This document shows, one piece after another, positions 1-64,000 of a stretch of 64,000 bases of DNA (positions are counted from its first letter, which is position 1; each line of letters opens with the position of its first letter). The position numbers and the translations under genes are program-made. The notes under the pieces are model-generated. The model saw only the letters and a program-made list of their open reading frames with translations, was not told where the DNA came from and did no database searches. The DNA is from a bacterium (GTDB taxonomy: Bacteria; Patescibacteriota; Minisyncoccia; Phycocordibacterales; UBA918), in NCBI GenBank assembly GCA_043728975.1, contig JAYTMA010000167.1, positions 4,939 through 68,938 on the forward strand, written 5' to 3'.

Positions 1-307
1 GAGGCATTAAACAGAGAAGAGGTGGAATAGTATAAGATTTACAAGTTTTTTGCATTATACTAATTTAGGCATTGCATCATACTAAAATATACTGTAAGAT
101 GTATGAGAGAGACAAAAACAAAGGGATGAAAATGAGAAAGCCAACAAAAAACGAAGTTCAGCAGTATATCGAAATTGCATTGAGAATATCCCCGCAAATG
201 ACTTTCAATGGCTTAATTCGAGTAACTGCAAAGTACTTTCATTGTAAGCAAAACGAAATTAAAGAGATCTTAAAATAATAAAGGCCGAAAGGCAAAAAAG
301 GAATATC

Positions 308-487
308 ATGAAAAACTCAATCAAGTCTCTATTGGCCCTTAGCGTTCCAGTTTTTATCCTAGTGGCCCTTTTCAACGTAACTGTACTAAGAGCATACGCT
401 AACGCTGAAAAGATGAGCATCGCCAAACTGGTACGTCAAGCGCATGAGCAAGTTATCAATCGTTCCCCGGCTGTAGTAAAAAACTAA
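308..487 (+). CDS. small membrane protein (59 aa, one TM helix)
   Basis: ATG at 308 preceded by aaaaagga RBS. Hydrophobic segment SLLALSVPVFILVALF. Below the ORF-track length cutoff. Translated by hand. Confidence 0.4.
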   Translation: MKNSIKSLLALSVPVFILVALFNVTVLRAYANAEKMSIAKLVRQAHEQVINRSPAVVKN

Positions 488-671
488 AAAAGGCTTAAGA
501 TATGCAATCTGAAAAAGAATGACACTTCTCAAATGAGAGCTTAATTATCGGATATTTAATGCGCATAAATCGAATTAAACAAGACCCTGATTTAAGCGAG
601 CGAATGAAAAACGCTCTTATAAAAGAACTTGAGAATCAAATTAACAGTATTAAAAACAGAGAGGAAACAAA

Positions 672-905
672 ATGAAAACAATTACAGTAAACGCTATTTT
701 TCTCCCGGCACTTTTAAGAAACTGTTTTGATGCTCTTGCAGAAAAGGGAGACGCTAGGCAAATTGGCCTAGTAAGAAGTCTCTTAAGCGAAATTGGAGAG
801 CGTAGCGTTTCAATCTTAGAAGAGAGCGAAGTCACTTTTGAGCAATGCGAACTTAGCGGATCATGGGCCGGATGTGTTGAGATTGCAATAACCGAAGCTG
901 CTTAA
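672..905 (+). CDS. hypothetical protein (77 aa)
   Basis: ORF with agaggaaac RBS 5 nt upstream. Same strand as neighbours. Confidence 0.5.
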   Translation: MKTITVNAIFLPALLRNCFDALAEKGDARQIGLVRSLLSEIGERSVSILEESEVTFEQCELSGSWAGCVEIAITEAA

Positions 906-968
906 GCTAAAAATGGAACGATAAACAAAGGCTAATGATTACGAATTCACTAGCGAAGGAAAGAGAGC

Positions 969-1142
969 ATGAAACAATTAGAGACCTTAAGACAATCCTG
1001 GGAAAACATTCAAAGACTTCAACAAAGTTTTTCCCACCCTAAAAAAGTTCATTTACCAAACAAACAAGAGCGGCAAAAAGATTTAGAGCAAATGCGATTG
1101 CTCCAGTTTGAAATGGCCCTTAAGCAATTGCTTAAGCTTTAA
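969..1142 (+). CDS. hypothetical small protein (57 aa)
   Basis: ATG preceded by aaggaaagagag RBS. Translated by hand. Not in the track because it is shorter than 60 aa. Confidence 0.35.
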   Translation: MKQLETLRQSWENIQRLQQSFSHPKKVHLPNKQERQKDLEQMRLLQFEMALKQLLKL

Positions 1143-1156
1143 GCAAAGGCAAAAAA

Positions 1157-1288
1157 ATGAAAAGCATAGGTATTGGTACAATTTTAGCAGTGGTGATCAG
1201 CTATAGCATAAACAAGTCGATTCTTTGGGCATTTGTTCACGGCTTTTTTGGCCTCTTCTACGTCGCTTACTGGGGGATATTTCTATGA
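1157..1288 (+). CDS. small membrane peptide (43 aa)
   Basis: Hydrophobic 43-aa ORF. Its TGA stop overlaps the ATG of the recombinase gene (ATGA at 1285-1288). Confidence 0.35.
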   Translation: MKSIGIGTILAVVISYSINKSILWAFVHGFFGLFYVAYWGIFL

Positions 1289-1839
1289 AACTTAGCGCCA
1301 GTAAATTCATTTCGCTTAAAGAAGAAAACAAGCTCTTCTCGACAATCGCAAAGAGCAAAGAGAAGAGCGCTATAGTAGACTTAATGCTTTTTCAGCTCTT
1401 AAGCTTAACCGGCCTGCGAATTTCAGAGGCCCTTAACCTGAAGTGGGCCAACATTGGCGAGGACTACTTAACGATTGTTGAGCAGAAGAATGGCACAAAA
1501 AATGGCACTGTAATCATCGGCAACAAGCTTTTGCAACTTCTGGCCCAGTTTAAAGAGCTTAATCCTTACTCTTACTCAAGTTACTTGTTTAATTCTCGAC
1601 GAGGCCAATATTCTCGAACAAATGCGCATGAGAACTTGAAAGAATGGCTTAGAATTTCTGGATTGCGCTCAGATATATCATGCCACAATTTTAGGCATAC
1701 TTATGCAACTAGATGCTTAGATTCTGGATTACCGTTAACAATTGTAAGAGATCAGCTAAGGCATTCGAGCATTTCGGTTACAAGCGTTTACTTACACTTC
1801 TCTAAAGAGAGCAAAGACAAGCTCAAAGAAAACTTTTAA
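1285..1839 (+). CDS. tyrosine recombinase, catalytic domain only (N-terminally truncated integrase-like, 184 aa)
   Basis: Box I TGLRISEALNLKW (Arg), HNFRHTYATR (HxxR), RHSSISVTSVYLH (catalytic Tyr). No N-terminal core-binding domain. The track ORF from 1225 overlaps the upstream peptide, so the start is placed at internal Met 1285, coupled by ATGA. Confidence 0.75.
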   Translation: MKLSASKFISLKEENKLFSTIAKSKEKSAIVDLMLFQLLSLTGLRISEALNLKWANIGEDYLTIVEQKNGTKNGTVIIGNKLLQLLAQFKELNPYSYSSYLFNSRRGQYSRTNAHENLKEWLRISGLRSDISCHNFRHTYATRCLDSGLPLTIVRDQLRHSSISVTSVYLHFSKESKDKLKENF

Positions 1840-1886
1840 TTCAATACTGGGCCGATTTCCCCCGGCCTTTGTTTCTCTCCTCTCAA

Positions 1887-1912
1887 GAAGGCCTCGAAAG
1901 GGGCCTTTTTTA
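1887..1912 (+). terminator. intrinsic terminator (stem aaggcctc/ggggcctt, GAAA loop, T6)
   Basis: Read directly from the sequence. A second GC hairpin GGCCG-N8-CGGCC lies at 1850-1867. Confidence 0.6.
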
Positions 1913-1949
1913 TTTCCCTGAATTATTTGCATAGGTGCAAAAATAAGTA

Positions 1950-1978
1950 TTGCACTGAGCAATGATGCACTGTATAAT
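1950..1978 (+). promoter_or_regulatory. sigma70-like promoter TTGCAC-N17-TATAAT
   Basis: TTGCAC at 1950-1955, 17-nt spacer, TATAAT at 1973-1978, upstream of the gene at 2021. Confidence 0.5.
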
Positions 1979-2020
1979 GAAAGAGAGAGAAGAGATGAAA
2001 AACAAAAACGAGGAGAAATT

Positions 2021-2647
2021 ATGAGCGCTGTTTTAAAAATGCCCCCGATGAAAGCTCATGCAATTAAAATCGAAGACTTGGAAATGGGCCGCTCTTATGC
2101 CGATGCAATTGTAGAAGAGCTTACTGATTTTGCCCTTGAACTTGGCTACTCGAAAGATCGTCTGGATGAGCTTGATTGTCGCTCTAGAGATGGATTTTCC
2201 CCTTACTCTCATAATAAGGGGGGCATTGGTGCAATTGCTTATGTAGATCAATACAATGCCGAATGCGAAGGCACTGGCTTTGATAATTGCGATGCTACTC
2301 TGAAAAAGTATGCCGATTATGATCTTGAGAGCTTTCTTGAAAAAGAAGGCGTTACTGAAATGGATTATGACAACGACGATATGAGAGAGCGTTTTGATGA
2401 ATATAGAAGAAGTGACGATGATGCTACGGTCCTCTTTGGCCTGGATATGATGCTCTTAAGTGATACTGAGCTTAACCTACGCTTTACAGTTTGCGCTAAA
2501 GATTCGCCTTATCACCGCAAGTTTGATGATTTGATCAGCATTGATATTAGCTTTAAGAGCATTGCGGGCCTTAAGCAGAAACTCGCAAGAGTACTTAAGA
2601 GACAAGACGTAAAGACTTTTTCATCTAACTTAAACGAAGCTTACTAA
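2021..2647 (+). CDS. acidic hypothetical protein (208 aa)
   Basis: Long ORF with gaggagaaatt RBS. D/E-rich. Confidence 0.6.
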   Translation: MSAVLKMPPMKAHAIKIEDLEMGRSYADAIVEELTDFALELGYSKDRLDELDCRSRDGFSPYSHNKGGIGAIAYVDQYNAECEGTGFDNCDATLKKYADYDLESFLEKEGVTEMDYDNDDMRERFDEYRRSDDDATVLFGLDMMLLSDTELNLRFTVCAKDSPYHRKFDDLISIDISFKSIAGLKQKLARVLKRQDVKTFSSNLNEAY

Positions 2648-2657
2648 GGAAAATAAT

Positions 2658-3053
2658 ATGAAAGTATTAAAATTTGAAGGTGCTGGATGGTCTAAGGCTG
2701 AAAGTAACGGAGTTGGTAACTGTAGAATCCGTACTACGTTTATAAATGATAGAGGGGTAACTATTTATCTAGAGCTAACCGGACATGCTAGTCATGCTCA
2801 TTCGGTCACTTCTATGAAACGTTTTGATTTTCCTTGGCATATTTCGCACCTTCATAAGGTAGACACTACTACAGGAAAACGTGACGAGTCTGAATTTGCT
2901 CCTACCTTTGGAGACACTTGGAAAATTACTAAAGAGTATACCCAAAAAAATATCTTAGAGCTCGTAAATAGAAACTTAGATAGCTCTTTCGATTCTATGG
3001 AAGTTATCAATGAAGGATGGAACGGTTTTGATGTTAACGGAAAGGGTAATTAA
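2658..3053 (+). CDS. hypothetical protein (131 aa)
   Basis: ORF with taaggaaaataat RBS. Confidence 0.55.
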   Translation: MKVLKFEGAGWSKAESNGVGNCRIRTTFINDRGVTIYLELTGHASHAHSVTSMKRFDFPWHISHLHKVDTTTGKRDESEFAPTFGDTWKITKEYTQKNILELVNRNLDSSFDSMEVINEGWNGFDVNGKGN

Positions 3054-3054
3054 T

Positions 3055-3471
3055 ATGAAAATTATAAAGCACGTTAACCGCTGGACTATCGAACTAGACA
3101 ACGGCAAACACTTAGGCCGCTTTAAAACTAAGCGCGAAGCTTTGGCCCAGTTAAATATTGAACTTGTCGAGTCTCTCTTAACTCCCGAGCAAAAAGAGAT
3201 TCGAGACTTGAAAGAAGAACTTGCAGAGGCCCTTAAGAGCATTTCAAAACTGGAACAAGACTTAGAAGAGAGCGAAATTGAAGTAAGAGCTTTGGAGGAT
3301 AAAGTTAGCGACCTAGAAGGCGAGCGCAATATTACAGACGAGGAAGAAGAGGTGATTTACTTAGTTGATGCTCTGAAAATTGCACAAGAGCGTTTTAACC
3401 TGGGCGTAGTTTCCGAAGCTGATACGATTCGAGAACTTCACGAAAAACTCGTTGAGCTAAAAGTGTCTTAA
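3055..3471 (+). CDS. coiled-coil hypothetical protein (138 aa)
   Basis: Start moved from the track's 3010 to ATG 3055 (TAATATG overlap with the upstream stop). Heptad-like E/K/L-rich sequence. Confidence 0.5.
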   Translation: MKIIKHVNRWTIELDNGKHLGRFKTKREALAQLNIELVESLLTPEQKEIRDLKEELAEALKSISKLEQDLEESEIEVRALEDKVSDLEGERNITDEEEEVIYLVDALKIAQERFNLGVVSEADTIRELHEKLVELKVS

Positions 3472-3503
3472 GAGCGAATTGGAACTTAAACAAAGGTAAT
3501 GAA

Positions 3504-3725
3504 ATGAATCTAAAAATCTTTTTAAATGGCGACGGCATGACTAATGTTCACCCTAGAAGAGATACCGTTAACAATGGAAAATATTACACTTGCGAAATGT
3601 CTCAAGATGATTTTGAAGCGTACTTAATCGAAAACGATCTAGAGGTAGTATCATTCGATGTAATAGCAGATAAAGAAGACGGCTATGTGTACGGCTACTT
3701 AAAAAACTCTCAAGAGGTAGCGTAA
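3504..3725 (+). CDS. hypothetical protein (73 aa)
   Basis: ORF with caaaggtaatgaa RBS. Confidence 0.5.
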   Translation: MNLKIFLNGDGMTNVHPRRDTVNNGKYYTCEMSQDDFEAYLIENDLEVVSFDVIADKEDGYVYGYLKNSQEVA

Positions 3726-4084
3726 TGAAATTCATACAAGAAACATTCACATTCCAGGGTATGCGCAAGCCTCAAAGCTTTGTGATTTACCCTTGCAAAG
3801 CTACTGACAACGAAGTGAAGCTCCAATCTGACAACCGCATAATGCGCGTAGATTTAAGCCTTGGAAAAGCTCTCTTAAGCGCAAATAAGAGCGGAGGAGC
3901 TTACTTTCATGATCTAAGCCTACATAGAGGGGCCAAGCTTATCGACATACCTGGCCCAGATTTAGAGCGTATTAAAAGCATGAGAGATCGAATGGCAGGA
4001 GTAGCTCCGAACAAAGATGGGACAATTACCATCCTGGACAAGACTGAAGAAGAAGCTACTGACGATTACAACGTGGGGGAATAG
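3725..4084 (+). CDS. hypothetical protein (119 aa)
   Basis: ATGA-coupled to the upstream gene. Confidence 0.5.
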   Translation: MKFIQETFTFQGMRKPQSFVIYPCKATDNEVKLQSDNRIMRVDLSLGKALLSANKSGGAYFHDLSLHRGAKLIDIPGPDLERIKSMRDRMAGVAPNKDGTITILDKTEEEATDDYNVGE

Positions 4085-4088
4085 GAAA

Positions 4089-4337
4089 ATGAATACATCT
4101 AAAGAAATTGATTACTCTAAAGACGACGATTTAGTTTTTAAAATGGCCGACGAAGTTCAGAGTATTTTAGATAATCACAAGTACCATATTGAGCTAATGA
4201 TTAACGAGGTACTTAAAGGGCTTAATATAGATAAAGACACAGAATTAAGAAGAGACTGGGACGGAGTATCCTCTGCCGAGTACATGGTTCAGAAAATGAT
4301 TGGCGAAGTTTTAGCCAATGGAAAACCAAAACGCTAA
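4089..4337 (+). CDS. hypothetical protein (82 aa)
   Basis: Start set at ATG 4089, preceded by gggggaatagga. The track's longer ORF overlaps the upstream gene. Confidence 0.45.
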   Translation: MNTSKEIDYSKDDDLVFKMADEVQSILDNHKYHIELMINEVLKGLNIDKDTELRRDWDGVSSAEYMVQKMIGEVLANGKPKR

Positions 4338-4460
4338 TAGGCCCTTAAGGCCAAAACCGAAATAAACACTTTGCTATGATGGCAATTTCAAAACAAGGAA
4401 GTTCTTATTTAAGAATTTCGTTGTACTATGTACAAAGAAGCAATTTAAAGGACTAAGTTA

Positions 4461-4712
4461 ATGCAAGAGTTTCCGAACCTGATTTACATAAACTCATATC
4501 AAACCGTGGCCAACGCCATTGAACAAGTTGAGAACTGCAAAACGCTGCTTAAGCTTAAAACGATAAGCTTAGGCATAAGTGAAGATAAAAAAGAAATGGG
4601 CCAAGCTGTAGTAGCTCATGCAAAGAGACTCGGATACAAGGTTTCTTTAGATATAAACAGAGCTGGAGCAAGATTTGTTAAGCTAGAGTTAACTTTAAAA
4701 AGAGGCCCTTAA
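4461..4712 (+). CDS. hypothetical protein (83 aa)
   Basis: ORF with aaaggactaagtta RBS. Confidence 0.5.
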   Translation: MQEFPNLIYINSYQTVANAIEQVENCKTLLKLKTISLGISEDKKEMGQAVVAHAKRLGYKVSLDINRAGARFVKLELTLKRGP

Positions 4713-4757
4713 GAGAATATTGAAATGCAATTCAAAGACTAATGAGGGGAGAATTAT

Positions 4758-5051
4758 ATGAGCAACACTGGAACACTTCACGGCTATACAATTTTCGAAG
4801 TTCTTAAGCTTGGCGGGCTAATTGTAGCTCACCACGAAGACTCTGGAATGATAGTTACTATCAATGAAGTGGTATTCAGCTATTGGATAAGCTTAGGTAA
4901 TGGTCGATTTGTAGGAGGCAACTCTTGCATACCATCAACAGTAGAGAAAGCAGGGGATTGTACGGATATTCGATTAGTAGTAGAAGTTGGGCAAGAATGG
5001 ATTGGCGAGTTGTTAGAAGAAGATGGTAGAGATGAGCCTACAAATGCTTAA
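4758..5051 (+). CDS. hypothetical protein (97 aa)
   Basis: ORF with tgaggggagaa RBS. Confidence 0.5.
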   Translation: MSNTGTLHGYTIFEVLKLGGLIVAHHEDSGMIVTINEVVFSYWISLGNGRFVGGNSCIPSTVEKAGDCTDIRLVVEVGQEWIGELLEEDGRDEPTNA

Positions 5052-5148
5052 GTTAGAAGCTATTGATTTGTATAAGAAATTTTACAATCTATAACGAATA
5101 ACATTTGTTTAACCTAAAGCTATTCATAAGGTGTTGAATTGTCTTTAT

Positions 5149-5177
5149 TTGTGCATCGAGTTAATGTATACTATAAT
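5149..5177 (+). promoter_or_regulatory. sigma70-like promoter TTGTGC-N17-TATAAT
   Basis: Sits in the 180-bp AT-rich intergenic region 5052-5230. Perfect -10 at 5172-5177. Confidence 0.5.
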
Positions 5178-5230
5178 AGACCTCTACGAAATATCAAGAT
5201 TACTTTAGACATAACAAAGGGAAAAAGATA

Positions 5231-5578
5231 ATGGCTAATGCAAAACGAGGAAAAAAAGGTTCAGTTGAAATTGACAGACTTATCGCTGAAGTTGATAAGC
5301 TTAATGCTGGGGGATTATCAATAAACAAGGCTTGTGCGAAGATTGGACTCCAACCCACAGTGTACTACTTCAGAAAGCGCAAAGACGAAGCTCTAGCTAA
5401 TGCTAAAGAGGTACTGCCTAGCAATTACAGTAGTAATAACGCCAAGAGCCTTAGCACTACTGAGCTGCACGATCACAAGGATTTTGACGCTCTTAAAAAA
5501 GAAGCTAGAGAGCTGGAAATGCGTTTGAACTCAATCAAACTAGCACTCGCTAACAAAATGCTATCTAAAGAACTATAG
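5231..5578 (+). CDS. hypothetical protein, possible HTH DNA-binding (115 aa)
   Basis: ORF with aaagggaaaaagataATG RBS. INKACAKIGLQPTVYYFRK is a helix-turn-helix-like stretch. Confidence 0.5.
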   Translation: MANAKRGKKGSVEIDRLIAEVDKLNAGGLSINKACAKIGLQPTVYYFRKRKDEALANAKEVLPSNYSSNNAKSLSTTELHDHKDFDALKKEARELEMRLNSIKLALANKMLSKEL

Positions 5579-5599
5579 TTTTTAACGCAAGACATAAAG

Positions 5600-5627
5600 A
5601 AGGCTCCTAGAAAGGGGCTTTTTTTAT
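5600..5627 (+). terminator. intrinsic terminator (9-bp stem with 2 GU pairs, AGAA loop, T6-7)
   Basis: aaggctcct-agaa-aggggctt followed by ttttttt. Confidence 0.5.
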
Positions 5628-5644
5628 GCCCAAAAAGGAACAAC

Positions 5645-5794
5645 ATGATCATCTTTATAGTTATGAACATAGATATTCCAGTGCGAGCTTTCACTCGTAA
5701 AGCTAATGCAGATGCTTTTTTAGCAGAGCTAAATGCTGATGATTCAATGAAAATGCACAAATATTCAATTCAAGAAGTAGATTTGCAGTTTTAG
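5645..5794 (+). CDS. hypothetical small protein (49 aa)
   Basis: Translated by hand. aaaaaggaacaac RBS. Confidence 0.3.
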   Translation: MIIFIVMNIDIPVRAFTRKANADAFLAELNADDSMKMHKYSIQEVDLQF

Positions 5795-5876
5795 GACTTG
5801 TATTAATACTACTGCAATGGTACACTAAGTCTAAGAACAGAAGGTCAATGAAGATCTTCTCCTCGAAGGCTTTAAG

Positions 5877-6071
5877 ATGAAGCTCCTCAATTTCCCTGAA
5901 GTAACCCCTTTATCTACAAACGACATTCTCCTAGGCCAAGCTCGAGCCTTTCTAATCCTTTCAAACTCCTTTGAGGCTCAAGGCAACTCTAGACTTGCTT
6001 ACTACTACCTTTGCCAAGCCAAAGATGTTTTAAACCTCGCTGGGAGCTTTGTAAATGAACAAGCCGCTTAA
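5877..6071 (+). CDS. hypothetical protein (64 aa)
   Basis: ORF with gaaggc RBS. Confidence 0.4.
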   Translation: MKLLNFPEVTPLSTNDILLGQARAFLILSNSFEAQGNSRLAYYYLCQAKDVLNLAGSFVNEQAA

Positions 6072-6345
6072 TGTCCAGGAAGCTCTTGAAAAGCTTACTC
6101 CAGTTATAAACGGACGGGGAGTAGATGTTGCGGACCCATACGGAAGTTATAAAGCTAATAGAGTGATTGATTGCAGCTTGCCCAAGGAACTAGAAGCTTT
6201 TCTCTACGGATGGCTTGATAAAAACATGGGCAATCAGCTTGTTGTTAACTACATGTGCGATAGGGAATTTACAGACGAACAAAAAAAGAAATGGGCCGAG
6301 CTGGTAGAGCTATACTATTCGCCCTTAATGGAAGCACTAGGTTAG
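6055..6345 (+). CDS. hypothetical protein (96 aa)
   Basis: ORF overlapping the upstream gene end by 17 nt. Confidence 0.45.
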   Translation: MNKPLNVQEALEKLTPVINGRGVDVADPYGSYKANRVIDCSLPKELEAFLYGWLDKNMGNQLVVNYMCDREFTDEQKKKWAELVELYYSPLMEALG

Positions 6346-6464
6346 CTATGCAAACTGAGTTGTGCAGAGTTATACACTTTAATATTGCGCTGCGCTACGG
6401 TTAGTGTTAAGATTGGAATAAGGAAGCAGCTTCAGGAAGAAGCAGCAACAAAAGGAACTTACGG

Positions 6465-6950
6465 ATGAGATTTGCACTACTTGGCGCTGAATTGCTCAAA
6501 CAGGACGTTTACAGCAACTACAGTCGCACTTGTAACTTAAGGAACGACTTAATCAAGGAAGGATTTGGGTTCGTTGGGGTGCAAAACGTAGCAGGGGCTA
6601 GAATTTCACAGATGTTCCTAGTGACTGGAATCACTGATGAAAACGAAGCCAAAGTCATTGCCATTGCCAAGAATTATGGGCAGAAGGCACTTTTGATCTC
6701 GAATATAGTGGGCAACATGGAAGTTGTGCTAACCGATGAAAATAAGTCCAAGGGACGGACTTTACTAGGAAAGCTAAAATCAGTCGATAAAGCCTCTGCA
6801 TCTTTGGCCCAGTTTTACATCATATTCGATGAGAATGGTCAACGTTACTACTACACAACGTCTTCTACTACTAACAGAAAGGAACAACGTGGAAAAGCAA
6901 ACAGCTCTAATGCAAGAATTCAAAGATCTGATCAAACTGGCACTCTCTGA
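6465..6950 (+). CDS. hypothetical protein (161 aa)
   Basis: ORF with aaaaggaactt RBS. The C-terminal 40 aa are low-complexity and overlap the next gene. Confidence 0.45.
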   Translation: MRFALLGAELLKQDVYSNYSRTCNLRNDLIKEGFGFVGVQNVAGARISQMFLVTGITDENEAKVIAIAKNYGQKALLISNIVGNMEVVLTDENKSKGRTLLGKLKSVDKASASLAQFYIIFDENGQRYYYTTSSTTNRKEQRGKANSSNARIQRSDQTGTL

Positions 6951-7062
6951 AGCCCAAGAAGCGTTTGCGAAGAACGACATGGAAACTGCACAGTTCTTCC
7001 ATGAAGAAGCTCTTGAGCTAATCTCCCTGTTCGAAGAGCAGGGGGGAATTTTCCTGCAATGA
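6889..7062 (+). CDS. hypothetical small protein (about 57 aa, GTG start)
   Basis: aaagga RBS 5 nt before GTG 6889. Alternative ATG at 6910. The track ORF starts at 6829. Confidence 0.3.
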   Translation: MEKQTALMQEFKDLIKLALSEAQEAFAKNDMETAQFFHEEALELISLFEEQGGIFLQ

Positions 7063-7122
7063 GTCCCTTAAAAAACTTACTACTAGCTGCAATCATGACG
7101 ATTGCACTGTTAACGCTTAAAC

Positions 7123-7644
7123 ATGGATGTTTTATTTATGGCTACACTTATTGATAAAATCAACACCTTCGAGAATCTTCCCCAGCAAACTGTAGAGAAC
7201 TTCAATTCTATTTTCCCCCAAACTCCTATCCTCTTCGGCAAAAACTCCGATGAAGTGGAGATTGGGAAAATCCTTGGCCCAGTTAATATGCGTGAGCTTC
7301 GAGTCGGGGAAGAAATTACCAAGCATTTGTTTAGTATTGTAACAACCACAACAGTCACAAGCGCCAATAAATCCGGCGAGTATGATGTTAACGGCACTCT
7401 AAGAAACAATGTAATGGAAGAAAAAGAAATGGAGCTGGACCCTTTTGAGTACAAGCTGTTGCAGTACTTTCGAGGAAGTCCTTCAACGTTCCACACTCAA
7501 AAAGAGATAGCCGAGAAGCTTAAGATCTCTCTGCGAAATGTCCAAAGCATTATTAAGCGCATGAAAGAGCGTGGATTAGTTTCTGCCGAACACTTAGTTA
7601 GCATTCACAAAATGGAAATCGTGGTTAACGAGGAATGGCTTTAA
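7123..7644 (+). CDS. winged-helix DNA-binding protein (173 aa)
   Basis: C-terminal EIAEKLKISLRNVQSIIKRMKERGLV is HTH-like. Confidence 0.5.
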   Translation: MDVLFMATLIDKINTFENLPQQTVENFNSIFPQTPILFGKNSDEVEIGKILGPVNMRELRVGEEITKHLFSIVTTTTVTSANKSGEYDVNGTLRNNVMEEKEMELDPFEYKLLQYFRGSPSTFHTQKEIAEKLKISLRNVQSIIKRMKERGLVSAEHLVSIHKMEIVVNEEWL

Positions 7645-7901
7645 TGAGCGAGCAAGAAATGAAACTGGGCCGAACACTAGGCTCTTCAGCGCTCTTCATT
7701 TACCAAGCGCTTAAATTTGCCCCAGAATCTACTCTGAGCGAGCTTGAGCTTGAGACTCGAATCAACATGAAAACAGTTCGTAAGCACCTAAAGAGCTTAA
7801 TGGAATGTAACGTGGTTATAAAGCGCGAAGTTCTTGGCACTTACAACGAGAGCTTTGCTTTTAGAAGTAACGATGATCATAATTCTTGGAAGCTGCATTA
7901 A
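7635..7901 (+). CDS. MarR-like winged-helix protein (88 aa)
   Basis: IYQALKFAPESTLSELELETRINMKTVRKHLKSLMECNVV has a wHTH pattern. Confidence 0.45.
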   Translation: MALMSEQEMKLGRTLGSSALFIYQALKFAPESTLSELELETRINMKTVRKHLKSLMECNVVIKREVLGTYNESFAFRSNDDHNSWKLH

Positions 7902-7917
7902 TTAATGCAAAAAGTTG

Positions 7918-7946
7918 TTGCACTGTATTAATATAGGTGCTAATAT
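7918..7946 (+). promoter_or_regulatory. conserved phage promoter element TTGCAC-N17-TAATAT
   Basis: TTGCAC at 7918-7923, TAATAT at 7941-7946, followed by GATCCAAGG. A near-identical 38-nt element recurs at 11591, 20836 and 43341. Confidence 0.55.
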
Positions 7947-7996
7947 GATCCAAGGGCAGAAAGATTCTTCCCGCAAAATTACAAGAGGTAATAAAA

Positions 7997-8221
7997 ATGG
8001 AACAAATCATCAAATACAAGAACCGCAAGTTCTACTCACGTTCACTCAATGCCACTGTTACCCTCACCGACATTCGCGATCTTATCAAAGAGGGCAAGTC
8101 TGTTCAAGTAACTGAACATGCAACTGGAACAGACATCACGGCTGAAACACTTGCGCTTGTACTTACGATCTCGGGGAATGTACCAGTTTCTACATTGCAA
8201 TCGCTAATTTTAAACGCATAA
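7997..8221 (+). CDS. hypothetical protein (74 aa)
   Basis: ORF with caagaggtaataaaa RBS, downstream of the promoter. Confidence 0.5.
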   Translation: MEQIIKYKNRKFYSRSLNATVTLTDIRDLIKEGKSVQVTEHATGTDITAETLALVLTISGNVPVSTLQSLILNA

Positions 8222-8264
8222 ACAATTTTACCCTTGAGCAAGATGCTCGAAAAGGAAGTTCAGG

Positions 8265-9461
8265 ATGAACATTAAGCAAACTTATCTCGCTCTCGACGCT
8301 TGTTTCGCAGCTAACCTCACTCCGCACTTGATTGGCCTTCACGGCATTGGTAAATCAGCAATCATTTATCAATATGCCGCTACTCGAGGTGCTGAAGTAA
8401 TTGAGGTGCGCGTTGGTCAAATGGCCGACGCTGGAGACTTGGTAGGACTTCAAGAGTTCGTTAAGTGTGAACTTACTGGCAAACCACATTCTACTCGCCA
8501 CATTCTACCTGATTGGATCATGAAACTCGTTGATGCGATCAAGCTCGGCAAGAAATTCATCCTCTTCTTTGATGAGCTTAACCGTGGACATAAGGATTTG
8601 CTCCAGGCTATTTTCGAAATCGTTTACGACATGTCTCTTAAAGGTGTGAAGTTCGCTAAAGACTTCGTAAACGTTGTAGCAGCTTCAAATCCTCCAACAG
8701 ATGATTACGCTGTTCTTGACTTCAGCGATAGCGCTTTTTCTGACCGCTTTGTTCATATCAAAATTGAGCCTTCAGTTCAAGAATGGCTTGACTACGGAAG
8801 AGCTGGGAACATTGAAAACAGTGTTACAGACTTCATCTCTGAATACGTGCCAATGCTTGAAAACTCTTCGCTCCAGTCTTTTGATCTTAAGTTTGTTAAA
8901 CCTTCACGCCGCTCTTGGGACCGAGTATCTAAGATTCTCAGAGTTAAAGCAGACAAGGAAATTGAGCTTGAGCTTATCATGGGAATAGTAGGACTTGAAC
9001 CAGCAATGGCATTTCAAAAGTTCCGCGACACTTATTTCAAGTCTCTTAAAGCTGATGAAGTTCTTAACAGCTATAAGAAAGTGAAGAAAGACATTATTAG
9101 CGCTGTCGAGAAAGGCCGCACAGATATGCTCGGGACTTTGAATGAAGAACTGGGCCAGATGTTCAAAGGCATGACCGGCTTAACCGCTGCTCAAGCTGAT
9201 AACCTCGCTGACTTAGTTCACGACTTGCCGATTGAACATGCTTATGCGCTTGCAATCATCATCAAGGAAAACCCGAACTGCACAATGTCTGTAACAGGAC
9301 TTACGAAAGCTAAGCTCGTTGAAGGCACTGACGGCAAACTCGGAATGTTCCAGCATAAGAAGTTCGTTGACAGAGTTCTCTCAGCCCAGATTAAGCGAGA
9401 AGAAATGAAGAAAGAAAATAATATTGAAGCTAAAGCATCTCCAACATCTGTTCCATTTTAA
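8265..9461 (+). CDS. AAA+ ATPase, MoxR/AAA_5-like (398 aa)
   Basis: Walker A GLHGIGKS. Walker B ILFFDELNR. Adjacent VWA-domain partner gene. Confidence 0.8.
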   Translation: MNIKQTYLALDACFAANLTPHLIGLHGIGKSAIIYQYAATRGAEVIEVRVGQMADAGDLVGLQEFVKCELTGKPHSTRHILPDWIMKLVDAIKLGKKFILFFDELNRGHKDLLQAIFEIVYDMSLKGVKFAKDFVNVVAASNPPTDDYAVLDFSDSAFSDRFVHIKIEPSVQEWLDYGRAGNIENSVTDFISEYVPMLENSSLQSFDLKFVKPSRRSWDRVSKILRVKADKEIELELIMGIVGLEPAMAFQKFRDTYFKSLKADEVLNSYKKVKKDIISAVEKGRTDMLGTLNEELGQMFKGMTGLTAAQADNLADLVHDLPIEHAYALAIIIKENPNCTMSVTGLTKAKLVEGTDGKLGMFQHKKFVDRVLSAQIKREEMKKENNIEAKASPTSVPF

Positions 9462-9569
9462 TAGCACGTTAGGCTCAGAGGCTCTTCATCCTCTCTGAGC
9501 TTAGCTTTTCAAGTCGCTGACAGGCCGATTGCTCAAGTCTGTCTCATTAAACACTCAAGGAAGCTTTTC

Positions 9570-10877
9570 ATGAACGATAACGCTATTGCTTTGCCCGAAA
9601 TCATCGAAGAAAAGAAAAATGGGCCACTTGCTCTTTGCCCGATTGCACTGAGAGAAGCTAAGGAAAGTTACGGAATTGTTCTGACAATGCTCCTTTCAAC
9701 AGGCGGCGGAAATAAATCTGCAAAGACTTTCTATGCGCATTTTCTCATGAACATGAATTTGCAATGGACGAACTGGCTCGGTGGAAGGCCAATGGAAACT
9801 GCGGGCGTATCAATCACTGATAAGCTTAACTTGTACATCAACCCTACATTCTGGAACAAGCAAACAGGAAAAGCTAAACAAGAGCTTCTTGAGCATGAAA
9901 TTGAGCACATCGTTTTCAAACACATTAGCAGATCAAAAGACTACATCGACTTGGGCAAGAACTCTGCCGGTCGATTAAAGTGCGCAAACATTTCAATGGA
10001 CGCTGGGATTAACGAGAACAAGCCGAACATCACTGCTGATGGCTTTGGCGTAACTTACGAGCGCTTAAATAAGCAGCTTGAAGAGATTAAGAGCAGATAC
10101 AGAGTTGGCCCAGATGAGCCTTGGGAGACGACTTACGAGAAGCTTATGCAAGCTGCGAAGGAAAATCCTAACAAGGGCGAAGGAGGAGAAGGCTTTGGCG
10201 ATCCGATTGATGATCACTCAACCTGGGCCGAATCAACCGAGAACAAAGAAGTTGCTGAAGGACTTGTTAGAGATGCTTCGAACAAAGCACAGAACGCTAC
10301 TGGGATCGCAAATATGCCCCAGCACATGTTGAAAGAGATTGCTGATATGAATAAAGCTTCTGTGAATTGGCAGCGAGAAATGCGCCAGTTTGCTACAAGT
10401 GCTCTTCGATATGATTTCACAAGAACTCGTAACAGGAGAAATCGCAGAGACATTTACGGCGAGGGCTTAAGACTTTCGGGAAGAAAGAAGAAGCCGCAGT
10501 TGAAGATAGCTGTATGCCTCGATAGTTCAGGATCTGTTGGGGATGATGCTTTTGCTCAATTCTTCGCCGAGGTAGCTGAGATTCATAAAATGGGAATTGA
10601 GATTGTGTGTATTGATGCTGATACAGGAGTTGCAGCAGTATACGACTTCGATCCGAAAAAACCACATAAGCGTTACGGCAACGGCGGTACAAGTTATCAG
10701 GCCGCAATTACAAAGGCAGTAGAGCTGAAGGTAGATGCCATAGCGTATATGGGCGATATGGATTCGTCAGATAGACCTAACAACCCTGGCATTCCTTTCA
10801 TGTGGGTTGTCGTTGGGAATCAAAATCCTCCTGGAGATTTTGGCAGAATAGTTCGAATCACGGAGAGAAAGAAATAA
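9570..10877 (+). CDS. VWA-domain protein with N-terminal HExxH metallopeptidase-like domain (DUF2201-type MoxR partner, 435 aa)
   Basis: HEIEH zinc motif near residue 113. C-terminal MIDAS-like KIAVCLDSSGSVGDD. Confidence 0.7.
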   Translation: MNDNAIALPEIIEEKKNGPLALCPIALREAKESYGIVLTMLLSTGGGNKSAKTFYAHFLMNMNLQWTNWLGGRPMETAGVSITDKLNLYINPTFWNKQTGKAKQELLEHEIEHIVFKHISRSKDYIDLGKNSAGRLKCANISMDAGINENKPNITADGFGVTYERLNKQLEEIKSRYRVGPDEPWETTYEKLMQAAKENPNKGEGGEGFGDPIDDHSTWAESTENKEVAEGLVRDASNKAQNATGIANMPQHMLKEIADMNKASVNWQREMRQFATSALRYDFTRTRNRRNRRDIYGEGLRLSGRKKKPQLKIAVCLDSSGSVGDDAFAQFFAEVAEIHKMGIEIVCIDADTGVAAVYDFDPKKPHKRYGNGGTSYQAAITKAVELKVDAIAYMGDMDSSDRPNNPGIPFMWVVVGNQNPPGDFGRIVRITERKK

Positions 10878-11398
10878 TGGAACAGTGGAAAAAAGTTGAT
10901 GGTTATGAAGGCTACTTAGAAGTTTCAAACTTTGGAAATGTTCGCACAGTCGCTAGAGAAGTTCCTCTGAATGGGGGAATAAGAAAATACGAAAGCGTAG
11001 TTTGTAGTTTAACTCTCAAACGAAACGGCTATTACCAAGCTTCAGTAAGACTCGGCGGAAAGGATAAGCGTAAGTGGTTTTTAGTTCACAGGCTTGTAGC
11101 TAAAGCATTCTTGGCAAATGATCTAAACCTTCCACAGGTTAATCACAAGGACGGCAACAAGGTTAATAACCATGCTGATAACTTAGAGTGGTGCGATAGT
11201 TCACATAATCAAAATCATGCAGTTAAAATGGGACTTTGCTCAAACGAAGAAGCTCATTACAAAGCAAAACTCACTGTTGAGCAAGTGAAAGAGATAAGAG
11301 CTTCTAATGATTTTCATAGAGTAATAGCAGAGAGGTATGGAGTAGGAAAAAGTACGATCACAAATATAAAACTATTCAAAACTTGGAAATATGTATGA
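10877..11398 (+). CDS. HNH homing endonuclease (NUMOD4 + HNH_3, 174 aa)
   Basis: WKKVDGYEGYLEVSNFGNVRTV and NHKDGNKVNNHADNLEW...SHNQNH. Start overlaps the VWA stop (TAATG). Confidence 0.85.
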   Translation: MEQWKKVDGYEGYLEVSNFGNVRTVAREVPLNGGIRKYESVVCSLTLKRNGYYQASVRLGGKDKRKWFLVHRLVAKAFLANDLNLPQVNHKDGNKVNNHADNLEWCDSSHNQNHAVKMGLCSNEEAHYKAKLTVEQVKEIRASNDFHRVIAERYGVGKSTITNIKLFKTWKYV

Positions 11399-11583
11399 AC
11401 TGGGACAAGCCATTACCACTGCAGCAGATAACCCCATTAGGGCTTAACGCTCATCATGGAGGCTCTTTCACATTTGAGCAGTGGAAAGGGTTGATTAAGA
11501 GAAGTAGCGTTACAGAGTCTTATGAAACGTACCTAACCTACTGCAAACTCATGTCTTCCTACCTTGGTCAAGCACTGTTGTAA
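11383..11583 (+). CDS. small protein with degenerate family tail (..SYLGQALL)
   Basis: C-terminus resembles the SPLYQALK family. Start could be ATG 11383 or 11395. Confidence 0.35.
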   Translation: MEICMNWDKPLPLQQITPLGLNAHHGGSFTFEQWKGLIKRSSVTESYETYLTYCKLMSSYLGQALL

Positions 11584-11590
11584 TAAGCTA

Positions 11591-11619
11591 TTGCACTATA
11601 TTAATACTTGTGCTAATAT
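11591..11619 (+). promoter_or_regulatory. conserved phage promoter element TTGCAC-N17-TAATAT
   Basis: TTGCACTATATTAATACTTGTGCTAATATGATTCAAG. Confidence 0.55.
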
Positions 11620-11669
11620 GATTCAAGTCCCCGCTAAGCAAGAAGCTTGGCCCAGCTCAGGAGGAGCGC

Positions 11670-12029
11670 ATGAATTCGATCTTATCCTGCATTTACTTCT
11701 ACTCAGCCCTTAACGGCATTAACCCTCAAATCACTCAAGCCGTGATTAAAGTCGAGAGCAACGGCAATGCAAGAGCTGTTGGCCAAGTTGGCGAGCTAGG
11801 ACTTATGCAAGTTCGCCCAGAGCATGTCCCAGTTTCACGGCTAATGCTCTTCGACCCTTGCACAAACATAAAATATGGAACAGCTATTCTAAAGCGAGCA
11901 ATGAACAAGTGCAAACATCAGCTCGATAACACTTGGATAAATTGCTTTAATTTAGGTGTCCGAGGCGGTTCTCGTCTGAAGCACCCAAAGAAATTTCTAT
12001 ACTACAAAAAGATTGTCGCCAATCTATAA
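11670..12029 (+). CDS. lytic transglycosylase, SLT domain (119 aa)
   Basis: E-x-G-LMQV catalytic motif (VESNGNARAVGQVGELGLMQV). ctcaggaggagcgc RBS. Confidence 0.8.
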   Translation: MNSILSCIYFYSALNGINPQITQAVIKVESNGNARAVGQVGELGLMQVRPEHVPVSRLMLFDPCTNIKYGTAILKRAMNKCKHQLDNTWINCFNLGVRGGSRLKHPKKFLYYKKIVANL

Positions 12030-12056
12030 CAGAGCATGATGCTCTAAAGGAAACAA

Positions 12057-12884
12057 ATGTTTAAGTTTATCAACCTCGTAGTACTAACGACAGTACTATC
12101 ACTCGCAGCAAGTTGTGGAGGCTCATCGAAAGGTAAGTCGTCTTCATCATCAAACAATGGTCCAGGTAATGGCCCAAACAACTTCAGAAATCCCGGACAA
12201 CTTCTCGGTCCAAACGCAATTAACCTCAGAAGCTCTGGGGATTATGTAATTCTTGCCAAAACAGCTATTACAACTGTTCCAAACTCTGCAATCACTGGCA
12301 ACTTGGGAATTAGTCCTGCCGCTCTTTCAGACTTAGAAGGCTTTGACGACGGCGGAGCTGATGCTTCTAACCAGTTCATCACTTCTCCTCAAGTTACAGG
12401 TAGAATTTACGGCGCAAATAGCGAAGTTCCTACTCCTAATAACTTAACAATAGCTGTCTTAGACATGCAAGCTGCTTATGAAGATGGAGCTGGTCGTGCA
12501 AATCCTGACGAACTGAACTTGATGGGAGGCGATATTAGCGGCTTAACTCTTGTCCCAGGTTTATACAAATGGACTAATACTGTTCTCATTAACGACACAG
12601 TTTATCTAAATGGTGGACCAAACGATGTATTCATTTTCCAAATTGCTGGCGGTCTCACAATGGCAGCAAACAAAAGCATCATTCTTCAAGGCGGAGTAAA
12701 TCCTAAAAACATCTTCTTTGTTGTAGCTGAGGCTGTAGAAATCGGAACAGGCTCTCATTTTGAAGGCATTATCCTTGGTCAAACAGCAGCAGCACTTCAA
12801 ACTGGCGCAAGTATGAACGGAAGACTTCTTATGCAAACAGCAGTAACTCTCGATCAAGCTACTGTAACTAAACCAGCTAACTAA
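12057..12884 (+). CDS. DUF3494 / ice-binding-like beta-helix lipoprotein (275 aa)
   Basis: Lipobox LSLAASCGG. Motifs VFIFQIAGGL, NIFFVVAEAVEIGTGSHFEGIILG and TNTVLINDTVYLNGG are typical of the IBP-1/DUF3494 fold. Confidence 0.6.
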   Translation: MFKFINLVVLTTVLSLAASCGGSSKGKSSSSSNNGPGNGPNNFRNPGQLLGPNAINLRSSGDYVILAKTAITTVPNSAITGNLGISPAALSDLEGFDDGGADASNQFITSPQVTGRIYGANSEVPTPNNLTIAVLDMQAAYEDGAGRANPDELNLMGGDISGLTLVPGLYKWTNTVLINDTVYLNGGPNDVFIFQIAGGLTMAANKSIILQGGVNPKNIFFVVAEAVEIGTGSHFEGIILGQTAAALQTGASMNGRLLMQTAVTLDQATVTKPAN

Positions 12885-12896
12885 ATACACTACTTA

Positions 12897-12922
12897 AGGA
12901 GCGCTATGATGCGCTCCTTTTT
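12897..12922 (+). terminator. intrinsic terminator (AGGAGCGC-tatgat-GCGCTCCT + TTTT)
   Basis: Perfect 8-bp stem followed by a T-run, immediately after the lipoprotein gene. Confidence 0.7.
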
Positions 12923-12934
12923 AGGACGCACATT

Positions 12935-13321
12935 ATGAATCTCTTAGTACAAATTATCACAGCTATTTTCTTCATCCTAACAGGCGTATTTCTTATATTC
13001 CTCGCCTTTTCTCTGTTCCAGCTTTATCGAATCGAGAAGCTTGACGACGAAGAGCTTGATGCGGGCTTTGAGGAGATCACCGAAGAAGAAAATGGACCAG
13101 AAGCTCCTGAAATCTTCAAGCACTCATACGATCTTCAGCTCTTGTATTTAGCGAGAGAAAGGGCATTGGGACAGTTTGTTGAGAATTGTAAGAAGCCTTT
13201 GCTTACTACTAAATCTCACGACTTGGAACATGCTTTCCTTTGGGTAGGTTCGAACGAGGGTTTTGAATACTGGAACGATCTATACGGCAGGTATTATGAT
13301 TTTCTAGAAGGCAAAGAATGA
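12935..13321 (+). CDS. membrane-anchored acidic protein (128 aa)
   Basis: N-terminal TM segment IITAIFFILTGVFLIFLAFSLF, then acidic. Confidence 0.5.
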   Translation: MNLLVQIITAIFFILTGVFLIFLAFSLFQLYRIEKLDDEELDAGFEEITEEENGPEAPEIFKHSYDLQLLYLARERALGQFVENCKKPLLTTKSHDLEHAFLWVGSNEGFEYWNDLYGRYYDFLEGKE

Positions 13322-13352
13322 AAAAGCTATTCAAGCATAGAGAGGAAGAATA

Positions 13353-13553
13353 ATGAAGCTTTACTATTACGAAGTTATTACCAAAGCATCTTCAGCCGGA
13401 TTCTTTAGCGGCTATATGCTCGAAACGAACTACGGATTTTTCGACTACTGGAACGAAGACAGTAGCGCTCTCATTTACAAAAGTAAAAACGAATTCCTGA
13501 AAGACATGGAAGCGAAAGAAGGGGCAGAGAACTTCAAAATGGTGCAAGTATGA
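13353..13553 (+). CDS. hypothetical protein (66 aa)
   Basis: ORF with gaggaagaataATG RBS. Confidence 0.45.
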   Translation: MKLYYYEVITKASSAGFFSGYMLETNYGFFDYWNEDSSALIYKSKNEFLKDMEAKEGAENFKMVQV

Positions 13554-13650
13554 GCGCTCCTTCAACTGTCGGAAGCTCTTGCATAAAGCTCGAGCTTGTT
13601 AACGATGATACCTACAAATGCGCGTGTCAGTTATGCGTGAAGGAAGAGAA

Positions 13651-14058
13651 ATGAATATTACAATGAAGTTCCCTAAACGAAAACTAAATCTAAAAAGAGT
13701 AGATAAAACTTCTGCCGAGTTAAAGCGACTGATTGAAACTCATGTCAAGGATACATTGAAGCATTTTAAAGATCCTGAAGGCGGCTGGAACTTGGATAAG
13801 GAGTTTTTAGTCTCAGAAATACTATATGAAGTTTTTGGATTTCATATAGGCGAAGAGATCAACCAGGCTTTCATGAACGCTGGGTTAAAAATTGTCTATA
13901 CAGATAACAAATCTTTTGTAGCTTTAGAAGAAGACTATAAGCCGATTTATATGAATAAAAAAACTGGGACAATTCATCTAGTGGAGAATACCTACGATAA
14001 TACCTATGTTTCAAAGTTTTCTGAGGCCAAAGGATATGTCCAAATCGGGAGACTCTAA
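13651..14058 (+). CDS. hypothetical protein (135 aa)
   Basis: Start set at ATG 13651 after gaaggaagagaa RBS. Confidence 0.5.
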   Translation: MNITMKFPKRKLNLKRVDKTSAELKRLIETHVKDTLKHFKDPEGGWNLDKEFLVSEILYEVFGFHIGEEINQAFMNAGLKIVYTDNKSFVALEEDYKPIYMNKKTGTIHLVENTYDNTYVSKFSEAKGYVQIGRL

Positions 14059-14681
14059 TGAACTACTGGGACAAATACTCGCGACTTCACGATAAGCCTG
14101 TAACAGAAGCTAATCCAATTCCTTGTAACAATAGCTGGATTTACACTGCCTATTACGTTCGCATTTACGGCCCAGTTGTGCCAATTATGCAAGAGGTATG
14201 CTTTGATCTTTGCAGTATGAACGGAAAGCTTATTAGAAGCCCAGGAAAAGCACTGCCGCCGATTTCGCACGACGAGATTCTTGGTATGGTAGCTTTAGGC
14301 TTACTCGAACCAGAGCACTTGAAAGGCTGGTCATTTAGTCCTTATGCAATTCCTAAATTCTCCCCCCTCAAGCTTGCTCAGCAGCTTTGGGATTTGCGCC
14401 CCAGCTTGAATAGGCATCGTAACTATTTCTGGGAGAATTCACTTGATCAAATTTATAGGTTTGCATTTAGCGTTCGATTAGTTGATCGCCACTTCCTTCT
14501 AAAAACCTGGGGGAAGTTCCAGTGGTTTAATCCTGCGCACTTGTTTTATGCATCAATTGCTAAGCTAGATTCAAAACTGGGACAAGCTTCTGGAATACGC
14601 TTTTTGAAGTATGGCGGAAAGAAGAATGAAGTGACTATGAGAACGGAATTCCCTGAAGGACATCCACTAGCTGCAAAGTGA
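14058..14681 (+). CDS. hypothetical protein (207 aa)
   Basis: ATGA-type overlap with the upstream gene. Confidence 0.5.
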   Translation: MNYWDKYSRLHDKPVTEANPIPCNNSWIYTAYYVRIYGPVVPIMQEVCFDLCSMNGKLIRSPGKALPPISHDEILGMVALGLLEPEHLKGWSFSPYAIPKFSPLKLAQQLWDLRPSLNRHRNYFWENSLDQIYRFAFSVRLVDRHFLLKTWGKFQWFNPAHLFYASIAKLDSKLGQASGIRFLKYGGKKNEVTMRTEFPEGHPLAAK

Positions 14682-14869
14682 GAGAGTATAAGGTAGATGA
14701 TAGAGTTATTGCCGCCGAAACAAAATGCTTTATCGTTTCATTGCCGGACTTCGAAGGAGATTGTTATGTTCTTTGCCCTGAAAACTCTACCGCACTAGGC
14801 GCTTTTATGGAAGATGAGTTCATATTAGATGAGATTTATCATTCCCCCCTTGGCCAAGCACTTAAGTAA
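14678..14869 (+). CDS. SPLYQALK-tail family small protein (63 aa)
   Basis: C-terminal HSPLGQALK. Coupled to the upstream gene. Confidence 0.55.
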   Translation: MREYKVDDRVIAAETKCFIVSLPDFEGDCYVLCPENSTALGAFMEDEFILDEIYHSPLGQALK

Positions 14870-14892
14870 AAAAACACGACAGGAGGTTGTGA

Positions 14893-15432
14893 ATGACTCT
14901 CGAAGAAATTTGGATGAGCGGTGATTTCACTGCCGAAACTGCGAACAAGCTTCGCCAAGATATTCTCAAACATGCAGAAGTTGGGGCAGATGTCCCAGTT
15001 GTTATCTACATTAACTCTTACGGAGGCTCTGTAGATGCTTTAAACAAGATCCTAGACACTCTCGATAGCTTGCCTAACGAAATCATTACAGTGTGCGCTG
15101 GAACTGCTATGAGCGCTGGAGCAGTGCTTTTGAGCTATGGCGATCAGCGATACATTGGCGCAAATTCAAGAGTGATGATTCATCAAGTAAGCTCAGGAAC
15201 TTTCGGCACAATTGCAGATATGGAAACGAGCGTGAAAGAAACTAAGAAGCTCAATAATCAGCTTTTGAAAGTGCTTGCGAAAAGATGCAAGAAAACTCCA
15301 ACGCAGATGAAGGCAATCTTCGATAAGAACGTGGACAAGTTCTTAAATCCTTCAGAAGCTAAGAAATTTGGGCTTGTCGATAAGATTGGAACGCCAAGAT
15401 TGAAACAGGTGATTAGCTATGAGCTTGAATAA
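14893..15432 (+). CDS. ClpP-like serine protease (179 aa)
   Basis: YINSYGGSVDA...GTAMSAG (Ser)...MIHQ (His) matches the ClpP/S14 core. Located in the early region, not beside capsid genes. Confidence 0.75.
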   Translation: MTLEEIWMSGDFTAETANKLRQDILKHAEVGADVPVVIYINSYGGSVDALNKILDTLDSLPNEIITVCAGTAMSAGAVLLSYGDQRYIGANSRVMIHQVSSGTFGTIADMETSVKETKKLNNQLLKVLAKRCKKTPTQMKAIFDKNVDKFLNPSEAKKFGLVDKIGTPRLKQVISYELE

Positions 15433-15445
15433 AACAGGAGAAAGT

Positions 15446-15676
15446 ATGCTTATTAGATTAATAGACCTCGAAGATGGAAGTTGTGTTCTAGTCAATACCT
15501 CAATCATCACAAGTGTTTATGATTGCATAAGTAGATCCAAAATATCTTTCACAGATTCAAGTTTTATCATCGTTCAAGAAACTGTGAATCAGATTTACCG
15601 GCTATCGAAAGGCTACTCTAAAGATCCTGAGCCATTGGAGAGAGTTCCCCCGAGTCAACAGAGATGTCGTAAATGA
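15446..15676 (+). CDS. hypothetical protein (76 aa)
   Basis: Start set at ATG 15446 after acaggagaaagt RBS. Confidence 0.45.
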   Translation: MLIRLIDLEDGSCVLVNTSIITSVYDCISRSKISFTDSSFIIVQETVNQIYRLSKGYSKDPEPLERVPPSQQRCRK

Positions 15677-15903
15677 GCAAGTTCAAAGTTGGCGATGTGG
15701 TTGTTGTTATATGCGATAAAAACACGCCTTCAATGAGAAAAGTGGGACAAAAATTCACAGTTGGATCAGTGCTTAACTACTTCAGAGGTCAAGACGATGT
15801 TATTTTTCCCGACAACCTCGAGCCTGACGGTCACGGCTTTCAAGAGTCTCAAGTTATTTTAGAAGCTATCTACGAGTCTCCGCTTTATAAGGCACTTCGA
15901 TAA
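15673..15903 (+). CDS. SPLYQALK-tail family small protein (76 aa)
   Basis: N-terminal MSKFKVGDVVVV. C-terminal ESPLYKALR. Confidence 0.65.
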   Translation: MSKFKVGDVVVVICDKNTPSMRKVGQKFTVGSVLNYFRGQDDVIFPDNLEPDGHGFQESQVILEAIYESPLYKALR

Positions 15904-15923
15904 ACATTTAGCAAACGAACAGG

Positions 15924-16961
15924 ATGTTCAACATGCGAATCAGCCACTCCGGCAAGAACACTCATAAAGAGTGCTCGGAAAAGTACCGCCTTCATTACAT
16001 TGAGAAGCTTAGGGGGCAGAAAATATTCTCCGCCCTTTTCTTCGGCTCAGCACTTGATGAAGCGTTTTCTAGACTACTACTTGATAAAAAGCCAATAAAA
16101 ACGCCAGAAGAATTGCTCCAGTTAGATGAAACTGCCGAGGGTATTTTCTATAAGCACATGAGCAACGTTCGGAGAGATGATGGAACGATTGTCGAAGCAT
16201 CAAAAAGCCCTTTTGCTGATTATTATGCCTCTGATTTTACCCCAGAGCTTCTTTCTGATCAAGCTGTTGCGCTCCTACAAGAATATGCGCCAGATGTTGC
16301 AGTTGGCGAATCTGTTGAAGAGGCGAAAGAAAGTGTTCTCGGTTTTATGGAGAGTTGCAAAGCTCATACTAAGGCGAAAAAGAAGCTCTCTCAGGACGAT
16401 GTTCCAGTTTTTAACTACATTACATGGCTTACGTTGGTCGAGAAAGGCTACCTCATGGTTGAAGCTTATCGTAATCAAATCATGCCCCAGATTTTCGAAG
16501 TGTATAGCATTCAAGAGAAAATTTCAGTCAAGAATGAAGCTGGTGATGAAATTACGGGGCTAATCGACTTCACAGCGAGTTTTGTTCAAGAACCTGGGAC
16601 AATGTACGTTTGCGACAACAAGACTTCATCAAAGCCTTACAAGCTCTCAGACACTGCTGAATCGGCCCAGTTAGCTACTTACTGCGAGTATAAGCAAACG
16701 AACAAAGCAGCTTATGTAGTTATCGAGAAGAAGGTTTATGCAAAAGCTCCTGTAATTCATACGCAAATTCTGAAGGACGTTATACCCGAAGCAATATTTG
16801 CTCAGACCTTCACAGAATTTGAAGAAGTAGTGTATAGTATTAATACTGGTGCATTTGAAAAGAACTTCAAGTCTTGCTTCAGTTTCGGGCGAATGTGCCA
16901 ATTTTACGCAATTTGCAAACACAACAACTATGAAGGCTTGATCAAAAAGAAAGAGGACTAA
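15924..16961 (+). CDS. PD-(D/E)xK exonuclease, Cas4/RecB-like with Cys cluster (345 aa)
   Basis: Motifs GLIDF, YVCDNKTS (D-x-K) and QLATYCEY. N-terminal Cys plus C-terminal C-x5-C-x6-C (CFSFGRMCQFYAICKH). Confidence 0.7.
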   Translation: MFNMRISHSGKNTHKECSEKYRLHYIEKLRGQKIFSALFFGSALDEAFSRLLLDKKPIKTPEELLQLDETAEGIFYKHMSNVRRDDGTIVEASKSPFADYYASDFTPELLSDQAVALLQEYAPDVAVGESVEEAKESVLGFMESCKAHTKAKKKLSQDDVPVFNYITWLTLVEKGYLMVEAYRNQIMPQIFEVYSIQEKISVKNEAGDEITGLIDFTASFVQEPGTMYVCDNKTSSKPYKLSDTAESAQLATYCEYKQTNKAAYVVIEKKVYAKAPVIHTQILKDVIPEAIFAQTFTEFEEVVYSINTGAFEKNFKSCFSFGRMCQFYAICKHNNYEGLIKKKED

Positions 16962-16965
16962 ATCC

Positions 16966-17295
16966 ATGGCACTCGAAGACAGAACCAAAAAAGAACTGGC
17001 ACAAATCATTCGCGACTTGCAAGAGAAGCTGAAAGAAATGAAGCCTGTTGAAGCTACGTTAACGGCCCAGTTAGAAGATCTCCATTCAGACGCTGTTGGC
17101 CTAATCAAGAATGAGAAAGGTCAATATCGCCTTGTGAAAATCAAGTACGACATTGGTAAAAATGCAGCAGCAATTGAAAGCTTAGATACGTTGAACGACA
17201 CGATTGATACGGCAATAGCCCTTTATAAATTAAACCAATTTACGCATGAAACGATCATGCGCAAAGCAAGAGGAAGTAAGTATGACCAAAAGTAG
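16966..17295 (+). CDS. coiled-coil hypothetical protein (109 aa)
   Basis: ORF with start AUG inside ccATGg, directly after the nuclease stop. Confidence 0.5.
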   Translation: MALEDRTKKELAQIIRDLQEKLKEMKPVEATLTAQLEDLHSDAVGLIKNEKGQYRLVKIKYDIGKNAAAIESLDTLNDTIDTAIALYKLNQFTHETIMRKARGSKYDQK

Positions 17296-17521
17296 TGCAA
17301 TTAAGAACTTGAACGCTAAACATGACCGTTACGATTTAGGAGTGGAGCAAGTTTCTGCCCCAACTGGAACGTTCGTTGCAAAAGCGGTTTTGCAAATCCT
17401 CGAAGCTACTGAGAAAGGTCCAGTTGTTGTTCGTAGAAGCTCAGCTTATGGCTTCGGAGATTCTTTGAAGAGTGCTCAAGACGATGCGATTGTATCAACG
17501 ATCTCAAACCTGGGGTTATAA
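17282..17521 (+). CDS. hypothetical protein (79 aa)
   Basis: Start set at ATG 17282 after aagaggaagtaagt RBS. Confidence 0.45.
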   Translation: MTKSSAIKNLNAKHDRYDLGVEQVSAPTGTFVAKAVLQILEATEKGPVVVRRSSAYGFGDSLKSAQDDAIVSTISNLGL

Positions 17522-17522
17522 A

Positions 17523-18107
17523 ATGTCCCAGTTAATTTACAAAAAAATGTCCGAAGTGATGAAGGAAATAGGTCACATCGGCAAAGATCAAAAAAACCAA
17601 GCACAAGGCTTTAAGTTTCGTGGAGTGGATCAGTTCGTAAATGCTCTTTATCCAGCTCTCACAAAGCATGGGGTTTTCATGGCCCCACGTTGTACAAGCA
17701 AGAACGTGGAAATCAAAGAAGTGGAACGTTCAAGCGGCAAGAAAGGGATTGATAAGCACGTTGAGCTAAACATGGAGTACGATTTCTTCGCCGAAGATGG
17801 CTCTAAAGTTACGATTGGCCCAATTCCCTCTGAAGGATTAGACAGCGGAGATAAAGCTACCAACAAAGCTCTTTCAGCAGCTTTAAAGTATGCGCTTATT
17901 CAAACTTTCTCAATTCCTACTGAAGATATGGCTGAAGCTGACTTAGAAACTCCTTCAATCAGATCTCAGGGAAGTACCTCAGTTGTTACTAAAGACACTC
18001 CGACAAATGGCGGACCACTCCTCTCTAAGCAAGTAGAAGCAGCTCCAAAACCTTCTGGAGATAAGTCTTTCCGCAAATCTAAACCAGCACCAAGCGAGGA
18101 TCTTTAA
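17523..18107 (+). CDS. Erf-family single-strand annealing protein (194 aa)
   Basis: GFKFRGVDQFVNALYPALTKHGV and KALSAALKYALIQTF resemble the Erf core. Adjacent to the Cas4-like exonuclease. Confidence 0.6.
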   Translation: MSQLIYKKMSEVMKEIGHIGKDQKNQAQGFKFRGVDQFVNALYPALTKHGVFMAPRCTSKNVEIKEVERSSGKKGIDKHVELNMEYDFFAEDGSKVTIGPIPSEGLDSGDKATNKALSAALKYALIQTFSIPTEDMAEADLETPSIRSQGSTSVVTKDTPTNGGPLLSKQVEAAPKPSGDKSFRKSKPAPSEDL

Positions 18108-18434
18108 ATGGACGCACCTAAAATTGTCCCACAAGCAGAAGTGAAGCACAGGCTTCAAGAAGACATCGACGTAGCTTTAAATTCAATCGAAGAGCAGTTA
18201 CCTTTGATTGGCCACTCAGAAGCTAAGCGCTTGTTTGTAGCAGCTACAAAGTACCCTCTTGAAACAGCAGACTTCAGCAAAGAGTCTGAAGCTATGATCA
18301 AAGCTTTCTCAGCTTCTAAGAACGTGAAAGATGCTCTTGTAGCTCTTGGAGTTGAGGTTGTGATTGAGCAAATGCTCAGACAACAGCAGAACGAGAATAA
18401 CAATGGAACAGAAACAGAAGAAACAAAGGAATAA
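18108..18434 (+). CDS. acidic hypothetical protein (108 aa)
   Basis: ORF with TAAATG overlap with the Erf gene. Confidence 0.5.
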   Translation: MDAPKIVPQAEVKHRLQEDIDVALNSIEEQLPLIGHSEAKRLFVAATKYPLETADFSKESEAMIKAFSASKNVKDALVALGVEVVIEQMLRQQQNENNNGTETEETKE

Positions 18435-18437
18435 ACA

Positions 18438-18731
18438 ATGGCTAAAAAATTCAACGCTATCGGTTCAATGAAAACTAAGAAAGAGAAAGATGCTAACGGC
18501 AATCCACAGTACTACATCGAGATTGACAAGAACTTTATTGATCGTCTCAAGCTTGATGGCAAGCCAATCGGCAAGTACATCAACGTTGAACGTCCCACTT
18601 CTAAATACGACCGCATGTTAAAGAGCGGGAAGATCGACGAAGCTGAGTACGATGAGAAGACGGCCCAGTTTGCTGCTGACGGAAAGCTTGCTTTCGTTAA
18701 GTTTGATTTGCAAATTGTGCAAGAAGATTAA
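18438..18731 (+). CDS. hypothetical protein (97 aa)
   Basis: ORF with aaggaataaacaATG RBS. Confidence 0.5.
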   Translation: MAKKFNAIGSMKTKKEKDANGNPQYYIEIDKNFIDRLKLDGKPIGKYINVERPTSKYDRMLKSGKIDEAEYDEKTAQFAADGKLAFVKFDLQIVQED

Positions 18732-18962
18732 GTGGTATTTAAAGTATCCGACTACAGACATGGAAAAGAAGACCTAATTCGTCACATCAGGCGCTTTAAT
18801 AACGACGTTACAAAGCTTAGTTATTATTGCGCCAGTTTTTCATTTCCTGTTGCAGCGGCAATTGTATTTTGCATCGAAGAATTTCCCGAACATCGAGAAG
18901 CACTGGAGATGAATCTTGAAAGCATCAAAACATTTTACGGCTATAAATCAATCGAAGAGTGA
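18732..18962 (+). CDS. hypothetical protein (76 aa, GTG start)
   Basis: Track ORF. Non-ATG start directly after the upstream stop. Confidence 0.35.
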   Translation: MVFKVSDYRHGKEDLIRHIRRFNNDVTKLSYYCASFSFPVAAAIVFCIEEFPEHREALEMNLESIKTFYGYKSIEE

Positions 18963-18988
18963 TGGTTTCATTCCAAACTTGCTGAAGT

Positions 18989-19207
18989 ATGAAGAATGGG
19001 AAAGGCTCTCAAATGAGTGATGTTCCAGTTTTGCTTCAGCGAGGAGATATTGAGTACATGCTTATATCTCAAATCGCTAAACACCACAACATTAAAGTGC
19101 TCGACTTCTGCAGTATCTGGATTGAGGGCGGCAAGAAGATGACTTATGAGAACTACTTGAACTGGTACTTGCAAACTTACACACCACTGGGGAAAGCGCT
19201 TAAATGA
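18989..19207 (+). CDS. SPLYQALK-tail family variant (72 aa, ..YTPLGKALK)
   Basis: C-terminal tail variant. ATGA overlap with the next family member. Confidence 0.5.
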   Translation: MKNGKGSQMSDVPVLLQRGDIEYMLISQIAKHHNIKVLDFCSIWIEGGKKMTYENYLNWYLQTYTPLGKALK

Positions 19208-19422
19208 AAACATTCAAAGTAGGCGATAGGGTAGTTGTAACTGGCCACATAAGACAAGATGACCATAGCTTCTATTTAAAAAATGGGACAGTTGATAACA
19301 TTACTGATTTACGCTTATACCCCGTTGAAGTTAATTTTGGCAATAGAACTTTTATATTCATGGAACATGAGCTGGAACTAGAAAGCATCTACTATTCGCC
19401 CCTTTACCAAGCACTTATATAA
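19204..19422 (+). CDS. SPLYQALK-tail family small protein (72 aa)
   Basis: MKTFKVGDRVVV ... YSPLYQALI. Confidence 0.65.
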   Translation: MKTFKVGDRVVVTGHIRQDDHSFYLKNGTVDNITDLRLYPVEVNFGNRTFIFMEHELELESIYYSPLYQALI

Positions 19423-19425
19423 AAA

Positions 19426-20442
19426 ATGGGACAAAAAATGAAATTTGATAAAACTCGCAAAGAGCAAACGGGTATTGCCTCGATTGCCGACTTAAAACGA
19501 AGCGGAAAAGTAACTGGAGCAATGAACCCAGCGCTTTTCGTAAATGGCCCAGATGAGTTTGATTGTTTAATCAACAAATGGAGCAGACAAGAACTCGGCG
19601 GCTTGATTGGAGACTCTGGCGTAGGTAAATCCGAGGTCGTGCTCCAGTTTTTTAAATCCATACTCATGAACAATCCCAAAAGCTCAGCAGTTTACGTTTC
19701 TCTTGAAATGACTGACGAGAAGATTGCACAGAGATGGTACAAAATCACTGAAGGACATCCAGAACTTGCCGAGCGCTTGTTCATCCTCTCTCGTTACGAC
19801 TCAAACGGAAAGTCTCGAGAAGTGAGTGTTCAGTGGATTAAGCGCGAACTTATGCGATATCGAGAAGTTGTTGGAGACATTGTTACATTTGCAATTGACC
19901 ACGTTCACTGTCTTGGCGAAAACGACGCTTCTACATTGAACTCGCTCTTCATTGTCTTGAAAGAGATGTGCGTGGAGCTTAATGCTTATGGAATAGCTAT
20001 GGCCCAGGTTAACAAGAGCAGCGGACAAAAGGGCGAAGTGCCTTTAGATGCTGATTCAGTTCTCGGTTGTAGCCAAATGAAATATATTTGCTCTGACATC
20101 ATTCAAATACACCGGCCCATTTTTAGATTAGAGGAAGATGCGAAAATGTCCGTTCTTTCCTGGGGCTATGTGAAAACTCGTGAAGCTCATAAAGACGACA
20201 AGGTGAAGAAGGGGCAAAACAAGCTTCTCTTCTACGATAACGAAACAAGAACGTTCAGAAAAATGAACAGCGCTGAATTGAGCGTGTTCAAGATGTATTA
20301 TAATTCTCTCCTAGAAATGAAATCGGCAGAAGAGAAGCAGAAAGCTTTTACTTACGACATTACGAAAGAGATTCAAACCAAAGACGGGAAGTTTGTAACA
20401 ATCACTGAAAAGTTCTGCGGGAGTGTAGGTGATGACCTTTAA
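19426..20442 (+). CDS. RecA-fold replicative helicase-like ATPase (DnaB C-terminal domain-like, 338 aa)
   Basis: Walker A GLIGDSGVGKSEV. Walker B-like FAIDHVHCL. Confidence 0.65.
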   Translation: MGQKMKFDKTRKEQTGIASIADLKRSGKVTGAMNPALFVNGPDEFDCLINKWSRQELGGLIGDSGVGKSEVVLQFFKSILMNNPKSSAVYVSLEMTDEKIAQRWYKITEGHPELAERLFILSRYDSNGKSREVSVQWIKRELMRYREVVGDIVTFAIDHVHCLGENDASTLNSLFIVLKEMCVELNAYGIAMAQVNKSSGQKGEVPLDADSVLGCSQMKYICSDIIQIHRPIFRLEEDAKMSVLSWGYVKTREAHKDDKVKKGQNKLLFYDNETRTFRKMNSAELSVFKMYYNSLLEMKSAEEKQKAFTYDITKEIQTKDGKFVTITEKFCGSVGDDL

Positions 20443-20617
20443 AATTGGAGATAGGGTTGTCAATCTACGCTATTGGAGTAATCCAATTTTTGTAGTCACA
20501 GGCTTCGATGGAGTTCAGTACTCTGTTACAAATGGAGTTGAGACTAGTTGGAGTCTTCCTAAAGAGCTTGTTCATGAGGTTATTTACAATTCCCCCCTTT
20601 ACAAGGCTCTCAAATGA
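20429..20617 (+). CDS. SPLYQALK-tail family small protein (62 aa)
   Basis: MMTFKIGDRVV ... NSPLYKALK. Confidence 0.65.
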   Translation: MMTFKIGDRVVNLRYWSNPIFVVTGFDGVQYSVTNGVETSWSLPKELVHEVIYNSPLYKALK

Positions 20618-20832
20618 GCCGCTTTAAAGTTGGCGATAAGGTCGTTCCAATCTGGAACAGCCATTACAACGACAAGCCTCAAACAGTCGTAGAAGTTTTT
20701 CCCAAGGGCGTGTGCTTAGAATCTGCATACGCTCAAACAGGATTGTATCCGCCAAGCTTAGCGGTGTTCTACGACGAGGAAATTGAATACTGGGACATTT
20801 GGAAATCCCCGCTATGGGAGGCGCTTAAATAG
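20614..20832 (+). CDS. SPLYQALK-tail family small protein (72 aa)
   Basis: MSRFKVGDKVV ... KSPLWEALK. ATGA overlap. Confidence 0.65.
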   Translation: MSRFKVGDKVVPIWNSHYNDKPQTVVEVFPKGVCLESAYAQTGLYPPSLAVFYDEEIEYWDIWKSPLWEALK

Positions 20833-20835
20833 CTA

Positions 20836-20864
20836 TTGCATTATATTAATACATGTGCTAGTAT
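20836..20864 (+). promoter_or_regulatory. conserved phage promoter element TTGCAT-N17-TAGTAT
   Basis: TTGCATTATATTAATACATGTGCTAGTATGGTCTAAG, upstream of the HNH gene (TTG start 20902 with aagcagggag RBS). Confidence 0.5.
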
Positions 20865-20901
20865 GGTCTAAGCCACAGGATGCGGCGACAAAAGCAGGGA
20901 G

Positions 20902-21609
20902 TTGCTTGTGATCTTAGTAGAAGAGATTGAAGTACTTATAAATCCAAGAAGGAAAAAGCATTTTGAAAGCCTTGGGTATGAAATTCCTAAGTACATAAAT
21001 AGAAACGGATTACCTACTGTGCTTACTGGAACTGCAATCACGGTTCAAGTTAAAGATCTATCACCTTATAGCGATGTAAAAGTACCTGTATGTTGTGAAG
21101 TTTGTAACCAAGCTCGTAAAATCCCTTATAAGCATTTAGCAAAACCTAATTCAAATAAATCTGGGTGGTTAGTAGATGGTACAACATTATGCAAAAAATG
21201 TAGCGCTATAAAATCTGGCATACATAGAAAAGGTATCAAGGTTCCTAAATTATCAGGAAAGCTCAATCCATTTTATAAACACGGCTCGACAGGGTACTCA
21301 AATTACTTAAGCCGAGCAAGTAAGCGTGGAATACCCTTTGATTTGACCGTCGAGCAGTTTAAGGAATTGACTAGTATGAAATGCCATTATTGCAATGGGA
21401 CTCATCCATCAATATCCGACAAGGAAATGCTATGTGGGATTGATAAGAAAGATCCTGTCAAAGGATATGTATACAGTAACTGTCTACCTTGCTGCATTTT
21501 ATGTAATCAAGCGAAGAATAGCATGAGTTACAAAGAATTCAAGTCATGGCTCATTCGAATTAGCGAAAACTTTCTTAAACCAACTTCCAAGGTCTTAAAT
21601 GAGACTTAG
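20902..21609 (+). CDS. HNH endonuclease with Cys-rich zinc fingers (235 aa)
   Basis: CHYCNGTHP...CLPCCILCNQAKN HNH core. Multiple CxxC pairs. Confidence 0.75.
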   Translation: MLVILVEEIEVLINPRRKKHFESLGYEIPKYINRNGLPTVLTGTAITVQVKDLSPYSDVKVPVCCEVCNQARKIPYKHLAKPNSNKSGWLVDGTTLCKKCSAIKSGIHRKGIKVPKLSGKLNPFYKHGSTGYSNYLSRASKRGIPFDLTVEQFKELTSMKCHYCNGTHPSISDKEMLCGIDKKDPVKGYVYSNCLPCCILCNQAKNSMSYKEFKSWLIRISENFLKPTSKVLNET

Positions 21610-22447
21610 TATTTGGCCAAAGGCCAATCCCCGCCCAAAGAACAAGGACGAGAAGATCATCGTCGGCTATCAAGTAAGCGGCGATAAAAACCTCCCTACA
21701 ACTGTCGAGTTCAACGACGACGAAGAGCTGCTCCATTTCGTTACAAACAACGCTTGGAGCCCTTTCACATTCTCCGGTAAGCGAGATGCTGCGAACTTCA
21801 TAAGCTGTGACTTGCTCGTTTATGACATCGACGATGGCCTAACCATTGACGAGGCAAAAGTGCTTGTTAAAAAACATAACTTAGCTTGTCTCTGTTTACC
21901 TTCCCCCTCTCACTCTGAAGAGCTTCACAAGTTCCGCATTATCTTGCCCTTGGCTTATCCGATCACTGTCCCAGATGTTTATATTGCCACTTGGCTTAGC
22001 GGGGCAGAAATATTCGGAGTAGTGGATGAGCAATGTAAAGACTTAGCTCGCTTCTACAATTCGAGTACAGACGAAGATGGCTTTTGGACTGAAGGAAAGC
22101 TGTTTGAGCCGAGGCGACCAGAAGAAAAGAAAATGGAACAAAACCAGGGGCCTAAGCAAGTTATGCTTCCGCTATCTGGGGACATTGCAGAAACTGTTCT
22201 AGCAATTTACGGCGAAAAGCGCTCGGTTGTTCCAGAAGCTGTTGATTTCTTTATTCGAAATGCACACTCAGGTTTGCAAGGCGAATGGACCAACGCTTTG
22301 AACAGGTTTTGCTTCAGTTTAGCATTGTCAGGAGTTGAAGATGATGCTATATTAATAGTATGCAAACAGCTTGCTCCTCAAGAGCTTGATAAGCGAGATT
22401 TGTATCAGATTAAACGAGCTATCCAGGATGGAAAAAATGCAGTTTAA
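21599..22447 (+). CDS. hypothetical replication-associated protein (282 aa)
   Basis: Long ORF between the HNH and polymerase genes. LLVYDIDDGLTIDEAK is reminiscent of primase-associated domains. No firm motif. Confidence 0.45.
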   Translation: MRLSIWPKANPRPKNKDEKIIVGYQVSGDKNLPTTVEFNDDEELLHFVTNNAWSPFTFSGKRDAANFISCDLLVYDIDDGLTIDEAKVLVKKHNLACLCLPSPSHSEELHKFRIILPLAYPITVPDVYIATWLSGAEIFGVVDEQCKDLARFYNSSTDEDGFWTEGKLFEPRRPEEKKMEQNQGPKQVMLPLSGDIAETVLAIYGEKRSVVPEAVDFFIRNAHSGLQGEWTNALNRFCFSLALSGVEDDAILIVCKQLAPQELDKRDLYQIKRAIQDGKNAV

Positions 22448-22649
22448 CGTTGGTGATATTGTAGTTACAACTTCCAAAGACCCTTTTGCCGGGGTTCCTA
22501 TTGGAACTCAAGCTGTTATAACTGGAATTCGTGAAAAGACTTGGAATAATCTCCACGTTTATGAACTAGACATAAAGCAAGTCTGCACATCAGACAGTAT
22601 TGCCCCTCATGGACTTACTCTTTCCCCCCTCTGGCAAGCTCTCAAATAA
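22437..22649 (+). CDS. SPLYQALK-tail family small protein (70 aa)
   Basis: MQFNVGDIVV ... LSPLWQALK. Start chosen at ATG 22437 rather than the track's TTG 22371. Confidence 0.6.
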   Translation: MQFNVGDIVVTTSKDPFAGVPIGTQAVITGIREKTWNNLHVYELDIKQVCTSDSIAPHGLTLSPLWQALK

Positions 22650-22676
22650 TAATTCCCTCACGAACAGGATGTTCCA

Positions 22677-22934
22677 GTGAATAAAGAAGCTCTTCACCAA
22701 CAGCACTTAAACCTCGTCATTTACGAGCTTGAGACAATCAAGAACTCGATTAAAGGCTTAAGCGACGCTGATTTGTACGACTACTGCATAATGGACATCG
22801 ACGCTTACAAACGCCACGACTTAGACGCTTTGTACGAGAATCTCGCTGCTGGGGGGAAATTGTCCCAGTCTGAGAGAGTATCTCTTGAGGCTTTTTACAT
22901 TCTCACGAGCATGGACTTGGTTGTTAATGAATAA
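22677..22934 (+). CDS. hypothetical protein (85 aa, GTG start)
   Basis: Track ORF. Its stop overlaps the polymerase start. Confidence 0.4.
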   Translation: MNKEALHQQHLNLVIYELETIKNSIKGLSDADLYDYCIMDIDAYKRHDLDALYENLAAGGKLSQSERVSLEAFYILTSMDLVVNE

Positions 22935-25221
22935 GAACTACATAATCGTGACAGATAACGAAAAATTAGAACTCCTCCGAAATCACATTTCAGAGTTTGA
23001 GTACTTCGCTTTCGATACTGAAACAACCGGCCTCAACGTTCGCAAGAACAAAGTAATCGGCCTCTCAGTGAGTGGGCAGATCGGAACTGCTTTCTATTTG
23101 CCGCTTTTAACCTGGGACAAATTAGCGCAACAGCTTGTTCCAGTTTGGGGTAGAGATAAGTTCGAGCATATCCTGAAAGCACTTTGTAAAAAAGACCTCA
23201 TAACCTGGAACGGCTCATTCGATGCTCGCATTGTGAAGAACGATTTCGGCATAGATATTGTCCCAGCTATTCTTGCTGATGGAATGCTCATGAAGCACAC
23301 CGTACAAGAAGATGGGACATTCGGACTTAAAGAGACAGCTATTGAGCTTGCTCATGAGATTGGTCTTGGAGATATAGAAGTTGCTGCTAATGAGGAGCAA
23401 ATAACCCTTAAAGCGAACGTAATTGCTAATGGTGGGACATGGCTTAAGTCCAATAAAGAGATGTTTAAAGCAGACCTCGAGGTAATGGGCCCGTATGCTT
23501 GCGCAGATGCTGACTTAACTCTTCGATTGGCCCAGTACTATAACGAAAAGCTCGCTGAAGAAGGCTTGGAAGAGTTCTTCTACGACACTGAAGTAATGCC
23601 CTTGTATAAGGAAGTTACAATTCCCATGGAAGATCATGGGGTGAAGCTTGATTTGCCCCTTATTGAGCAAGCTAAGATCGACATAGCTATTGATATGGCT
23701 GCTCTTGAAAAAGACATCCTCGCTGATTTAAACGCTATTCCGGAAGTTTTAGATTGGCAGAAGCAAAAGGCCGAGGAACTTTACCCCCCAAGCAACAAGG
23801 GCGCGTTTGCCCAAGAAGTTTGCGCATTGTTTGATTTACCATTGCCAAAGACGACGGCAGGAAAATACTCCCTAACTGCTAAAGGAATATCTTCTTTGCC
23901 AGAAAGTGCTGCAAAACATTTTTTACAGGGCGAAGCTACTTTAAATCCTGGAATGAACTTCAATATATCTTGGAAACTGTTCATCAAAAACGACGAGCAC
24001 TTGATAAACATTAACTCAAAACCACAAATGGGACATATTGCGTTTGAGTGCTTGGGCATAAAGCCTCTTGGAACAACACCTGGAGGAAAGCCCCAGTTTG
24101 ATGATGACATGATTCAAGCTCTTGCGGACAAGCACAAACTAAACTGGGCTGAGAAGCTCTCGAACTACAATAAGCTACTTAAACTCAGCTCCACTTACAT
24201 TGACCGCTTTCTCGACGCTCATGAAGATGGCTATTATTACTTCACGTATAAGCAGCATGGGACTGTTTCAGGAAGATACTCTGGCGATGCTCAGCAAATG
24301 CCAAGACCTAAAGAAGAAGAGGAGCTTGCTCCAGTTGTTTTAAAGTACGTGAACATTATTCGAAGCTTCTTCATTGCTGAAGAGGGTCGAGTGTTTATTG
24401 ATTGCGATTACGAGTCTCTTGAGCCACATGTATTTAGTCATGTTTCAAACGATGAAAGGCTTAGAGATATTTTCCGCAAAGGTCACGACTTTTATTCAAC
24501 TATCGCTATAGCGACTGAAAAGCTAGAGGGCGTAAGCGCTGACAAGAAAGCTCCTAACTACTTAGGCAAAGTGAACAAACAAGTTAGACAGAAGAGTAAG
24601 GCTTATTCATTGGGAATTCCTTACGGCCTCGGTGATTACGCTTTAGGGATGTCGTTGAATGTTTCAAAGAAAGAGGCTGCAACTCTCATCGAAGGTTATT
24701 TAAGTGGATTCCCTGATTTGGCTTGCTGGATGGAGGAGTCTGAGGAGTTCGTCAAACATCATGGCTTCATCAGAGTACAAACAGGACGAGTAAGACATTT
24801 GCCGAGGGTAAAAGAGATTTACAAAAAACATGGTGATCGTATTCTCGACTGGAGATACAAGAAGGACTTAACTTCCAAGCTATCGAGAACGATGTCATAC
24901 GATGAAGCTAAGGCTGAAGTTCAAACGCTCTATAGAGATTATAAGAATGGACTTAACAACGGAAAAAACGTCCAGATCCAGGGATTATCTGCAAGTATCA
25001 TCAACGTTGCAATGATTGAAATCAATAAACAATTCAAGGCTCAAAGAATCGACGGCTACGTTTGTGCAACTATCCATGATCAGGCTATTATGAATGTTCC
25101 AGAAAAAGACGTAGAGCTTGCAACGAAAATCATTGAGAAAGCGATGACTACAACAACTAAATTAAGTGTTGATTTGAAAGCCCCTCCAGCAGTGTCCCAC
25201 AATTGGAAAGATGGCCACTAG
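22927..25221 (+). CDS. DNA polymerase, family A (Pol I-like) with 3'-5' exonuclease domain (764 aa)
   Basis: Exo I FDTETTGL. Pol motif A DYESLEPH, motif B RQKSKAYSLGIPYG, motif C HDQAIM. Start set at ATG 22927. Confidence 0.9.
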   Translation: MNKNYIIVTDNEKLELLRNHISEFEYFAFDTETTGLNVRKNKVIGLSVSGQIGTAFYLPLLTWDKLAQQLVPVWGRDKFEHILKALCKKDLITWNGSFDARIVKNDFGIDIVPAILADGMLMKHTVQEDGTFGLKETAIELAHEIGLGDIEVAANEEQITLKANVIANGGTWLKSNKEMFKADLEVMGPYACADADLTLRLAQYYNEKLAEEGLEEFFYDTEVMPLYKEVTIPMEDHGVKLDLPLIEQAKIDIAIDMAALEKDILADLNAIPEVLDWQKQKAEELYPPSNKGAFAQEVCALFDLPLPKTTAGKYSLTAKGISSLPESAAKHFLQGEATLNPGMNFNISWKLFIKNDEHLININSKPQMGHIAFECLGIKPLGTTPGGKPQFDDDMIQALADKHKLNWAEKLSNYNKLLKLSSTYIDRFLDAHEDGYYYFTYKQHGTVSGRYSGDAQQMPRPKEEEELAPVVLKYVNIIRSFFIAEEGRVFIDCDYESLEPHVFSHVSNDERLRDIFRKGHDFYSTIAIATEKLEGVSADKKAPNYLGKVNKQVRQKSKAYSLGIPYGLGDYALGMSLNVSKKEAATLIEGYLSGFPDLACWMEESEEFVKHHGFIRVQTGRVRHLPRVKEIYKKHGDRILDWRYKKDLTSKLSRTMSYDEAKAEVQTLYRDYKNGLNNGKNVQIQGLSASIINVAMIEINKQFKAQRIDGYVCATIHDQAIMNVPEKDVELATKIIEKAMTTTTKLSVDLKAPPAVSHNWKDGH

Positions 25222-25287
25222 ACCTTAAGCACTATTTGCTCAAGTCTATACCAGTATTAGTATAAGTGCTAATATGGTATAGGAGCA

Positions 25288-25860
25288 ATGATGAAAACCT
25301 GTACTAGATGTAACGAAACTAAGCCTCTTATAAAATTTAGACACTATGTAACTAAATCTGGTCAAGATAGGTATGTTAGGAATTGCTTAAATTGCGCAAG
25401 CCTTGATTTGAAAATGGAGCAAAAAAGAAAGCGTCAGGAAAACCCTACCTGTATTCATTGTAGTTGTGTTCTTGTTCTGGGAACTAACTGGAACGCTTCA
25501 ATGCAAAGAGAGTGTTGCTACACTTGTAAGAATTGTCATAAAAGTCACGCAAGCCAAACTCCAGAAGCTAATAAAAACCATAAGCTCATGAGAGCATTCA
25601 ACATATCACTTGATGATTACCAGAAAATGTTTACAGCTCAAAATGGAGTTTGTGAAATCTGCAAAGAACCTGAAAAGTTCTCAAGTAAGGGCAATGAAAA
25701 AGCTATGTCTCTTGCTGTGGATCATGATCACGACACTGGAAAGATCAGATCCTTGTTGTGCCTCAAATGTAACAGAGGCTTGGGCCTCTTCGAGGAAGAT
25801 GCAAATAAGTTATCCGCTGCTATAAACTATATCAAAAAGCATAAGGCTCGCCATGACTAA
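25288..25860 (+). CDS. HNH endonuclease, endonuclease VII-like, with N-terminal zinc fingers (190 aa)
   Basis: LAVDHDHDTGKIRSLLCLKCNRGLG (Endonuclease_7 signature). Multiple CxxC pairs. Confidence 0.75.
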   Translation: MMKTCTRCNETKPLIKFRHYVTKSGQDRYVRNCLNCASLDLKMEQKRKRQENPTCIHCSCVLVLGTNWNASMQRECCYTCKNCHKSHASQTPEANKNHKLMRAFNISLDDYQKMFTAQNGVCEICKEPEKFSSKGNEKAMSLAVDHDHDTGKIRSLLCLKCNRGLGLFEEDANKLSAAINYIKKHKARHD

Positions 25861-26080
25861 AATCAAAAACACCCTCCTCGCCCTAACCGGCATCTCCGCT
25901 CTCATTTACTTCTACCGCCTCTTCACTCTACCAAGCTCTGAAATGTTCAAGCACGAGTTCCCCGAGAAAGCTGAAAAAGCTGCTGCTGTAAAAGAAGTGG
26001 CTCATCTTAAAGAAGAGATTAAAGAAGTAGCGGCAAAAGAATACAGCGATGAAGAGATCGAGAAAAAGTTCAACCACTAA
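25853..26080 (+). CDS. small membrane-anchored protein (75 aa)
   Basis: N-terminal TM segment LLALTGISALIYFYRLF. Confidence 0.45.
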   Translation: MTKIKNTLLALTGISALIYFYRLFTLPSSEMFKHEFPEKAEKAAAVKEVAHLKEEIKEVAAKEYSDEEIEKKFNH

Positions 26081-26295
26081 TGAGCAAGTTTAAAGTAGGC
26101 GATAGAGTAGTTGATAGCGGCTTTAGAGCTACTGGCGTAGTAGTCATATCCCCGTTATACGAAACAGATCACATTGTTGCCGTTAGATTCGATAATCACG
26201 ATTACGATGATGAAGATGGCTGGCACTCAATGTTCATTGCTAACTTAGAGCCGGACCTTACTTATGGATCACCACTTAGAGAGGCTCTTAAATGA
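26080..26295 (+). CDS. SPLYQALK-tail family small protein (71 aa)
   Basis: MSKFKVGDRVV ... GSPLREALK. Confidence 0.65.
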   Translation: MSKFKVGDRVVDSGFRATGVVVISPLYETDHIVAVRFDNHDYDDEDGWHSMFIANLEPDLTYGSPLREALK

Positions 26296-26522
26296 GCTTT
26301 TACGAGAACATGAAAGTGTTCGTGATCAACAGAAAGTACGACCACTCTCTGAAGTTGTGGAATGAAGAAAAAACTGGGCCATTTCCTGTGCTCATGGTTT
26401 CTGGCTATGGCACTCGAGATGATTACGGTCATGTGTTTCTCTTACAAGACGGCGTGAAAATGCTTTCGGTAGACGAGAGTAGGATTGAAATAGTTACGCC
26501 GCTAACTGAAGCGCTTAAATGA
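26292..26522 (+). CDS. family-tail small protein (76 aa, ..TPLTEALK)
   Basis: ATGA-coupled. Tail variant. Confidence 0.5.
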   Translation: MSFYENMKVFVINRKYDHSLKLWNEEKTGPFPVLMVSGYGTRDDYGHVFLLQDGVKMLSVDESRIEIVTPLTEALK

Positions 26523-26600
26523 TCACTGACGTTGTTTCATTTCTTGCGGGCCTGTTCATTGGCGTTGGAGTAACGCTGCTTTTTCTAATATGGGAGCTTT

Positions 26601-26804
26601 ATGAGTAAGCTTAAGCGTGGAGATGTTGTAGTGCTTGTTCATATTGTCCCACATTGGACATACGAAATCAGTGTAGTAGACTTCACGCGATACTTTGCAG
26701 ATTGTGACCGCTATTACCTCAAGCAGCTTGAGATGTGGGTGGATGCTTCTGAAGTAGAACTGGAGCAAGTCTTTCATTCCCCTCTTTATCAAGCTCTCAA
26801 GTAA
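26601..26804 (+). CDS. SPLYQALK-tail family small protein (67 aa)
   Basis: MSKLKRGDVVV ... HSPLYQALK. Confidence 0.65.
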   Translation: MSKLKRGDVVVLVHIVPHWTYEISVVDFTRYFADCDRYYLKQLEMWVDASEVELEQVFHSPLYQALK

Positions 26805-26893
26805 ACAAATTCCCGCCAACGTTAAATTTGCTTAAGCATTTTCTAAAATCTGCTCCAGTGTTAATATAGGCTCTCACGACAACCACAAGGAGT

Positions 26894-28819
26894 GTGTTAA
26901 TGTCCAATGACTCTGCTGCTAAAATTCCTGCTACACCATGGGGCCCACTCGGCTACGTTACTTTCAAAAGAACATACTCACGGCGAATAAAAGAAGACGA
27001 TGCTAATTCGGCTACTGAAGAATTCCTACAATCTATCGAGCGTGTACTTAAGGCTTGCGATAAACAGCTTAAGTGCGGATTCACTCCAGAAGAAGAAATT
27101 GAAGTTCGTGACATGATGCTTGGGCTTGAAGGTATTGTTGCAGGGAGATTTCTTTGGCAACTCGGAACTAAGACTGTTGATAGACTTGGATTACCTTCGC
27201 TTCAGAATTGTGCTGTAACGCTTGTAAACGAGCCTGTACGCCCTTTTACATGGGCTATGGACATGTTGATGCTTGGCTGTGGCGTAGGGTTTAACATCCA
27301 AAGAGAGCACGTTTATGAGTTACCTAAACCTAAGCGAGTTAAGGTTACAAGACTTGACACAAAAGACGCTGATTATATTGTTCCAGATTCAAGATCCGGT
27401 TGGGTTGAACTTCTTCAGAAAACTCTTGAGGCAATTTTCATTACTGGTAAAGGCTTCACTTACTCAACGATTTGCATTCGCAATAAAGGCACTCTCATTA
27501 AAGGCTTTGGTGGAGTAGCTGCTGGGCCAGAGGAACTATGCTGGGGCATTAACGAAATTCATAAAGTGCTTACTGCTAGATCGGGGAAGAAAGTTCGTCC
27601 CATTGATTGTTTAGATGTCATGAACATCATTGGCTTCATAGTAGTTTCTGGCAACGTTCGTAGAAGTGCGCAACTTGCAATTGGAGACTCTGATGATCTT
27701 CAGTTTCTAAATGCTAAGCGCTGGGATTTGGGGAACATTCCAAACTGGCGAGCAATGTCCAATAACTCAGTTGTATGCAATGACTTCTCTTTGCTACCAG
27801 AACAATTCTGGCAAGGCTACATGGGGAATGGAGAAGCTTACGGCTTAATCAATCTCAAACTGGCCCAGTCTATTGGTAGGGCTGGCGAAACTCAGTATCC
27901 TGACAAAGGTGTAATCGGTTTCAATCCTTGCGCCGAACAATCTCTTGAAGATAAGGAGACTTGCTGTTTGGCAGAATATTATTTGCCTAACATCAAAACT
28001 GAAGCGCGTCTTCATCAAGTACTCAAGTACATTTACAGAATTGCTAAGCATAGTTTGGCTCTTGACTGTCACCATCCTGAAACAGAAGCTATCGTTCATA
28101 AGAACATGAGAATGGGGATTGGAGTTACAGGCTATCTTCAAGCCTCTGATGAGCAGAGAAGTTGGTTAAGCGCTGCTTATAAAATGCTTAGAGAGTTTGA
28201 CGTTGAGTACTCAGATAAGCATGGTTTCCCGCCTTCAATCAAACTAACAACAGTGAAGCCATCTGGGACATTGAGTTTGTTGGCTGGTGTCACACCTGGA
28301 GCACATCCTGGATTTGCTCAATACCACATTCGCAGAATTCGAATTGCTTCGAATAATCCTTTAGTAGAAACCTGTCGCAAGAATGGCTACGACATTGAGT
28401 ATCAGCGTAACTTTGATGGAACAGATGATCGCAATACAGTAGTTGTATCTTTCCCTTGCAGCTTTCCTGAAGGCACTAAGCTCGCTAAAGACATGACCGC
28501 AATTGACCAACTTGAAACAGTCGTTAGATTGCAGAAAGAATGGTCCGACAATGCAGTGTCTGTAACTATTTACTATCGGCCAGAAGAGCTAGTGCTGATT
28601 AAAGAATGGCTTTTTAAAAACTACAACGAGAATTTGAAGACTGTATCATTCTTGCTCCACTCTGAACATGGCTTTCAACAAGCCCCGTTAGAAGAGATTA
28701 CTAAAGAGCAGTTTGAAGCGTACTCGGCTAGAGTTACTCCGATTTCTAATCTTGCGATTATTGATGGAGTTGAGGATTCTGCTGCTGAGTGTGCGAGTGG
28801 TGTATGTCCCATCAAATAA
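26894..28819 (+). CDS. ribonucleotide reductase, class II (B12-dependent, monomeric NrdJ-like, 641 aa)
   Basis: Active-site GFNPCAEQSL (NPC[GA]E), upstream Cys in LQNCAV, and a C-terminal redox pair ECASGVC. The assignment rests on motifs only. Confidence 0.6.
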   Translation: MLMSNDSAAKIPATPWGPLGYVTFKRTYSRRIKEDDANSATEEFLQSIERVLKACDKQLKCGFTPEEEIEVRDMMLGLEGIVAGRFLWQLGTKTVDRLGLPSLQNCAVTLVNEPVRPFTWAMDMLMLGCGVGFNIQREHVYELPKPKRVKVTRLDTKDADYIVPDSRSGWVELLQKTLEAIFITGKGFTYSTICIRNKGTLIKGFGGVAAGPEELCWGINEIHKVLTARSGKKVRPIDCLDVMNIIGFIVVSGNVRRSAQLAIGDSDDLQFLNAKRWDLGNIPNWRAMSNNSVVCNDFSLLPEQFWQGYMGNGEAYGLINLKLAQSIGRAGETQYPDKGVIGFNPCAEQSLEDKETCCLAEYYLPNIKTEARLHQVLKYIYRIAKHSLALDCHHPETEAIVHKNMRMGIGVTGYLQASDEQRSWLSAAYKMLREFDVEYSDKHGFPPSIKLTTVKPSGTLSLLAGVTPGAHPGFAQYHIRRIRIASNNPLVETCRKNGYDIEYQRNFDGTDDRNTVVVSFPCSFPEGTKLAKDMTAIDQLETVVRLQKEWSDNAVSVTIYYRPEELVLIKEWLFKNYNENLKTVSFLLHSEHGFQQAPLEEITKEQFEAYSARVTPISNLAIIDGVEDSAAECASGVCPIK

Positions 28820-28863
28820 TTAAATGCTCTAAAGGCGTAGACATAATCATCGACGAGGAGGAC

Positions 28864-29292
28864 ATGGAGAAAGTGTCCTCCTTTAGCTGGAACACTCATT
28901 CAGGGTATGCTCGAACTTTTAGTCGTAGGCTTGTTGATGGTGGAAAACTAAAGAGTCAATCAATGCACAGGTTGGTTTTAGACGTTACTGATCCTGATGT
29001 AATTGTGGATCACATCAACGGCAATAGGCTTGATAATAGAAAGTCCAATTTAAGATTTGCAACAGTTGCTCAGAATGCACAGAACAGAAAGAAGGTTTCT
29101 GGCGGCTCAAGTATTTATCTTGGAGTTACTTATCATAAGCGTGATGAGCGCTGGCAAGCTTCTGTAAGACACGATGGTAAACGCTATCATGCAGGAATTC
29201 ACAAGACTGAAGAAGAAGCCGCTAGAGCCTATGATGTAAAAGCAAAAGAACTTCACGGCGAATTCGCACGACTAAATTTCCCAAAGGATTAA
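28864..29292 (+). CDS. HNH endonuclease fused to AP2 DNA-binding domain (142 aa)
   Basis: VDHINGNRLDNRKSNLR (HNH_3), then YLGVTYHKRDERWQASVRHDGKRYHAGIHKTEEEAARAYD (AP2). Start at ATG 28864 with gaggagga RBS. Confidence 0.8.
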   Translation: MEKVSSFSWNTHSGYARTFSRRLVDGGKLKSQSMHRLVLDVTDPDVIVDHINGNRLDNRKSNLRFATVAQNAQNRKKVSGGSSIYLGVTYHKRDERWQASVRHDGKRYHAGIHKTEEEAARAYDVKAKELHGEFARLNFPKD

Positions 29293-29294
29293 CA

Positions 29295-29528
29295 TTGAAC
29301 TCCTTCATCCTGCTCATCGCAGCTCTCTGCTCACAAACTGGGCCAGGCCACGGCGATGATGCTGTGTCCACTGGCTACGTTCGCAAAGTGTCCCAGCTTA
29401 TACGAGAAGATGCTTTCACAGCTCAGAGCGCTTGTACAAAGCGACTATTCAAGGCTTGCACTACTAAGCACTTGGTTACAGGTGCTCCAGTTATTAAAGG
29501 CGCTGAGTGCCTCGTGGAAAATCTGTAA
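29295..29528 (+). CDS. hypothetical protein (77 aa)
   Basis: Track ORF. Weak start context. Confidence 0.3.
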   Translation: MNSFILLIAALCSQTGPGHGDDAVSTGYVRKVSQLIREDAFTAQSACTKRLFKACTTKHLVTGAPVIKGAECLVENL

Positions 29529-29644
29529 CTTACAGTAGCTTGTGCAAATCTTGCATATACTGCTTGTGTTAATATAGTGCAAATGTTATACTAAATTCAG
29601 AAACGGGAACAGGAAGTTCCTTGTACAAGCCACGGAGGGCTTTT

Positions 29645-29815
29645 ATGTCTGATCTTGGAGCATTCTTCGTTACGATCATTATCTTAGCGATTGTAGCAGT
29701 ATTGGCACAGACCTTTATCGCTCCATTTTCTCCTGCTCTGAGCTTAATCGTGTGCTTCTTTACAGGCTTGTTCGTTGGCCCAGTTATCTTCAGCGCTCTT
29801 TTGAAGAAGCGCTAA
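29645..29815 (+). CDS. small two-helix membrane peptide (56 aa)
   Basis: FFVTIIILAIVAVLAQTFIAPF and LSLIVCFFTGLFVGPVIFSALL. cacggaggg RBS. Stop overlaps the start of the CPBP gene (TAATG). Confidence 0.5.
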   Translation: MSDLGAFFVTIIILAIVAVLAQTFIAPFSPALSLIVCFFTGLFVGPVIFSALLKKR

Positions 29816-30318
29816 TGGAACTGCTACACGCTCTTTGGATTGTTGGCGCAATCATTCTGGCAATGACTTTTGTTTTTGATAGAAGTTCGCTCCAGTTTGA
29901 TATGAAGGCTTTCAAATGGTTTTTTAAAGTTATTGTTATAGGTTCGGGCATTTCTTTAGCTCTGAATTTACTGTTGCAGAGGTTTCCCCCACTTCTCCCA
30001 GTAGATGCAACTTCGCTCTTGTTCGTATGGTGGGAGGATCTCGTATTCTCCTACCTTCTAATTTACTGCTCAGAAAAGATTCTGCCACGATGGGCGTTCT
30101 ATATAGTAGCTGTCATTTCATCTGCTGTTTTTGGACTGGGCCATTTGTATCAAGGTTGGCTTGTTGTAGCTCTGCTGAGTTTCTACCCTTACTTCGTTAG
30201 TTATAAATGGGGCAAGAGAGTAGGGTTTGGGACAATCATGGCTTCTCACGTTTGCTATGACTTCATTGTATTTGGAAATCAAAAGCTCATTCATTACTTT
30301 GGTAACTTAATAAACTAA
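29815..30318 (+). CDS. CPBP/Abi-family intramembrane metalloprotease-like protein (167 aa)
   Basis: Multi-pass TM protein. WWEDLVF (degenerate EExxxR), FGLGH (FxxxH) and HVCYD (HxxxD) motifs. Confidence 0.5.
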   Translation: MELLHALWIVGAIILAMTFVFDRSSLQFDMKAFKWFFKVIVIGSGISLALNLLLQRFPPLLPVDATSLLFVWWEDLVFSYLLIYCSEKILPRWAFYIVAVISSAVFGLGHLYQGWLVVALLSFYPYFVSYKWGKRVGFGTIMASHVCYDFIVFGNQKLIHYFGNLIN

Positions 30319-30334
30319 TCGACGATAAGCAGCT

Positions 30335-30362
30335 TTATCATCATTCAGGTAACGGAGTAAGT
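30335..30362 (+). repeat. copy 1 of repeated 5' leader element TTATCATCATTCAGGTAACGGAGTAAGT
   Basis: Direct repeat immediately before an ATG. Three copies in tandem gene leaders. Confidence 0.6.
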
Positions 30363-30455
30363 ATGACAGACAAAGAACTTGAGAAACTTTTAGATGATGC
30401 CATTCAAAACATTGAAGCAGAGTGGATTGAGTATAGCAACGGTAGCAAGTCATAA
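30363..30455 (+). CDS. tiny ORF (30 aa)
   Basis: Follows leader copy 1. Translated by hand. Confidence 0.25.
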   Translation: MTDKELEKLLDDAIQNIEAEWIEYSNGSKS

Positions 30456-30521
30456 AAAGACTGTCAGGATATGCAGCGATTCATACTAAGAGAGCTTTTA
30501 GAAAAAGCACAATAAAGAAAA

Positions 30522-30545
30522 TTATCATCGAATAACGGAGAGAAT
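30522..30545 (+). repeat. copy 2 of leader element TTATCATCGAATAACGGAGAGAAT
   Basis: Directly before ATG 30546. Confidence 0.6.
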
Positions 30546-30734
30546 ATGGAAAAAACAATTGCGGTTGAAATTTATTGTGACGAAGTTGATTCATGGAATT
30601 GTGAGGAGAGAATTTATTGTAACAATTTAGCAGAGGCAAAAGCTTTTATTGAGGGATTTGATAAAGCCAAAGAATACCTCTCGCGCCCTGCTCACAATGT
30701 TTCATACAACGCAGAGTTGGTTAGATCACGATAA
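30546..30734 (+). CDS. hypothetical protein (62 aa, Cys-containing)
   Basis: Track ORF preceded by the repeated leader. Confidence 0.5.
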   Translation: MEKTIAVEIYCDEVDSWNCEERIYCNNLAEAKAFIEGFDKAKEYLSRPAHNVSYNAELVRSR

Positions 30735-30741
30735 GAAAACA

Positions 30742-30766
30742 TTATCATTCAGATAACGGAGTAGAT
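30742..30766 (+). repeat. copy 3 of leader element TTATCATTCAGATAACGGAGTAGAT
   Basis: Directly before ATG 30767. Confidence 0.6.
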
Positions 30767-31030
30767 ATGAATGTCTTAGGATTATTCACAGCATTTACTT
30801 TAGCAGTTTTAATCGCTGCAATATTCACAAACACTGGAACATCATCCTCAGAAGCTTTCGCTAAAGGCGATAGCGTAACTGCGTTTGGAAACAAGGGCAT
30901 TGTTAAGAGCATCTCAAGCAACGGCATGTTCCTCGAAGTAGCATTCGATGGAGCTTCTACAACAGTTGTATTTAACAGCGACGGCAAAATACATAACTGG
31001 AACAAGCGGCCCAGTTTAGAGAAGTGCTAG
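30767..31030 (+). CDS. small secreted/membrane protein (87 aa)
   Basis: N-terminal signal-like LGLFTAFTLAVLIAAIFTNTG. Confidence 0.5.
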   Translation: MNVLGLFTAFTLAVLIAAIFTNTGTSSSEAFAKGDSVTAFGNKGIVKSISSNGMFLEVAFDGASTTVVFNSDGKIHNWNKRPSLEKC

Positions 31031-31143
31031 TGAGGTTACGAACAATCTGGTGCAGGGCCAGCGTTTGGATTGTGTTTGAGTTTATGAACTACAGGAAGGT
31101 CGTGATTATAAACAACCTTCATGTCTACAGCATAAGGAAATAA

Positions 31144-31368
31144 ATGAACAACTTTAAACCTGGCGACATACTCGTTCGCATCAACTACGACTGGAACGAT
31201 CACAAAGTTGGAGGCATTTTCGAGCTTGAGTCTCTGGTCGAAGCTCCAAGCTCAACTCGCAAGTTACCCCCAACGCTCATATTCAAAAACGATACAACAG
31301 GCTACGACTCTAGACACTACGAGCTTCATCCAATCTCCGGCTCTCCGCTTTTCGAAGCACTGAAGTAA
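31144..31368 (+). CDS. SPLYQALK-tail family small protein (74 aa)
   Basis: MNNFKPGDILV ... GSPLFEALK. Confidence 0.6.
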   Translation: MNNFKPGDILVRINYDWNDHKVGGIFELESLVEAPSSTRKLPPTLIFKNDTTGYDSRHYELHPISGSPLFEALK

Positions 31369-31425
31369 TTAACAAGTTCTCAATTCAGCCAGGACGGCTG
31401 CAATTCAAATACAGGAAGTATATTC

Positions 31426-31950
31426 ATGTCACGTTCCGGAAATCTCAAAATCACAAACGACCACCTTATCTACGAAATGCTCAAAGATCCTGACATCGAC
31501 GTTAGAGAAGATGGGACAGTTTGGACCCTGACCACTAGAACAGGAAGGAGGAGCGCAAGTAATCAATGGAGATTAGCTGGGACTATTAACAGCCAGGGAT
31601 ACGTGATCATCAAGTACAAACGTAAAAATATAACTTCTCATAGATTAACATTCGCTAAATATGGAAATACTCCATTGGCCCCAGATTTAGTTATTAACCA
31701 CATTGATTCGAATAAATCAAACAACTCAATATCTAACCTAGAACTAGTAACCCAATCTCATAACAACTATCACGCATTCCAGACTGGCAAAAAACCAAAT
31801 TACGGAGCCGCTAAAATCACAAAAGCTATAGCAGATCAAATAAGAATGCTTCGACTTGAAGGGGCTAAATATGAATACCTGTGTAAAGAGTTCAACGTAT
31901 CAAAGGCACAGTTTCGGACATCGTTCATAACCGCACTTGGAAATGATTAG
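31426..31950 (+). CDS. HNH endonuclease (HNH_3, 174 aa)
   Basis: VINHIDSNKSNNSISNLELVTQSHN. Confidence 0.8.
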   Translation: MSRSGNLKITNDHLIYEMLKDPDIDVREDGTVWTLTTRTGRRSASNQWRLAGTINSQGYVIIKYKRKNITSHRLTFAKYGNTPLAPDLVINHIDSNKSNNSISNLELVTQSHNNYHAFQTGKKPNYGAAKITKAIADQIRMLRLEGAKYEYLCKEFNVSKAQFRTSFITALGND

Positions 31951-32138
31951 AGTATGTTGTAATTTTTACCACGTTCCGATTCCGCGAGCGGGCACCACTT
32001 TTAAACGTAAGTGGTTGTAATTAAAGAGGAAAGTGACTAGAAACATGGCAATTATTTCCACGGTTTCCACGGTGTTACTTTCCTCTCTAGTTCACAATTC
32101 ACTAACACTCAATCCAAATTTCTGTTAATAATCTCTAC
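31951..32138 (+). promoter_or_regulatory. candidate attP / integrase arm-site region
   Basis: Inverted repeat AGAGGAAAGT...ACTTTCCTCT flanking the direct repeats CCACGGTTTCCACGGT. tRNA 3'-end-like TTCCGATTCCGCGAGCGGGCACCA. Lies immediately upstream of the integrase. Confidence 0.3.
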
Positions 32139-33266
32139 ATGAGCTTTAAATTCAACATCAAAAAGCATGGCGAAGTTTATTATGTACGAATGCGATCTTA
32201 TGCTGAGGCTGATAAATTAGCTCTTGGTAAGCCAGATGCGGAATATGTCGAAAGAATGCTGCCTAAAAAAGAATGGGCCATTCATGGGTTTGACGAGGAC
32301 ATGTCTATTGACCAGGCTAGAAAACATGCCAAAAGTTTAAACTCTCAGACAAAGCTTAAAGACGGCAAAGAAAATCGAGCCAAGATTACTCATGCGAAAG
32401 CCTTAGAGCATAATGACTTGGTTAAGTGTGCTTACTTACCGGAACATATAGTTACAGAGTTTGAGAAGAAACTCGAGAACGACTCTTATTCTGAAGATTT
32501 CAGGACATCAAAAGTTTACTACCACTGGCGAACAGCGATGAGAAAAATTGCAGAGCTGGGAATTGCCCCCGATCAATGGGCAGAGAATAATCGACTAGTG
32601 CTTAAAAAACTTGAAGGTTTAGCGCCTTCAACAATTACAAGAGTTATTCATAATATGAATGCTTATGGAGTGTTCTATTCTAAGCGCATGGGCAAGTTCT
32701 TTGAAAAGGTAGCTAAGCCTAAAGGTAATGAGATTGGTAGAATCAGTGACAAGTACTTAGATAGAACTGGCGGCAACACTAAAGAGGCCACTGACATAAC
32801 GCTTAAGCTTATGACAAAGCTAGCCAACTCTGATGAGCTTACTCAAGAAGAAAAAGACTGGTGCGTAGTATGCTTGGGATTTGGACTTAGGCCTAGCGAA
32901 GTGAAGATGATTAACAACCGCGATGTAAAAACTCTCATCATTGGCAAAAACTCAGTTAAGATTTTCCAAGCTAAGTTAGTGTCACTTCCTCGACCTAAAA
33001 GATTTAAAGAAGTGGCAATCACACACCCGTTTCAAAAAGCTGCTTACACAATAATTAAGTCAGATGTTAATTTGTCTGCTCCATCTGTGTATAAGCTCAA
33101 AAAGATATTGGGCGAAGGATACAAGCAGTACTCTTTCAGAAAGGGCTATGTTGAGATTATGATAAACTTAGGTGAGCCAATTGAGCGAATTTCATTAGAC
33201 TTGGGCCACAGCTCGATTGAGAGAACTTGGAAGAGTTATAGGAAAAGAATCACGCAAGGGAGTTAA
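32139..33266 (+). CDS. int: tyrosine integrase (375 aa)
   Basis: CLGFGLRPSEV (box I Arg) and C-terminal LGHSSIERTWKSYRKR (HxxR...Y). Confidence 0.85.
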   Translation: MSFKFNIKKHGEVYYVRMRSYAEADKLALGKPDAEYVERMLPKKEWAIHGFDEDMSIDQARKHAKSLNSQTKLKDGKENRAKITHAKALEHNDLVKCAYLPEHIVTEFEKKLENDSYSEDFRTSKVYYHWRTAMRKIAELGIAPDQWAENNRLVLKKLEGLAPSTITRVIHNMNAYGVFYSKRMGKFFEKVAKPKGNEIGRISDKYLDRTGGNTKEATDITLKLMTKLANSDELTQEEKDWCVVCLGFGLRPSEVKMINNRDVKTLIIGKNSVKIFQAKLVSLPRPKRFKEVAITHPFQKAAYTIIKSDVNLSAPSVYKLKKILGEGYKQYSFRKGYVEIMINLGEPIERISLDLGHSSIERTWKSYRKRITQGS

Positions 33267-33268
33267 TA

Positions 33269-33430
33269 GTGGATATTGTAAATATTTCTGTAGAACTGGG
33301 CCAATTAAAAGCTCGCATCGAGCTTATGAAAGCAGCTCTTGAACAATTGCTCCAGCATGAAGATCCCAAAGTGCGTAAGATTGCAAAAGCAGCTTTGTTT
33401 CAAGCGGGATTTAGCGAAGACGTTACTTAA
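33269..33430 (+). CDS. small helical protein (53 aa, GTG start), possible recombination directionality factor
   Basis: Translated by hand: VDIVNISVELGQLKARIELMKAALEQLLQHEDPKVRKIAKAALFQAGFSEDVT. Lies directly after the integrase. Confidence 0.2.
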   Translation: MDIVNISVELGQLKARIELMKAALEQLLQHEDPKVRKIAKAALFQAGFSEDVT

Positions 33431-33504
33431 GAGCCTTGTAGAGGGGGGAGTTGTAAACTGTCCAGCAGCCATTGGCTTTGTGAACGTGAATGTATTGGCC
33501 CAGT

Positions 33505-34455
33505 TCATTTCAGCTTCCCGAAAATAAATATACGCTCACGATTCTGGGCAAGTCCGAAGTGCTTTGAGTTTACAAGTTCGAAGTCTACTTCATATCCAAG
33601 CTGGGACAGGCCTTTAAGAATCTCAACTATGGTTTTACCTCCATCATGATTCAACAGGCCCTTTACGTTCTCAGCGAGGAAGTACTTCGGCTTATGCTTC
33701 TGGAGAATATCGAAGCAGTGGTAAATCATTTGACCCCGGCCCTTCTCGTCTTCGAACCCCTGTCTAAGTCCAGCAATACTAAAAGACTGGCACGGGAATC
33801 CGAAAGTCAGGAGATCGAAATCTGGGACGTCAGTACGTTCAATGAACTTAGTTACGTCATTAAAGTTGGGAGTGTTCGGATGGTTGAAGCGAATTACATC
33901 TGAAGCGTACTTATCAAATTCGCATGTCCCAGTTAACTTGAAACGCTCTGGAAGATTTAGCTCAGTTCCGAGTATTCCCGAGAACAAAGACTGAACTCTA
34001 ACCTGTTCATCGCCAGGAATTAGTGACGTAAGTATTGTCGCGGCTACAGGAGAGCTGACTCCGTTACCACATTGTTTGTATCTTTGGGTGTTAGACATGT
34101 TGTAGATTGTCCCATCTTCTTTTCTTCCATACGCTGTATGATTGTCTGGGTAGCCTTGAAGTCTTTCACATTCTACTGGAGTGAGCTTACGAATTCTAAT
34201 CGTACCAGCTTCATCTAGAACCATGCGCTGACCATTACCTGGGGCGGGATTACCTACATTAGTGGTGAGAGTACAGGCAATTTCATCAGTCTTAACATTG
34301 TCATTATAAGCATCGTACACCGCTACGAAATTTTGAGAACTCATGTTTGCTCCTCCATCACCTGTACTTATTGTATTTGCTTCTCCATCCACTTTTCCCC
34401 TAACATCAATATGATTCTCACGAGTGCTTTTAGAATATGCTACTGTAGTTTTCAA
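33505..34455 (-). CDS. DNA (cytosine-5) methyltransferase, circularly permuted catalytic core (316 aa: TRD/motifs IX-X, then I, IV, VI, VIII)
   Basis: ECERLQGYPD, GNGVSSPVA (motif X), LFSGILG (I), FPCQSFS (IV), ENVKGL (VI), QNRERIFIFG (VIII). The protein ends 3 aa after motif VIII. TTG start. The frame stays open upstream to 34506. Confidence 0.8.
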   Translation of the reverse strand: MKTTVAYSKSTRENHIDVRGKVDGEANTISTGDGGANMSSQNFVAVYDAYNDNVKTDEIACTLTTNVGNPAPGNGQRMVLDEAGTIRIRKLTPVECERLQGYPDNHTAYGRKEDGTIYNMSNTQRYKQCGNGVSSPVAATILTSLIPGDEQVRVQSLFSGILGTELNLPERFKLTGTCEFDKYASDVIRFNHPNTPNFNDVTKFIERTDVPDFDLLTFGFPCQSFSIAGLRQGFEDEKGRGQMIYHCFDILQKHKPKYFLAENVKGLLNHDGGKTIVEILKGLSQLGYEVDFELVNSKHFGLAQNRERIFIFGKLK

Positions 34456-34457
34456 TT

Positions 34458-34466
34458 CCCCCCCCC
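34458..34466 (-). repeat. homopolymer tract (G9 on the coding strand)
   Basis: Nine C on the plus strand, at the junction between methyltransferase reading frames. Confidence 0.8.
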
Positions 34467-34668
34467 TTCTAATACGAGCTGACGTCGAGACTTCAGAGTA
34501 GTGTTAGTGCCTTTGGCGTAATTACTATCTAAACAATAGCTAACGTCTTTTCCTAATTTCATTAATCATCCTCATTAATATGGGCGTTCTTATCTGCTTC
34601 AGTTGTTAAAGCAGGAGAAATCCCATTGCTGTCGTAGACTCTGCCTTTTTGCTTGTAGAGACTTTGTC

Positions 34669-34678
34669 GCCCCCCCCC
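34669..34678 (-). repeat. homopolymer tract (about G10 on the coding strand)
   Basis: About 10 C on the plus strand, 30 nt downstream of the stop of the 81-aa methyltransferase fragment. Confidence 0.75.
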
Positions 34679-34704
34679 ATACGCTGGTTCGCCGTAGAGG
34701 AGTT

Positions 34705-34950
34705 TTATATCTTTCCCAGCTTCATGCTCACTAGGCGTTCTTGAAAATTCGCTTCTTTAACAATCCTCTCAACAACCTCATTTCTAAGGTAATACTTCTC
34801 ATCAACCTCTTCTTCGAGGATGTCCTTTAGCTTAGGAGTAGGAAGTTCGTTCGTAAGGGGGATGTTGAATTGGCCTAGTTGTATTTCTGGTAGTTCTTTC
34901 TTGATCAGGGCTTTAAGTCGAGTAATAGCTTTTGATTGTGTTATGCTCAT
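34705..34950 (-). CDS. methyltransferase N-terminal fragment (81 aa, the post-motif-VIII segment of a canonical C5-MTase)
   Basis: FNIPLTNELPTPKLKDILEEEVDEKYYL matches the F-x-F-P ... L-x-DIL ... VDEKYYLS segment that normally follows motif VIII. Ends at TAA before the G10 tract. Confidence 0.5.
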   Translation of the reverse strand: MSITQSKAITRLKALIKKELPEIQLGQFNIPLTNELPTPKLKDILEEEVDEKYYLRNEVVERIVKEANFQERLVSMKLGKI

Positions 34951-35008
34951 TGCACAACATTAACACTTGTACCAATTTCCCAAAAGACCTGTGCAAACCT
35001 TGCGTAGG

Positions 35009-35479
35009 CTAGTAACTTCCCACAATGCGTAATTGCTTCCAGCAGATTGTAGTGTGACCGTGAACTGTATAACCAGCTTCTCCGTATTCTCTCCAGCAAG
35101 TACTTCGATAGTCGTACTGAATGCTTATGTAATCTTTGATCTCTTTCATGAGCTGTGCTCTAGTTGTCCCAATCTTATACTTAACCTCTTTAACCTGGGA
35201 CAGACCAGAGGGAATTGAAACAGTAACTGCACAATAGTCTTCTGTCCGCCACTCTACTTCTAAAACTGGAACAGCGTTTTCGTACTCCCGGCTTATGAGA
35301 GCTTCAGCTTTGCGGAAGGCTTGATGGCAGGATTGCCCAAGCTGTCGGTAGAGAATGCGAGAGCCATTGTACACTCGAACGGATTGTTCGCCAGACAAGA
35401 GCCCTTGCACCCAAGATGGGCCAGGAGAAGCACAGGATGAAATGAACAGTAATAATGGTAGTATGGTTAATCTTTTCAT
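35009..35479 (-). CDS. lipoprotein (156 aa)
   Basis: Signal plus lipobox LLLFISSCAS. Confidence 0.55.
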   Translation of the reverse strand: MKRLTILPLLLFISSCASPGPSWVQGLLSGEQSVRVYNGSRILYRQLGQSCHQAFRKAEALISREYENAVPVLEVEWRTEDYCAVTVSIPSGLSQVKEVKYKIGTTRAQLMKEIKDYISIQYDYRSTCWREYGEAGYTVHGHTTICWKQLRIVGSY

Positions 35480-35550
35480 AAGAGCTATTACGGCAGTGCG
35501 TTATTTAAAGTTTAATGGTAGAATGCCGAAGAGAGTAAAAAAGGAGCTTT

Positions 35551-36189
35551 ATGAAATTCTTGTTACTTTTGGTTCTTGTAAGCTGTGCTTCTGTTCCTAG
35601 ACAGGATAAGAGCTTGGTTAAAGTAGGAATTACCTCAATAAAGGTTGTTGATAGTACCTCTAGAAATGTCTTTGTAAGCACTGGCATGAACGAGGTAGAG
35701 AACGATAACCAGCTCTTCAAAATCTACGCCAGCGTCGTTTATGAAGCTCTCAAGGGGCGAGGATATGTCCCAGTTAGTTCTAAGGATAAAGCTAATTTAA
35801 TCGTATATTTAAGCTATGAGGTTTCAGATCCTGAAAACTACACACATACTCAGAGTGTTCCAGTTTACGGCGGTAATTCCACCTCAACAGTTACAAACCA
35901 ATTTGGGCAACAGATCGGAACGATAAGAACTCAAAACTATGGGCCAACAGGTTATAGGGAAGTTAAAAGCTCTTATTCAATATACTCAAAGAAAATCACT
36001 CTCCACGCCTATGAAGGTGAGCAAATGGTGTGGGCAACTAGCTTAGCTCATCATAGCAGCTCAAGCACTGACTTGTTCAAGCTCTTCCCTTACATGGTGC
36101 AAGCTGGAGCGCCTTATTTTGATAAGCACTTAGACGATGCTCCAATTGTAGAGGTTGTTAAAATGAGAGCCCCAGCTTCAGTTCCATAG
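35551..36189 (+). CDS. lipoprotein (212 aa)
   Basis: Signal plus lipobox LVLVSCAS. gaagagagtaaaaaaggag RBS. Divergent from the upstream lipoprotein. Confidence 0.6.
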   Translation: MKFLLLLVLVSCASVPRQDKSLVKVGITSIKVVDSTSRNVFVSTGMNEVENDNQLFKIYASVVYEALKGRGYVPVSSKDKANLIVYLSYEVSDPENYTHTQSVPVYGGNSTSTVTNQFGQQIGTIRTQNYGPTGYREVKSSYSIYSKKITLHAYEGEQMVWATSLAHHSSSSTDLFKLFPYMVQAGAPYFDKHLDDAPIVEVVKMRAPASVP

Positions 36190-36435
36190 CTTAAGCAATC
36201 TTTGCTCAAGCCTATCTGACCAGTTGCACTTGTGTTAATATAGCTCCAAGAGGGGCTATAAACACTTGCATAAGCTTTCAACACATCTATATTTAGGCTT
36301 TTTCACAGGGTTCGTTTTAACGAGCATCTTCTTCACTTACCTCCTCGTCGAGCACTACACATCTAATCAATTCCTCAAACAAAACAACATATACTTAGAC
36401 GGCGCTTATTACAAGCTCTGTAAAAGGTCATGCAA

Positions 36436-36609
36436 ATGAAATGCCCCACTTTGGTTTACTATATTCCTAATATCGACAGAATCATGTCAGTTAAAGTTGG
36501 CTTGAAATTTACCACGATTACTGGAATTGCTAAAGCAGTTCGAATTCCTACTAATGAATTAGTTGGTTCGCTGGAATTCTTTCAAGCTGTTTTTATAGGA
36601 GTTGTATAA
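36436..36609 (+). CDS. hypothetical small protein (57 aa)
   Basis: Translated by hand. Abuts the next gene. Confidence 0.3.
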   Translation: MKCPTLVYYIPNIDRIMSVKVGLKFTTITGIAKAVRIPTNELVGSLEFFQAVFIGVV

Positions 36610-36792
36610 GTGAAACGATCTGAAGCTATTGCTTTAATCAATAAAGTGATTGAAGAAAAGTACTCGAACTACGGCGGAGAAATCCTGTTCCAATTAGAGA
36701 AAGCTGGAATGTTTCCGCCCCATTTTGATGATCCTTTAGTTCGCGATGCTTACGGTAGATATGAAACAAACTTTGCATGGGAGCAAGAATGA
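36610..36792 (+). CDS. hypothetical protein (60 aa, GTG start)
   Basis: Track ORF. Confidence 0.4.
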   Translation: MKRSEAIALINKVIEEKYSNYGGEILFQLEKAGMFPPHFDDPLVRDAYGRYETNFAWEQE

Positions 36793-37034
36793 AATACGAA
36801 ACTGCGCAATTACTCGGAGCTTTGCTGAAAGAACAGCGCTTTGAAGTGGAAATGAAAGACAAGAACTTGGAGTTTAGCCACGATTTCACTGACGAAGAAA
36901 TTGGTGCAATTGTAGAAGCTGAATACAGTTCAACAATTACTCAGCCGGTTGATGAGCTTTTCAAAGTGATTATTAAAGATATGTTAAAGATGGGCGTTGA
37001 TTACGCCAAGAAAGAAGCAGAAGGGCAGAAATGA
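36777..37034 (+). CDS. hypothetical protein (85 aa)
   Basis: Track ORF overlapping its neighbours. Confidence 0.45.
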   Translation: MGARMKYETAQLLGALLKEQRFEVEMKDKNLEFSHDFTDEEIGAIVEAEYSSTITQPVDELFKVIIKDMLKMGVDYAKKEAEGQK

Positions 37035-37399
37035 AAACCCTCTTCGCCCTTCTTCTCATCTATCCCATTTATGCTCAAGCCTGTCCGAAGAACGTACAGA
37101 CGATCAAAACTGGAGCAACTTCCATTTGCGATGGCTGGCTTGTTTCAGAGCCTAAAATGCAAGAGCTTGCAAAACAAGCTGACGAGCTAGAGCTTTCAAA
37201 GAAGCTTATCCTGGCGCAAGAGCATTTACGAACTCTCGATGTTAAAGAGATCGAGTTCTTTAAGAAGCGCTCTGAAGCGGGGGAGAAAGCATTGGCCCAG
37301 TCTAATGCTCAGAAGGTGCTGATTGGAATCGGTGCATTCGCTCTCGGTGTTGTTGTAACAGGTATTGCGGCCAAAGCTGCGATTGAGGCTACTCGATGA
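37031..37399 (+). CDS. secreted/membrane-anchored coiled-coil protein (122 aa)
   Basis: Signal peptide MKTLFALLLIYPIYAQA. C-terminal TM IGIGAFALGVVVTGIAA. Confidence 0.5.
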   Translation: MKTLFALLLIYPIYAQACPKNVQTIKTGATSICDGWLVSEPKMQELAKQADELELSKKLILAQEHLRTLDVKEIEFFKKRSEAGEKALAQSNAQKVLIGIGAFALGVVVTGIAAKAAIEATR

Positions 37400-37578
37400 G
37401 ATTCAGTCTCGGAGATGAGCTTATTGTAACTGAGACTGACTTGAGCTTTTGCGAAAAGGGTCAAGTGTTTATAGTAGAGCGCATGGATAAGTATCATTAC
37501 GAAGACAGAGATGGAACTATCATCGCATCAGACTATGAAGTTGAGCTTCTTTCAGGAAAGCAGTTTATTCTTAGTTGA
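37396..37578 (+). CDS. small protein with family-like N-terminus but no SPLYQALK tail (60 aa)
   Basis: MRFSLGDELIV. ATGA-coupled. Confidence 0.4.
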   Translation: MRFSLGDELIVTETDLSFCEKGQVFIVERMDKYHYEDRDGTIIASDYEVELLSGKQFILS

Positions 37579-37654
37579 AATTTGAAACATGACCTCACTT
37601 GATATTTAATGCTGGTTCCGACCAAGGAATCAAAACTAAAAACAAGGAGGCCAC

Positions 37655-37876
37655 ATGGCGAAGTTAGTAAACAAGGGGAAAAGAGTCAACAAGAAGGTAA
37701 ATAGGAAAGGAGAGGATGGCCAAACGGTGAAATTTGTTCGACACTCCGCTGGCAGTAAGTTCATCTACGTCGAGAATCAAATTAAACACATCGACAAAAG
37801 AGAGCTTGAAATAGTACAAGAACTTACAGATGTGCTTACGGAAGAAAAAATAAAAGAGCTAAAAAATGCGTCTTAA
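37655..37876 (+). CDS. basic hypothetical protein (73 aa)
   Basis: Strong RBS aacaaggaggccacATG. Confidence 0.55.
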   Translation: MAKLVNKGKRVNKKVNRKGEDGQTVKFVRHSAGSKFIYVENQIKHIDKRELEIVQELTDVLTEEKIKELKNAS

Positions 37877-38090
37877 AAATGAAGAAGCCTGTATTTCAAT
37901 CAACCCAAGCCTTTCTGGCCACATGTTAAAGGTGAAACAAGTTTTCGAAATTAGTAAACTCTATCCTCATCTTGACTTGCTCGACATTAGAGATGCCGTT
38001 TTCAACTTTCCTACTGATGCCCAATCAAACATTGAATCAATCTTTAGAAAGACAGGAAAATTTAAATCAAATAGCTCGTCACTTCAATAA
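37866..38090 (+). CDS. hypothetical protein (74 aa)
   Basis: Track ORF. 11-nt overlap with the upstream gene. Confidence 0.4.
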   Translation: MRLKNEEACISINPSLSGHMLKVKQVFEISKLYPHLDLLDIRDAVFNFPTDAQSNIESIFRKTGKFKSNSSSLQ

Positions 38091-38102
38091 TACGATAGCC
38101 AA

Positions 38103-39155
38103 TCAAATTTCATCATTAAAAAACTTTCTTACCAAAATATGATCCATTAGCAACTGATTACAATCCTTGTCGTGCATCTCTGTTGTCATGCTCAACAGCT
38201 CTGCATGTTGCACTATTGTCTCGGCCAATCGCATTTTTTTAAATTTATCAACCTCGGCATCAGTAAGCCCCTTACACGTAGAAATAATTTTAAGAGTCAG
38301 AAAGTCCTCCTGTAGACCTTTTAGACCTCCAAAAATTATATCGTTATTATCAGGATCAAATCCGTAGCCTAAAATGATGAGCCTCTCTGCATTCTGCAAA
38401 ATTGATCTCAGGACTTTATACTCATCCTTATGCTTCCTATCGATAAAATTAATTCCCTCAGAAGCTAAAATTAAATCATCAAATCCAGGAACTGTATCAT
38501 CTCGAAGAGCATTTAAAACGGCATTTACCCGTTCTAGATTTCCGTACACATGAAAGATAGGAAGATCATTTCTGACAATATGTTTTGCCCTGCTCGCTAA
38601 GTCTCGGTCAATTTCTTGATGTGAATAGTAATTAGTAAAACAATCTTCGAGATGAAGGTCGTAATTAAAGGTTATAAAGCAATCCGGTTCTTCTAAGTAT
38701 CCTGAATAATCAAGCCCAATTCGTTTATTTAAATAGTTTAAGATCCATGGCTTACAATCCACGGAAGGTTCAAAAATTCCGTCGACAGTATTCCCTGCCG
38801 TTCTGGCGCAATTAATTAAAACATAACTGACCAAGAATTTTGCGATATTTAGATAGCGTGGATTTTTTGCGACAAAAGAGTCGATTGACTGGGCACCTGA
38901 TTTCTTTAGCTTCTCAACGAACGATTTTAATTCAATTGAAAACTCACCTAGATGATGTTGCAAATCATCGTCTTTGCATTCATCAATATTTTTCCGGAGC
39001 TGATTGAAGATGTTATCAGTACCATTTTCTAAATTGATCAGATTAATTTTAAGCTGACTACCCGTCGGATAGCCATACGCAAGACTTGAGCCAGCTCCGA
39101 GGAGATAAACATCTTTAAACTTATGATTCTTCCATTTTTCAAGTTTCTCAATCAT
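38103..39155 (-). CDS. SIR2_2-family (Thoeris ThsA / DSR-like) putative NAD+-hydrolase protein (350 aa)
   Basis: N-terminal VYLLGAGSSLAYGYPTGSQL (GAGxS...G.P). CFITFNYDLHLED (TTNYD motif). LPIFHVYGNL (catalytic His). LIILGYGFDPDNNDI (GYSf-D). Lone minus-strand gene with aggaac RBS. Confidence 0.7.
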   Translation of the reverse strand: MIEKLEKWKNHKFKDVYLLGAGSSLAYGYPTGSQLKINLINLENGTDNIFNQLRKNIDECKDDDLQHHLGEFSIELKSFVEKLKKSGAQSIDSFVAKNPRYLNIAKFLVSYVLINCARTAGNTVDGIFEPSVDCKPWILNYLNKRIGLDYSGYLEEPDCFITFNYDLHLEDCFTNYYSHQEIDRDLASRAKHIVRNDLPIFHVYGNLERVNAVLNALRDDTVPGFDDLILASEGINFIDRKHKDEYKVLRSILQNAERLIILGYGFDPDNNDIIFGGLKGLQEDFLTLKIISTCKGLTDAEVDKFKKMRLAETIVQHAELLSMTTEMHDKDCNQLLMDHILVRKFFNDEI

Positions 39156-39249
39156 TATATAGTTCCTAAGTACGTATTACTTTCAATTCCATCTCTCTAC
39201 TGTTGTTAGTGGTAAAGAGAACTTTCTGGCCCCTTTATCAGGCGCTTCT

Positions 39250-39477
39250 ATGAAAGTTGGAGATCGCGTGATTGCATTGAGAGCTTTGTGGAGTGGAGAC
39301 ATCGGCCCTAAGGGCATTGTTCCATTTTCTAGAGGTATAATTGTTGAGCGTCTAAAGTTAGGTGTTTTTAAAGATGTTCAATTCGACGATGGAAAAAAAG
39401 CTAATGGCTGTACACCTGGAGCGCACATTGAACTAGAAGCTGTTTACGATTCCCCACTTTACCAAGCCTTACTCTAG
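39250..39477 (+). CDS. SPLYQALK-tail family small protein (75 aa)
   Basis: MKVGDRVIAL ... DSPLYQALL. Confidence 0.6.
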   Translation: MKVGDRVIALRALWSGDIGPKGIVPFSRGIIVERLKLGVFKDVQFDDGKKANGCTPGAHIELEAVYDSPLYQALL

Positions 39478-39588
39478 CAGCCCCCGCAGAATTTGCACAA
39501 GCATATACTAAAGTTCGTTTGCACTATACAATGACATTGATGTGACGCTGGTTAAGCAAGAAGCTTAGCTCCACAAACAAGGAAGTTC

Positions 39589-40389
39589 ATGAAACCAAAA
39601 ATCAATTCTAAGCCTCGAGGTAAAATCCTCATTCTAGATATTGAAACAGCACCTATGGAAGTCTACGCTTGGGGCTTGTTTGATCAAAACATCCCTTTGA
39701 ACATGATCATAAAAGACTGGAGCGTTCTCTCGTGGTCTGCAAAGTGGCTTGGTGAGAAGAAGATTATGTACGCCGACACTCGCATGGAGAAAGACGTTCG
39801 TAACGACAAGCGTATCGTTAAAGAGATGTGGGAGCTTGTGAATCAAGCGGATATAATAGTCACTCAAAATGGCCGCCGATTTGATATGAAGAAGCTCAAC
39901 TCTAGATTCCTATTCTATAAATTACCCCCGCCTTCTAGCTATCGCCAATTCGATACTCTCACAGTTGCTAAGAAGCATTTTGCGCATACGTCTAATAAAT
40001 TGGAATACATGACGAAGACTTTCTGTTCAGTGTTTGAAAAGTCTACGCATTCTGAGTTCCCTGGCTTTGAAATGTGGAAAGCTTGTTTGGCTAGAAATCA
40101 AAAAGCATTTAAAGCAATGGAAGCTTACAACAAGCTTGATGTGCTCTCACTTGAAGAGCTTTATTTAGAAGTCCGTGGCTGGGACAATACAATCAATCAC
40201 AACGTATTCAGTGAATCTTCTCACGGCGAAGAGTGTAATGCTTGCGGAAGCTCAAACCTCCAGAAGAACGGCTTTCGTTTTTCAAATACAGGTAAATTTC
40301 AAAGGTTCACTTGCAATAATTGTGGAGCTGAACATCGCGGTAATGTGAATCTCCTTACAAAAGAAAAGCGTAAAAGCTTAAAGGCGTAA
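39589..40389 (+). CDS. DEDD-type 3'-5' exonuclease (PolB-exo / RNase_H_2-like) with C-terminal zinc ribbon (266 aa)
   Basis: Exo I ILILDIETAP. Exo II-like VTQNGRRFDMKKL. C-terminal CNACGSS...CNNCGAEH. Confidence 0.5.
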   Translation: MKPKINSKPRGKILILDIETAPMEVYAWGLFDQNIPLNMIIKDWSVLSWSAKWLGEKKIMYADTRMEKDVRNDKRIVKEMWELVNQADIIVTQNGRRFDMKKLNSRFLFYKLPPPSSYRQFDTLTVAKKHFAHTSNKLEYMTKTFCSVFEKSTHSEFPGFEMWKACLARNQKAFKAMEAYNKLDVLSLEELYLEVRGWDNTINHNVFSESSHGEECNACGSSNLQKNGFRFSNTGKFQRFTCNNCGAEHRGNVNLLTKEKRKSLKA

Positions 40390-40392
40390 AAC

Positions 40393-40719
40393 GTGAAACG
40401 TAAACCATTCACCGCAAATGTAAAAGGCATTACTTGGGATTTTCATCTCCAGTCTGCTGCTGCTTACAGACGCTCTCACGGTAAAGACTCTGGAGCAATC
40501 TCCTACCTTGGCGATAAAGCTGTTTATTTCGACATGTCCCAGTTGTCTCCTGGAGTTGTTCGTCATGAAATGCTTCACGTATTTGTAGCAAGCTCTGGAA
40601 CAAACTCTGCAAGCTTGAACGTAGATCAAATGGAAGAGCTTTGCGCAGAGATATATGAAACACATGGGCCAGAAATGGACCTTCTCGTTGATAAAATACT
40701 TGAACACTTTCTGAGGTAA
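40393..40719 (+). CDS. small HExxH metallopeptidase-like protein (108 aa, GTG start)
   Basis: VVRHEMLHVFV contains HExxH. SprT/ImmA-like size. Confidence 0.4.
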   Translation: MKRKPFTANVKGITWDFHLQSAAAYRRSHGKDSGAISYLGDKAVYFDMSQLSPGVVRHEMLHVFVASSGTNSASLNVDQMEELCAEIYETHGPEMDLLVDKILEHFLR

Positions 40720-40721
40720 CT

Positions 40722-41159
40722 ATGGAAGACAAATGCTCTTGCGGCAATTCACAAATGTTCGGTAGCTGGATGTGCAAAACTTGCCACGCTTCTTACATGA
40801 AAACAGGCGTTGACCCTTCTGAGCTTCCTAAGTTTGAATCAGTTTTCAATAAGTCCACAACTGAGCATCTGAATGAGTTGCTCGGACTAGAAGTTGAAGA
40901 GCTTGAAACAACTGCTAAACCAAAACGTTATAACAACGGAAGTATCGAGGTTTGGGATGCTATCCATCAACTACAGTTCGATTACTTTCAAGGAGCAGTT
41001 ACTAAGTACATAGCACGTTACCATGACAAAAATGGGCCAGAAGATCTCGTGAAAGCAATCAACTACTGCATCAAGATGATCTCAATCGAAACAGGCATTG
41101 ACTATTACGAATTACATAAACTTACCCCCGAACAACTGGGACAAAGGATAAAAAAATGA
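40722..41159 (+). CDS. phage protein with N-terminal zinc ribbon (DUF3310-like C-terminal part, 145 aa)
   Basis: CSCGNSQMFGSWMCKTCH. C-terminal GSIEVWDAIHQLQFDYFQGAVTKYIARYHDKNG. Confidence 0.4.
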   Translation: MEDKCSCGNSQMFGSWMCKTCHASYMKTGVDPSELPKFESVFNKSTTEHLNELLGLEVEELETTAKPKRYNNGSIEVWDAIHQLQFDYFQGAVTKYIARYHDKNGPEDLVKAINYCIKMISIETGIDYYELHKLTPEQLGQRIKK

Positions 41160-41268
41160 TCGCAATGATTTTAATCGCTATCTTCACCGCAGCAGCTTTT
41201 ACAGATGCTCCAGTTTGTACAAGAGACTCTGCTCAGACAATTCAGAAAGAAGGCATCGGTGGCCGCTA

Positions 41269-41709
41269 ATGAAACCCGTTAAACTGAACTTCAAGAAGCT
41301 TTCCCCCGAAGCTGTCACTCCTAAATACTCTAAGAGCGGCGATTGTGGAGCAGACTTAACAGCAACTTCAATGCTCGAAACAGGAATGTACATTGAGTAT
41401 GGAACTTCATTAGCTGTTGAAATTCCCCCTGGCTACGTTGGCCTGATTTATCCTCGCTCCAGTTGTTCAAATTATGCCCTAATTCTTAGTAATTGCGTAG
41501 GTGTAGTTGACCCTGGATACACAGGAGAAATACGTTTTCGCTTTAAGAAATCCAATCCATACCCATTTGCAGATCATCGCGTATATGCAATTGGCGACCG
41601 CATAGGACAGCTTATCGTACAGCAAGTTCCGAGAATGCTCTTTAATGAAGTTGAAGAACTGGAGCAATCGGAAAGAGGCTCGCTTGGTTTCGGTAGTTCT
41701 GGCGTATGA
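41269..41709 (+). CDS. dut: dUTP diphosphatase (trimeric dUTPase, 146 aa)
   Basis: Motifs KSGDCGADL (1), GVVDPGYTGE (3), RGSLGFGSSG (5). Start set at ATG 41269. Confidence 0.8.
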   Translation: MKPVKLNFKKLSPEAVTPKYSKSGDCGADLTATSMLETGMYIEYGTSLAVEIPPGYVGLIYPRSSCSNYALILSNCVGVVDPGYTGEIRFRFKKSNPYPFADHRVYAIGDRIGQLIVQQVPRMLFNEVEELEQSERGSLGFGSSGV

Positions 41710-41773
41710 CTTGTCCCTTCTGTGGAGACAAGCCTTGTTATCACCCTCACTGCCCTTACACAAAGGTAAAATA

Positions 41774-41839
41774 ATGGAACACGCTCTTGTCCTTCTCCTT
41801 GCCTTTGCCCTTCTCGTCTTCTTCAAACTCAGGAACTAA
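41774..41839 (+). CDS. hydrophobic 21-aa peptide (MEHALVLLLAFALLVFFKLRN)
   Basis: caaaggtaaaataATG RBS. Single TM-like helix. Directly upstream of the membrane-anchored nuclease. Confidence 0.3.
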   Translation: MEHALVLLLAFALLVFFKLRN

Positions 41840-41842
41840 ATC

Positions 41843-42337
41843 ATGCTCCAGTTTTTTGTCATCCTTATTCTTGCCGCCCTATACTTCGCTTATCAAGCCA
41901 TGCAAAAGTACTGCACTAAGCACGATGAAGTGCCTCTTAAACTGGAGCAAGCTAACCAGGAAATCGGGCAACTCAAAGGAACACTTAAGCAAGAGCTTAC
42001 ATATTTAGAGAACGCTCGGAGAGATCTTTCAGAGCTTAAAGAGCAGTTCGAGAAGCTTCGTTTCAATAAGATCTCGGGGGATGTAAAACTGGGCCAGAAG
42101 TTCGAAGTCATCGCCCCTTTCCTCGATTCTTTCCCTTATCCTGACGACGAAATCAAAGCAATGTATCAGCCAATAGACTTGATCATCTTTAGAGAAGACG
42201 AAGTAGTCTTTCTTGAAATAAAGACAGGAGTGTCCCAGTTGTCGGACAAGCAGAGAAGAATTAAAAAGAACATTAAGGAAGGTCGAGTTCGCTTTGAAGA
42301 AATTAGAATGACTGAGAAAGGTGTGACGATCAAATGA
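41843..42337 (+). CDS. membrane-anchored PD-(D/E)xK nuclease-like protein (NERD/VRR-NUC-like, 164 aa)
   Basis: N-terminal TM FFVILILAALYFAY, then coiled coil. C-terminal PIDLIIFREDEVVFLEIKTG (D...E-x-K). Confidence 0.4.
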   Translation: MLQFFVILILAALYFAYQAMQKYCTKHDEVPLKLEQANQEIGQLKGTLKQELTYLENARRDLSELKEQFEKLRFNKISGDVKLGQKFEVIAPFLDSFPYPDDEIKAMYQPIDLIIFREDEVVFLEIKTGVSQLSDKQRRIKKNIKEGRVRFEEIRMTEKGVTIK

Positions 42338-42606
42338 GCACTAAAACACTTAACTCAATACTTCAGAAAGCTGCTGCATATTCCGTCACGAAGGACATTA
42401 CGTTTGATGTAATTATGGAAGAGTTGTATGGCAGCTATCAAATCAGAGCTTATCGCAGAAGCGACGATACGATTATGCGCACTAGAATTTCGCACTATCA
42501 ACTAATGGATAAAGAGAAGCTCATTGAAAAAGTCTGCAAGTTCGTTGCTGATGTTGATGAGAAGTTCGAATTATTCGATTCCCCCCTCATGAAGGCGCTA
42601 AGATGA
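42334..42606 (+). CDS. family-tail small protein (90 aa, ..DSPLMKALR)
   Basis: ATGA-coupled tandem array of three. Confidence 0.55.
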   Translation: MSTKTLNSILQKAAAYSVTKDITFDVIMEELYGSYQIRAYRRSDDTIMRTRISHYQLMDKEKLIEKVCKFVADVDEKFELFDSPLMKALR

Positions 42607-42815
42607 ATGTTCCAGTTTCCAAAGAAGAGCTTGCGACTCTTACTTACATAGGCTCTTTCAATGATGTTCACGGCACGAACCTAACCTGGACCAAGTACTT
42701 CGAAGAGATTGGCATGACTTGCGAACAAGCTAGAGATGATAGAGTTCTCGAATACGAATCGTACCTACGTTGGGTTGCACTCAGAAATTCCCCCCTCATG
42801 AAGGCCCTTAAATGA
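42603..42815 (+). CDS. family-tail small protein (70 aa, ..NSPLMKALK)
   Basis: ATGA-coupled. Confidence 0.55.
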   Translation: MNVPVSKEELATLTYIGSFNDVHGTNLTWTKYFEEIGMTCEQARDDRVLEYESYLRWVALRNSPLMKALK

Positions 42816-43018
42816 AACGCTATGATAAGGTTGTCGTTATAAAATCACGAGACGAATGGGATTACCCTGTTGGAACAGAGCTTATTATTAAAAGCTTCTA
42901 TACTTCAGCCAACGGTTACAAATGCTTTATGAGTTTAGGCGAAACCATGGGCTGTGTTTTGGATTACGTTATACCAAAAGAACTATACGATTCCCCTCTA
43001 TACCAGGCACTTAAATAA
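42812..43018 (+). CDS. SPLYQALK-tail family small protein (68 aa)
   Basis: MKRYDKVVVI ... DSPLYQALK. Confidence 0.6.
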   Translation: MKRYDKVVVIKSRDEWDYPVGTELIIKSFYTSANGYKCFMSLGETMGCVLDYVIPKELYDSPLYQALK

Positions 43019-43032
43019 CTACCGGAGGCTCA

Positions 43033-43305
43033 TTGTCCAAGAAGTTTGTAGCTAATGATAAAGATCAACACCGCCTCAAAGCTCAACGGGAGACAATTTT
43101 AAAACTGGAACGTGAAATCAAGCTACTCAAACAGCAAATTCGCACTCTCGAGAAAGCACTTAATCGCCCCCCTAAAGAAGACATGCCCGAGAAGCTCGTA
43201 GAAGAAAAGCCTAAGAAGCAAACTCCAGCAGAGCTTAAAGAAGCTACTCGAAAGAAGTTTGCTGAATGGCGGGCAAAGAACATTTCACCCCCTGAAGACT
43301 CGTAG
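43033..43305 (+). CDS. coiled-coil basic protein (90 aa)
   Basis: Track ORF. K/E-rich. Confidence 0.5.
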   Translation: MSKKFVANDKDQHRLKAQRETILKLEREIKLLKQQIRTLEKALNRPPKEDMPEKLVEEKPKKQTPAELKEATRKKFAEWRAKNISPPEDS

Positions 43306-43340
43306 CCTAAGCGTTTTTTGCTTAAGCATTGGCTTAGTTC

Positions 43341-43369
43341 TTGCATAGTGTTAATATAGTGCTAATGAT
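43341..43369 (+). promoter_or_regulatory. conserved phage promoter element TTGCAT-N16-TAATGA
   Basis: TTGCATAGTGTTAATATAGTGCTAATGATGACTGG, near-identical to the element at 7918. Confidence 0.45.
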
Positions 43370-43757
43370 GACTGGTAAAATCCGCAACATGATTAAAGGC
43401 TACGCAAGACGACTCTCTCAGAGTTGGCCTCCTAAAGTTGCGGCTAAAGATGCTGCTAAAGTTGCTCCAGCTCTTCACAAATGCGCTAAGTGCGGCTCTC
43501 TAAACTACGAAGGCGATTCTCAAAAGAACTTCGACAAGTACGTTCAGCAATTCCCAAATGACACTGTTAACTTCACAGGTATTGAAATGGATCATATTTC
43601 TCCCGTGATTGAACTATCAGGCTGGACAAACTGGGACAACTACTTCGACAGCTTATTCTGCCCACAAGAAAACTTCAGAGCACTTTGCAATAAATGCCAT
43701 GCTCATAAATCTTCGACCGAGAACACAATTAGATTCTCAAACAAAAGGAAAAAATGA
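43365..43757 (+). CDS. HNH endonuclease (130 aa)
   Basis: CAKCGS...IEMDHISPV...NFRALCNKCHAHKS. The start overlaps the promoter -10, so the true start may be the downstream Met at 43389. Confidence 0.65.
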   Translation: MMTGKIRNMIKGYARRLSQSWPPKVAAKDAAKVAPALHKCAKCGSLNYEGDSQKNFDKYVQQFPNDTVNFTGIEMDHISPVIELSGWTNWDNYFDSLFCPQENFRALCNKCHAHKSSTENTIRFSNKRKK

Positions 43758-44578
43758 AAACCACTATCTTCTTATTCATCATGGGAATACTCTTGTGCTC
43801 GCCACTTGCAGTTTCAACCAACAATGAAACAATCACACTCACTCCAGATAATCACATTCTATTCAGCGGCGTTGTAACAGATGCTTCTGTAACTGTTAAC
43901 CAACTAAAACTGGGCCAGCTCTCAGCAAGACTTCCACGTAATGCTACAATATACCTCGTTCTTGATACTCCGGGCGGATCTGTTCCAGCCGGTAACTTAT
44001 TCATTGACTTCGCAAAGTCATTGCCCCAGAAGATCAAGCCTATTTCAATCTTTGCAGCTTCTATGGGCTATCACATGTTCCAGTCTTTTGACGAAAGAAT
44101 CATGCAAAGCTCTTCAACGATCATGTCTCACAGAGTTTCATTGAGCGGCTTGAGCGGACAAGTTCCTGGTGAGCTAGTTACGCGCTTGAATTCAATCATC
44201 TCAATTTCAAATCAAATGGACGATGTAGCTTCTAAGAGAGTTGGACTCTCACGTAAGGATTATCAAGATCTTATTCATGACGAGCTTTGGTTAAGTGGTT
44301 CAGACGCTGTTGCAACTGGACACGCTGATAAACTTGCTAAGATTAGCTGCTCTGAAGAACTTATTAATGGAACTCGCATTGAGCAAGTCGATACTTTGTT
44401 TGGCCCACTTGATGTTAAGTTCTCTGCTTGCCCTTTAATTAGCGGATACATTTCATTCGAGATTTCAAAAGTAGCTAATACGTCAGGAGTTGTTTATCAA
44501 ACTCCGAAAGACAATGGCGAAGTTGCCAAGGCGATTAAGTTTGCTAAACGCAAAGTTGTAATGGGAGTGGTTTGGTAA
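43754..44578 (+). CDS. secreted ClpP/S49-fold serine peptidase-like protein (274 aa)
   Basis: Signal peptide IFLFIMGILLCSPLAVS. YLVLDTPGGSVPAGN and AASMGYHMF (Ser nucleophile context). Confidence 0.5.
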   Translation: MKTTIFLFIMGILLCSPLAVSTNNETITLTPDNHILFSGVVTDASVTVNQLKLGQLSARLPRNATIYLVLDTPGGSVPAGNLFIDFAKSLPQKIKPISIFAASMGYHMFQSFDERIMQSSSTIMSHRVSLSGLSGQVPGELVTRLNSIISISNQMDDVASKRVGLSRKDYQDLIHDELWLSGSDAVATGHADKLAKISCSEELINGTRIEQVDTLFGPLDVKFSACPLISGYISFEISKVANTSGVVYQTPKDNGEVAKAIKFAKRKVVMGVVW

Positions 44579-44964
44579 TGGAAACAAAACCTTCAATTGA
44601 GGAGCTACTCGCAAGGGTAGCTGATTCTTCCAAAAAGCGACGACGAATTGAGAACAATACAAACACTCTCAGATTCATCGAGGAAACAAAACTCGAACCT
44701 GGGACAGTAGCTTATCCGACATACGTTATCTTCTGGCACTATCGCAACAACTGGCCAGGAGATCGTCACCACAAGGCGAATAAGACAGTGTTCTTCCGCA
44801 CATTCAATAGGAAGTTCCCCCAGTATCGAGTAGGCAAGCAACGCTACTACTTACTGAAAGAGGGAGTGATTGAATTGAACGATGAGATTAAGAAAGAGGC
44901 AAAGAGTTATGACAAACAACATTGGGCCAAAAAAGCGCCGAAAAAAGTACAATCCTTTGAATAA
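44578..44964 (+). CDS. hypothetical protein (128 aa)
   Basis: TAATG overlap with the upstream gene. Confidence 0.45.
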   Translation: METKPSIEELLARVADSSKKRRRIENNTNTLRFIEETKLEPGTVAYPTYVIFWHYRNNWPGDRHHKANKTVFFRTFNRKFPQYRVGKQRYYLLKEGVIELNDEIKKEAKSYDKQHWAKKAPKKVQSFE

Positions 44965-45517
44965 GTACGGCGCTCCTGCAACTCGCAAAGACTTTATTGA
45001 AACAGACTATGTTAATGGCGTAGAGAATGATCGGGGCGAGCAAGTGATTCGCCCCCTCAATCAATACGAAGTTGAATGGTTGGCCCAGTTTTACTCTGAA
45101 ACAGAGCACGAGAGCTTCGTTAAGACTGAAGAAATGGAATTGGTTGAGGATTTATATAACGTGATTTGCCGCGAACTAAGACAGGCAAAAAAAACTGGAG
45201 CAACTACGGAAACTATTCTCGAGCTTAAAGAGAAATCAGAAGCTCAATACAAAAAACTAGTACAGCTTAGAACTGAAACGAATACTTTCTACCCTGAAGA
45301 TTCAGATAGAAGAGAAATCTATAAGAAGGGGAATCATAGAAGAGACGACATCTTTAACGTTGCCAAAGCTTCGGGCAAGTTAGTTTCTTACGATGTTACA
45401 GAGTTTGATAAGTTTACAACTAAGGCCGAGAAGTCTGTGAATGCTGAACATTTAGTGCTTGATTATCTTACGAAGAAGCCAGTGAAGAGAAAAATGGTAC
45501 GGAAAAAGAAGGGCTAG
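44909..45517 (+). CDS. basic hypothetical protein (202 aa)
   Basis: K/R-rich N-terminus. Last plus-strand gene. Its stop overlaps the convergent minus-strand gene. Confidence 0.45.
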   Translation: MTNNIGPKKRRKKYNPLNKYGAPATRKDFIETDYVNGVENDRGEQVIRPLNQYEVEWLAQFYSETEHESFVKTEEMELVEDLYNVICRELRQAKKTGATTETILELKEKSEAQYKKLVQLRTETNTFYPEDSDRREIYKKGNHRRDDIFNVAKASGKLVSYDVTEFDKFTTKAEKSVNAEHLVLDYLTKKPVKRKMVRKKKG

Positions 45518-45789
45518 AACAGAAACTCTAGAACTTTAACAATTCCTGCCACTACTGTAACAATTCCTGCCACAGCGCCGAACATTCCTAGAATTCCTTT
45601 GAACTTTGTGTGGAACTCTGTAAGAGGCTTAACATCTGCTCTGAGCATTTCAATATTTTCCTCATTAAGATCGGACCTATATATATGGTGCTTTAACTGA
45701 ACAGCTTGTTCACCGAGAGTTTTATCCACACTTTGAAGCTTATCGTCCATCGCTTCAAGCTTTACGTATATCCTGTCTAATTCTTTCAT
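45514..45789 (-). CDS. tail-anchored coiled-coil membrane protein, holin/spanin-like (91 aa)
   Basis: C-terminal TM ILGMFGAVAGIVTVVAGIVKVL. Confidence 0.45.
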   Translation of the reverse strand: MKELDRIYVKLEAMDDKLQSVDKTLGEQAVQLKHHIYRSDLNEENIEMLRADVKPLTEFHTKFKGILGMFGAVAGIVTVVAGIVKVLEFLF

Positions 45790-48395
45790 TACATTCCCTT
45801 CTTACCTTTCTGCATAGCTTGGCGAAATGCCGGTTGTTGGTATAATCCGAAGAGCACTGCTGATCGAGTTCTGTCATCTGCTTGAGCTGCTTTTTCAAGT
45901 GGAGCTACAAACGATGCAGTTTTTTCATCACCGCTAAATAACTGGGCCAATTCTTGTATTTGTTCAGGACGCTGTTCAACGAAGCTCTTGAACTCTTCAT
46001 GAGGCTTTTCCGCTTTAGGAGCGCGAGCATTCATGTTCTGTTCCATTCTAGCACGAGCATCATTAGAACGCTCTGTACCGAACTTATCAAGGCTTTCAAC
46101 TGCTGGGGCAGTGTAACCCTTGGCTCCTGCTGCAACAGCGGCTAGAGCTGGTTTAACGCTGTTTATATCACCCGGAGCGTCCCAGTATTCTTGAGAGAGC
46201 TTAATCTCATCAGTAACATCGTCATAGGCTTTATTAGCTTCTACAGCGCCTTGTACAGCGTCTGTGAGTGGAAGAGGGTTCAGAGTCTCAGCTCCTCCAG
46301 CGAGGATGGCTTGAGAAGGGCTAAGCTCGCCAGAGTCGGCAGCGTTTGCAGCAGCCATACCGCCAGCTAATCCGCCAACGAGAGGAAGTCCATATTTGCC
46401 AAGCGCTTTAATCCCATTTCCAAGCTTTGAGCTTTTATAAAGAGCTAGAGCTTCTTGCATCTTAGTTCCGCCCATTTTCCCGATAATACCAGGAGCGCGT
46501 GACATTTCACCTTTAGCGATTGAGTTAACGTCAAAAGCATTCAGGGCTTTGCCTTCTTTTAAGCGCCCCACTTCGCCTTTAAGAGCTGATACATCTGCTT
46601 TCTTGAGCAAGTCGTCTACAGTTGAACCTTGGGGCAAATGACCTTGTTTCATTGCATTTTGTAGAGCTTCTTCTAAATAGGCTCTGCTTGCAACGTTCTT
46701 GTCAGGGTTGAGAAGAGTGGCGTTGATTTTGCTTCTGCCAGAATCATCGAGAGTAACTCTAGCAAGCTCTTTATTGTGGCGAATGCCAAGCTTATCGAAT
46801 AGCTCTTCGGATTTGAAAGACTCCGCAGCTTTGTCCATTCCAGTAGCATATTCTGGAGAAACATCGCGAAGCTTTGAACGAAGCTCTTTAGCTATTTCAG
46901 CATTGAACTTACCAACAGTGTTTGCTTTACCGTCTGGGACGTTATCTCTGATTTCCTGGAGTTTTTGGTCCAGTCTTATAGGAGATACTTCAGCAGAGTG
47001 CTCAACATCGCTTATAGCGTCTTGTAAGGAGTTAGCATAGTCTTGCCCGAGAACTCGGTTGTTGAGTTCTGGAGCAACGTCTCTGATTTTCTTTGGAGTG
47101 TTCTTAATCGAATCAAACTCTTCAGCAGCGGCAGTTTTAACAGTTTCAACGCGCTTCTTCATCTTCTCTTCAAGCTTCTGCTTTTGGGCAAGTAAACTTT
47201 CCATTTTCTCTTTCTGCTTCAGATTCTTCATCTGGGCCGATTTTTCATCAGAGAGTATTTTGTTAAAGATGAGCTGATCTTTGCGAACATCAAGCTTAGC
47301 TTTAGCGTTTGAGCTGTTCACGTTCTCGAGGGCAAGAGATTTCTCTTTGCTATTAGCTAAGCTTTCTTGAAACTTGAGCTTCTTCTCTTCAATCTTCTGA
47401 ATTTCTGTTTGAATTTTCTCTTGAGCTTCAGCAGCTTTCTCGTCCAAACGTTCCAGTTTTTTGTTATCGCGCTTAATGTCGTGATCATTTATAATAGCTT
47501 GTCTTTCATAATCAGGCTGTTGACCGCGAACTTCTGATAGTTCATTGAGCTTGTTGTTCTTATCAGCTCTATTATCAATGTTGAATGTAAGATCTTCTTT
47601 AGTGTTAAGTACTGGCTGGTTAGTTTTGCCCGAAGCTTGAGCAAGTTTAGCTTCAAGTTCCTGAAGCTTTTGCGCTTGTTGTTTAGCTGCAAAGTCGGCA
47701 ACAATTGGCTTCTTTAAATCTGGAGCAGCGGGGGTATTTAATTGGCCCAGTTTGTTTTTATACTGAGCGTCTTTAATGCTTTGGTTAATTGCTAAACGCT
47801 CGTCCTGGAACGGCTGGTTCATTTGTTCGTCAATGCTCATCATCTGCTTAGCATCTTCTGCTTGAGCAGGGGCAATCTCGTCGAGCTTAGAGCCGAAGAT
47901 TTGAGCTTGTTTAGAAGGGTCGATTGGGGAGCTTAGTTTAGGGTCAAGTGCAGGCTTAGAAATGGTTTGATAGTATCCTTCGATTGGCATGTTTGGAAGC
48001 TTCTCGAGGGATTTTCTCGCAGAAGCAGCAGCGTCCATTCCACCTTGACGGTTCTTTTCCCCGAGAGTTCTGAATTGCTCCAGTATGTTCTCAAGAGGGG
48101 AAACAGTTTTATAAACATCGCGGTTTTGGTCTATCATCTTGATTTGAGTAGCGTCCAAATCTCCGAGGTTATTGTGAACTAAGTTACCAACTTTCTCGAG
48201 GCCCTTGTTCAAAAGCACACCAGTACCAGCACCAGCAGTGCCTCCAATTACTCCACGAGTAGCATCTCCAATAGCATCTTCCTCAACTGGAGCATGATCA
48301 GGATGCGGGACATCCTCAAACAGCGAGTCGTCAGCTTCTGGAGCTGCTTGGTATGGGACATCTTCGAATAGAGAGTCGTCGAGTTCTTTAGACAT
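45789..48395 (-). CDS. large coiled-coil virion protein, tape-measure-like (868 aa)
   Basis: Long K/E/Q-rich heptad regions. G/A-rich C-terminal part. Confidence 0.5.
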   Translation of the reverse strand: MSKELDDSLFEDVPYQAAPEADDSLFEDVPHPDHAPVEEDAIGDATRGVIGGTAGAGTGVLLNKGLEKVGNLVHNNLGDLDATQIKMIDQNRDVYKTVSPLENILEQFRTLGEKNRQGGMDAAASARKSLEKLPNMPIEGYYQTISKPALDPKLSSPIDPSKQAQIFGSKLDEIAPAQAEDAKQMMSIDEQMNQPFQDERLAINQSIKDAQYKNKLGQLNTPAAPDLKKPIVADFAAKQQAQKLQELEAKLAQASGKTNQPVLNTKEDLTFNIDNRADKNNKLNELSEVRGQQPDYERQAIINDHDIKRDNKKLERLDEKAAEAQEKIQTEIQKIEEKKLKFQESLANSKEKSLALENVNSSNAKAKLDVRKDQLIFNKILSDEKSAQMKNLKQKEKMESLLAQKQKLEEKMKKRVETVKTAAAEEFDSIKNTPKKIRDVAPELNNRVLGQDYANSLQDAISDVEHSAEVSPIRLDQKLQEIRDNVPDGKANTVGKFNAEIAKELRSKLRDVSPEYATGMDKAAESFKSEELFDKLGIRHNKELARVTLDDSGRSKINATLLNPDKNVASRAYLEEALQNAMKQGHLPQGSTVDDLLKKADVSALKGEVGRLKEGKALNAFDVNSIAKGEMSRAPGIIGKMGGTKMQEALALYKSSKLGNGIKALGKYGLPLVGGLAGGMAAANAADSGELSPSQAILAGGAETLNPLPLTDAVQGAVEANKAYDDVTDEIKLSQEYWDAPGDINSVKPALAAVAAGAKGYTAPAVESLDKFGTERSNDARARMEQNMNARAPKAEKPHEEFKSFVEQRPEQIQELAQLFSGDEKTASFVAPLEKAAQADDRTRSAVLFGLYQQPAFRQAMQKGKKGM

Positions 48396-49630
48396 TATTG
48401 CGCCAATTGGTATTTACCGACTGAAGGATTCCATTTATATGTTTTGCCGTTTCTTTCAACCACTTCTTGTCCATTCGGGGCAGAAGAAGTTTCTCCCTTG
48501 AGCTGTTCGATAGTTGCTCTGTTTTCATAGTTCTTAACATTTCTACCAGAACGCTTAATTGAGTCTAGAACTCGAACTCGAGAGTTTCTAAGCTCGTCTT
48601 GGAAGTTTGCAAGTTTAGCGGCAAACATTTCATCAGAATCTGTTTCTTTAGGAAGCTGAGCTTTAATTCGTTCCATCTCTGCATCAGCAATTGTAGCACC
48701 TGAAATTGCTTGTCCATACTTGGAAGTGAGCATTTCTAACTGGGCCGTCATAGCAGTTCTATTTCCAGAAGATTGCCCCAAGTATCTCTTAACCTTTTCA
48801 ACTCGTCCTGAGATTGGCCCAGTTGAAAAATCTTTCATTCCATCAAGTTTGCTTAAGCTATCGAGCGTAGATTCAATGCCCTCAATTTGCGACTGTTGTT
48901 TAGTTGTAATCTCGTCTTGCTCTTCGGCTTTGTTTATCAAAGTTGCACCACGAGCAACAGCGCCTTTGTTTGTTCTATCAACGGAATCGTTAGTGCGTTT
49001 TTCGCCCATTTTTGCGTATAAGTTAACTTTGTCAATTTCGAGTAAGTCTCTTTGAGAAAGCTGACCGTCTTGAAGGTCTTTGTATTGCTTAAGGAGGTTT
49101 GAGTAATTGTCTTTGAAGTTCCTGTCAACGCCGCCTACCATGTCCTTAACATCAATTTTATGAAACTGGGCCGGAGTAACAGAAGCTTTTGTGTTCATAG
49201 CTTGAGCACCTGCTACCACTGTGCCAATGTTATTTCCAAGAGCAGCCATCATTTCAGCTTTCATTTGGCGAGAACGGGCATCTTCTTGAGCTGCTTTATA
49301 ATCATCTCTTAGCGCTTGTAGACTAGACTTGAATTCACCTTCTCGTACTTCATTAGACTCGTCGTTAGTATATTTCGAAGGATCGAGTTGAGGAGCTGTC
49401 CAGTTGGTGTCTCTCTGTTCCATGGTAGGAGTAATCGCAGACTGTACATCATAGCCCTCATAAATTGGAGGAGCTTCAGGAACTGGAGCAGGGGTAGTAG
49501 CAGTGGCAGGAGGAGGCGTAAGTATAACTGGAGCAGCTTCTTTAACTTGCTCTTCTTCGAGGGGGGAGAATTTTTTGAATATGTCCATGAAGCTCATATT
49601 ATGTCCTTCTTGGTCCAGTATATAGATCAT
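48395..49630 (-). CDS. virion structural protein (411 aa)
   Basis: Proline-rich N-terminus followed by coiled coil. Coupled to flanking genes. Confidence 0.5.
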   Translation of the reverse strand: MIYILDQEGHNMSFMDIFKKFSPLEEEQVKEAAPVILTPPPATATTPAPVPEAPPIYEGYDVQSAITPTMEQRDTNWTAPQLDPSKYTNDESNEVREGEFKSSLQALRDDYKAAQEDARSRQMKAEMMAALGNNIGTVVAGAQAMNTKASVTPAQFHKIDVKDMVGGVDRNFKDNYSNLLKQYKDLQDGQLSQRDLLEIDKVNLYAKMGEKRTNDSVDRTNKGAVARGATLINKAEEQDEITTKQQSQIEGIESTLDSLSKLDGMKDFSTGPISGRVEKVKRYLGQSSGNRTAMTAQLEMLTSKYGQAISGATIADAEMERIKAQLPKETDSDEMFAAKLANFQDELRNSRVRVLDSIKRSGRNVKNYENRATIEQLKGETSSAPNGQEVVERNGKTYKWNPSVGKYQLAQ

Positions 49631-50582
49631 TAGATGCGTTTGTATTAGCGTACTTCTTATTCACTTGATCCTCGGCTGTCATTTTAGCCGCACCTTGAGC
49701 AGCATTGCTCATTCCCGCAGTTGCCATTCCCATACCAGCATTCAAAATAGCTCCATTCATTGCAGCTTGTCCTTGAGCAGCAGCTTGTCCTTGTTGAGCA
49801 TGGTTATTAGCTAAATTAGTTGTAGCTCCCGACACTCCGCCAGCTTTTGCAAACTCGTTCTGGAACTTCTGTTGAACTAAACCTTTGTTGTACATTTCTT
49901 CTTGATTTCTATTTGCTGTTCCAGCGTTTGCAATTGTCTGTCTACTCGCTAAGTTCTGAGCATTAACGTCTTGTCTGTTTTGAGCGTTGAATCTGTTAAT
50001 AGCATCTCCAGCATTTGCAACTTGAGCTTTCTGAGCAAAGTCATTTTGTCCCATTGTTGTTGCAAGGTTTGCTTTTTGTGAAAGCGCTTCTCTACGAGCG
50101 GCAGAAGCTTGAGCTGCAATTTGCATAGCTTGCTCTTGTCCGCGATTAGCTTGATTCTGACCAGCGTTTAACGAAGCTATGAGCGCATTACCACTGTTGA
50201 GTGTACCACGAGCTGCTGCATCTTGTAAGACTGAAGCATTCTGTGCTTGGGCTGCTCCAGAGTTTTGTCTCATCAGAGAGTTCATTGCTGCTTTATCTTC
50301 AGCTCCAAGGCCTTGCTCAGAAAGTCCTGTGATTTCTTCCAGAGCTTTCACTTGCGCTTGCTTCATGCGCGGATCAACGCTCACTCCAGCAAGTTGAGAT
50401 TCTTGTAACTGCTCAGCTTGTAACAGGCCTTGAAGTTCTGGATCTTGAAGAGCTATTCTTTGAGCTTCAACAGTAGGGACTCCAACAGCTTCGAGCCTTG
50501 CAACAGCATCTTTCATTAGCTGGTTAGATTTCTTCATGTCCGCTTTACCAGCGTTTCCGCCGAGGAGATCTGAAAGAGCCAT
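49599..50582 (-). CDS. Q/N/A-rich low-complexity virion protein (327 aa)
   Basis: Strong compositional bias (about 45% Q+A+N). Continuous with the structural operon. Confidence 0.5.
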   Translation of the reverse strand: MALSDLLGGNAGKADMKKSNQLMKDAVARLEAVGVPTVEAQRIALQDPELQGLLQAEQLQESQLAGVSVDPRMKQAQVKALEEITGLSEQGLGAEDKAAMNSLMRQNSGAAQAQNASVLQDAAARGTLNSGNALIASLNAGQNQANRGQEQAMQIAAQASAARREALSQKANLATTMGQNDFAQKAQVANAGDAINRFNAQNRQDVNAQNLASRQTIANAGTANRNQEEMYNKGLVQQKFQNEFAKAGGVSGATTNLANNHAQQGQAAAQGQAAMNGAILNAGMGMATAGMSNAAQGAAKMTAEDQVNKKYANTNASNDLYTGPRRT

Positions 50583-52519
50583 TATGTTTTTCCTTGATTA
50601 GACTTGTCTAAATTTTCGAGTAGATTTTGAAGTGCTGACATTCTCGATGTCGTTTGGGCATTGTCTTGGACTTGAAAGCGATTGTTGAAACCTGACTGGT
50701 CGAGTGCTCCAGTAATTTTATCTTCGAGGTCTTTGTAAGCTTGTTTCTTAGCTACATCTTTTGACTGGGCGGAGTTAGCGCCTCCGCCAAACCACTTACT
50801 TGTGTCAGCAAAATCAGTGTTGATACCAAGAGCTCTCATACCTGGGAGAACTCCTCCAGAAGAGTAATCAAGCAATGCTTGAGATCCTGTTTGAGCAGCA
50901 TTACGATTATCAGAATACGGAGCCATGTAGCCGTTATCTAGGCCAGTGAACTTATCTTCGTCTCCAGTTCTCTGAGTGGCAGATGCTAAGTTTTTCAAAA
51001 TGTCTTGATTGCCAATGCTGTTTGCAGCAGCCGATTTATCGAAGTTATAGCCAGCGTTTTTAAGAACATCAGCTACGTTTGCATTTGCATCAGCGTAGTA
51101 TCTCTTGCCGCTTGTCTTATTCTTCTTAGATCCTGATCCGGTTAGATCAGCGCTTTTTGCGTAATCCTGGAAGCCTTGCTCGGCTTGATTTAACCCAGCT
51201 CTAGTGCCAGCTAAGTCCAAAGCATCAAGAGATGTTTGTGTTCCAGCTTTAGAAGCGTCGTTGTATTTGAGGTTTGTATCAAGCATTTTAGAGTCATCTA
51301 ATCCAGCCAACTGGGCCAAAGCAGACTGACGAGCTTGTTCGTCACGAGTGATGAGTTTTTGCTTATCAGCAACTCCAGACTTAATTACGTCTGCTCCAGT
51401 GTTATATAGGCCTTCACCATTTTGAATGCCTAGAATTCCTGCTTCAGCAGAGTTTAAGCCAACTCCGCCTTTAGATTGTTCGCGGAGAACATTTCTAAAG
51501 TATTCTGGGAGCTTGTCCCAGTCTTTTACTTGAGTTGCTAATCTGTCGTCGGTAGCCTTTTCTTCTTGTTGTTTATTTTGGCTAAATACATCTCGAGCTT
51601 GATTACGAATTCCTTGGATTTCTTGTCCACGGTTTTGCGCCATTGCGCCTGATGCAAGTTGAGCTTTATCCAAATTGCCTTGTAAGTTGCCTTGAGCTTT
51701 AGCAGTATCCTGAAGATTCTGAACTCCAGACTGGGATGAATTGAGAACGGCAGAATCTAGCTTATTTAAGCCGCGAGTATAATCTCCACGCTTAACATAC
51801 ATATCCTGGAGCATTTGCTCTCTGCCTGAAGCTGTTTTAGTTTGATTGAGAGTTGTTTGAGCTGCATTAGCTTTTGCAGCAGCGTCTTGATAGAGGCCTG
51901 ATTGGCGAAGTGATTCTGGACCTTGATATTTAGCGTTGATGACTTCTTTGAAGCGATCAGCACCGGCTACGTTCTTAGTGTAGTCAGGAGCTGGAGCTGC
52001 TGTAGGAGCTATGGGAGCAGGAGAAGCAGCATTAGCAGTAGAAACTGGAGCAGCAGCTTGTGGGGCAGGAGCTGAAAGAGTTCTTGCGCTGTTGAGAGTG
52101 TTTGAAACATCCTGAAGAGCTTGGTAGCGATTTGCCAAAGAGCCAGCGTCTACTTTCTTTCCAAACTGGTCTGTAGCCTGATTAATGCCTGTTTGAGCAG
52201 CTTGTCCTTGAGCAGCTACGTTTCTATTAGCAGCATCTGCCAAACGATTTGTAGCGGTTCCTTGATTGGCTTTCTGATAGCTTTGAAAGCCTCCAGACAT
52301 ACCAGAAGCATTAGCTTTAGGAGCAGCGTTTTGAGCTATAGGAGCGCCAGTGTACGGACCTTGGGCAGCATTCGCACCATTAGCAGAAGCTGTTGTAAGG
52401 GCTACAGGCGCAGCCGAGACTGGAGCTGTTCCTAGAGCTGCTTGATCCTCTTCCTTCTTTTGGTTCATACCAAGAGAGGAGTTTTGAGGAGCGCCTGAAT
52501 TTGAGTTGTAATAAGCCAT
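50582..52519 (-). CDS. Q/N/A/G-rich low-complexity virion protein (645 aa)
   Basis: Strong compositional bias. ATGA-coupled. Confidence 0.5.
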   Translation of the reverse strand: MAYYNSNSGAPQNSSLGMNQKKEEDQAALGTAPVSAAPVALTTASANGANAAQGPYTGAPIAQNAAPKANASGMSGGFQSYQKANQGTATNRLADAANRNVAAQGQAAQTGINQATDQFGKKVDAGSLANRYQALQDVSNTLNSARTLSAPAPQAAAPVSTANAASPAPIAPTAAPAPDYTKNVAGADRFKEVINAKYQGPESLRQSGLYQDAAAKANAAQTTLNQTKTASGREQMLQDMYVKRGDYTRGLNKLDSAVLNSSQSGVQNLQDTAKAQGNLQGNLDKAQLASGAMAQNRGQEIQGIRNQARDVFSQNKQQEEKATDDRLATQVKDWDKLPEYFRNVLREQSKGGVGLNSAEAGILGIQNGEGLYNTGADVIKSGVADKQKLITRDEQARQSALAQLAGLDDSKMLDTNLKYNDASKAGTQTSLDALDLAGTRAGLNQAEQGFQDYAKSADLTGSGSKKNKTSGKRYYADANANVADVLKNAGYNFDKSAAANSIGNQDILKNLASATQRTGDEDKFTGLDNGYMAPYSDNRNAAQTGSQALLDYSSGGVLPGMRALGINTDFADTSKWFGGGANSAQSKDVAKKQAYKDLEDKITGALDQSGFNNRFQVQDNAQTTSRMSALQNLLENLDKSNQGKT

Positions 52520-52553
52520 GATTTTTAGGAACCTCTAAAGAGTAATGGTGTTT

Positions 52554-52958
52554 TTAGGCTATAAATTCGATACTAATTCGCACTTTTTTATTCACGGGAA
52601 GGCCAAATATACGGTTTATTTTAACCACTCCGTTACCTACGTAACTACAATCTAGGTAAGGGGCTGAAACTACGTTATCCCCACCTGAGAGTGACTGAAC
52701 GTTGATGATGGTTTTGCCTGAGTAACTGGATAGGCCGGTGTTGATTTGCCCCACTCCTTTAGGAATTCCGGCAGCATCTACGGTTAAATCAAGGACGATC
52801 AGAGAGCGGGCCAGGTTATCGTAATTGATCTTTTTGCGGCTTAGTTCGATGATTTCGTCAGCGAATGAGTTGAAGACAGTGGCAATTTTACCAACTGTTT
52901 CCCGATCTTCTTCTGGAAAGTCTTCTACAATAATTCTGCGAGCGTTAGAGAGTTGCAT
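52554..52958 (-). CDS. virion structural protein (134 aa)
   Basis: Track ORF within the structural operon. Confidence 0.5.
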   Translation of the reverse strand: MQLSNARRIIVEDFPEEDRETVGKIATVFNSFADEIIELSRKKINYDNLARSLIVLDLTVDAAGIPKGVGQINTGLSSYSGKTIINVQSLSGGDNVVSAPYLDCSYVGNGVVKINRIFGLPVNKKVRISIEFIA

Positions 52959-52997
52959 GGTTTTTTTATCCTTACGAATAGCTTTTTAAAAATAAGC

Positions 52998-55900
52998 TTA
53001 TCTGTACCCACGTTTAGATACTTCTCTAGGCTCTAATGAAATTCCCAAAAGCTTGTACTGTTCTCGGGCATTAATATGCTTGAAGCGAACGATTAAGAAT
53101 CTGCAACGAGACTTGTCTCTGGGAATTAAAGTAATAACTGGAACAGAGTTTCCTCCGCCTCCAAAGACTGAATCAAGCCATGGAAAGCTTGCCCAAAAAC
53201 CTGGGCCAGATAATGTGAAAGCTATTTCTTCGAAGTTTGCACTTCTGTCAGAAGAGTAGGCCACAGTTCCGCCGTAGATTGTCCCATGATCGAAAATGAG
53301 AGTGCCCTTATCAACTTGCTTAGTTGTTTCAGGAGCGCCGAAATGTTGTGGGGCCCATTCTACTTCTGTGGGAATGCCTTTGTAGATCTCAATGTCGCCT
53401 TGGTTTAACCATGGAACAAAGTTAACTGTTACAAGGTTTGAAGTGCTAGATACTTCTTTCACAAGTACTTCGTAAGTTAAAAGGCTTGTAACCTTCTTAT
53501 AAGTTTTGAGATTTGTCCCAGATGTTAATCCGTTAAGCTCGTCAATGAGTAGGTTGTAATCTGTTTTAAGACTTTCGATGTCGTTAGAACCAGAAGGAGT
53601 TGTGAAAGTTCCTAAGTTCGCATCGGCATTTAGCTTAGCTACTAGGTTCAAAATAGCATTTGCGAAGATTGTCCCAACTCCCACTTCAAGTGAAGCGCGG
53701 TAATTTGAATCTGCTGGGCCAGAGTCCTTATCGAGTTTAGATAAGAGCCTGTTGAATTTAGGAACTGTTACGTATTGAGTTTGTACAATTACATCCCCAA
53801 CTTCAACATCTAGGACAGAGCTTATTCTGAAGCTATTACCTTCAAAAGAGCCATCTTCAATTGTGCGAGTGAAGTTTCTATCAGCGTAGTCTTGTCTCTC
53901 TCCGTCTTTTCTTTCTTGTTCAACGTAAAGACGGTTTGTCCCACTTCCTAAATACAGTCTATCATCGCCTTGGTTTACAATTCCACAAGTGTTGGTTTTT
54001 AGCCATCTTGTCCAGGTGTTTGTAATAGTGTTGTATCGAAAGCATTGAGTGGCAGAGGTTGTGTCTGATTTTAATGTTGGAAGCCAAAGAAGGTAAGATC
54101 TATCAGACTCGTAAGCAACTCCGAAAGCGAGGGTAGAGAAAGCATATGAGAACGTACTAACTTTCTTAATCTGGTCTTCGATGTTACGAGATACAATAGA
54201 TACGCCAGTCTCAGAGATTGAAACAACTCCTTGAGTGGTTAAACAGTATATGAGGTTGTTTAAAACAACCGCTGAGTCAGGAGCTGTGAGAGTTGCGGAG
54301 TTATCAAGAAGCCTTACAGAGAAATCTGGAGCAGTTGCCCCAGTTACAATATATACCCCGTCTTGCTTGAGAACGAATAAGTTATCGCGAAGTGGGAGTA
54401 TTCTCAGAATTTGCTTATCTTTTGAGCCAACATCAATGTAGTTAACTGAGGGAACAGCTTCTGGTTGAGAAACCTTTGAGAAATAGATTCTATTAGGAGC
54501 CTCGTTGTTATCTGAAGCATTTGTAATTGGAAAAACACCAGTTCCGTTCCAATATGGAACTTCTGGCGTGAACTCAGCAACAAGAGATAAATCAGAAATA
54601 GCAACGTAGAAATCAACGTCTTGTAAGCTCTTTGCTTCGAGTACAATTTTTCCCGGCAAGTCATCAGTACCTGAAATATATTGAGCAAAAACCGGGGAAG
54701 AAGAGTCTTTGTTGATAACTCTTACAAGTGATCGAACTGTTAAATCAATACTTGTTGCAAGTGAAGAGCTTACTGAAAGTAGTGCTTTTCTAGTAGCAGC
54801 GTCTTCTCCAGAACCTTCTGCAAAAACTGATACTGCCCAAGCTCCTCCTGGCGAAACTCCAAAAGAAGGGTTTGTTACATTTCCAGAATCTGTGCAAGTT
54901 ATGCGAACTTTGTTTGTAGATTGGTTTACAGCTATGAAGTCTGTATTTAGTGCAAGAGCTTCTGTAATCGCAAGTCTTGTACCGTCAATAGTATTAGGGT
55001 ATAGATGGAGCGGGACTTTTATCCCATATTTACCGGCCATAACAGGGTCTGCATTTGTCCCAGTTTTATCAAACCATAAATAATAAGCTCTTTCATTATT
55101 GGCCGAGTTTAAGTAAATGGTGGAGCTTGCTACAGTATTAGTTGTTGTATCGACTGTAATATCGGTGATCTCTACATCTCCTACAAAAGTATAGGTATGG
55201 CTTGTTGAGCCTTGTTTGACGTAGAACTTTGTTGAGCCTGAAACGAAGTTATCAACCGAAAGCACTGAAAGGCTTAGTCGATGTACTTCTTTAGTATTTG
55301 AGTAGAATGTGGAGTTTCTGAAAAGGGCAATGTCTGTGCAAATTGGCGGAGTTTCATTTGCCTGAGAAATACCTTGGCCCGAGAATTGGTTAGTGCTTAA
55401 GTATGCTCCAGATTGTCTGAAAGTTTCTGGAGTATTGTCTTCTACTGTAATCTCTTTAGCGAGTATATCAGCAGCAGTGATAGGAGCTTCATAAACAAAT
55501 TGCTGCTCGTCTCCTGGATCAATGTCTGATAGAGTTTGCCCAATATCTTCTACTGTAATTGTCCCAGTTCTATAAATTTGGTAGAAGTAGTCTGTTGTAA
55601 GCGATGCTGGTAATGTGAATATAAGCTTAGCGAGAGAAGGTGTTCCAGTTGTTTTTGAGCCGTCGATAACTTTGGTTATGCGAACTTTAGTTGAGGCCAG
55701 AGAACCTTGAGAAGCATCTACGCATTCCCCAGTTACTGTGATTGTAACTTCGACTTCTGTAGTAGAGAGCTTAGTTGTAACTTCAGTAGGCAGTGCATTT
55801 TGAAGAGCATTTGCAAATAGTATTGCCGCCGTATCGTTGCTGGTAGCTGTTTTAATGTTAACTTCAATAGCAGTTCTATCGAGAGTGTTGGCATTAATTG

Positions 55901-56615
55901 GAACGGTTCCTGTGCCAGATTTGTTAAACCAAGCAAAGTAGCCTTCAGTAGGAGTGTCGAAAAGGAAGTAATCTCCGTCAACGATTGTGCTGTAGGTGAG
56001 AAAGTTAACCGTGAATATTTCAGACTGGACCGAGTCAGAAGCGGAGTTAGTGAGAACAGTGCGAGGAGAAGGGTAGCCGAGGATAAGATTTGAGTTAGCG
56101 TCTTTAGTGCCGTAAACAATTCTATAAGCTACCTTAGACTGGGCCGGAAGAAATCCAGCAGCGTCTGGTAAAAGCTTACCTTGTAAATCGAAAGCTTTAA
56201 TACCGCCAGCGTTTGTAATAAGAGCGGTAGCTAGAGAAGCTGCATCTTTAACCGAGATCTTCTTCACGCCGTCAGTAGTTGTGAAGTAGAAATTACCGTT
56301 AGCTTCAACAGCTTTAATTCTTAACCCAGCTTTTAACTCGTAATAACTTCCAGCAAAAGGTGTAAACACGCCAGCGCCATTGGAATCAAAAGCCATAGTC
56401 GAAGCATAATGTTCCAGTATTCTGTTTTTGTACGTGAATAGTTGTTTTGCCGCTGAAGTTGAAGCTGCTGTAGAGTACTCTTTAAAGCCTCTGCGAGATT
56501 GAATTAAGTTATCAAAGTCTATTATACAGTTGTCAGCAACAGTTAATGCACCGTCAGGGCGATTAATCTCTGATGAGCTTGTGACTAGACCTTTACTTAC
56601 GTTAAGAGTGGCCAT
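52998..56615 (-). CDS. large tail fibre / baseplate-like structural protein (1205 aa)
   Basis: T/S/V/N-rich, beta-rich composition. Largest ORF in the window. Confidence 0.55.
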   Translation of the reverse strand: MATLNVSKGLVTSSSEINRPDGALTVADNCIIDFDNLIQSRRGFKEYSTAASTSAAKQLFTYKNRILEHYASTMAFDSNGAGVFTPFAGSYYELKAGLRIKAVEANGNFYFTTTDGVKKISVKDAASLATALITNAGGIKAFDLQGKLLPDAAGFLPAQSKVAYRIVYGTKDANSNLILGYPSPRTVLTNSASDSVQSEIFTVNFLTYSTIVDGDYFLFDTPTEGYFAWFNKSGTGTVPINANTLDRTAIEVNIKTATSNDTAAILFANALQNALPTEVTTKLSTTEVEVTITVTGECVDASQGSLASTKVRITKVIDGSKTTGTPSLAKLIFTLPASLTTDYFYQIYRTGTITVEDIGQTLSDIDPGDEQQFVYEAPITAADILAKEITVEDNTPETFRQSGAYLSTNQFSGQGISQANETPPICTDIALFRNSTFYSNTKEVHRLSLSVLSVDNFVSGSTKFYVKQGSTSHTYTFVGDVEITDITVDTTTNTVASSTIYLNSANNERAYYLWFDKTGTNADPVMAGKYGIKVPLHLYPNTIDGTRLAITEALALNTDFIAVNQSTNKVRITCTDSGNVTNPSFGVSPGGAWAVSVFAEGSGEDAATRKALLSVSSSLATSIDLTVRSLVRVINKDSSSPVFAQYISGTDDLPGKIVLEAKSLQDVDFYVAISDLSLVAEFTPEVPYWNGTGVFPITNASDNNEAPNRIYFSKVSQPEAVPSVNYIDVGSKDKQILRILPLRDNLFVLKQDGVYIVTGATAPDFSVRLLDNSATLTAPDSAVVLNNLIYCLTTQGVVSISETGVSIVSRNIEDQIKKVSTFSYAFSTLAFGVAYESDRSYLLWLPTLKSDTTSATQCFRYNTITNTWTRWLKTNTCGIVNQGDDRLYLGSGTNRLYVEQERKDGERQDYADRNFTRTIEDGSFEGNSFRISSVLDVEVGDVIVQTQYVTVPKFNRLLSKLDKDSGPADSNYRASLEVGVGTIFANAILNLVAKLNADANLGTFTTPSGSNDIESLKTDYNLLIDELNGLTSGTNLKTYKKVTSLLTYEVLVKEVSSTSNLVTVNFVPWLNQGDIEIYKGIPTEVEWAPQHFGAPETTKQVDKGTLIFDHGTIYGGTVAYSSDRSANFEEIAFTLSGPGFWASFPWLDSVFGGGGNSVPVITLIPRDKSRCRFLIVRFKHINAREQYKLLGISLEPREVSKRGYR

Positions 56616-56621
56616 GTATTA

Positions 56622-57587
56622 TTACCAAATCTTTTTGCCAGAGTTTAATGTTCCGAATCTGTTCTTTATCTTCTTTGGAGAGCCTTCAATGCGGTTTGAA
56701 ATGATACTAATTGCACTTTTTTCCATTTGTGCCAGTTTTCTTTCTGCGCTTTGTTTGTTCTGCTCATCGCCCATTGCCTCAAGGCAAGCAATTGCAACTT
56801 TTTGGGCAATAATTGGATGAAGTTCTGTGGGAATGTTTGGGACAATTGATTCTTCAGCTTTGGTTATGTAATCGCCAACTTTAAGATTTTTAGCTAAAGC
56901 TTTCGGGAATGAAATGGTTTTAAGAGTGGTGTTGGTTATGTTTGGTGTAAGGTTAAAATGACTTAGCTTATTAGGAGATTCTGATAGAATTGAATCATAC
57001 ATAATCGCCGAGCTAAAATGGGCCGGCATTGTTGAAACAGTTGCTACAACTACTTCGATTGTTTCACCAAGAGAATTTAGCTCTGTATTAGTTGAAATTT
57101 GAGTAACAACGCCAGCTCTTGCGTTTTGGACCAGTTTGTTTGGACGCATGTAAAACCACATACGAAGTGAGTATTCTGGCTTGATAATGTCTTCATGGAG
57201 AACAATGCAATCGTTTTCCATGTAGAAGTTCGTTCGTTTTTGATAAGAAGAGTAGTTATTAAGCTCAATTCTCTCTTCAAGTGATATTTGAGATAGTTCA
57301 TAAATAGATTGCCCATCTTTATCTACAATATGAGCATCTCTAAGTTTATTGCCGTGAGCGCGGCTAGGAATTGAATATAAGAGAGTATCTTCAACTAATG
57401 GGACATCCTGGAAATACACAAGGTAATCTCCACGAGCATTAATGAGCTTTTCCATTATGCCAAGGTTAATCTCCTCAGTAGCCATTTCTAGAAAGTCATC
57501 ATTCGAGAACGTCTCTTGGGAGCGAGGTATAAATCCTCTTCTCTTGATCGAAGCTATAAGTTTGTCCGAAGTTAGTATGCTGCTCAT
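56622..57587 (-). CDS. virion structural protein (321 aa)
   Basis: Track ORF. Confidence 0.5.
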   Translation of the reverse strand: MSSILTSDKLIASIKRRGFIPRSQETFSNDDFLEMATEEINLGIMEKLINARGDYLVYFQDVPLVEDTLLYSIPSRAHGNKLRDAHIVDKDGQSIYELSQISLEERIELNNYSSYQKRTNFYMENDCIVLHEDIIKPEYSLRMWFYMRPNKLVQNARAGVVTQISTNTELNSLGETIEVVVATVSTMPAHFSSAIMYDSILSESPNKLSHFNLTPNITNTTLKTISFPKALAKNLKVGDYITKAEESIVPNIPTELHPIIAQKVAIACLEAMGDEQNKQSAERKLAQMEKSAISIISNRIEGSPKKIKNRFGTLNSGKKIW

Positions 57588-57602
57588 TTAGGATTGCCCT
57601 TT

Positions 57603-57917
57603 TTATTCTTCGTCAGACTCTTCTTCACAAGCTTCACAGCCCTCGTCTTCACAAGCGGGGCAAGAATACTCTTCATCTTCTTCTTCGCCCTCTTCTTCCT
57701 CTTCAGCGTCTAAGCCGAACTTTTCGCCTAGCTTGAGCTTTAGAAGTTCTTGAGCTTTAGAAAGCTTCTTTGGAGCTTCTTCTTCTTTAGAGGGGAGTTT
57801 CGAGAGCTTCTTTTTCTTTAATGCTTCCCCTATAGTCGGTTCGTGCATTTCAGAGCTTTTACCTTTCGATAATTTCTTGAGCATCTCTAGTCTTGCTTCT
57901 TTCATTTTTGAGTTCAT
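57603..57917 (-). CDS. highly acidic CxxC-motif protein (104 aa)
   Basis: C-terminal EEEEEGEEEDEEYSCPACEDEGCEACEEESDEE. Confidence 0.5.
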   Translation of the reverse strand: MNSKMKEARLEMLKKLSKGKSSEMHEPTIGEALKKKKLSKLPSKEEEAPKKLSKAQELLKLKLGEKFGLDAEEEEEGEEEDEEYSCPACEDEGCEACEEESDEE

Positions 57918-58007
57918 GTGATTGTTTCTCCTGATACTAATGGTGATTTGAGGGGGTAAAACAGGTGCTGAAAGGGTAAAATACTTGTATTAATCTAAGT
58001 GCTTGAT

Positions 58008-58409
58008 TTAAGGCTTGAACACTCTATTGCCTGAAGCTGGCTTAGCATATTGCAAATGGGCCCAGCCCTTCGTATAAGCAGGGTCTTCCATGTATAGACC
58101 ATGTTGCTCGAGTAAATCCAAATGGGCCAAACACCATTCAGCGAACTTCCCGTCAGTGTCCTTGAAATCAACAGCTAAGCACATGAGGTGATTGGACTTC
58201 TTAGCGCCTCTGGCTGCGGCGTTATCCGCAGGACTTCTATACCCGCTAGTGATGATCAAGCCTTTACCATAAGCCTCTCTAATAGGGTTTATGGCCTTCA
58301 GGAGCTTGATTAAGTTAGCCTCCATCTCTTCTGTAAGGGGGTAGTAAACTTCCCTGCCTTTTAAGTACTCAGCTCGGGAGAAATATCGGTGAATGTCGTT
58401 ATTATTCAT
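58008..58409 (-). CDS. peptidase M15 (VanY / L-Ala-D-Glu peptidase-type) endolysin (133 aa)
   Basis: SGYRSPADNAAARGAKKSNHLMCLAVDF, plus a downstream His in WAHLQY (H-D-H zinc triad). Confidence 0.75.
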   Translation of the reverse strand: MNNNDIHRYFSRAEYLKGREVYYPLTEEMEANLIKLLKAINPIREAYGKGLIITSGYRSPADNAAARGAKKSNHLMCLAVDFKDTDGKFAEWCLAHLDLLEQHGLYMEDPAYTKGWAHLQYAKPASGNRVFKP

Positions 58410-58900
58410 AAGCTTTGGCCCAGTATTATATCAATGTCTTTGGGAGTGAGATTGTTTAAGTCTTTGTCTATTTTGTAGCCATTTCTAACAAGAATTTTCC
58501 CAATCAGCTCAGAGCAGTTAACACCTGTATTAAAAGGGTTAGTTTTAAGCTTGAGTACGTCTGCTATAAGAACTCCCGCGTTCTGCCAAAAGCCGTAAGA
58601 GTCGGAAGCGTTATCCACACAAAACTGGAGCATTTCTATGTAGCTCGCTTCGCTTATTTGAATTGTATAGGCCTTGATTTCCCGAGCATGACTTTGCCAT
58701 CGTTTTTCGCCAATGAACCTCACACCGCTTCCAACAGATTCGTATTTGATATTTCGATCAATTGTAGCTGAGCGGAAGCCGAGATAAGTGTGGCTATAAG
58801 GAGTTTTCATATAGGCTCTTAATAGCCAGCTACCTATTGCAAACTTCTTTTTGGATTTTGAAAAGCCTATGGTGATTGTTTTCATTGAATGTAAGGTCAT
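58406..58900 (-). CDS. hypothetical protein, possible cell-wall hydrolase accessory domain (164 aa)
   Basis: ATGA-coupled to the endolysin. Confidence 0.45.
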   Translation of the reverse strand: MTLHSMKTITIGFSKSKKKFAIGSWLLRAYMKTPYSHTYLGFRSATIDRNIKYESVGSGVRFIGEKRWQSHAREIKAYTIQISEASYIEMLQFCVDNASDSYGFWQNAGVLIADVLKLKTNPFNTGVNCSELIGKILVRNGYKIDKDLNNLTPKDIDIILGQSL

Positions 58901-58904
58901 AAAT

Positions 58905-59651
58905 TTATGCCTTGTAATACTCTAAGAGGAATAGGATTTTATGTTGTGTGCCTGGGCTGTGTCGTATAATAAGCTGTATTTGATTGGCATTATAAGGACA
59001 CCCATCGATAGTTTTTCGCATGTACTTTGCTGTTCTGCCGTCGGTCTTTAATTCTTCGTCCGCTCCAATAAATTTTAGATTTATACCTCCTACAAATTCC
59101 CTAGTGTATAATTCTCCGAGTTCAAGAACTCCTCCAATTACCCATAAATTAATATCCGAAAGAGGGGTTTCTATTTGTCTAACCGACCCAGCTACTAACT
59201 CATAGTCATATGATGGTTTGAATGTCATTACAGTCTTAACAATGTAAATTTCGTTTGCTTCGTTTGTAATTTCAGTATTGTTAGCATCGTAAAATTTAAC
59301 AGTGGCATTGTTACGATCAATGTTTTGATGGTTTTTATTTATTAATGAATTTAGTTTTGAGGTTTGAATCTCAAAAGGATGGGCAAGATAAGACCATCCA
59401 GATCTAGCTGTTGCGTTTCTGTAAATTTGTCTACCTTGATCGTCAATGTCAGCAGGAATTGTGACGGCCTTATTTGCAGAGGATTTATAGTTTGCTTCGA
59501 AATCAATTTGGTCAGCTTCGCCATCTTTAGCAATTGTAGTCTCGAAAAAGTCGTAACTTAACCTGTAATAGTAATCATACTCAGAACACCTGATCATTGT
59601 TTTTGAAGATGCTTTCAGTTTAAAGTCTGTCCATTTCAAATGTATGTTCAT
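58905..59651 (-). CDS. virion structural protein (248 aa)
   Basis: Track ORF. Confidence 0.5.
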   Translation of the reverse strand: MNIHLKWTDFKLKASSKTMIRCSEYDYYYRLSYDFFETTIAKDGEADQIDFEANYKSSANKAVTIPADIDDQGRQIYRNATARSGWSYLAHPFEIQTSKLNSLINKNHQNIDRNNATVKFYDANNTEITNEANEIYIVKTVMTFKPSYDYELVAGSVRQIETPLSDINLWVIGGVLELGELYTREFVGGINLKFIGADEELKTDGRTAKYMRKTIDGCPYNANQIQLIIRHSPGTQHKILFLLEYYKA

Positions 59652-59657
59652 AAAGTC

Positions 59658-60269
59658 CTATGATATAATTGTAGAGAATGTAGCTATACCAGAGGTAGTT
59701 GCTTTTATGTACACAGCAAACCTTTGAGCAACTAGCACTCCTGACAGATTTATAGAGCTTGAACCTGCTAGAGTATTGACATAAATATCTGGACTAGTAG
59801 GAATAGAAAAAGAAACAGGAGGTGCAGCATAGGTAACATCAAAAGTAAGTGTAGTAGTTTCTCCAATGAATACTTCCGACCCTGGTTTGGTTGAGGCATA
59901 AACTCTGTATGCAACAGCATCAATTATTGCTACCCAAGAAACAGCTATTTTACTTGTAGAACTTGAACCAGTTTTTTTTGATTGGACGGAAGTTGGAGCA
60001 GACTCCACGCCATTTACATCTACAGTGGTAACACGTACATATATTACTGTATCTCTAGGAATAGTCCCTCCACTAGACACAGCAGAAAGGGAGATACTAG
60101 CTAATCTCGTAAGACTATTTATCTCTTTATCAAGGTATATTTCCCATTCAATAACTTCGCTTGATGACAATATTAAGCTTGCTAATGTGCCGGAAAATGC
60201 TATGACTGAATTTAATACTTCGTTATATCCTGAAATAATAGGTACTTTAACACTTAAACTGTTAGCCAT
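59658..60269 (-). CDS. FN3/Ig-like domain structural protein (203 aa)
   Basis: KIAVSWVAIIDAVAYRVYAST is an FN3-like strand pattern. Confidence 0.45.
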   Translation of the reverse strand: MANSLSVKVPIISGYNEVLNSVIAFSGTLASLILSSSEVIEWEIYLDKEINSLTRLASISLSAVSSGGTIPRDTVIYVRVTTVDVNGVESAPTSVQSKKTGSSSTSKIAVSWVAIIDAVAYRVYASTKPGSEVFIGETTTLTFDVTYAAPPVSFSIPTSPDIYVNTLAGSSSINLSGVLVAQRFAVYIKATTSGIATFSTIIS

Positions 60270-60276
60270 AATTCTT

Positions 60277-61446
60277 TTACTCCAAACTTGTGATTAATGT
60301 AATATCCACTCTTGCCCCAGTAGTTACTGCTGTGTTAGCACTTGTTCCTATAACTATCTCTTCCCCTGCCGAAAAAATGAAAGGATCACGAAAAAATTCG
60401 GTTTCAAATTTATTCACAACAGATGAGGAACAAGTGAATAAGTGAATGTTTCCAACTATATTAAATGCCCCTGTGACAGGAGTGTTACTGACGCTTGTAA
60501 TGTCTTGCAAACCGACATCAATGTTGGTTATTTCTACATTGTCTGGTTTTGTAATTCGATTATCTGCTATTGTGTTTCCACTACCTGAAAGAGCCAGTTC
60601 TACCTGCCCCCCTAAAGCTACGGCTGGAGTTACGGTTACATACTTTGTTTCTCCATAAATGTTTTTATAAATAACATCTAAAGGAGTGGCAGCAGTAATT
60701 GCGCTTAGAGTGTCTACCATAATTGCAGAGGGTGCTAGATTGGCAGCATAAGCATCTCCATTAACACTACCGCTAGTGGTGTTTCCTGCAGGAGCAGTTA
60801 TAGGGTTTAAGTTAGCATCTGCTTTAATATCAACGAAGCTTGTTAGTTCTGTTTCACCTGCAAGGGTTTGTGTATTAGAAGCTCCGTTAGCTGTGGTCCT
60901 GAAGATGCGATAGTATAAAGCCCCTGTAACAGCGGTCCAACTGAGAGATACGGAGTTCAAAGTTCCTGTTAGCGTCACGGAAGCTTCTGTTCCGGTAACT
61001 GCGCCAATTGCGTTGTAGGCTGCTATTTTATATCTATAAATGGAAAGCGGAGTTAATCCTGACGTTGCAATAGTTTTAGCAGTTAAAGTAGGAGCTACAG
61101 GAATTGCCAAAGCCGTAGCAGAAAATTTCCAAAGCACAGTCCTTTTATAAAGATGTAGGTAAGTAGACGATGCTGATGTTTTGCATATTACACCTCGTAC
61201 TTTAAGTGTTTTACCTACTGGGACAATATAATTTAAAAGAGGCTTAATCGCAGGATAGGCAGGTGCTGTGGAAATAGCTCCAAAATCAATGTTGAAAAGC
61301 TGTGATGTACCGATAGTTTGAACAGTGGAAACTGTATTAAAACTGCCGTCAGCATTAACTTTTGCCCTGCTTTGTGAAATAGGATCAACTATAACTACAG
61401 TCGTGTTGTCGTTTTCGTCAGTCCTGTTTGAATCATTTAGAGGCAT
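60277..61446 (-). CDS. structural protein with two FN3-like domains (389 aa)
   Basis: LSIYRYKIAAYNAIGAVTG and SVSLSWTAVTGALYYRIFRT. Confidence 0.5.
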   Translation of the reverse strand: MPLNDSNRTDENDNTTVVIVDPISQSRAKVNADGSFNTVSTVQTIGTSQLFNIDFGAISTAPAYPAIKPLLNYIVPVGKTLKVRGVICKTSASSTYLHLYKRTVLWKFSATALAIPVAPTLTAKTIATSGLTPLSIYRYKIAAYNAIGAVTGTEASVTLTGTLNSVSLSWTAVTGALYYRIFRTTANGASNTQTLAGETELTSFVDIKADANLNPITAPAGNTTSGSVNGDAYAANLAPSAIMVDTLSAITAATPLDVIYKNIYGETKYVTVTPAVALGGQVELALSGSGNTIADNRITKPDNVEITNIDVGLQDITSVSNTPVTGAFNIVGNIHLFTCSSSVVNKFETEFFRDPFIFSAGEEIVIGTSANTAVTTGARVDITLITSLE

Positions 61447-61642
61447 TTTTCTTCGCCTTTGGTGTAACAGGGGCTGGCGTTTCTTCCAGCTCCCGCTTAA
61501 TCTTTTCTTCTAAGCTTTTAAGTAAAATGAAAGCGGTATGAATTTCGATGATTGCATTACCATCAAGTCCGTCCCACTTTGCTTTGGAAAGCGCGGCGAA
61601 TATCTTTTCGACTGTTGTTAAATCTCTATTATCAAAGCTCAT
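61433..61642 (-). CDS. small coiled-coil protein (69 aa)
   Basis: Track ORF overlapping its neighbours. Confidence 0.4.
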   Translation of the reverse strand: MSFDNRDLTTVEKIFAALSKAKWDGLDGNAIIEIHTAFILLKSLEEKIKRELEETPAPVTPKAKKNASK

Positions 61643-61659
61643 ATATTCCCATTCTGTTG

Positions 61660-62484
61660 TTAAGCTATTTCAACAATTCGTACATCTTGTGTACCAGATT
61701 CTGAAATTGCAAATATTGGTAAGTCTTTTCCGAAAGGCATTTCTAAAAAAGCACCTACCGAAACTCTTAATCCGTTAGCTACAGTTACCGAACCTGAAAA
61801 CCCAATGAAGATGGATTTTGTACCTAAGTTCTGGATCATTATGTTAACTCGACCTGCGAGAGGAGTTGCTACAAGTTGCGAGGCAGTGGCGGTTACAGAG
61901 GCTGCAGTTACCTTAGAGCCAACGTTAGGCGCAGTATTTACATAAACTCTTCTGTACATGTCTGAGATAACATTTGCTTTGTTACCAGAAGCAGAAACTG
62001 CTGAAAGAGCACCATCAAGAGCCCGAGAGCCCATTTTTAAAGGGTTCTCTGAGTCAACAGCATTGTCGGCAATGTCTGATTCAAGTCTAATGTCTGCTAC
62101 AACTTCCAATCTTCCTGCATTGAATGTAAACTGATCTGTCTTAGTTTTAATTCCTGCTAGAGTTGCTTGAGTTGCGTAATCTTTTCCATCCAATGATGTC
62201 AAAAGCGTAATTTGAGAAGCTTGATTGGCCGCAGTTGCAACTTTTCCATCAATTGAAGTTAGCTTAGTGATCTGAGTATCAAGCTTTGTGTTTGTTGAAA
62301 CAATATCGGCATCAATAGTCGCTAAAGCTGCAATAGTTGCGGCATCTTTTACATCTAACTCTTGCTTAGCACCGTTCGTAGTTGAAGTGATCTTAACGCC
62401 GCTTGAGCCTAAGATGTGTGCCCCAACTTGATCGCTACCCGCAATGTCAGTTTCTGAAAAAACTAATTTGTCTTTACTTAACAT
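61660..62484 (-). CDS. structural protein with internal repeats and beta-rich C-terminus (274 aa)
   Basis: Repeats KLTSIDGKVATAANQASQI and LLTSLDGKDYATQATLAGI. Confidence 0.5.
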   Translation of the reverse strand: MLSKDKLVFSETDIAGSDQVGAHILGSSGVKITSTTNGAKQELDVKDAATIAALATIDADIVSTNTKLDTQITKLTSIDGKVATAANQASQITLLTSLDGKDYATQATLAGIKTKTDQFTFNAGRLEVVADIRLESDIADNAVDSENPLKMGSRALDGALSAVSASGNKANVISDMYRRVYVNTAPNVGSKVTAASVTATASQLVATPLAGRVNIMIQNLGTKSIFIGFSGSVTVANGLRVSVGAFLEMPFGKDLPIFAISESGTQDVRIVEIA

Positions 62485-62498
62485 TTACCATCCCCCTG

Positions 62499-63464
62499 TT
62501 ATGACCAAGACATTAACTCTATTGTTAAGTCTGGTGTGCTTGAACTAACGTATATGATTCTTGATGTTCCATTTCTTTCTAACGAGTCTTCCGAGTATGT
62601 AACTCCCATTCCTACGGTTAAGTAGTTCGTGGAAGTTTCGCCAGCATTCCAAGACAACTGGAGCTTGCCTTTTGAATCTCTTACTCGAAGTGTGAACTTG
62701 AGCGTGTTTATTGGAAGAGTTATCGAGTATTCCTGATTAGCTATTGCCATTGGAATGTTCTGAATGCTTGCTACGTTTGCAGCAGCTTCTGATACAGTTA
62801 TTTCAGCGTTACTTCTTTCGAACTTGCCAGAGAAAATGTTGAAGTACATTCCCTTGAGAACTTGCCCTTGGTATAAAGGACTTCCGTTGTCGTACTCGAT
62901 TGCAATTGAATTAGTTTCAACTTGAGTACCTGGAGTGTTGGCGATTACAAATCCAGTGTTTGTCGTAGAAGCGTCAACTAAGCCAAATCCAACAGTGTTA
63001 ATTTGAACAACGGCTGAAGCTCTTTGTGAGAAGAACTTACTGGCCCAGTTTTGTTTTATGAGCTGGTGGATTACTAGAGCAACTACCGAAGCCGCATCGT
63101 TCTCTTGAATGTCGGCAGCAAGTCCAATAGCGTTTGGTAAAGCTGGGTCTGTGCCAATTCCGTCAACTCTGAACCAAATGTAATGCTTCTTATTATCTGG
63201 AGCAGAACTGAAGGCAATATACTTGCCCGCGAGAGAAAAGTTAACGTCTGGCTTAACTCCAATTTCTGTTTTCTGAGGAGATACTCCGCGAAAGTAAGTT
63301 ACGCTAAGAGGGTTATTTAACCCGTCGTAAGTCGCTCTAAAATGCGTGAAGTACTTATCCGCAACTGAATTAGTATCAGTTGTTCTGATGCTCTGACCGT
63401 GGAAGTCGTGAACTTCTTTTACGATTAGACCTGGATCGTACTGGCTGTTTTTGTTGTTAGACAT
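62499..63464 (-). CDS. virion structural protein (321 aa)
   Basis: Track ORF. Confidence 0.5.
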   Translation of the reverse strand: MSNNKNSQYDPGLIVKEVHDFHGQSIRTTDTNSVADKYFTHFRATYDGLNNPLSVTYFRGVSPQKTEIGVKPDVNFSLAGKYIAFSSAPDNKKHYIWFRVDGIGTDPALPNAIGLAADIQENDAASVVALVIHQLIKQNWASKFFSQRASAVVQINTVGFGLVDASTTNTGFVIANTPGTQVETNSIAIEYDNGSPLYQGQVLKGMYFNIFSGKFERSNAEITVSEAAANVASIQNIPMAIANQEYSITLPINTLKFTLRVRDSKGKLQLSWNAGETSTNYLTVGMGVTYSEDSLERNGTSRIIYVSSSTPDLTIELMSWS

Positions 63465-63476
63465 GAGGTCTTTTTA

Positions 63477-63959
63477 TTATTTGCCAAAACCTTGAAGGGC
63501 TTTTAATCGGGCAAGGTGAGCTGGTGAATTATCGTAATTAACTCTAGCGTTGTGCTCATTCAGCATGAAGCGCTCTTCGTCTCTGTTTCCGGCAGTTTCT
63601 GGTTTGATAGCTTCATAAGCCTGTCCCAAAACTGGAATATCACCTGCAAGTTCTTCCGCAGCCATTGCGCTATCACCTTGAAGAGCTGCATAACTAGCTC
63701 CTGCGAAAGGAACTACGCCCATGACTTTCTTACTTATATTTCTTAAGGCTTGAGACTTTGCTAGTTTTTCAGCAATGTTCTTTTGAAATTCATTTCCGGA
63801 GAGCTGCGGTACAACTTCTTTTGTTTTTATGTGCTCAGAAACATTTCTCATTGGGATTTCAAAGCCTTCAGAGAGCTTCTTGTCCTTAACATTGCTCTGG
63901 CTAGAGTTGGTCAGCTTGCTTAGCTCGAATTGTCGAGGGGATTCTTTTTTAGGTTTCAT
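63477..63959 (-). CDS. virion-associated protein (160 aa)
   Basis: Track ORF. Confidence 0.45.
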   Translation of the reverse strand: MKPKKESPRQFELSKLTNSSQSNVKDKKLSEGFEIPMRNVSEHIKTKEVVPQLSGNEFQKNIAEKLAKSQALRNISKKVMGVVPFAGASYAALQGDSAMAAEELAGDIPVLGQAYEAIKPETAGNRDEERFMLNEHNARVNYDNSPAHLARLKALQGFGK

Positions 63960-64000
63960 CTTTTTGTTTCTCTTTCGACATCTCGTCGATAGTTAGGGAT

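Follow-up and report, generated by a model that had tools for sequence, protein, structure and literature searches.

We propose that two overlapping genes in a phage-like stretch of metagenomic DNA encode an active accessory membrane protease and a dedicated partner peptide, that their expression is gated by CsrA/Rsm, and that the pair may serve an accessory role at the host membrane; we put the probability of this reading at roughly 0.45. The evidence comes from the organization of the two genes, the conservation of the larger protein across a family of compact relatives, the narrow distribution of the peptide and a conserved leader RNA.

Two coupled genes in an accessory region

The window, by which we mean the whole 64,000-nucleotide stretch of DNA that was analysed, carries the gene pair on its forward strand:

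29645..29815, + strand: gene for a 56-aa peptide with two TM helices (ATG at 29645, stop TAA at 29813-29815; translation MSDLGAFFVTIIILAIVAVLAQTFIAPFSPALSLIVCFFTGLFVGPVIFSALLKKR)
29813..29817, + strand: TAATG stop/start overlap, in which the ATG at 29815-29817 has its A in common with the TAA; translational coupling
29815..30318, + strand: gene for a predicted minimal CPBP/Rce1-like intramembrane protease of 167 aa with six TM helices (PF02517, hhalign, AlphaFold2)

Direct reading of the sequence bore out the coordinates of the 56-aa and 167-aa ORFs and the shared stop/start that a first-pass annotation had reported, and the double-TM peptide proposed there was modelled by AlphaFold2 as a helical hairpin. 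Both ORFs are real genes and not chance ORFs, as judged from their recurrence, their dN/dS values and their AlphaFold2 models. The peptide gene abuts the larger gene in eight independent lineages, in which the large proteins are 53-72% identical and the junctions are equivalent (an overlap, a TAGTG or a gap of 0-3 nt); a comparison of the window with the related locus L009 gave dN/dS values of 0.37 (peptide) and 0.20 (large protein). We assigned the start of the enzyme to the ATG at 29815 and not to the upstream GTG at 29752, since nearly all homologues begin at the aligned ME... The sequence ahead of 29815 holds no Shine-Dalgarno element, which fits translational coupling to the peptide gene.

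The operon lies between a class II RNR gene with HNH endonucleases and a block composed of an integrase-like gene, a C5 methylase, a DUF4136 protein and a SIR2-like gene. This is the replication/accessory region, away from the structural genes, which occupy 45.8-64 kb on the other strand. Downstream of the pair are further small ORFs:

30351..31030, + strand: three small ORFs (30363-30455, 30546-30734 and 30767-31030), each after AACGGAG

These are possibly co-transcribed with the operon, and their membership in it is uncertain. After the leader, the + strand has just two listed terminator-like sites, one inside the CPBP gene (30029-30055) and the other at 31047-31061, and the interval from 30318 to 30995 has none listed. 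A scan of part of the phage against Pfam and PHROGs, covering 11 neighbouring ORFs (about 29.3-39.2 kb of the window and three further ORFs; eight of the 11 lie between 29.3 and 37.4 kb), returned no match to an exporter, C39 peptidase or dedicated regulatory system and none to an endolysin or spanin.

The large protein as a member of the CPBP/Rce1 superfamily

Profile and motif evidence place the 167-aa protein in the CPBP/Rce1 (PF02517) superfamily. It matched Pfam PF02517 at 25.9 bits (gathering score 22.4, E 1.3e-5, profile positions 10-93 of 93), as did 15 of 16 homologues, the best with an E value of 1.5e-9. When compared with ordinary bacterial CPBPs by hhalign, residues 70-153 aligned at 97.7% probability (E 2e-12) with all three motifs in register, and in BLASTP alignments the EDLVF of the enzyme was paired with EELVFRG while FGLGHLYQGW was identical in bacterial CPBPs. 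The AlphaFold2 model is an all-helical membrane bundle (pLDDT 89.5, pTM 0.81). Among the best six matches of a BFVD fold search, four are named CAAX protease (three giant-virus proteins at a probability of 0.96-0.99 and a fourth at 0.28), one is an unnamed giant-virus protein (0.97) and one is Bacillus phage G gp60 (0.75), so that five of the six are CAAX proteases of giant viruses or gp60. Foldseek and sequence searches of the PDB with the enzyme gave no match to any solved structure, and the support for the fold therefore consists of weak-E-value matches to predicted viral structures. A single-sequence PDB search had aligned residues 90-148 with photosystem II CP43 (E 0.03); this match disappeared when the family profile was used, and we took it to reflect TM-helix composition. 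Neither protein matched a PADLOC model at E<=1, and NCBIfam returned nothing meaningful for the pair.

The three core motifs of the superfamily could be located as follows:

30031..30039, + strand: motif 1, W73-E74-D75, the equivalent of EExxxR without the Arg (conservation; alignment to EELxFRG)
30130..30144, + strand: motif 2, F106-G-L-G-H110, FxxxH (conservation; FGLGHLYQGW identity with bacterial CPBPs)
30247..30261, + strand: motif 3, H145-V-C-Y-D149, HxxxN/D, the oxyanion-hole pair (conservation; hhalign alignment)

In a set of 83 relatives whose mean column identity is only about 32%, E74, D75, H110 and D149 never vary, while W73, F106 and H145 each occur in at least 90% of the sequences. 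The CPBP/Abi call of the first-pass annotation thus holds: similarity to the CPBP profile is present and exceeds the Pfam gathering score, WEDLVF (residues 73-78), FGLGH (106-110) and HVCYD (145-149) lie where they had been placed, and the two histidines are conserved, H110 in all relatives and H145 in at least nine-tenths. Motif 1 is altered throughout the subfamily: all 83 sequences retain its first Glu (E74), have Asp (D75) in place of the second and lack the Arg. Non-protease members of the CPBP fold, such as LnsB, SpdC and APH-1, are documented. In MmRce1, the counterparts of E74 and H110 are the catalytic Glu140 and His173, and the Arg of motif 1 seals the cavity (PMC12067869). Given the missing Arg and the Asp in place of the second Glu, the enzyme may depart from Rce1 in its chemistry or in its access route. 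From the retention of the catalytic residues we infer that the protein is an active glutamate-type intramembrane hydrolase.

A family of mini-CPBPs in phage-like contigs

An exhaustive profile search recovered 230 representatives at E<=1e-3 (50% identity clusters), most of them 155-190 aa long. This compact subfamily of six-TM proteins is new to the catalogues, being found neither in PHROGs (no match for any of 83 members) nor in deposited phage genomes: tblastn with three members against 50,697 deposited phage records gave no match, nor did a near-identity DNA search with positions 29000-31000 of the window against deposited phages. A scan of IMG/VR for relatives of the enzyme found none. Among 185,579 GTDB species genomes, a single relative was close to full length; it lies on a MAG contig of 15 kb and adjoins a baseplate-hub-like gene. 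The remaining matches were partial, and the seven that were translated proved to be ordinary bacterial CPBPs matching around motifs 1-2. To judge from these searches, the subfamily is apparently restricted to phages.

The genes that precede the enzyme elsewhere in the family form a pattern. At six loci, the enzyme gene begins 1-10 nt after the gene for a protein of 341-352 aa, or after its truncated 3' end, and two of these upstream proteins have weak PHROG matches (E 2e-3 to 7e-6) to baseplate hub, tail lysozyme or baseplate assembly families. At eleven further loci it follows Gly-rich or hydrophobic proteins, which measure 45-235 aa as read, several being cut by contig ends; at one of the eleven (L046) it also precedes a baseplate protein gene. 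A baseplate-type or Gly-rich gene thus precedes the enzyme gene in most distant members with readable flanks. No homologue of these upstream proteins was found in the window. Three longer family members carry N-terminal extensions, which are unrelated to the peptide; no natural fusion of peptide and enzyme was seen.

The peptide as a clade-specific addition

The AlphaFold2 model of the peptide is a helical hairpin of residues 3-24 and 30-54 (pLDDT 87). Across the clade the peptide is 54-61 aa long and very hydrophobic, and its conserved features are an MS[D/E] N-terminus, a Pro-containing turn, G41-x-F43-x-G-P in helix 2 and a basic tail. It has no double-glycine leader, signal peptide or cleavable pro-region; MS[DE] runs directly into the first TM helix, which argues for a resident two-TM protein and not a secreted one. 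The positive-inside rule, taken by itself, gives an N-in/C-in topology with a charged C-terminus. Matches to Pfam BaxI and DUF983 fell below the cut-off and were treated as hydrophobic noise, and PHROG matches were insignificant and to families of unknown function. A relic of the 3' end of the upstream baseplate gene was also considered as the origin of the peptide and rejected, hhalign giving a probability of 0.06% and just a 4-residue GPVI/APVI match.

Only five database proteins match the peptide, all from the same kind of locus, and it was never found without the enzyme. It is present in eight of the nine lineages of the crown clade. In the ninth, the close relative L004, the leader stands directly before the enzyme gene and the peptide gene is missing; our NJ tree leaves loss and original absence undecided for this lineage. 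The sister lineage L098 likewise lacks the peptide, as do all the more distant members examined. On this distribution, the peptide is a recent clade-specific add-on and was not co-inherited with the enzyme as a unit.

A conserved leader with putative CsrA/Rsm sites

Upstream of the peptide gene we identified a candidate promoter and two hairpins:

29564..29592, + strand: sigma-70-like promoter (-35 TTGTGT at 29564-29569, 17-nt spacer with TGn, -10 TATACT at 29587-29592)
29605..29621, + strand: leader hairpin 1 (stem 29605-29610 / 29616-29621, loop AGGAA)
29627..29642, + strand: leader hairpin 2 (AAGCC-ACGGAG-GGCTT), containing the Shine-Dalgarno sequence GGAGG at 29634-29638

The promoter was missed by a simple scanner and is called from conservation: in related loci the -10 block TGCAnTATACTAA aligns and is conserved, and a TTG-type -35 at 17 nt was recognized on visual inspection only in the window, L003 and L006. 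Hairpin 1 is supported by covariation, with compensatory changes in four of seven pairs and 97.6% of cells paired in the RNAalifold analysis, a signal that exceeded all 500 shuffles and all slid controls. It presents CAGGAAG (29610-29616), which corresponds to the CsrB repeat consensus CAGGA(U/A/C)G. In hairpin 2, CACGGAGG fits the RsmE/CsrA site CANGGANG. The element GCCACGGAGGGCTT (29629-29642) is identical in all seven aligned loci, including the peptide-less L004, which differs at the two T's that follow it; in L100 the site reads CAUGGAGG, with a change at an N position only. The two GGA motifs of the leader are 22 nt apart, within the 10-63 nt range over which CsrA can bridge two sites (this range, the CsrB consensus and the dual-site architecture are reviewed in PMC7652899). 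The conserved two-hairpin leader therefore looks like a putative dual CsrA/Rsm binding site. ACGGAG is also the RBS of the three neighbouring small ORFs and may thus be just a preferred Shine-Dalgarno sequence. Rfam returned no match for the leader, and the window holds no CsrA gene.

Other identities for the leader were considered and set aside. A guanidine-II (mini-ykkC) riboswitch was suggested by two ACGG motifs; the first of these is unconserved, the loops are of 5-6 nt and there is no Rfam match. Against a generic phage promoter/RBS repeat, the 16-mer GCCACGGAGGGCTTTT (29629-29644) occurs once in the window and the -10-like pattern is not enriched. The sole IMG/VR match to the leader pattern lies on a high-GC, unrelated contig with no similar genes, and we judged it a chance match.

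Possible functions of the pair

The first-pass annotation had proposed a toxin/immunity or bacteriocin-like cassette. In such a cassette the peptide would be a membrane-damaging toxin or bacteriocin precursor and the CPBP protein its Abi-type immunity or processing factor, in the manner of PlnI and SkkI beside two-peptide bacteriocins. CPBP/Abi genes adjoining small peptide genes are a known arrangement (Kjos et al. reportedly described it in 2010 for bacteriocin immunity), the very hydrophobic peptide ends in a basic tail, toxin-antitoxin genes typically show tight translational coupling, and a peptide never without the enzyme, next to an enzyme that does occur without the peptide, is the asymmetry expected of a toxin and its antidote. 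However, the peptide is leaderless, no exporter was found among the 11 neighbouring ORFs, PADLOC was silent, and the enzyme family has a greater age and a far broader distribution than the peptide, with its distant members mostly in baseplate-type or Gly-rich contexts. Consequently, immunity to the peptide cannot be the ancestral role of the enzyme, and a peptide confined to one small clade, with the enzyme also found alone, does not make the pair a conserved toxin/immunity unit. The cassette is thus not supported, and we consider it clearly unlikely; bacteriocin production is probably not the role. A baseplate or tail-spike function, in which the enzyme would trim an upstream hub- or spike-like protein with a hydrophobic Gly-rich C-terminus, or shield the infected cell from the spike with which superinfecting virions pierce membrane and wall, as T4 Sp does against gp5, and the peptide would be a replacement partner, we regard as unlikely but worth keeping in mind. 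It would account for the close spacing to the 341-352-aa protein gene in six loci, the Gly-rich or hydrophobic protein upstream in eleven more and the downstream baseplate protein in L046, and Rce1 provides a precedent for C-terminal trimming. On the other hand, in the clade of the window the gene sits in the accessory region behind its own host-type promoter and away from the structural genes, the upstream proteins have no homologue in the window, the peptide and the baseplate C-termini align at only the 0.06% probability given above, and the baseplate assignments are themselves weak.

A non-catalytic CPBP fold, acting as a membrane scaffold, chaperone or signalling partner, as has been suggested for SpdC, LnsB and APH-1, with the peptide as a structural subunit adding two helices, appears quite improbable. 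The degenerate motif 1 (ED for EE, no Arg) and the existence of non-protease members speak for it; the stop/start coupling suggests equimolar subunits, and six helices plus two make eight, the helix count of MmRce1. Yet the known non-catalytic CPBPs have lost their catalytic residues, whereas the 83 divergent sequences compared here all keep the Glu/His dyad and the Asp, and at least 90% of them the second His; conservation of this degree is hard to explain without chemistry at that site. Moreover, family members with and without the peptide are equal in length, which argues against the peptide being a split-off piece of the fold. We find still less probable, indeed barely credible, a lysis-timing module built on the peptide as a class II holin or pinholin-like protein whose activity the CPBP would control by cleavage. 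Holins are generally small, with two TM helices in class II, an N-in/C-in topology and a charged C-terminal tail, and the size, helices, inferred topology and basic tail of the peptide fit this description; CsrA is also said to repress cel, the small lysis gene of ColE7. But no endolysin or spanin was found among the neighbouring ORFs scanned, the host-type promoter lies in an early/accessory and not a late region, the peptide has no dual-start motif, its PHROG matches are insignificant, and the close relative L004 dispenses with it, which is unlikely for a holin.

We therefore favor the reading of an accessory protease with a dedicated peptide partner. The enzyme would act in the membrane of the infected (or lysogenic) cell, and its core job would be independent of the peptide because most family members lack one. 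The peptide, synthesized in concert with the enzyme, would serve it as a dedicated partner, the most probable roles being those of a membrane-embedded substrate or of a regulator occupying the cleft. Of its two helices only the second carries conserved residues, the G-x-F-x-G-P, and helix-breaking motifs of this kind are what intramembrane proteases require in their substrates. It is the gene order that suggests a physical interaction between peptide and enzyme. The positive-inside rule puts the GxFxGP toward the cytoplasmic leaflet and H110 of the enzyme at the periplasmic face, with no obvious fit between them, and 1:1 coupled pairs are commoner for subunits of a complex than for an enzyme and its substrate. 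Host CsrA/Rsm would gate translation of the operon through one site in the loop of hairpin 1 and a second over the Shine-Dalgarno sequence, as in glgC and hcnA. Our best guess for the role is an accessory function at the host membrane, for instance exclusion of, or immunity to, membrane attack, or else the elimination of a protein from that membrane; the enzyme may serve in superinfection exclusion or immunity.

A broader conjecture, for which we see only a slim chance, is that mini-CPBPs are phage-specific intramembrane proteases that cut the protein encoded just upstream. In many relatives with readable flanks the substrate would be the hub- or spike-like protein with its hydrophobic Gly-rich C-terminus, and a membrane step would thereby contribute to the maturation of the tail tip or to what becomes of the spike after injection. 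In the clade of the window, the enzyme would have been relocated to a CsrA-gated early operon and supplied with a purpose-built two-TM mini-substrate, whose cleavage would release a signal or effector reporting the physiological state of the host.

Bacteria have CPBP/Rce1 proteases in abundance, yet to our knowledge a substrate has been assigned to hardly any of them, and those encoded by viruses are unstudied. The locus offers a confidently modelled CPBP of only 167 aa with intact catalytic residues and, on the same transcript, a candidate cognate peptide, making a simple two-gene reconstitution possible; it also introduces about 230 clusters missing from current phage catalogues (PHROGs and deposited phage genomes). 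If CsrA does target the leader, the operon would clearly exemplify a phage that couples an accessory membrane function to the global post-transcriptional state of its host. Should none of the proposals hold, what remains is a correctly identified but functionally anonymous accessory gene pair.

Comparison with known systems

The enzyme resembles Rce1/CPBP proteases (MmRce1, PDB 4CAD) in its three core motifs in register, its Glu/His dyad and His/Asp(Asn) pair and its polytopic helical architecture. It differs in having six helices instead of eight in only 167 aa and, subfamily-wide, in the Asp replacing the second Glu and the lack of the motif-1 Arg; mini-CPBPs are moreover known only from phage-like metagenomic contigs. 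With the Abi-type immunity proteins (PlnI, PlnLR, SkkI; the SilX and SagE-like CAAX proteases) it shares an operon in which the CPBP gene immediately follows the gene for a small hydrophobic peptide. Here, by contrast, the peptide is a leaderless, resident two-TM protein with no exporter among the scanned neighbours, the genes belong to a phage and not to a Firmicute bacteriocin locus, and the enzyme family is more ancient than the peptide. The viral CAAX proteases (phage G gp60 and those of Orpheovirus, Fadolivirus and Hokovirus) are its best viral fold matches (0.75-0.99) and are likewise virus-encoded CPBP folds, but sequence identity is about 15% with weak E values, and they were not among the matches of the mini-CPBP profile search. 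We know of no partner peptide described for them.

Like the CsrA/RsmE-repressed glgC and hcnA leaders, the leader described here has a GGA in a hairpin loop (CAGGAAG) and another over the Shine-Dalgarno sequence (CACGGAGG), in our case recognized from the motifs alone; its hairpin 1 loop has five nt and not six, and its ACGGAG also serves neighbouring ORFs as an RBS. Sp and Imm of T4 are small inner-membrane proteins whose expression is separate from that of the virion genes and which protect the infected cell; the target of Sp is the baseplate-hub lysozyme gp5. They have no sequence or fold relation to our enzyme; the parallel lies in a phage-encoded small membrane protein, many relatives of which adjoin a hub-like gene. 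For the peptide, a precedent exists in BofA, a small two-TM protein that occupies and inhibits the intramembrane protease SpoIVFB, and also in SpoVM and FtsH. SpoIVFB is an S2P metalloprotease and its gene is not translationally coupled to that of BofA, but the likeness of a small hairpin membrane protein acting as a dedicated regulator or pseudo-substrate makes this pair our working analogy.

A probably translationally coupled gene pair in a tailed phage

Two overlapping reading frames, for a two-helix membrane peptide and for a six-helix membrane protein (the enzyme), follow a sigma-70-like promoter on the forward strand.

Features of the operon (window coordinates)
29564-29592, + strand: sigma-70-like promoter upstream of the peptide (TTGTGT, 17 nt, TATACT; TGn before the -10)
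29645-29815, + strand: peptide ORF of 56 codons, ATG at 29645, TAA stop at 29813-29815 (direct reading)
29815-30318, + strand: CPBP ORF of 167 codons, ATG at 29815 (direct reading)

The last A of the peptide's TAA is also the first base of the CPBP start codon. Since no Shine-Dalgarno sequence precedes the start at 29815 and a strong one (GGAGG, 29634-29638) lies ahead of the peptide start, translation of the second cistron is probably coupled to that of the first. The first-pass annotation had described such a coupled pair and quoted three motifs in its second product; both observations hold, with WEDLVF at residues 73-78, FGLGH at 106-110 and HVCYD at 145-149. A longer CPBP reading from a GTG at 29752 was dropped because almost all homologues begin at the aligned 'ME'.

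The window comes from a tailed phage that is uncultivated, and its sequence is also found in several assemblies, on contigs of about 91 kb. Its family A DNA polymerase shares 48% identity with the one from Flavobacterium phage immuto; it further encodes a DNA polymerase exonuclease subunit, a class II ribonucleotide reductase (RNR), HNH/AP2 endonucleases, a head maturation protease and an internal virion protein. Shine-Dalgarno cores (GGAG, GAGG or AGGA, 4-20 nt upstream of the start) precede 35 of 58 sampled genes (60%), compared with 11% of random positions; this frequency, together with the -35/-10 type promoter of the operon, speaks against a host in the Bacteroidota, despite the closest polymerase being that of a Flavobacterium phage.

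The gene pair lies just 3' of the RNR and an HNH endonuclease, at the border of the replication module and an accessory region. The accessory block (32139-39155) holds an integrase-like gene (phrog_1, E 3e-5) whose product has no Pfam match, a DUF4136-like protein that stays under the Pfam cut-off and two minus-strand genes, for a C5 cytosine methylase and for a SIR2_2-domain protein. An integrase-like gene is unusual in a phage of about 91 kb that has its own polymerase and RNR. HNH homing-endonuclease-like genes, one of them with AP2, stand on either side of the operon (28789-29292 and 31426-31950), the former beginning within the end of the RNR gene. An HNH gene separates RNR and operon in the window and in the related metagenomic locus L099 and is missing there in L003 and L006; this variable presence suggests mobile insertions at the junction.

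The 167-aa protein is a minimal CPBP

Pfam PF02517 matches the protein at 25.9 bits (gathering score, 22.4) over profile positions 10-93 of 93, and 15 of 16 homologues match it as well (best E 1.5e-9). When a profile of the 83-member family was compared with seven ordinary bacterial CPBPs, residues 70-153 aligned with 97.7% probability (E 2e-12) and all motifs in register; in pairwise alignments to bacterial CPBPs, EELVFRG stands opposite EDLVF and FGLGHLYQGW is identical. The AF2 model is confident (pLDDT 89.5, pTM 0.81), with helices at 2-21, 30-54, 65-89, 92-108, 115-136 (kinked) and 138-166, and the positive-inside rule predicts an N-out/C-out topology in which the loops at 22-36, 86-93 and 129-138 are basic. 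Of the six top fold matches in a library of viral structures, five were giant-virus proteins (four bearing the name CAAX protease) or Bacillus phage G gp60; all but one of the six had probabilities of 0.75-0.99. The CPBP assignment made in the first pass is thereby confirmed: this is a member of the CPBP superfamily whose catalytic residues are conserved. It also survived the two refutation checks that the first pass had set, similarity to the CPBP profile and conservation of the motif histidines. Residues 90-148 (30082-30258) also have a weak single-sequence similarity (E 0.03) to helices II-III of photosystem II CP43, sharing SSAVxGxG..Y, P.F.Y.W and TI..H.C; since the family profile does not recover CP43, this probably reflects transmembrane composition.

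Across the 83 aligned sequences (mean column identity about 32%), V71, E74, D75, H110 and D149 are invariant, and at least 90% of the sequences retain W73, F106, Y112, G137, T140 and H145. In MmRce1, Glu140 and His173 make up the catalytic dyad, His227 and Asn231 the oxyanion hole, Glu141 has an important role and Arg145 closes off the floor of the cavity (PMC12067869). The enzyme has equivalents of the first five (E74, H110, H145, D149 and D75, respectively) but none of Arg145. Documented non-catalytic CPBPs have lost their catalytic residues, whereas here these are strictly retained, which argues for an active enzyme. Compared with its closest distinct relative, it has a dN/dS of 0.20.

A word-indexed search returned 16 relatives, all metagenomic and none named. 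When 1.84 billion representatives were searched exhaustively with a profile, only 230 passed E<=1e-3, and their lengths were mostly 155-190 aa. None of the 83 aligned members matched a PHROG, tblastn of three members found no match in 50,697 deposited phage records, and a scan of IMG/VR gave no relative. Among GTDB genomes, taken at one per species, just one relative was near full-length, and it lies on a MAG contig of 15 kb; other matches covered part of the protein only, and seven that we translated were ordinary CPBPs matching around motifs 1-2. These mini-CPBPs form a separate subfamily, minimal, Arg-less and apparently phage-restricted.

A peptide confined to one clade

A homologous peptide of 54-61 aa adjoins the enzyme gene in the window and seven related loci (L003, L006, L007, L009, L010, L099 and L100), with TAATG, TAGTG or a gap of 0-3 nt at the junction. 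Identity between lineages is 24-34%, rising to 71% with the closest relative (L009), and dN/dS is 0.37. The conserved features are an MS[D/E] start, a Pro-containing turn, G41-x-F43-x-G-P in helix 2 and a basic tail; AF2 models a helical hairpin (3-24 and 30-54, pLDDT 87), predicted N-in/C-in by the positive-inside rule. The peptide was never seen without the enzyme, as a profile search of 5.8 billion proteins matched the peptides of these loci only. In L004, whose enzyme is 56% identical, the enzyme directly follows the same leader and the peptide gene is absent. The sister lineage L098 has no peptide, nor does any more distant member examined have a comparable one. The peptide is thus a clade-specific addition, and the tree does not separate its loss in L004 from other histories.

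Gene context and possible roles

In distant members, the enzyme gene begins 1-10 nt after the gene of a 341-352-aa protein, or that protein's truncated end, or after that of a Gly-rich or hydrophobic protein, of which 45-235 aa could be read (contig ends truncate several).

Distant loci with these contexts
L012, 3895-5501
L005, 2974-4510
L008, 1687-3252
L046, 3377-7196
L056, L058, L060 and others

PHROGs of baseplate hub, tail lysozyme or baseplate assembly proteins match two of the 341-352-aa proteins weakly. The hub/spike-like proteins share a conserved C-terminus (...LGxGNLGAPVISQA...), and the Gly-rich or hydrophobic ones end in GTGTGTIS, PIPxPxAE or the like. Six of these loci carry a conserved 86-91-aa protein (MPKKK...LRxH) just 3' of the mini-CPBP. 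The window holds no homologue of the upstream proteins, and a relationship of the peptide to the baseplate C-termini was rejected (hhalign probability 0.06%).

This synteny without the peptide weakens models that derive the enzyme's function from the peptide and raises a baseplate- or spike-linked role. Such a role, which agrees with the wider family and is at odds with the gene position in the window's clade, is possible though improbable. Somewhat less probable is the toxin/immunity or bacteriocin cassette proposed in the first pass: the pairing suggested it, but the peptide has no leader peptide, the neighbours scanned include no exporter and the enzyme predates the peptide, leaving that framing unsupported. 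The conserved catalytic residues contradict a non-catalytic scaffold, which we consider unlikely, and a holin-type lysis module is the least credible, being in the wrong genomic place with a peptide dispensable in L004.

We favor an active intramembrane hydrolase in the host membrane, whose core task would be independent of the peptide. The peptide, whose conserved residues are helix-breakers in helix 2, may be a dedicated substrate or a cleft-occupying regulator. The role is, at a guess, accessory: the enzyme might exclude membrane attack or confer immunity to it, or it might remove a membrane protein of the host. The molecular identity of the enzyme is ordinary and its family uncatalogued; the pair of genes lends itself unusually well to a search for the substrate of a CPBP.

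A conserved, structured leader

The promoter is followed by a leader of about 45 nt, and this region (29564-29644) has counterparts in all eight relatives of the close clade (the seven peptide-bearing loci and L004). The block GCCACGGAGGGCTT (29629-29642) is identical in 7 of 7 aligned loci, L004 included, despite near-saturated synonymous sites (dS about 1); the full 16-mer GCCACGGAGGGCTTTT (29629-29644) occurs once in the window. RNAalifold predicts two hairpins. In hairpin 1, compensatory changes occur at 4 of 7 pairs and pairing reaches 97.6%, above all shuffles and slid controls. Hairpin 2, C-ACGGAG-G, spans the Shine-Dalgarno sequence and is consistent with CANGGANG; in L100 it changes at an N position only. 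The leader is therefore both conserved and structured.

The sister locus L098 (1069-nt contig, CPBP start at 453) keeps a homologue of the window's upstream 77-aa ORF (29295-29528). Its leader differs, with a hairpin GTGGAA-ATGC-TTCCAC and then CAAGGAUG over the Shine-Dalgarno sequence, and lies directly before the CPBP gene with no peptide between. Just 3' of the window's CPBP gene, AACGGAG occurs three times within about 400 bp (30351-30357, 30534-30540 and 30755-30761), each copy 5-6 nt upstream of a start, as the ribosome-binding site of successive ORFs of 30, 62 and 87 aa; that of the peptide is built on the same ACGGAG core. Window-wide the motif is not enriched (7 found, 4.9 expected).

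In one clade a mini-CPBP has gained a partner peptide of two TM helices, coupled to it, as well as a CsrA-like leader, and host CsrA/Rsm may gate translation of the operon. We treat the leader as resembling a dual CsrA/Rsm site, because the window has no CsrA gene, no Rfam family matches and AACGGAG also serves the neighbouring ORFs. The loop and closing pair of hairpin 1 read CAGGA(A/U/C)G, the same as in the CsrB repeat; of the aligned loci, only L009 departs from this (CAAGAUG). The GGA motifs of the two hairpins are 22 nt apart and resemble the dual-site arrangement through which CsrA represses glgC (PMC7652899).

What the first reader, a model, noticed from the sequence alone, without database searches (positions are those of the whole stretch)
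33505..34950. Circularly permuted C5 cytosine methyltransferase interrupted at two long G-homopolymer tracts (phase-variable or decaying)
On the minus strand the 316-aa ORF contains motifs in the order (TRD) - X (ECERLQGYPD / GNGVSSPVA) - I (LFSGILG) - IV (FPCQSFS) - VI (ENVKGL) - VIII (QNRERIFIFG). It stops 3 aa after motif VIII. The upstream 81-aa ORF (34705-34950) is exactly the segment that normally follows motif VIII (FNIPLT...LKDILEEEVDEKYYL). The gene is therefore permuted in the manner of M.BssHII and split M.AquI-type enzymes. Between the two ORFs lie a G10 tract (34669-34678) and a G9 tract (34458-34466). In that stretch a second RVYDSNG-x-SPALTT TRD-like motif is readable only by switching frames at least twice. 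Homopolymer tracts of this length are classic slipped-strand phase-variation switches for methyltransferases. Alternatively they are homopolymer sequencing errors or early pseudogenisation. Two TRD-like motifs might indicate a multispecific phage MTase.
Basis: partly seen in the sequence, partly recalled or inferred. Interest (0 to 1): 0.75.

Follow-up and report, generated by a model that had tools for sequence, protein, structure and literature searches.

The report
Permuted phage cytosine methyltransferase with poly-G switches
An uncultivated phage carries an intact DNA cytosine methyltransferase whose domains are in rearranged order, and runs of nine Gs sit between its DNA-recognition modules, where they probably decide which modules are joined to the enzyme and so which sequences it protects.

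Summary
The permutation is real. On the minus strand the order is TRD modules, IX, X, I, IV, VI, VIII, and the ORF stops 3 aa after motif VIII. This is the known "Type H" topology of M.BssHII-like enzymes. It is shared by dozens of metagenomic phage homologues that all end at the same point.

Both homopolymers are G9, not G10 and G9. They are the only G/C runs longer than 6 nt in 64 kb.

The gene is not simply broken at two tracts:
- The 316-aa catalytic ORF is intact and has its own TTG start behind a Shine-Dalgarno-like G-run.
- The 81-aa ORF is a conserved, separately encoded small protein. It corresponds to the segment after motif VIII.
- Tract 1 lies in frame inside a TRD-like cassette (A).
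- Only tract 2 breaks a frame. It uncouples a 36-aa cassette (B) from the core.

In the eight closest relatives the same B|core junction carries G9, G10 or (GA)7-10, in frame in some and out of frame in others. Poly-G also recurs in other TRD cassettes and in a neighbouring Dam-like gene.

The tracts most likely toggle which TRD cassettes are fused to the core. This is comparative inference. All assemblies of this phage are G9/G9, and no length variant is on record. Random sequencing error is essentially excluded, and long-term decay is unlikely.

The parts
34705..34950 (-). ORF81: an 81-aa small protein homologous to the segment that follows motif VIII in canonical C5-MTases (FNIPLT...LKDILEEEVDEKYYL...). 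It is a conserved stand-alone gene in relatives.
   Evidence: BLASTP against P0118 residues 171-231 gives E=2e-9. Stand-alone homologues occur in L010, L011, L013, L021, L027, L029, L031 and L035. In an exhaustive phmmer search, 14 of 20 hits are proteins of 57-159 aa. pN is 0.14-0.23 against pS 0.75-0.92.
34711..34717 (-). G_GGA_AAG, a canonical -1 slippery heptamer in the ORF81 frame, two codons before its TAA stop. It leads into the cassette A frame, which has no start codon.
   Evidence: It is the only in-frame X_XXY_YYZ heptamer in ORF81. The background rate of efficient heptamers is 6e-4 per codon. The downstream hairpin (-13.4 kcal/mol) is not significant (z=-1.16). The heptamer is not conserved in relatives.
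34565..34717 (-). Cassette A: a TRD-like module (GKDIKLLYGEPAYGGGRQSLYKQKGRVYDSNGISPALTTEADKNAHINEDD, stop TAA at 34562-34564). It is in the -1 frame relative to ORF81 and has no ATG, GTG or TTG start.
   Evidence: Three-frame translation. It forms the N-terminus of the MTase in P0006 and P0014. It is a stand-alone 60-aa ORF with an ATG in L028, with 76% aa identity, pN 0.138 and pS 0.586.
34670..34678 (-). Poly-G tract 1 (G9), in frame inside cassette A, where it encodes GGG.
   Evidence: A G9 sits at the identical site in L028. L035 has A+G9, out of frame. L011 has (AG)6 at this site.
34452..34562 (-). ORF36, cassette B: MKLGKDVSYCLDSNYAKGTNTTLKSRRQLVLEGGGN. It has an ATG start that overlaps the cassette A stop (TAATG) and a GAGGA Shine-Dalgarno-like motif upstream. 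It forms the N-terminus of the MTase in most close relatives.
   Evidence: Amino-acid identity is 88-91%, with pN 0.07-0.11 against pS 0.65-0.98.
34458..34466 (-). Poly-G tract 2 (G9) at the cassette B | core junction. G10 or G7 would fuse B to the core as a protein of 352 or 351 aa. The tract also provides a Shine-Dalgarno-like motif for the core's TTG start.
   Evidence: Simulation of tract lengths. Junction alignment with G10 (L012, in frame), G9 (L028, in frame) and (GA)7-10 in L025, L026, L027, L029 and L035. Shine-Dalgarno usage in this phage.
33505..34455 (-). Catalytic core ORF of 316 aa with a TTG start that overlaps the ORF36 stop (TTGA). Feature coordinates: TRD module C 34318-34449; TRD module H 34204-34317; motif IX 34144-34200; X 34030-34080; I 33961-33990; IV (PCQ) 33769-33801; VI (ENV) 33655-33678; VIII (QNRER) 33517-33546.
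   Evidence: Pfam. HhaI alignment. Family alignment with all invariant residues present. Coordinates. AlphaFold2 model and Foldseek match to M.HhaI. pN 0.12-0.29 against saturated pS.

Best explanation
The locus encodes a phage orphan DNA cytosine-5 methyltransferase system. It has the naturally circularly permuted Type H topology (TRD array, IX, X, I...VIII) and descends from SPbeta/phi3T-type multispecific phage enzymes.

Shown:
- The 316-aa core is intact and conserved.
- The core can be translated on its own from a TTG that follows a G-rich Shine-Dalgarno-like sequence.
- ORF81 is a conserved, separately encoded copy of the post-motif-VIII segment.
- Two further TRD-like cassettes, A and B, lie between ORF81 and the core, each in a different reading frame.
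- Tract 2 sits exactly at a junction that carries a purine simple-sequence repeat in all close relatives, and the repeat length sets whether cassette B is in frame with the core.

Inferred:
- Because permutation puts the TRD array at the N-terminus, a frameshift between cassettes removes or adds distal TRDs without destroying the enzyme.
- The poly-G and poly-GA repeats therefore act as slippage-prone switches that vary the TRD complement, and so the set of methylated sequences. They do not switch the enzyme on or off.
- In this phage population the state is core only: B is OFF, and A is not fused to the core.
- ORF81 probably docks in trans onto the C-terminal end of the core, where it would be contiguous in a canonical enzyme.
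For: Topology and family:
- Pfam, HhaI and Foldseek all support the permuted order.
- Dozens of homologues share the order and the stop after motif VIII.

Descent:
- ORF81, then A, B, C, IX and X are colinear with canonical multi-TRD Bacillus enzymes.

Repeat at the B|core junction:
- Window: G9, out of frame.
- L012: G10, in frame.
- L028: G9, in frame.
- L026: (GA)7, in frame.
- L027: (AG)7, in frame.
- L035: (GA)10, in frame.
- L025: (GA)9, out of frame.
- L029: (GA)8, where another cassette is fused by reading the B DNA in an alternate open frame.
- A start codon (ATG, GTG or TTG) follows the repeat in every case.

Poly-G at other sites in MTase modules:
- Cassette A in the window and L028 (G9) and in L035 (shifted).
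- Cassette D in L025 (G10), L029 (G9) and L031-34 (G9).
- The Dam-like gene in L025 and L029 (G8).

Enrichment:
- There are 12 simple-sequence repeats in the 11.3 kb of N-terminal variable regions, against 10 in 124 kb of flanks (Poisson P=3e-10).
- The expected number of G/C runs of 9 or more in the window is 0.07, and two are observed.
- GGG is the rarest Gly codon.

Selection and fast change:
- Cassettes A and B are as conserved as the core and contain no internal stops.
- Phages that are 99.85% identical differ by a single internal indel, an A7/A6 change at the 5' end of this gene.

Translation:
- The phage uses Shine-Dalgarno motifs at -13 to -8, which suits G9-AA-TTG.
Against: - No length variation is seen within this phage. 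All 8 contigs examined are G9/G9.
- The predicted protein products of G7, G8, G10, G11 and G12 variants are absent from a collection of 15 billion proteins.
- The evidence for switching therefore comes from diverged relatives, where it could reflect ordinary mutation and loss.
- Two of the frame changes in relatives are indels next to a tract rather than changes in tract length (L029 Dam-like gene and L035 cassette A).
- Cassette A in the window has no start codon and is not joined to B or to the core, so tract 1 has no obvious switch function here.
- The loci are phylogenetically related, so the enrichment P-value is overstated.
- Neither the methylation specificity nor the activity of any family member is known.
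- AlphaFold2 models the TRD part (residues 1-83) with low confidence.
Confidence: 0.55

Rival explanations
1. Relic cassettes. The core enzyme, with or without ORF81, is functional. Cassettes A and B are recently inactivated leftovers of a longer ancestral gene like P0006 or P0009. The purine repeats are only linker-coding sequences (GGG, ERER) that happen to be mutational hotspots, and their frame states have no adaptive role.
For: - Cassette A lacks a start codon.
- Relative to L010 and L011 the window has an 8-nt deletion at the ORF81|A junction and 8 extra nt at the A|B junction.
- The state is fixed at G9/G9 in all assemblies, and no variant is on record.
- Long-form relatives (P0009, P0013, P0016 and L016) have no simple-sequence repeats.
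- Some OFF states come from indels that are not slippage.
Against: - A and B have no internal stops and are as conserved as the core, although synonymous sites are saturated.
- All frame changes fall at cassette boundaries.
- G9 is kept at the same site in lineages whose cores are only 62% identical, even though GGG is the rarest Gly codon.
- Every G run of 8 or more seen in the window and in L025, L028, L029, L031 and L035 lies in an MTase module.
Confidence: 0.28
2. Recoding rather than DNA-level switching. A -1 ribosomal frameshift at G_GGA_AAG makes an ORF81-A fusion. Transcriptional or ribosomal slippage on G9 makes some B-core fusion constitutively. The pieces are then expressed in fixed ratios from one DNA state.
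For: - The canonical heptamer is in the correct frame, 2 codons before the ORF81 stop, and leads into a conserved -1 ORF that has no start.
- All three frame changes are in the -1 direction.
- The stable G9/G9 genotype fits this reading.
- A hairpin begins 8 nt downstream of the heptamer and uses tract 1 as its 3' arm.
Against: - The hairpin is not better than shuffled sequence (z=-1.16; 33 of 200 shuffles fold as well).
- The heptamer is not conserved. L010 and L011 use an ATG in the +1 frame, and L028 and L035 use their own ATG.
- G-runs are poor ribosomal slippery sites (general knowledge).
- The A|B junction has no slippery site.
Confidence: 0.12
3. The whole locus is a dead methyltransferase pseudogene, or the frame breaks are sequencing or assembly errors in homopolymers.
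For: Several short ORFs stand in place of the single gene seen in some relatives. Homopolymers are error-prone in some sequencing technologies.
Against: - Eight contigs from ENA (two pipelines) and two Logan runs are identical over 1611 bp.
- The core ORF is complete, keeps all catalytic motifs and family-invariant residues, and has pN far below pS.
- Two of the three frame changes are not at homopolymers.
Confidence: 0.04

Closest known systems
Natural circularly permuted (Type H) C5-MTases: M.BssHII, M.Alw26I, M2.Eco31I, M.Esp3I, M2.BsaI and about 22 others in REBASE (PMC5944983)
   Same: Motifs IX-X precede motifs I-VIII on one polypeptide. [quoted passage not shown] The protein ends right after motif VIII.
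   Different: - The known examples are bacterial and mostly belong to restriction-modification systems. This one is an orphan enzyme in an uncultivated phage clade.
- It carries a multi-cassette TRD array.
- The post-VIII segment is encoded as a separate small gene.
- Simple-sequence repeats sit between cassettes.
- Sequence relationship to M.BssHII itself was not tested.
Multispecific Bacillus phage C5-MTases (M.SPRI, M.Phi3TI, M.H2I, M.Rho11sI; Wilke et al. 1988 and Lange et al. 1991, as cited in PMC8936443)
   Same: - Several TRD modules stand in tandem in the variable region.
- The window's ORF81, A, B and C modules align colinearly with canonical multi-TRD Bacillus proteins P0105 and P0118.
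- The enzyme is phage-borne, with no partner endonuclease seen nearby.
   Different: - Those enzymes have the canonical I-X order in one uninterrupted ORF. Here the order is permuted and the array is broken into separate reading frames and ORFs.
- Multispecificity has not been demonstrated here.
[quoted passage not shown]
   Same: One fold is assembled from more than one polypeptide, and the cut lies in or beside the variable region. This is the precedent for ORF81, and possibly for free cassettes, acting in trans.
   Different: - M.AquI separates I-VIII from IX-X. Here both are on one chain, and the separate piece is only the roughly 80-aa post-VIII segment.
- Assembly was not tested.
SSR-driven phase-variable methyltransferases of bacteria (Type III mod phasevarions; the Type IIG enzyme of C. 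jejuni, PMC4889913) and hypermutable poly-G tracts in Campylobacter phage receptor-binding genes (Sorensen et al. 2021, cited in PMC12823448)
   Same: Poly-G or dinucleotide repeats lie inside coding sequence, and their length sets the reading frame. The frame states differ among relatives. The repeats are strongly enriched over the genomic background.
   Different: - Here the repeat does not switch the enzyme on or off. It would add or remove N-terminal specificity cassettes.
- The carrier is a phage methyltransferase, not a bacterial one or a phage tail gene.
- Switching within a population has not been shown.

Membership tests
C5 DNA cytosine methyltransferase (Pfam PF00145) | Profile match above the curated cut-off | tested here: met
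   209 bits against a cut-off of 22, E=1.5e-61.
C5 DNA cytosine methyltransferase (Pfam PF00145) | Catalytic and cofactor motifs: I (FxGxG), IV (PCQ Cys), VI (ENV), VIII (QxRxR), IX and X (GNxV) | tested here: met
   The motifs read LFSGILG (the second Gly is variable across the family), GFPCQSFS, ENVKGL, QNRERIFIFG, RKLTPVECERLQGYPD and GNGVSSPV.
C5 DNA cytosine methyltransferase (Pfam PF00145) | Methyltransferase fold | tested here: met
   The AlphaFold2 model has pLDDT of about 80-96 over residues 90-316. Foldseek matches M.HhaI over 166 columns at rmsd 2.7 A, E=2.7e-13. The TRD part has low confidence.
C5 DNA cytosine methyltransferase (Pfam PF00145) | m5C-forming activity | not testable with these tools
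   This needs expression followed by bisulfite, EM-seq or nanopore methylome analysis.
Type H circularly permuted C5-MTases (M.BssHII-like) | Motif X precedes motif I on one polypeptide | tested here: met
   Query residues 87-134 align to HhaI 270-307, and residues 153-311 align to HhaI 13-168.
Type H circularly permuted C5-MTases (M.BssHII-like) | [quoted passage not shown] | tested here: met
   The ORF starts at TRD module C and stops 3 aa after QNRERIFIFG. All 20 aligned homologues end at the same point. The definition is taken from PMC5944983.
Type H circularly permuted C5-MTases (M.BssHII-like) | Direct sequence kinship with M.BssHII, or association with a restriction endonuclease | not tested
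   No M.BssHII sequence was available. No endonuclease-like Pfam hit occurs among the neighbouring genes, but this was not examined further.
Multispecific phage C5-MTases (SPR/phi3T type) | Several TRD modules in tandem in the variable region | tested here: met
   Modules A, B, C and H each carry a TRD-like motif. The order is colinear with the multi-TRD proteins P0118 and P0105.
Multispecific phage C5-MTases (SPR/phi3T type) | Canonical motif order I-X in one ORF | tested here: not met
   The order is permuted, and the array is split over four reading-frame segments.
Multispecific phage C5-MTases (SPR/phi3T type) | More than one methylation specificity | not testable with these tools
   This needs methylome analysis.
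M.AquI-type split C5-MTase | Motifs I-VIII and IX-X on two different polypeptides | tested here: not met
   Both blocks lie in the single 316-aa ORF.
SSR contingency (phase-variable) locus | A repeat of slippage-prone length inside coding sequence, enriched over background | tested here: met
   Two G9 tracts are present against 0.07 expected. Enrichment across family loci is 13-fold.
SSR contingency (phase-variable) locus | Repeat-length differences among related genomes that change the reading frame | tested here: met
   The B|core junction carries G9, G10 or (GA)7-10, with both in-frame and out-of-frame states.
SSR contingency (phase-variable) locus | Length heterogeneity within one population or clone | tested here: not met
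   All 8 contigs are G9/G9, and no variant protein is in the collection. This covers consensus sequences only.
Programmed -1 ribosomal frameshift | An in-frame X_XXY_YYZ heptamer before the 0-frame stop, and a -1 ORF without a start codon | tested here: met
   G_GGA_AAG lies at 34711-34717, and cassette A has no start codon.
Programmed -1 ribosomal frameshift | A downstream stimulatory structure, and conservation of the signal in relatives | tested here: not met
   The hairpin has z=-1.16. Relatives use separate ATG starts.

The most novel reading that the evidence does not exclude
A modular C5 methyltransferase with exchangeable specificity parts. The permuted catalytic core would work with a separately encoded adaptor (the ORF81 post-VIII segment). 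It would also work with small free-standing TRD proteins, which are fused in cis or supplied in trans. These are cassettes A and D, about 50-70 aa long, each with a poly-G tract near its 5' end and an acidic tail. Expression or fusion of each cassette would be set by poly-G or poly-GA slippage, or in this phage by a -1 frameshift from ORF81 into A. That would give the phage a stochastic repertoire of methylation specificities. In logic it resembles phase-variable HsdS subunits of Type I systems, which is not known for C5-MTases or for phages.
Probability: 0.15. Interest if true: 0.85.

Novelty: new variant of a known kind. Interest (0 to 1): 0.62.

Why it matters
Phage methyltransferases protect phage DNA from host restriction enzymes, but the methylation exposes the DNA to methylation-dependent nucleases. 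A stochastic way to vary which sites are methylated would therefore be a bet-hedging device in the phage-host arms race.

Circular permutation places the recognition modules at the N-terminus. There, frame changes can add or drop modules without killing the enzyme. This offers a functional rationale for a topology so far known mainly as a curiosity of a few bacterial enzymes.

The clade also offers natural examples of a C5-MTase fold split into separately encoded pieces. These are relevant to engineered split or permuted methyltransferases used for targeted methylation.

All of this is testable with a few constructs and methylome sequencing.

Tried and rejected
Searches that found little or nothing:
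- A blastn search of the locus against 50,697 GenBank phage records found no match.
- A tblastn search of the core against the same records found only canonical-order enzymes below 60% identity, each hit in two pieces. No cultured phage carries the permuted form.
- A scan of 185,579 species-representative genomes found no relative, so the host is unknown.
- A profile of ORF81-like proteins against PDB sequences found nothing significant. Homology to the post-VIII segment was shown by pairwise BLASTP instead.
- A word-indexed search with a stand-alone cassette A returned only 2 proteins.
- The paper on M.phiBssHII (PMC1171429) is not held.

Tests with negative or unhelpful results:
- An exact-sequence look-up of the protein products expected from other tract lengths found none.
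- The hairpin downstream of the slippery heptamer looked attractive but is not better than shuffled sequence.
- dN/dS could not be computed properly because synonymous sites are saturated. Only pN against pS is reported.

Ideas considered and rejected:
- That the permuted order results from prophage integration next to the integrase-like gene, or from an assembly junction. Dozens of diverged homologues share the same in-frame X-to-I junction and the same stop after motif VIII.
- That poly-G merely encodes a Gly3 linker. GGG is the rarest Gly codon, and other Gly-Gly-Gly tripeptides avoid it.
Full report
**What is in the sequence**

I read the minus strand from 34950 down to 33505. It holds four consecutive coding pieces in three reading frames.
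- ORF81 (34705-34950, frame 0) ends ...ERLVSMKLGKI*.
- Cassette A (34565-34717, frame -1 relative to ORF81) reads GKDIKLLYGEPAYGGGRQSLYKQKGRVYDSNGISPALTTEADKNAHINEDD*. It has no ATG, GTG or TTG start.
- ORF36, or cassette B (34452-34562, a further -1), reads MKLGKDVSYCLDSNYAKGTNTTLKSRRQLVLEGGGN*. Its ATG overlaps the stop of A (TAATG).
- ORF316 (33505-34455, a further -1) has a TTG start that overlaps the stop of ORF36 (TTGA).

Both homopolymers are G9, at 34670-34678 and 34458-34466. They are the only G/C runs longer than 6 nt in the 64-kb window: 29 runs of length 5, 14 of length 6, none of length 7-8, and two of length 9. The expected number of runs of 9 or more is 0.07.

**The permutation is real and of a known type**

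- Pfam PF00145 matches ORF316 at E=1.5e-61, with residues 153-315 on profile positions 2-162.
- Against M.HhaI, residues 153-311 align to HhaI 13-168 (motifs I-VIII) and residues 87-134 align to HhaI 270-307 (motifs IX-X).
- An AlphaFold2 model (pLDDT about 80-96 over residues 90-316) matches M.HhaI over 166 columns at 2.7 A.
- The ORF stops three residues after QNRERIFIFG.
- ORF81 aligns to residues 171-231 of a canonical-order enzyme, P0118, directly after its motif VIII (E=2e-9).
- The conceptually joined ORF81-A-B-C-H-IX-X sequence is colinear with P0118 residues 169-546.
- P0118 and the Bacillus protein P0105 are canonical multi-TRD enzymes that contain recognisable counterparts of the window's modules.
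[quoted passage not shown] These are M.BssHII, M.Alw26I, M2.Eco31IC, M.Esp3I, M2.BsaI and 22 more in REBASE. [quoted passage not shown]

The M.AquI comparison does not, because motifs IX-X and I-VIII are on one chain here.

**It is a conserved family, not a truncated gene**

A database search returned many proteins of 280-460 aa that cover the permuted arrangement. All end within a few residues of motif VIII (...FIFGRLK*). Three long forms of 612-666 aa cover the whole conceptual protein.

The family is confined to phage-like metagenomic contigs.
- None was found in 185,579 representative bacterial and archaeal genomes.
- No cultured phage carries the permuted form.
- The window itself is phage DNA. 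It encodes DNA polymerase A (48% aa identity to Flavobacterium phage immuto), ribonucleotide reductase and virion proteins.
- The source contig is about 91 kb.

**ORF81 is a gene in its own right**

Homologues of about 77-107 aa occur as separate ORFs next to or near the methyltransferase in L010, L011, L013-19, L021, L024, L027, L029, L031 and L035. In L010 and L011 the end of this ORF overlaps the ATG of the methyltransferase gene. In L027 another gene lies between them. In the long forms the segment is fused in frame.

An exhaustive phmmer search with ORF81 gave 20 hits. Fourteen are small proteins of 57-159 aa. Six are long proteins matched internally. Non-synonymous divergence is low (pN 0.14-0.23) while synonymous sites are near saturation (pS 0.75-0.92).

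The stop of ORF81 is therefore not a lesion. The system looks like a split enzyme in which the post-VIII segment is supplied as a separate polypeptide. Assembly is inferred. [quoted passage not shown]

**What the G tracts do to the reading frames**

*Tract 1 does not break a frame.* In the cassette A frame it encodes GGG between sequences that are homologous on both sides to P0006, P0014 and L028.

*Tract 2 does break a frame.* In P0002, P0003, P0004, P0005, P0008 and P0032, cassette B is the in-frame N-terminus of the enzyme. Simulation shows that G10 or G7 would give a 352- or 351-aa B-core fusion in the window.

*The core does not depend on this fusion.*
- Its TTG sits 2 nt after the G-run.
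- The phage's genes use an AAGGA-like Shine-Dalgarno motif at -13 to -8 (40 of 59 ORFs).
- The equivalent position in relatives is an ATG or GTG.
- P0010 and P0021 are called from that start.

**Comparative evidence that the repeats are special**

The B|core junction was aligned across the closest relatives.

| Locus | Repeat at the junction | Start codon that follows | State of cassette B |
|---|---|---|---|
| Window | G9 | TTG | out of frame |
| L012 | G10 | ATG | in frame |
| L028 | G9 | ATG | in frame |
| L026 | (GA)7 | ATG | in frame |
| L027 | (AG)7 | GTG | in frame |
| L035 | (GA)10 | ATG | in frame |
| L025 | (GA)9 | ATG | out of frame (core only) |
| L029 | (GA)8 | ATG | out of frame |

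In L029 a different cassette (I) is fused to the core by reading the cassette-B DNA in an alternate, stop-free frame. B keeps its own ATG in the other frame.

Poly-G recurs elsewhere in these systems.
- Cassette A has a G9 at the identical site in L028, where A is a stand-alone 60-aa ORF with an ATG.
- Cassette A has A+G9 in L035, where the true start is out of frame with the TRD part.
- Cassette D has G10 in L025, G9 in L029, and G9 18 nt after the GTG start of the enzyme in L031-34.
- A neighbouring Dam-like gene has a G8. It is intact in L025 and split in L029.

Over 16 loci, simple-sequence repeats number 12 in the 11.3 kb of N-terminal variable regions, against 10 in 124 kb of flanks (Poisson P=3e-10). 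The loci are related, so this P-value is generous.

GGG is the rarest glycine codon in the window (12.8%), and the four other Gly-Gly-Gly tripeptides avoid it. The homopolymers are therefore not a by-product of coding for glycine.

Two phage genomes that are 99.85% identical over 6 kb differ by one internal indel, an A7/A6 change at the 5' end of this gene. A third near-identical genome carries a 122-nt tandem duplication in the TRD region.

**Decay or function**

Cassettes A and B in the window have no internal stops and are as conserved as the core.
- B: 88-91% aa identity, pN 0.07-0.11, pS 0.65-0.98.
- A against the stand-alone A of L028: 76% identity, pN 0.138, pS 0.586.
- Core against its nearest relatives: 78-86% identity.

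All three frame changes fall at cassette boundaries, and all go in the same (-1) direction. Long-standing pseudogenisation is therefore unlikely. A recent loss cannot be excluded.

**Evidence against rapid switching in this phage**

Eight contigs from several ENA samples (two assembly pipelines) and two Logan runs are identical over 1611 bp, G9/G9 included. The exact products of G7, G8, G10, G11 and G12 variants are absent from the 15-billion-protein collection, while the G9 products occur on 6-8 contigs. This rules out random sequencing error. It also shows that the consensus state is stable, and it leaves read-level heterogeneity untested.

**A possible recoding signal**

The last codons of ORF81 contain G_GGA_AAG (34711-34717) in the correct phase for a -1 shift into cassette A, which has no start codon. 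The background frequency of such efficient heptamers in this phage's ORFs is 6e-4 per codon. A hairpin starts 8 nt downstream and uses tract 1 as its 3' arm (-13.4 kcal/mol), but it is not better than shuffled sequence (z=-1.16). The signal is also absent from relatives, which use ATG starts. I keep this as a minor rival or add-on.

**Interpretation**

The best-supported reading is an intact, Type H permuted, multi-TRD phage C5-MTase with these features:
- a separately encoded post-VIII segment;
- purine simple-sequence repeats at and within TRD cassettes;
- repeat lengths that set which cassettes are joined to the core.

Permutation puts the TRD array at the N-terminus. A frameshift there trims or extends the array without removing motifs IX-X, as it would in a canonical enzyme. 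In this phage the state is core only.

The step from "repeat lengths differ among relatives" to "adaptive, reversible switching" is inferred. The specificity is unknown.

**Novelty**

Each ingredient is known:
- Type H permutation;
- multispecific phage MTases;
- split C5-MTases;
- SSR phase variation of bacterial methyltransferases;
- poly-G tracts in Campylobacter phage tail genes (Sorensen 2021, cited in PMC12823448).

I did not find their combination described in the literature searched. That combination is a phage clade whose permuted C5-MTase has repeat-punctuated and partly free-standing TRD cassettes. I rate it a new variant of a known kind.

Noticed in passing
window + strand ORFs ending at 6345, 15903, 19422, 20617, 20832, 22652, 26804, 31368, 39477, 42606, 42815 and 43018: At least 12 small ORFs (62-104 aa) all end in the C-terminal peptide SPL[YMWF]xAL[KR]. 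Third codon positions vary, so the conservation is at the protein level. The same small genes flank the methyltransferase in relatives L012, L026, L027 and L035. Their function is unknown.
   Followed up: partly
window 33423-33509 (-): A 28-codon remnant (...VYNSPLYKALK*) of one of those small genes, without a start codon, lies directly after the methyltransferase stop. Relatives have full-length copies at this position.
   Followed up: partly
L025 2413-2889 and L029 2044-2504: A Dam-like (PF05869) adenine methyltransferase gene lies just upstream of the C5-MTase and carries a G8 tract (SWGGY). It is intact in L025. In L029 it is split into two ORFs by a 1-nt deletion 2 nt after the tract.
   Followed up: partly
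L035 3821-4924; also P0017 (810 aa) and P0044: Some family members carry large in-frame insertions inside the methyltransferase. L035 has an HNH endonuclease-like segment within TRD module C, with a duplicated flank (GDGG.N.S..N[FY]VAE). P0017 has an insertion of about 300 aa before motif X. P0044 has Hint/intein Pfam domains.
   Followed up: no
L015 versus L018 (about 2660 in the alignment): Two phage genomes that are otherwise nearly identical (2 substitutions over about 6 kb) differ by a 122-nt tandem duplication, flanked by CACGGCGATGAA, inside the TRD region of the methyltransferase. The length is not a multiple of 3.
   Followed up: no
L022 (1573-nt contig): This is a canonical-order relative (motifs I-VIII followed by TRDs that include module C, TVAYSKSTR). 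Its KYYL post-VIII segment is readable only in another frame. This may be another case of frame hopping in the variable region, or a contig error.
   Followed up: no
window 38103-39155 (-): A 350-aa ORF with a weak SIR2_2 Pfam hit (from the gene table of the identical contig L001) sits among small phage genes. It could be a defence or counter-defence gene.
   Followed up: no
window 35009-35479 (-) and 35551-36189 (+): Two divergently oriented ORFs have lipoprotein-type signal sequences (LLFISSCAS, LVLVSCAS). The 212-aa ORF has a weak DUF4136 hit. They are conserved next to the methyltransferase region in relatives.
   Followed up: no
window 32139-33266 (+): A 375-aa ORF converges on the methyltransferase and has only a marginal tyrosine-recombinase hit (PF00589, E=0.077). 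Relatives have 420-483-aa integrase-like genes in the same position, so the phage clade may be temperate.
   Followed up: no
window 45187-45194 and 59972-59979: These are the only other homopolymers of 8 nt or more in the window: an A8 and a T8 on the + strand. They were not examined.
   Followed up: no
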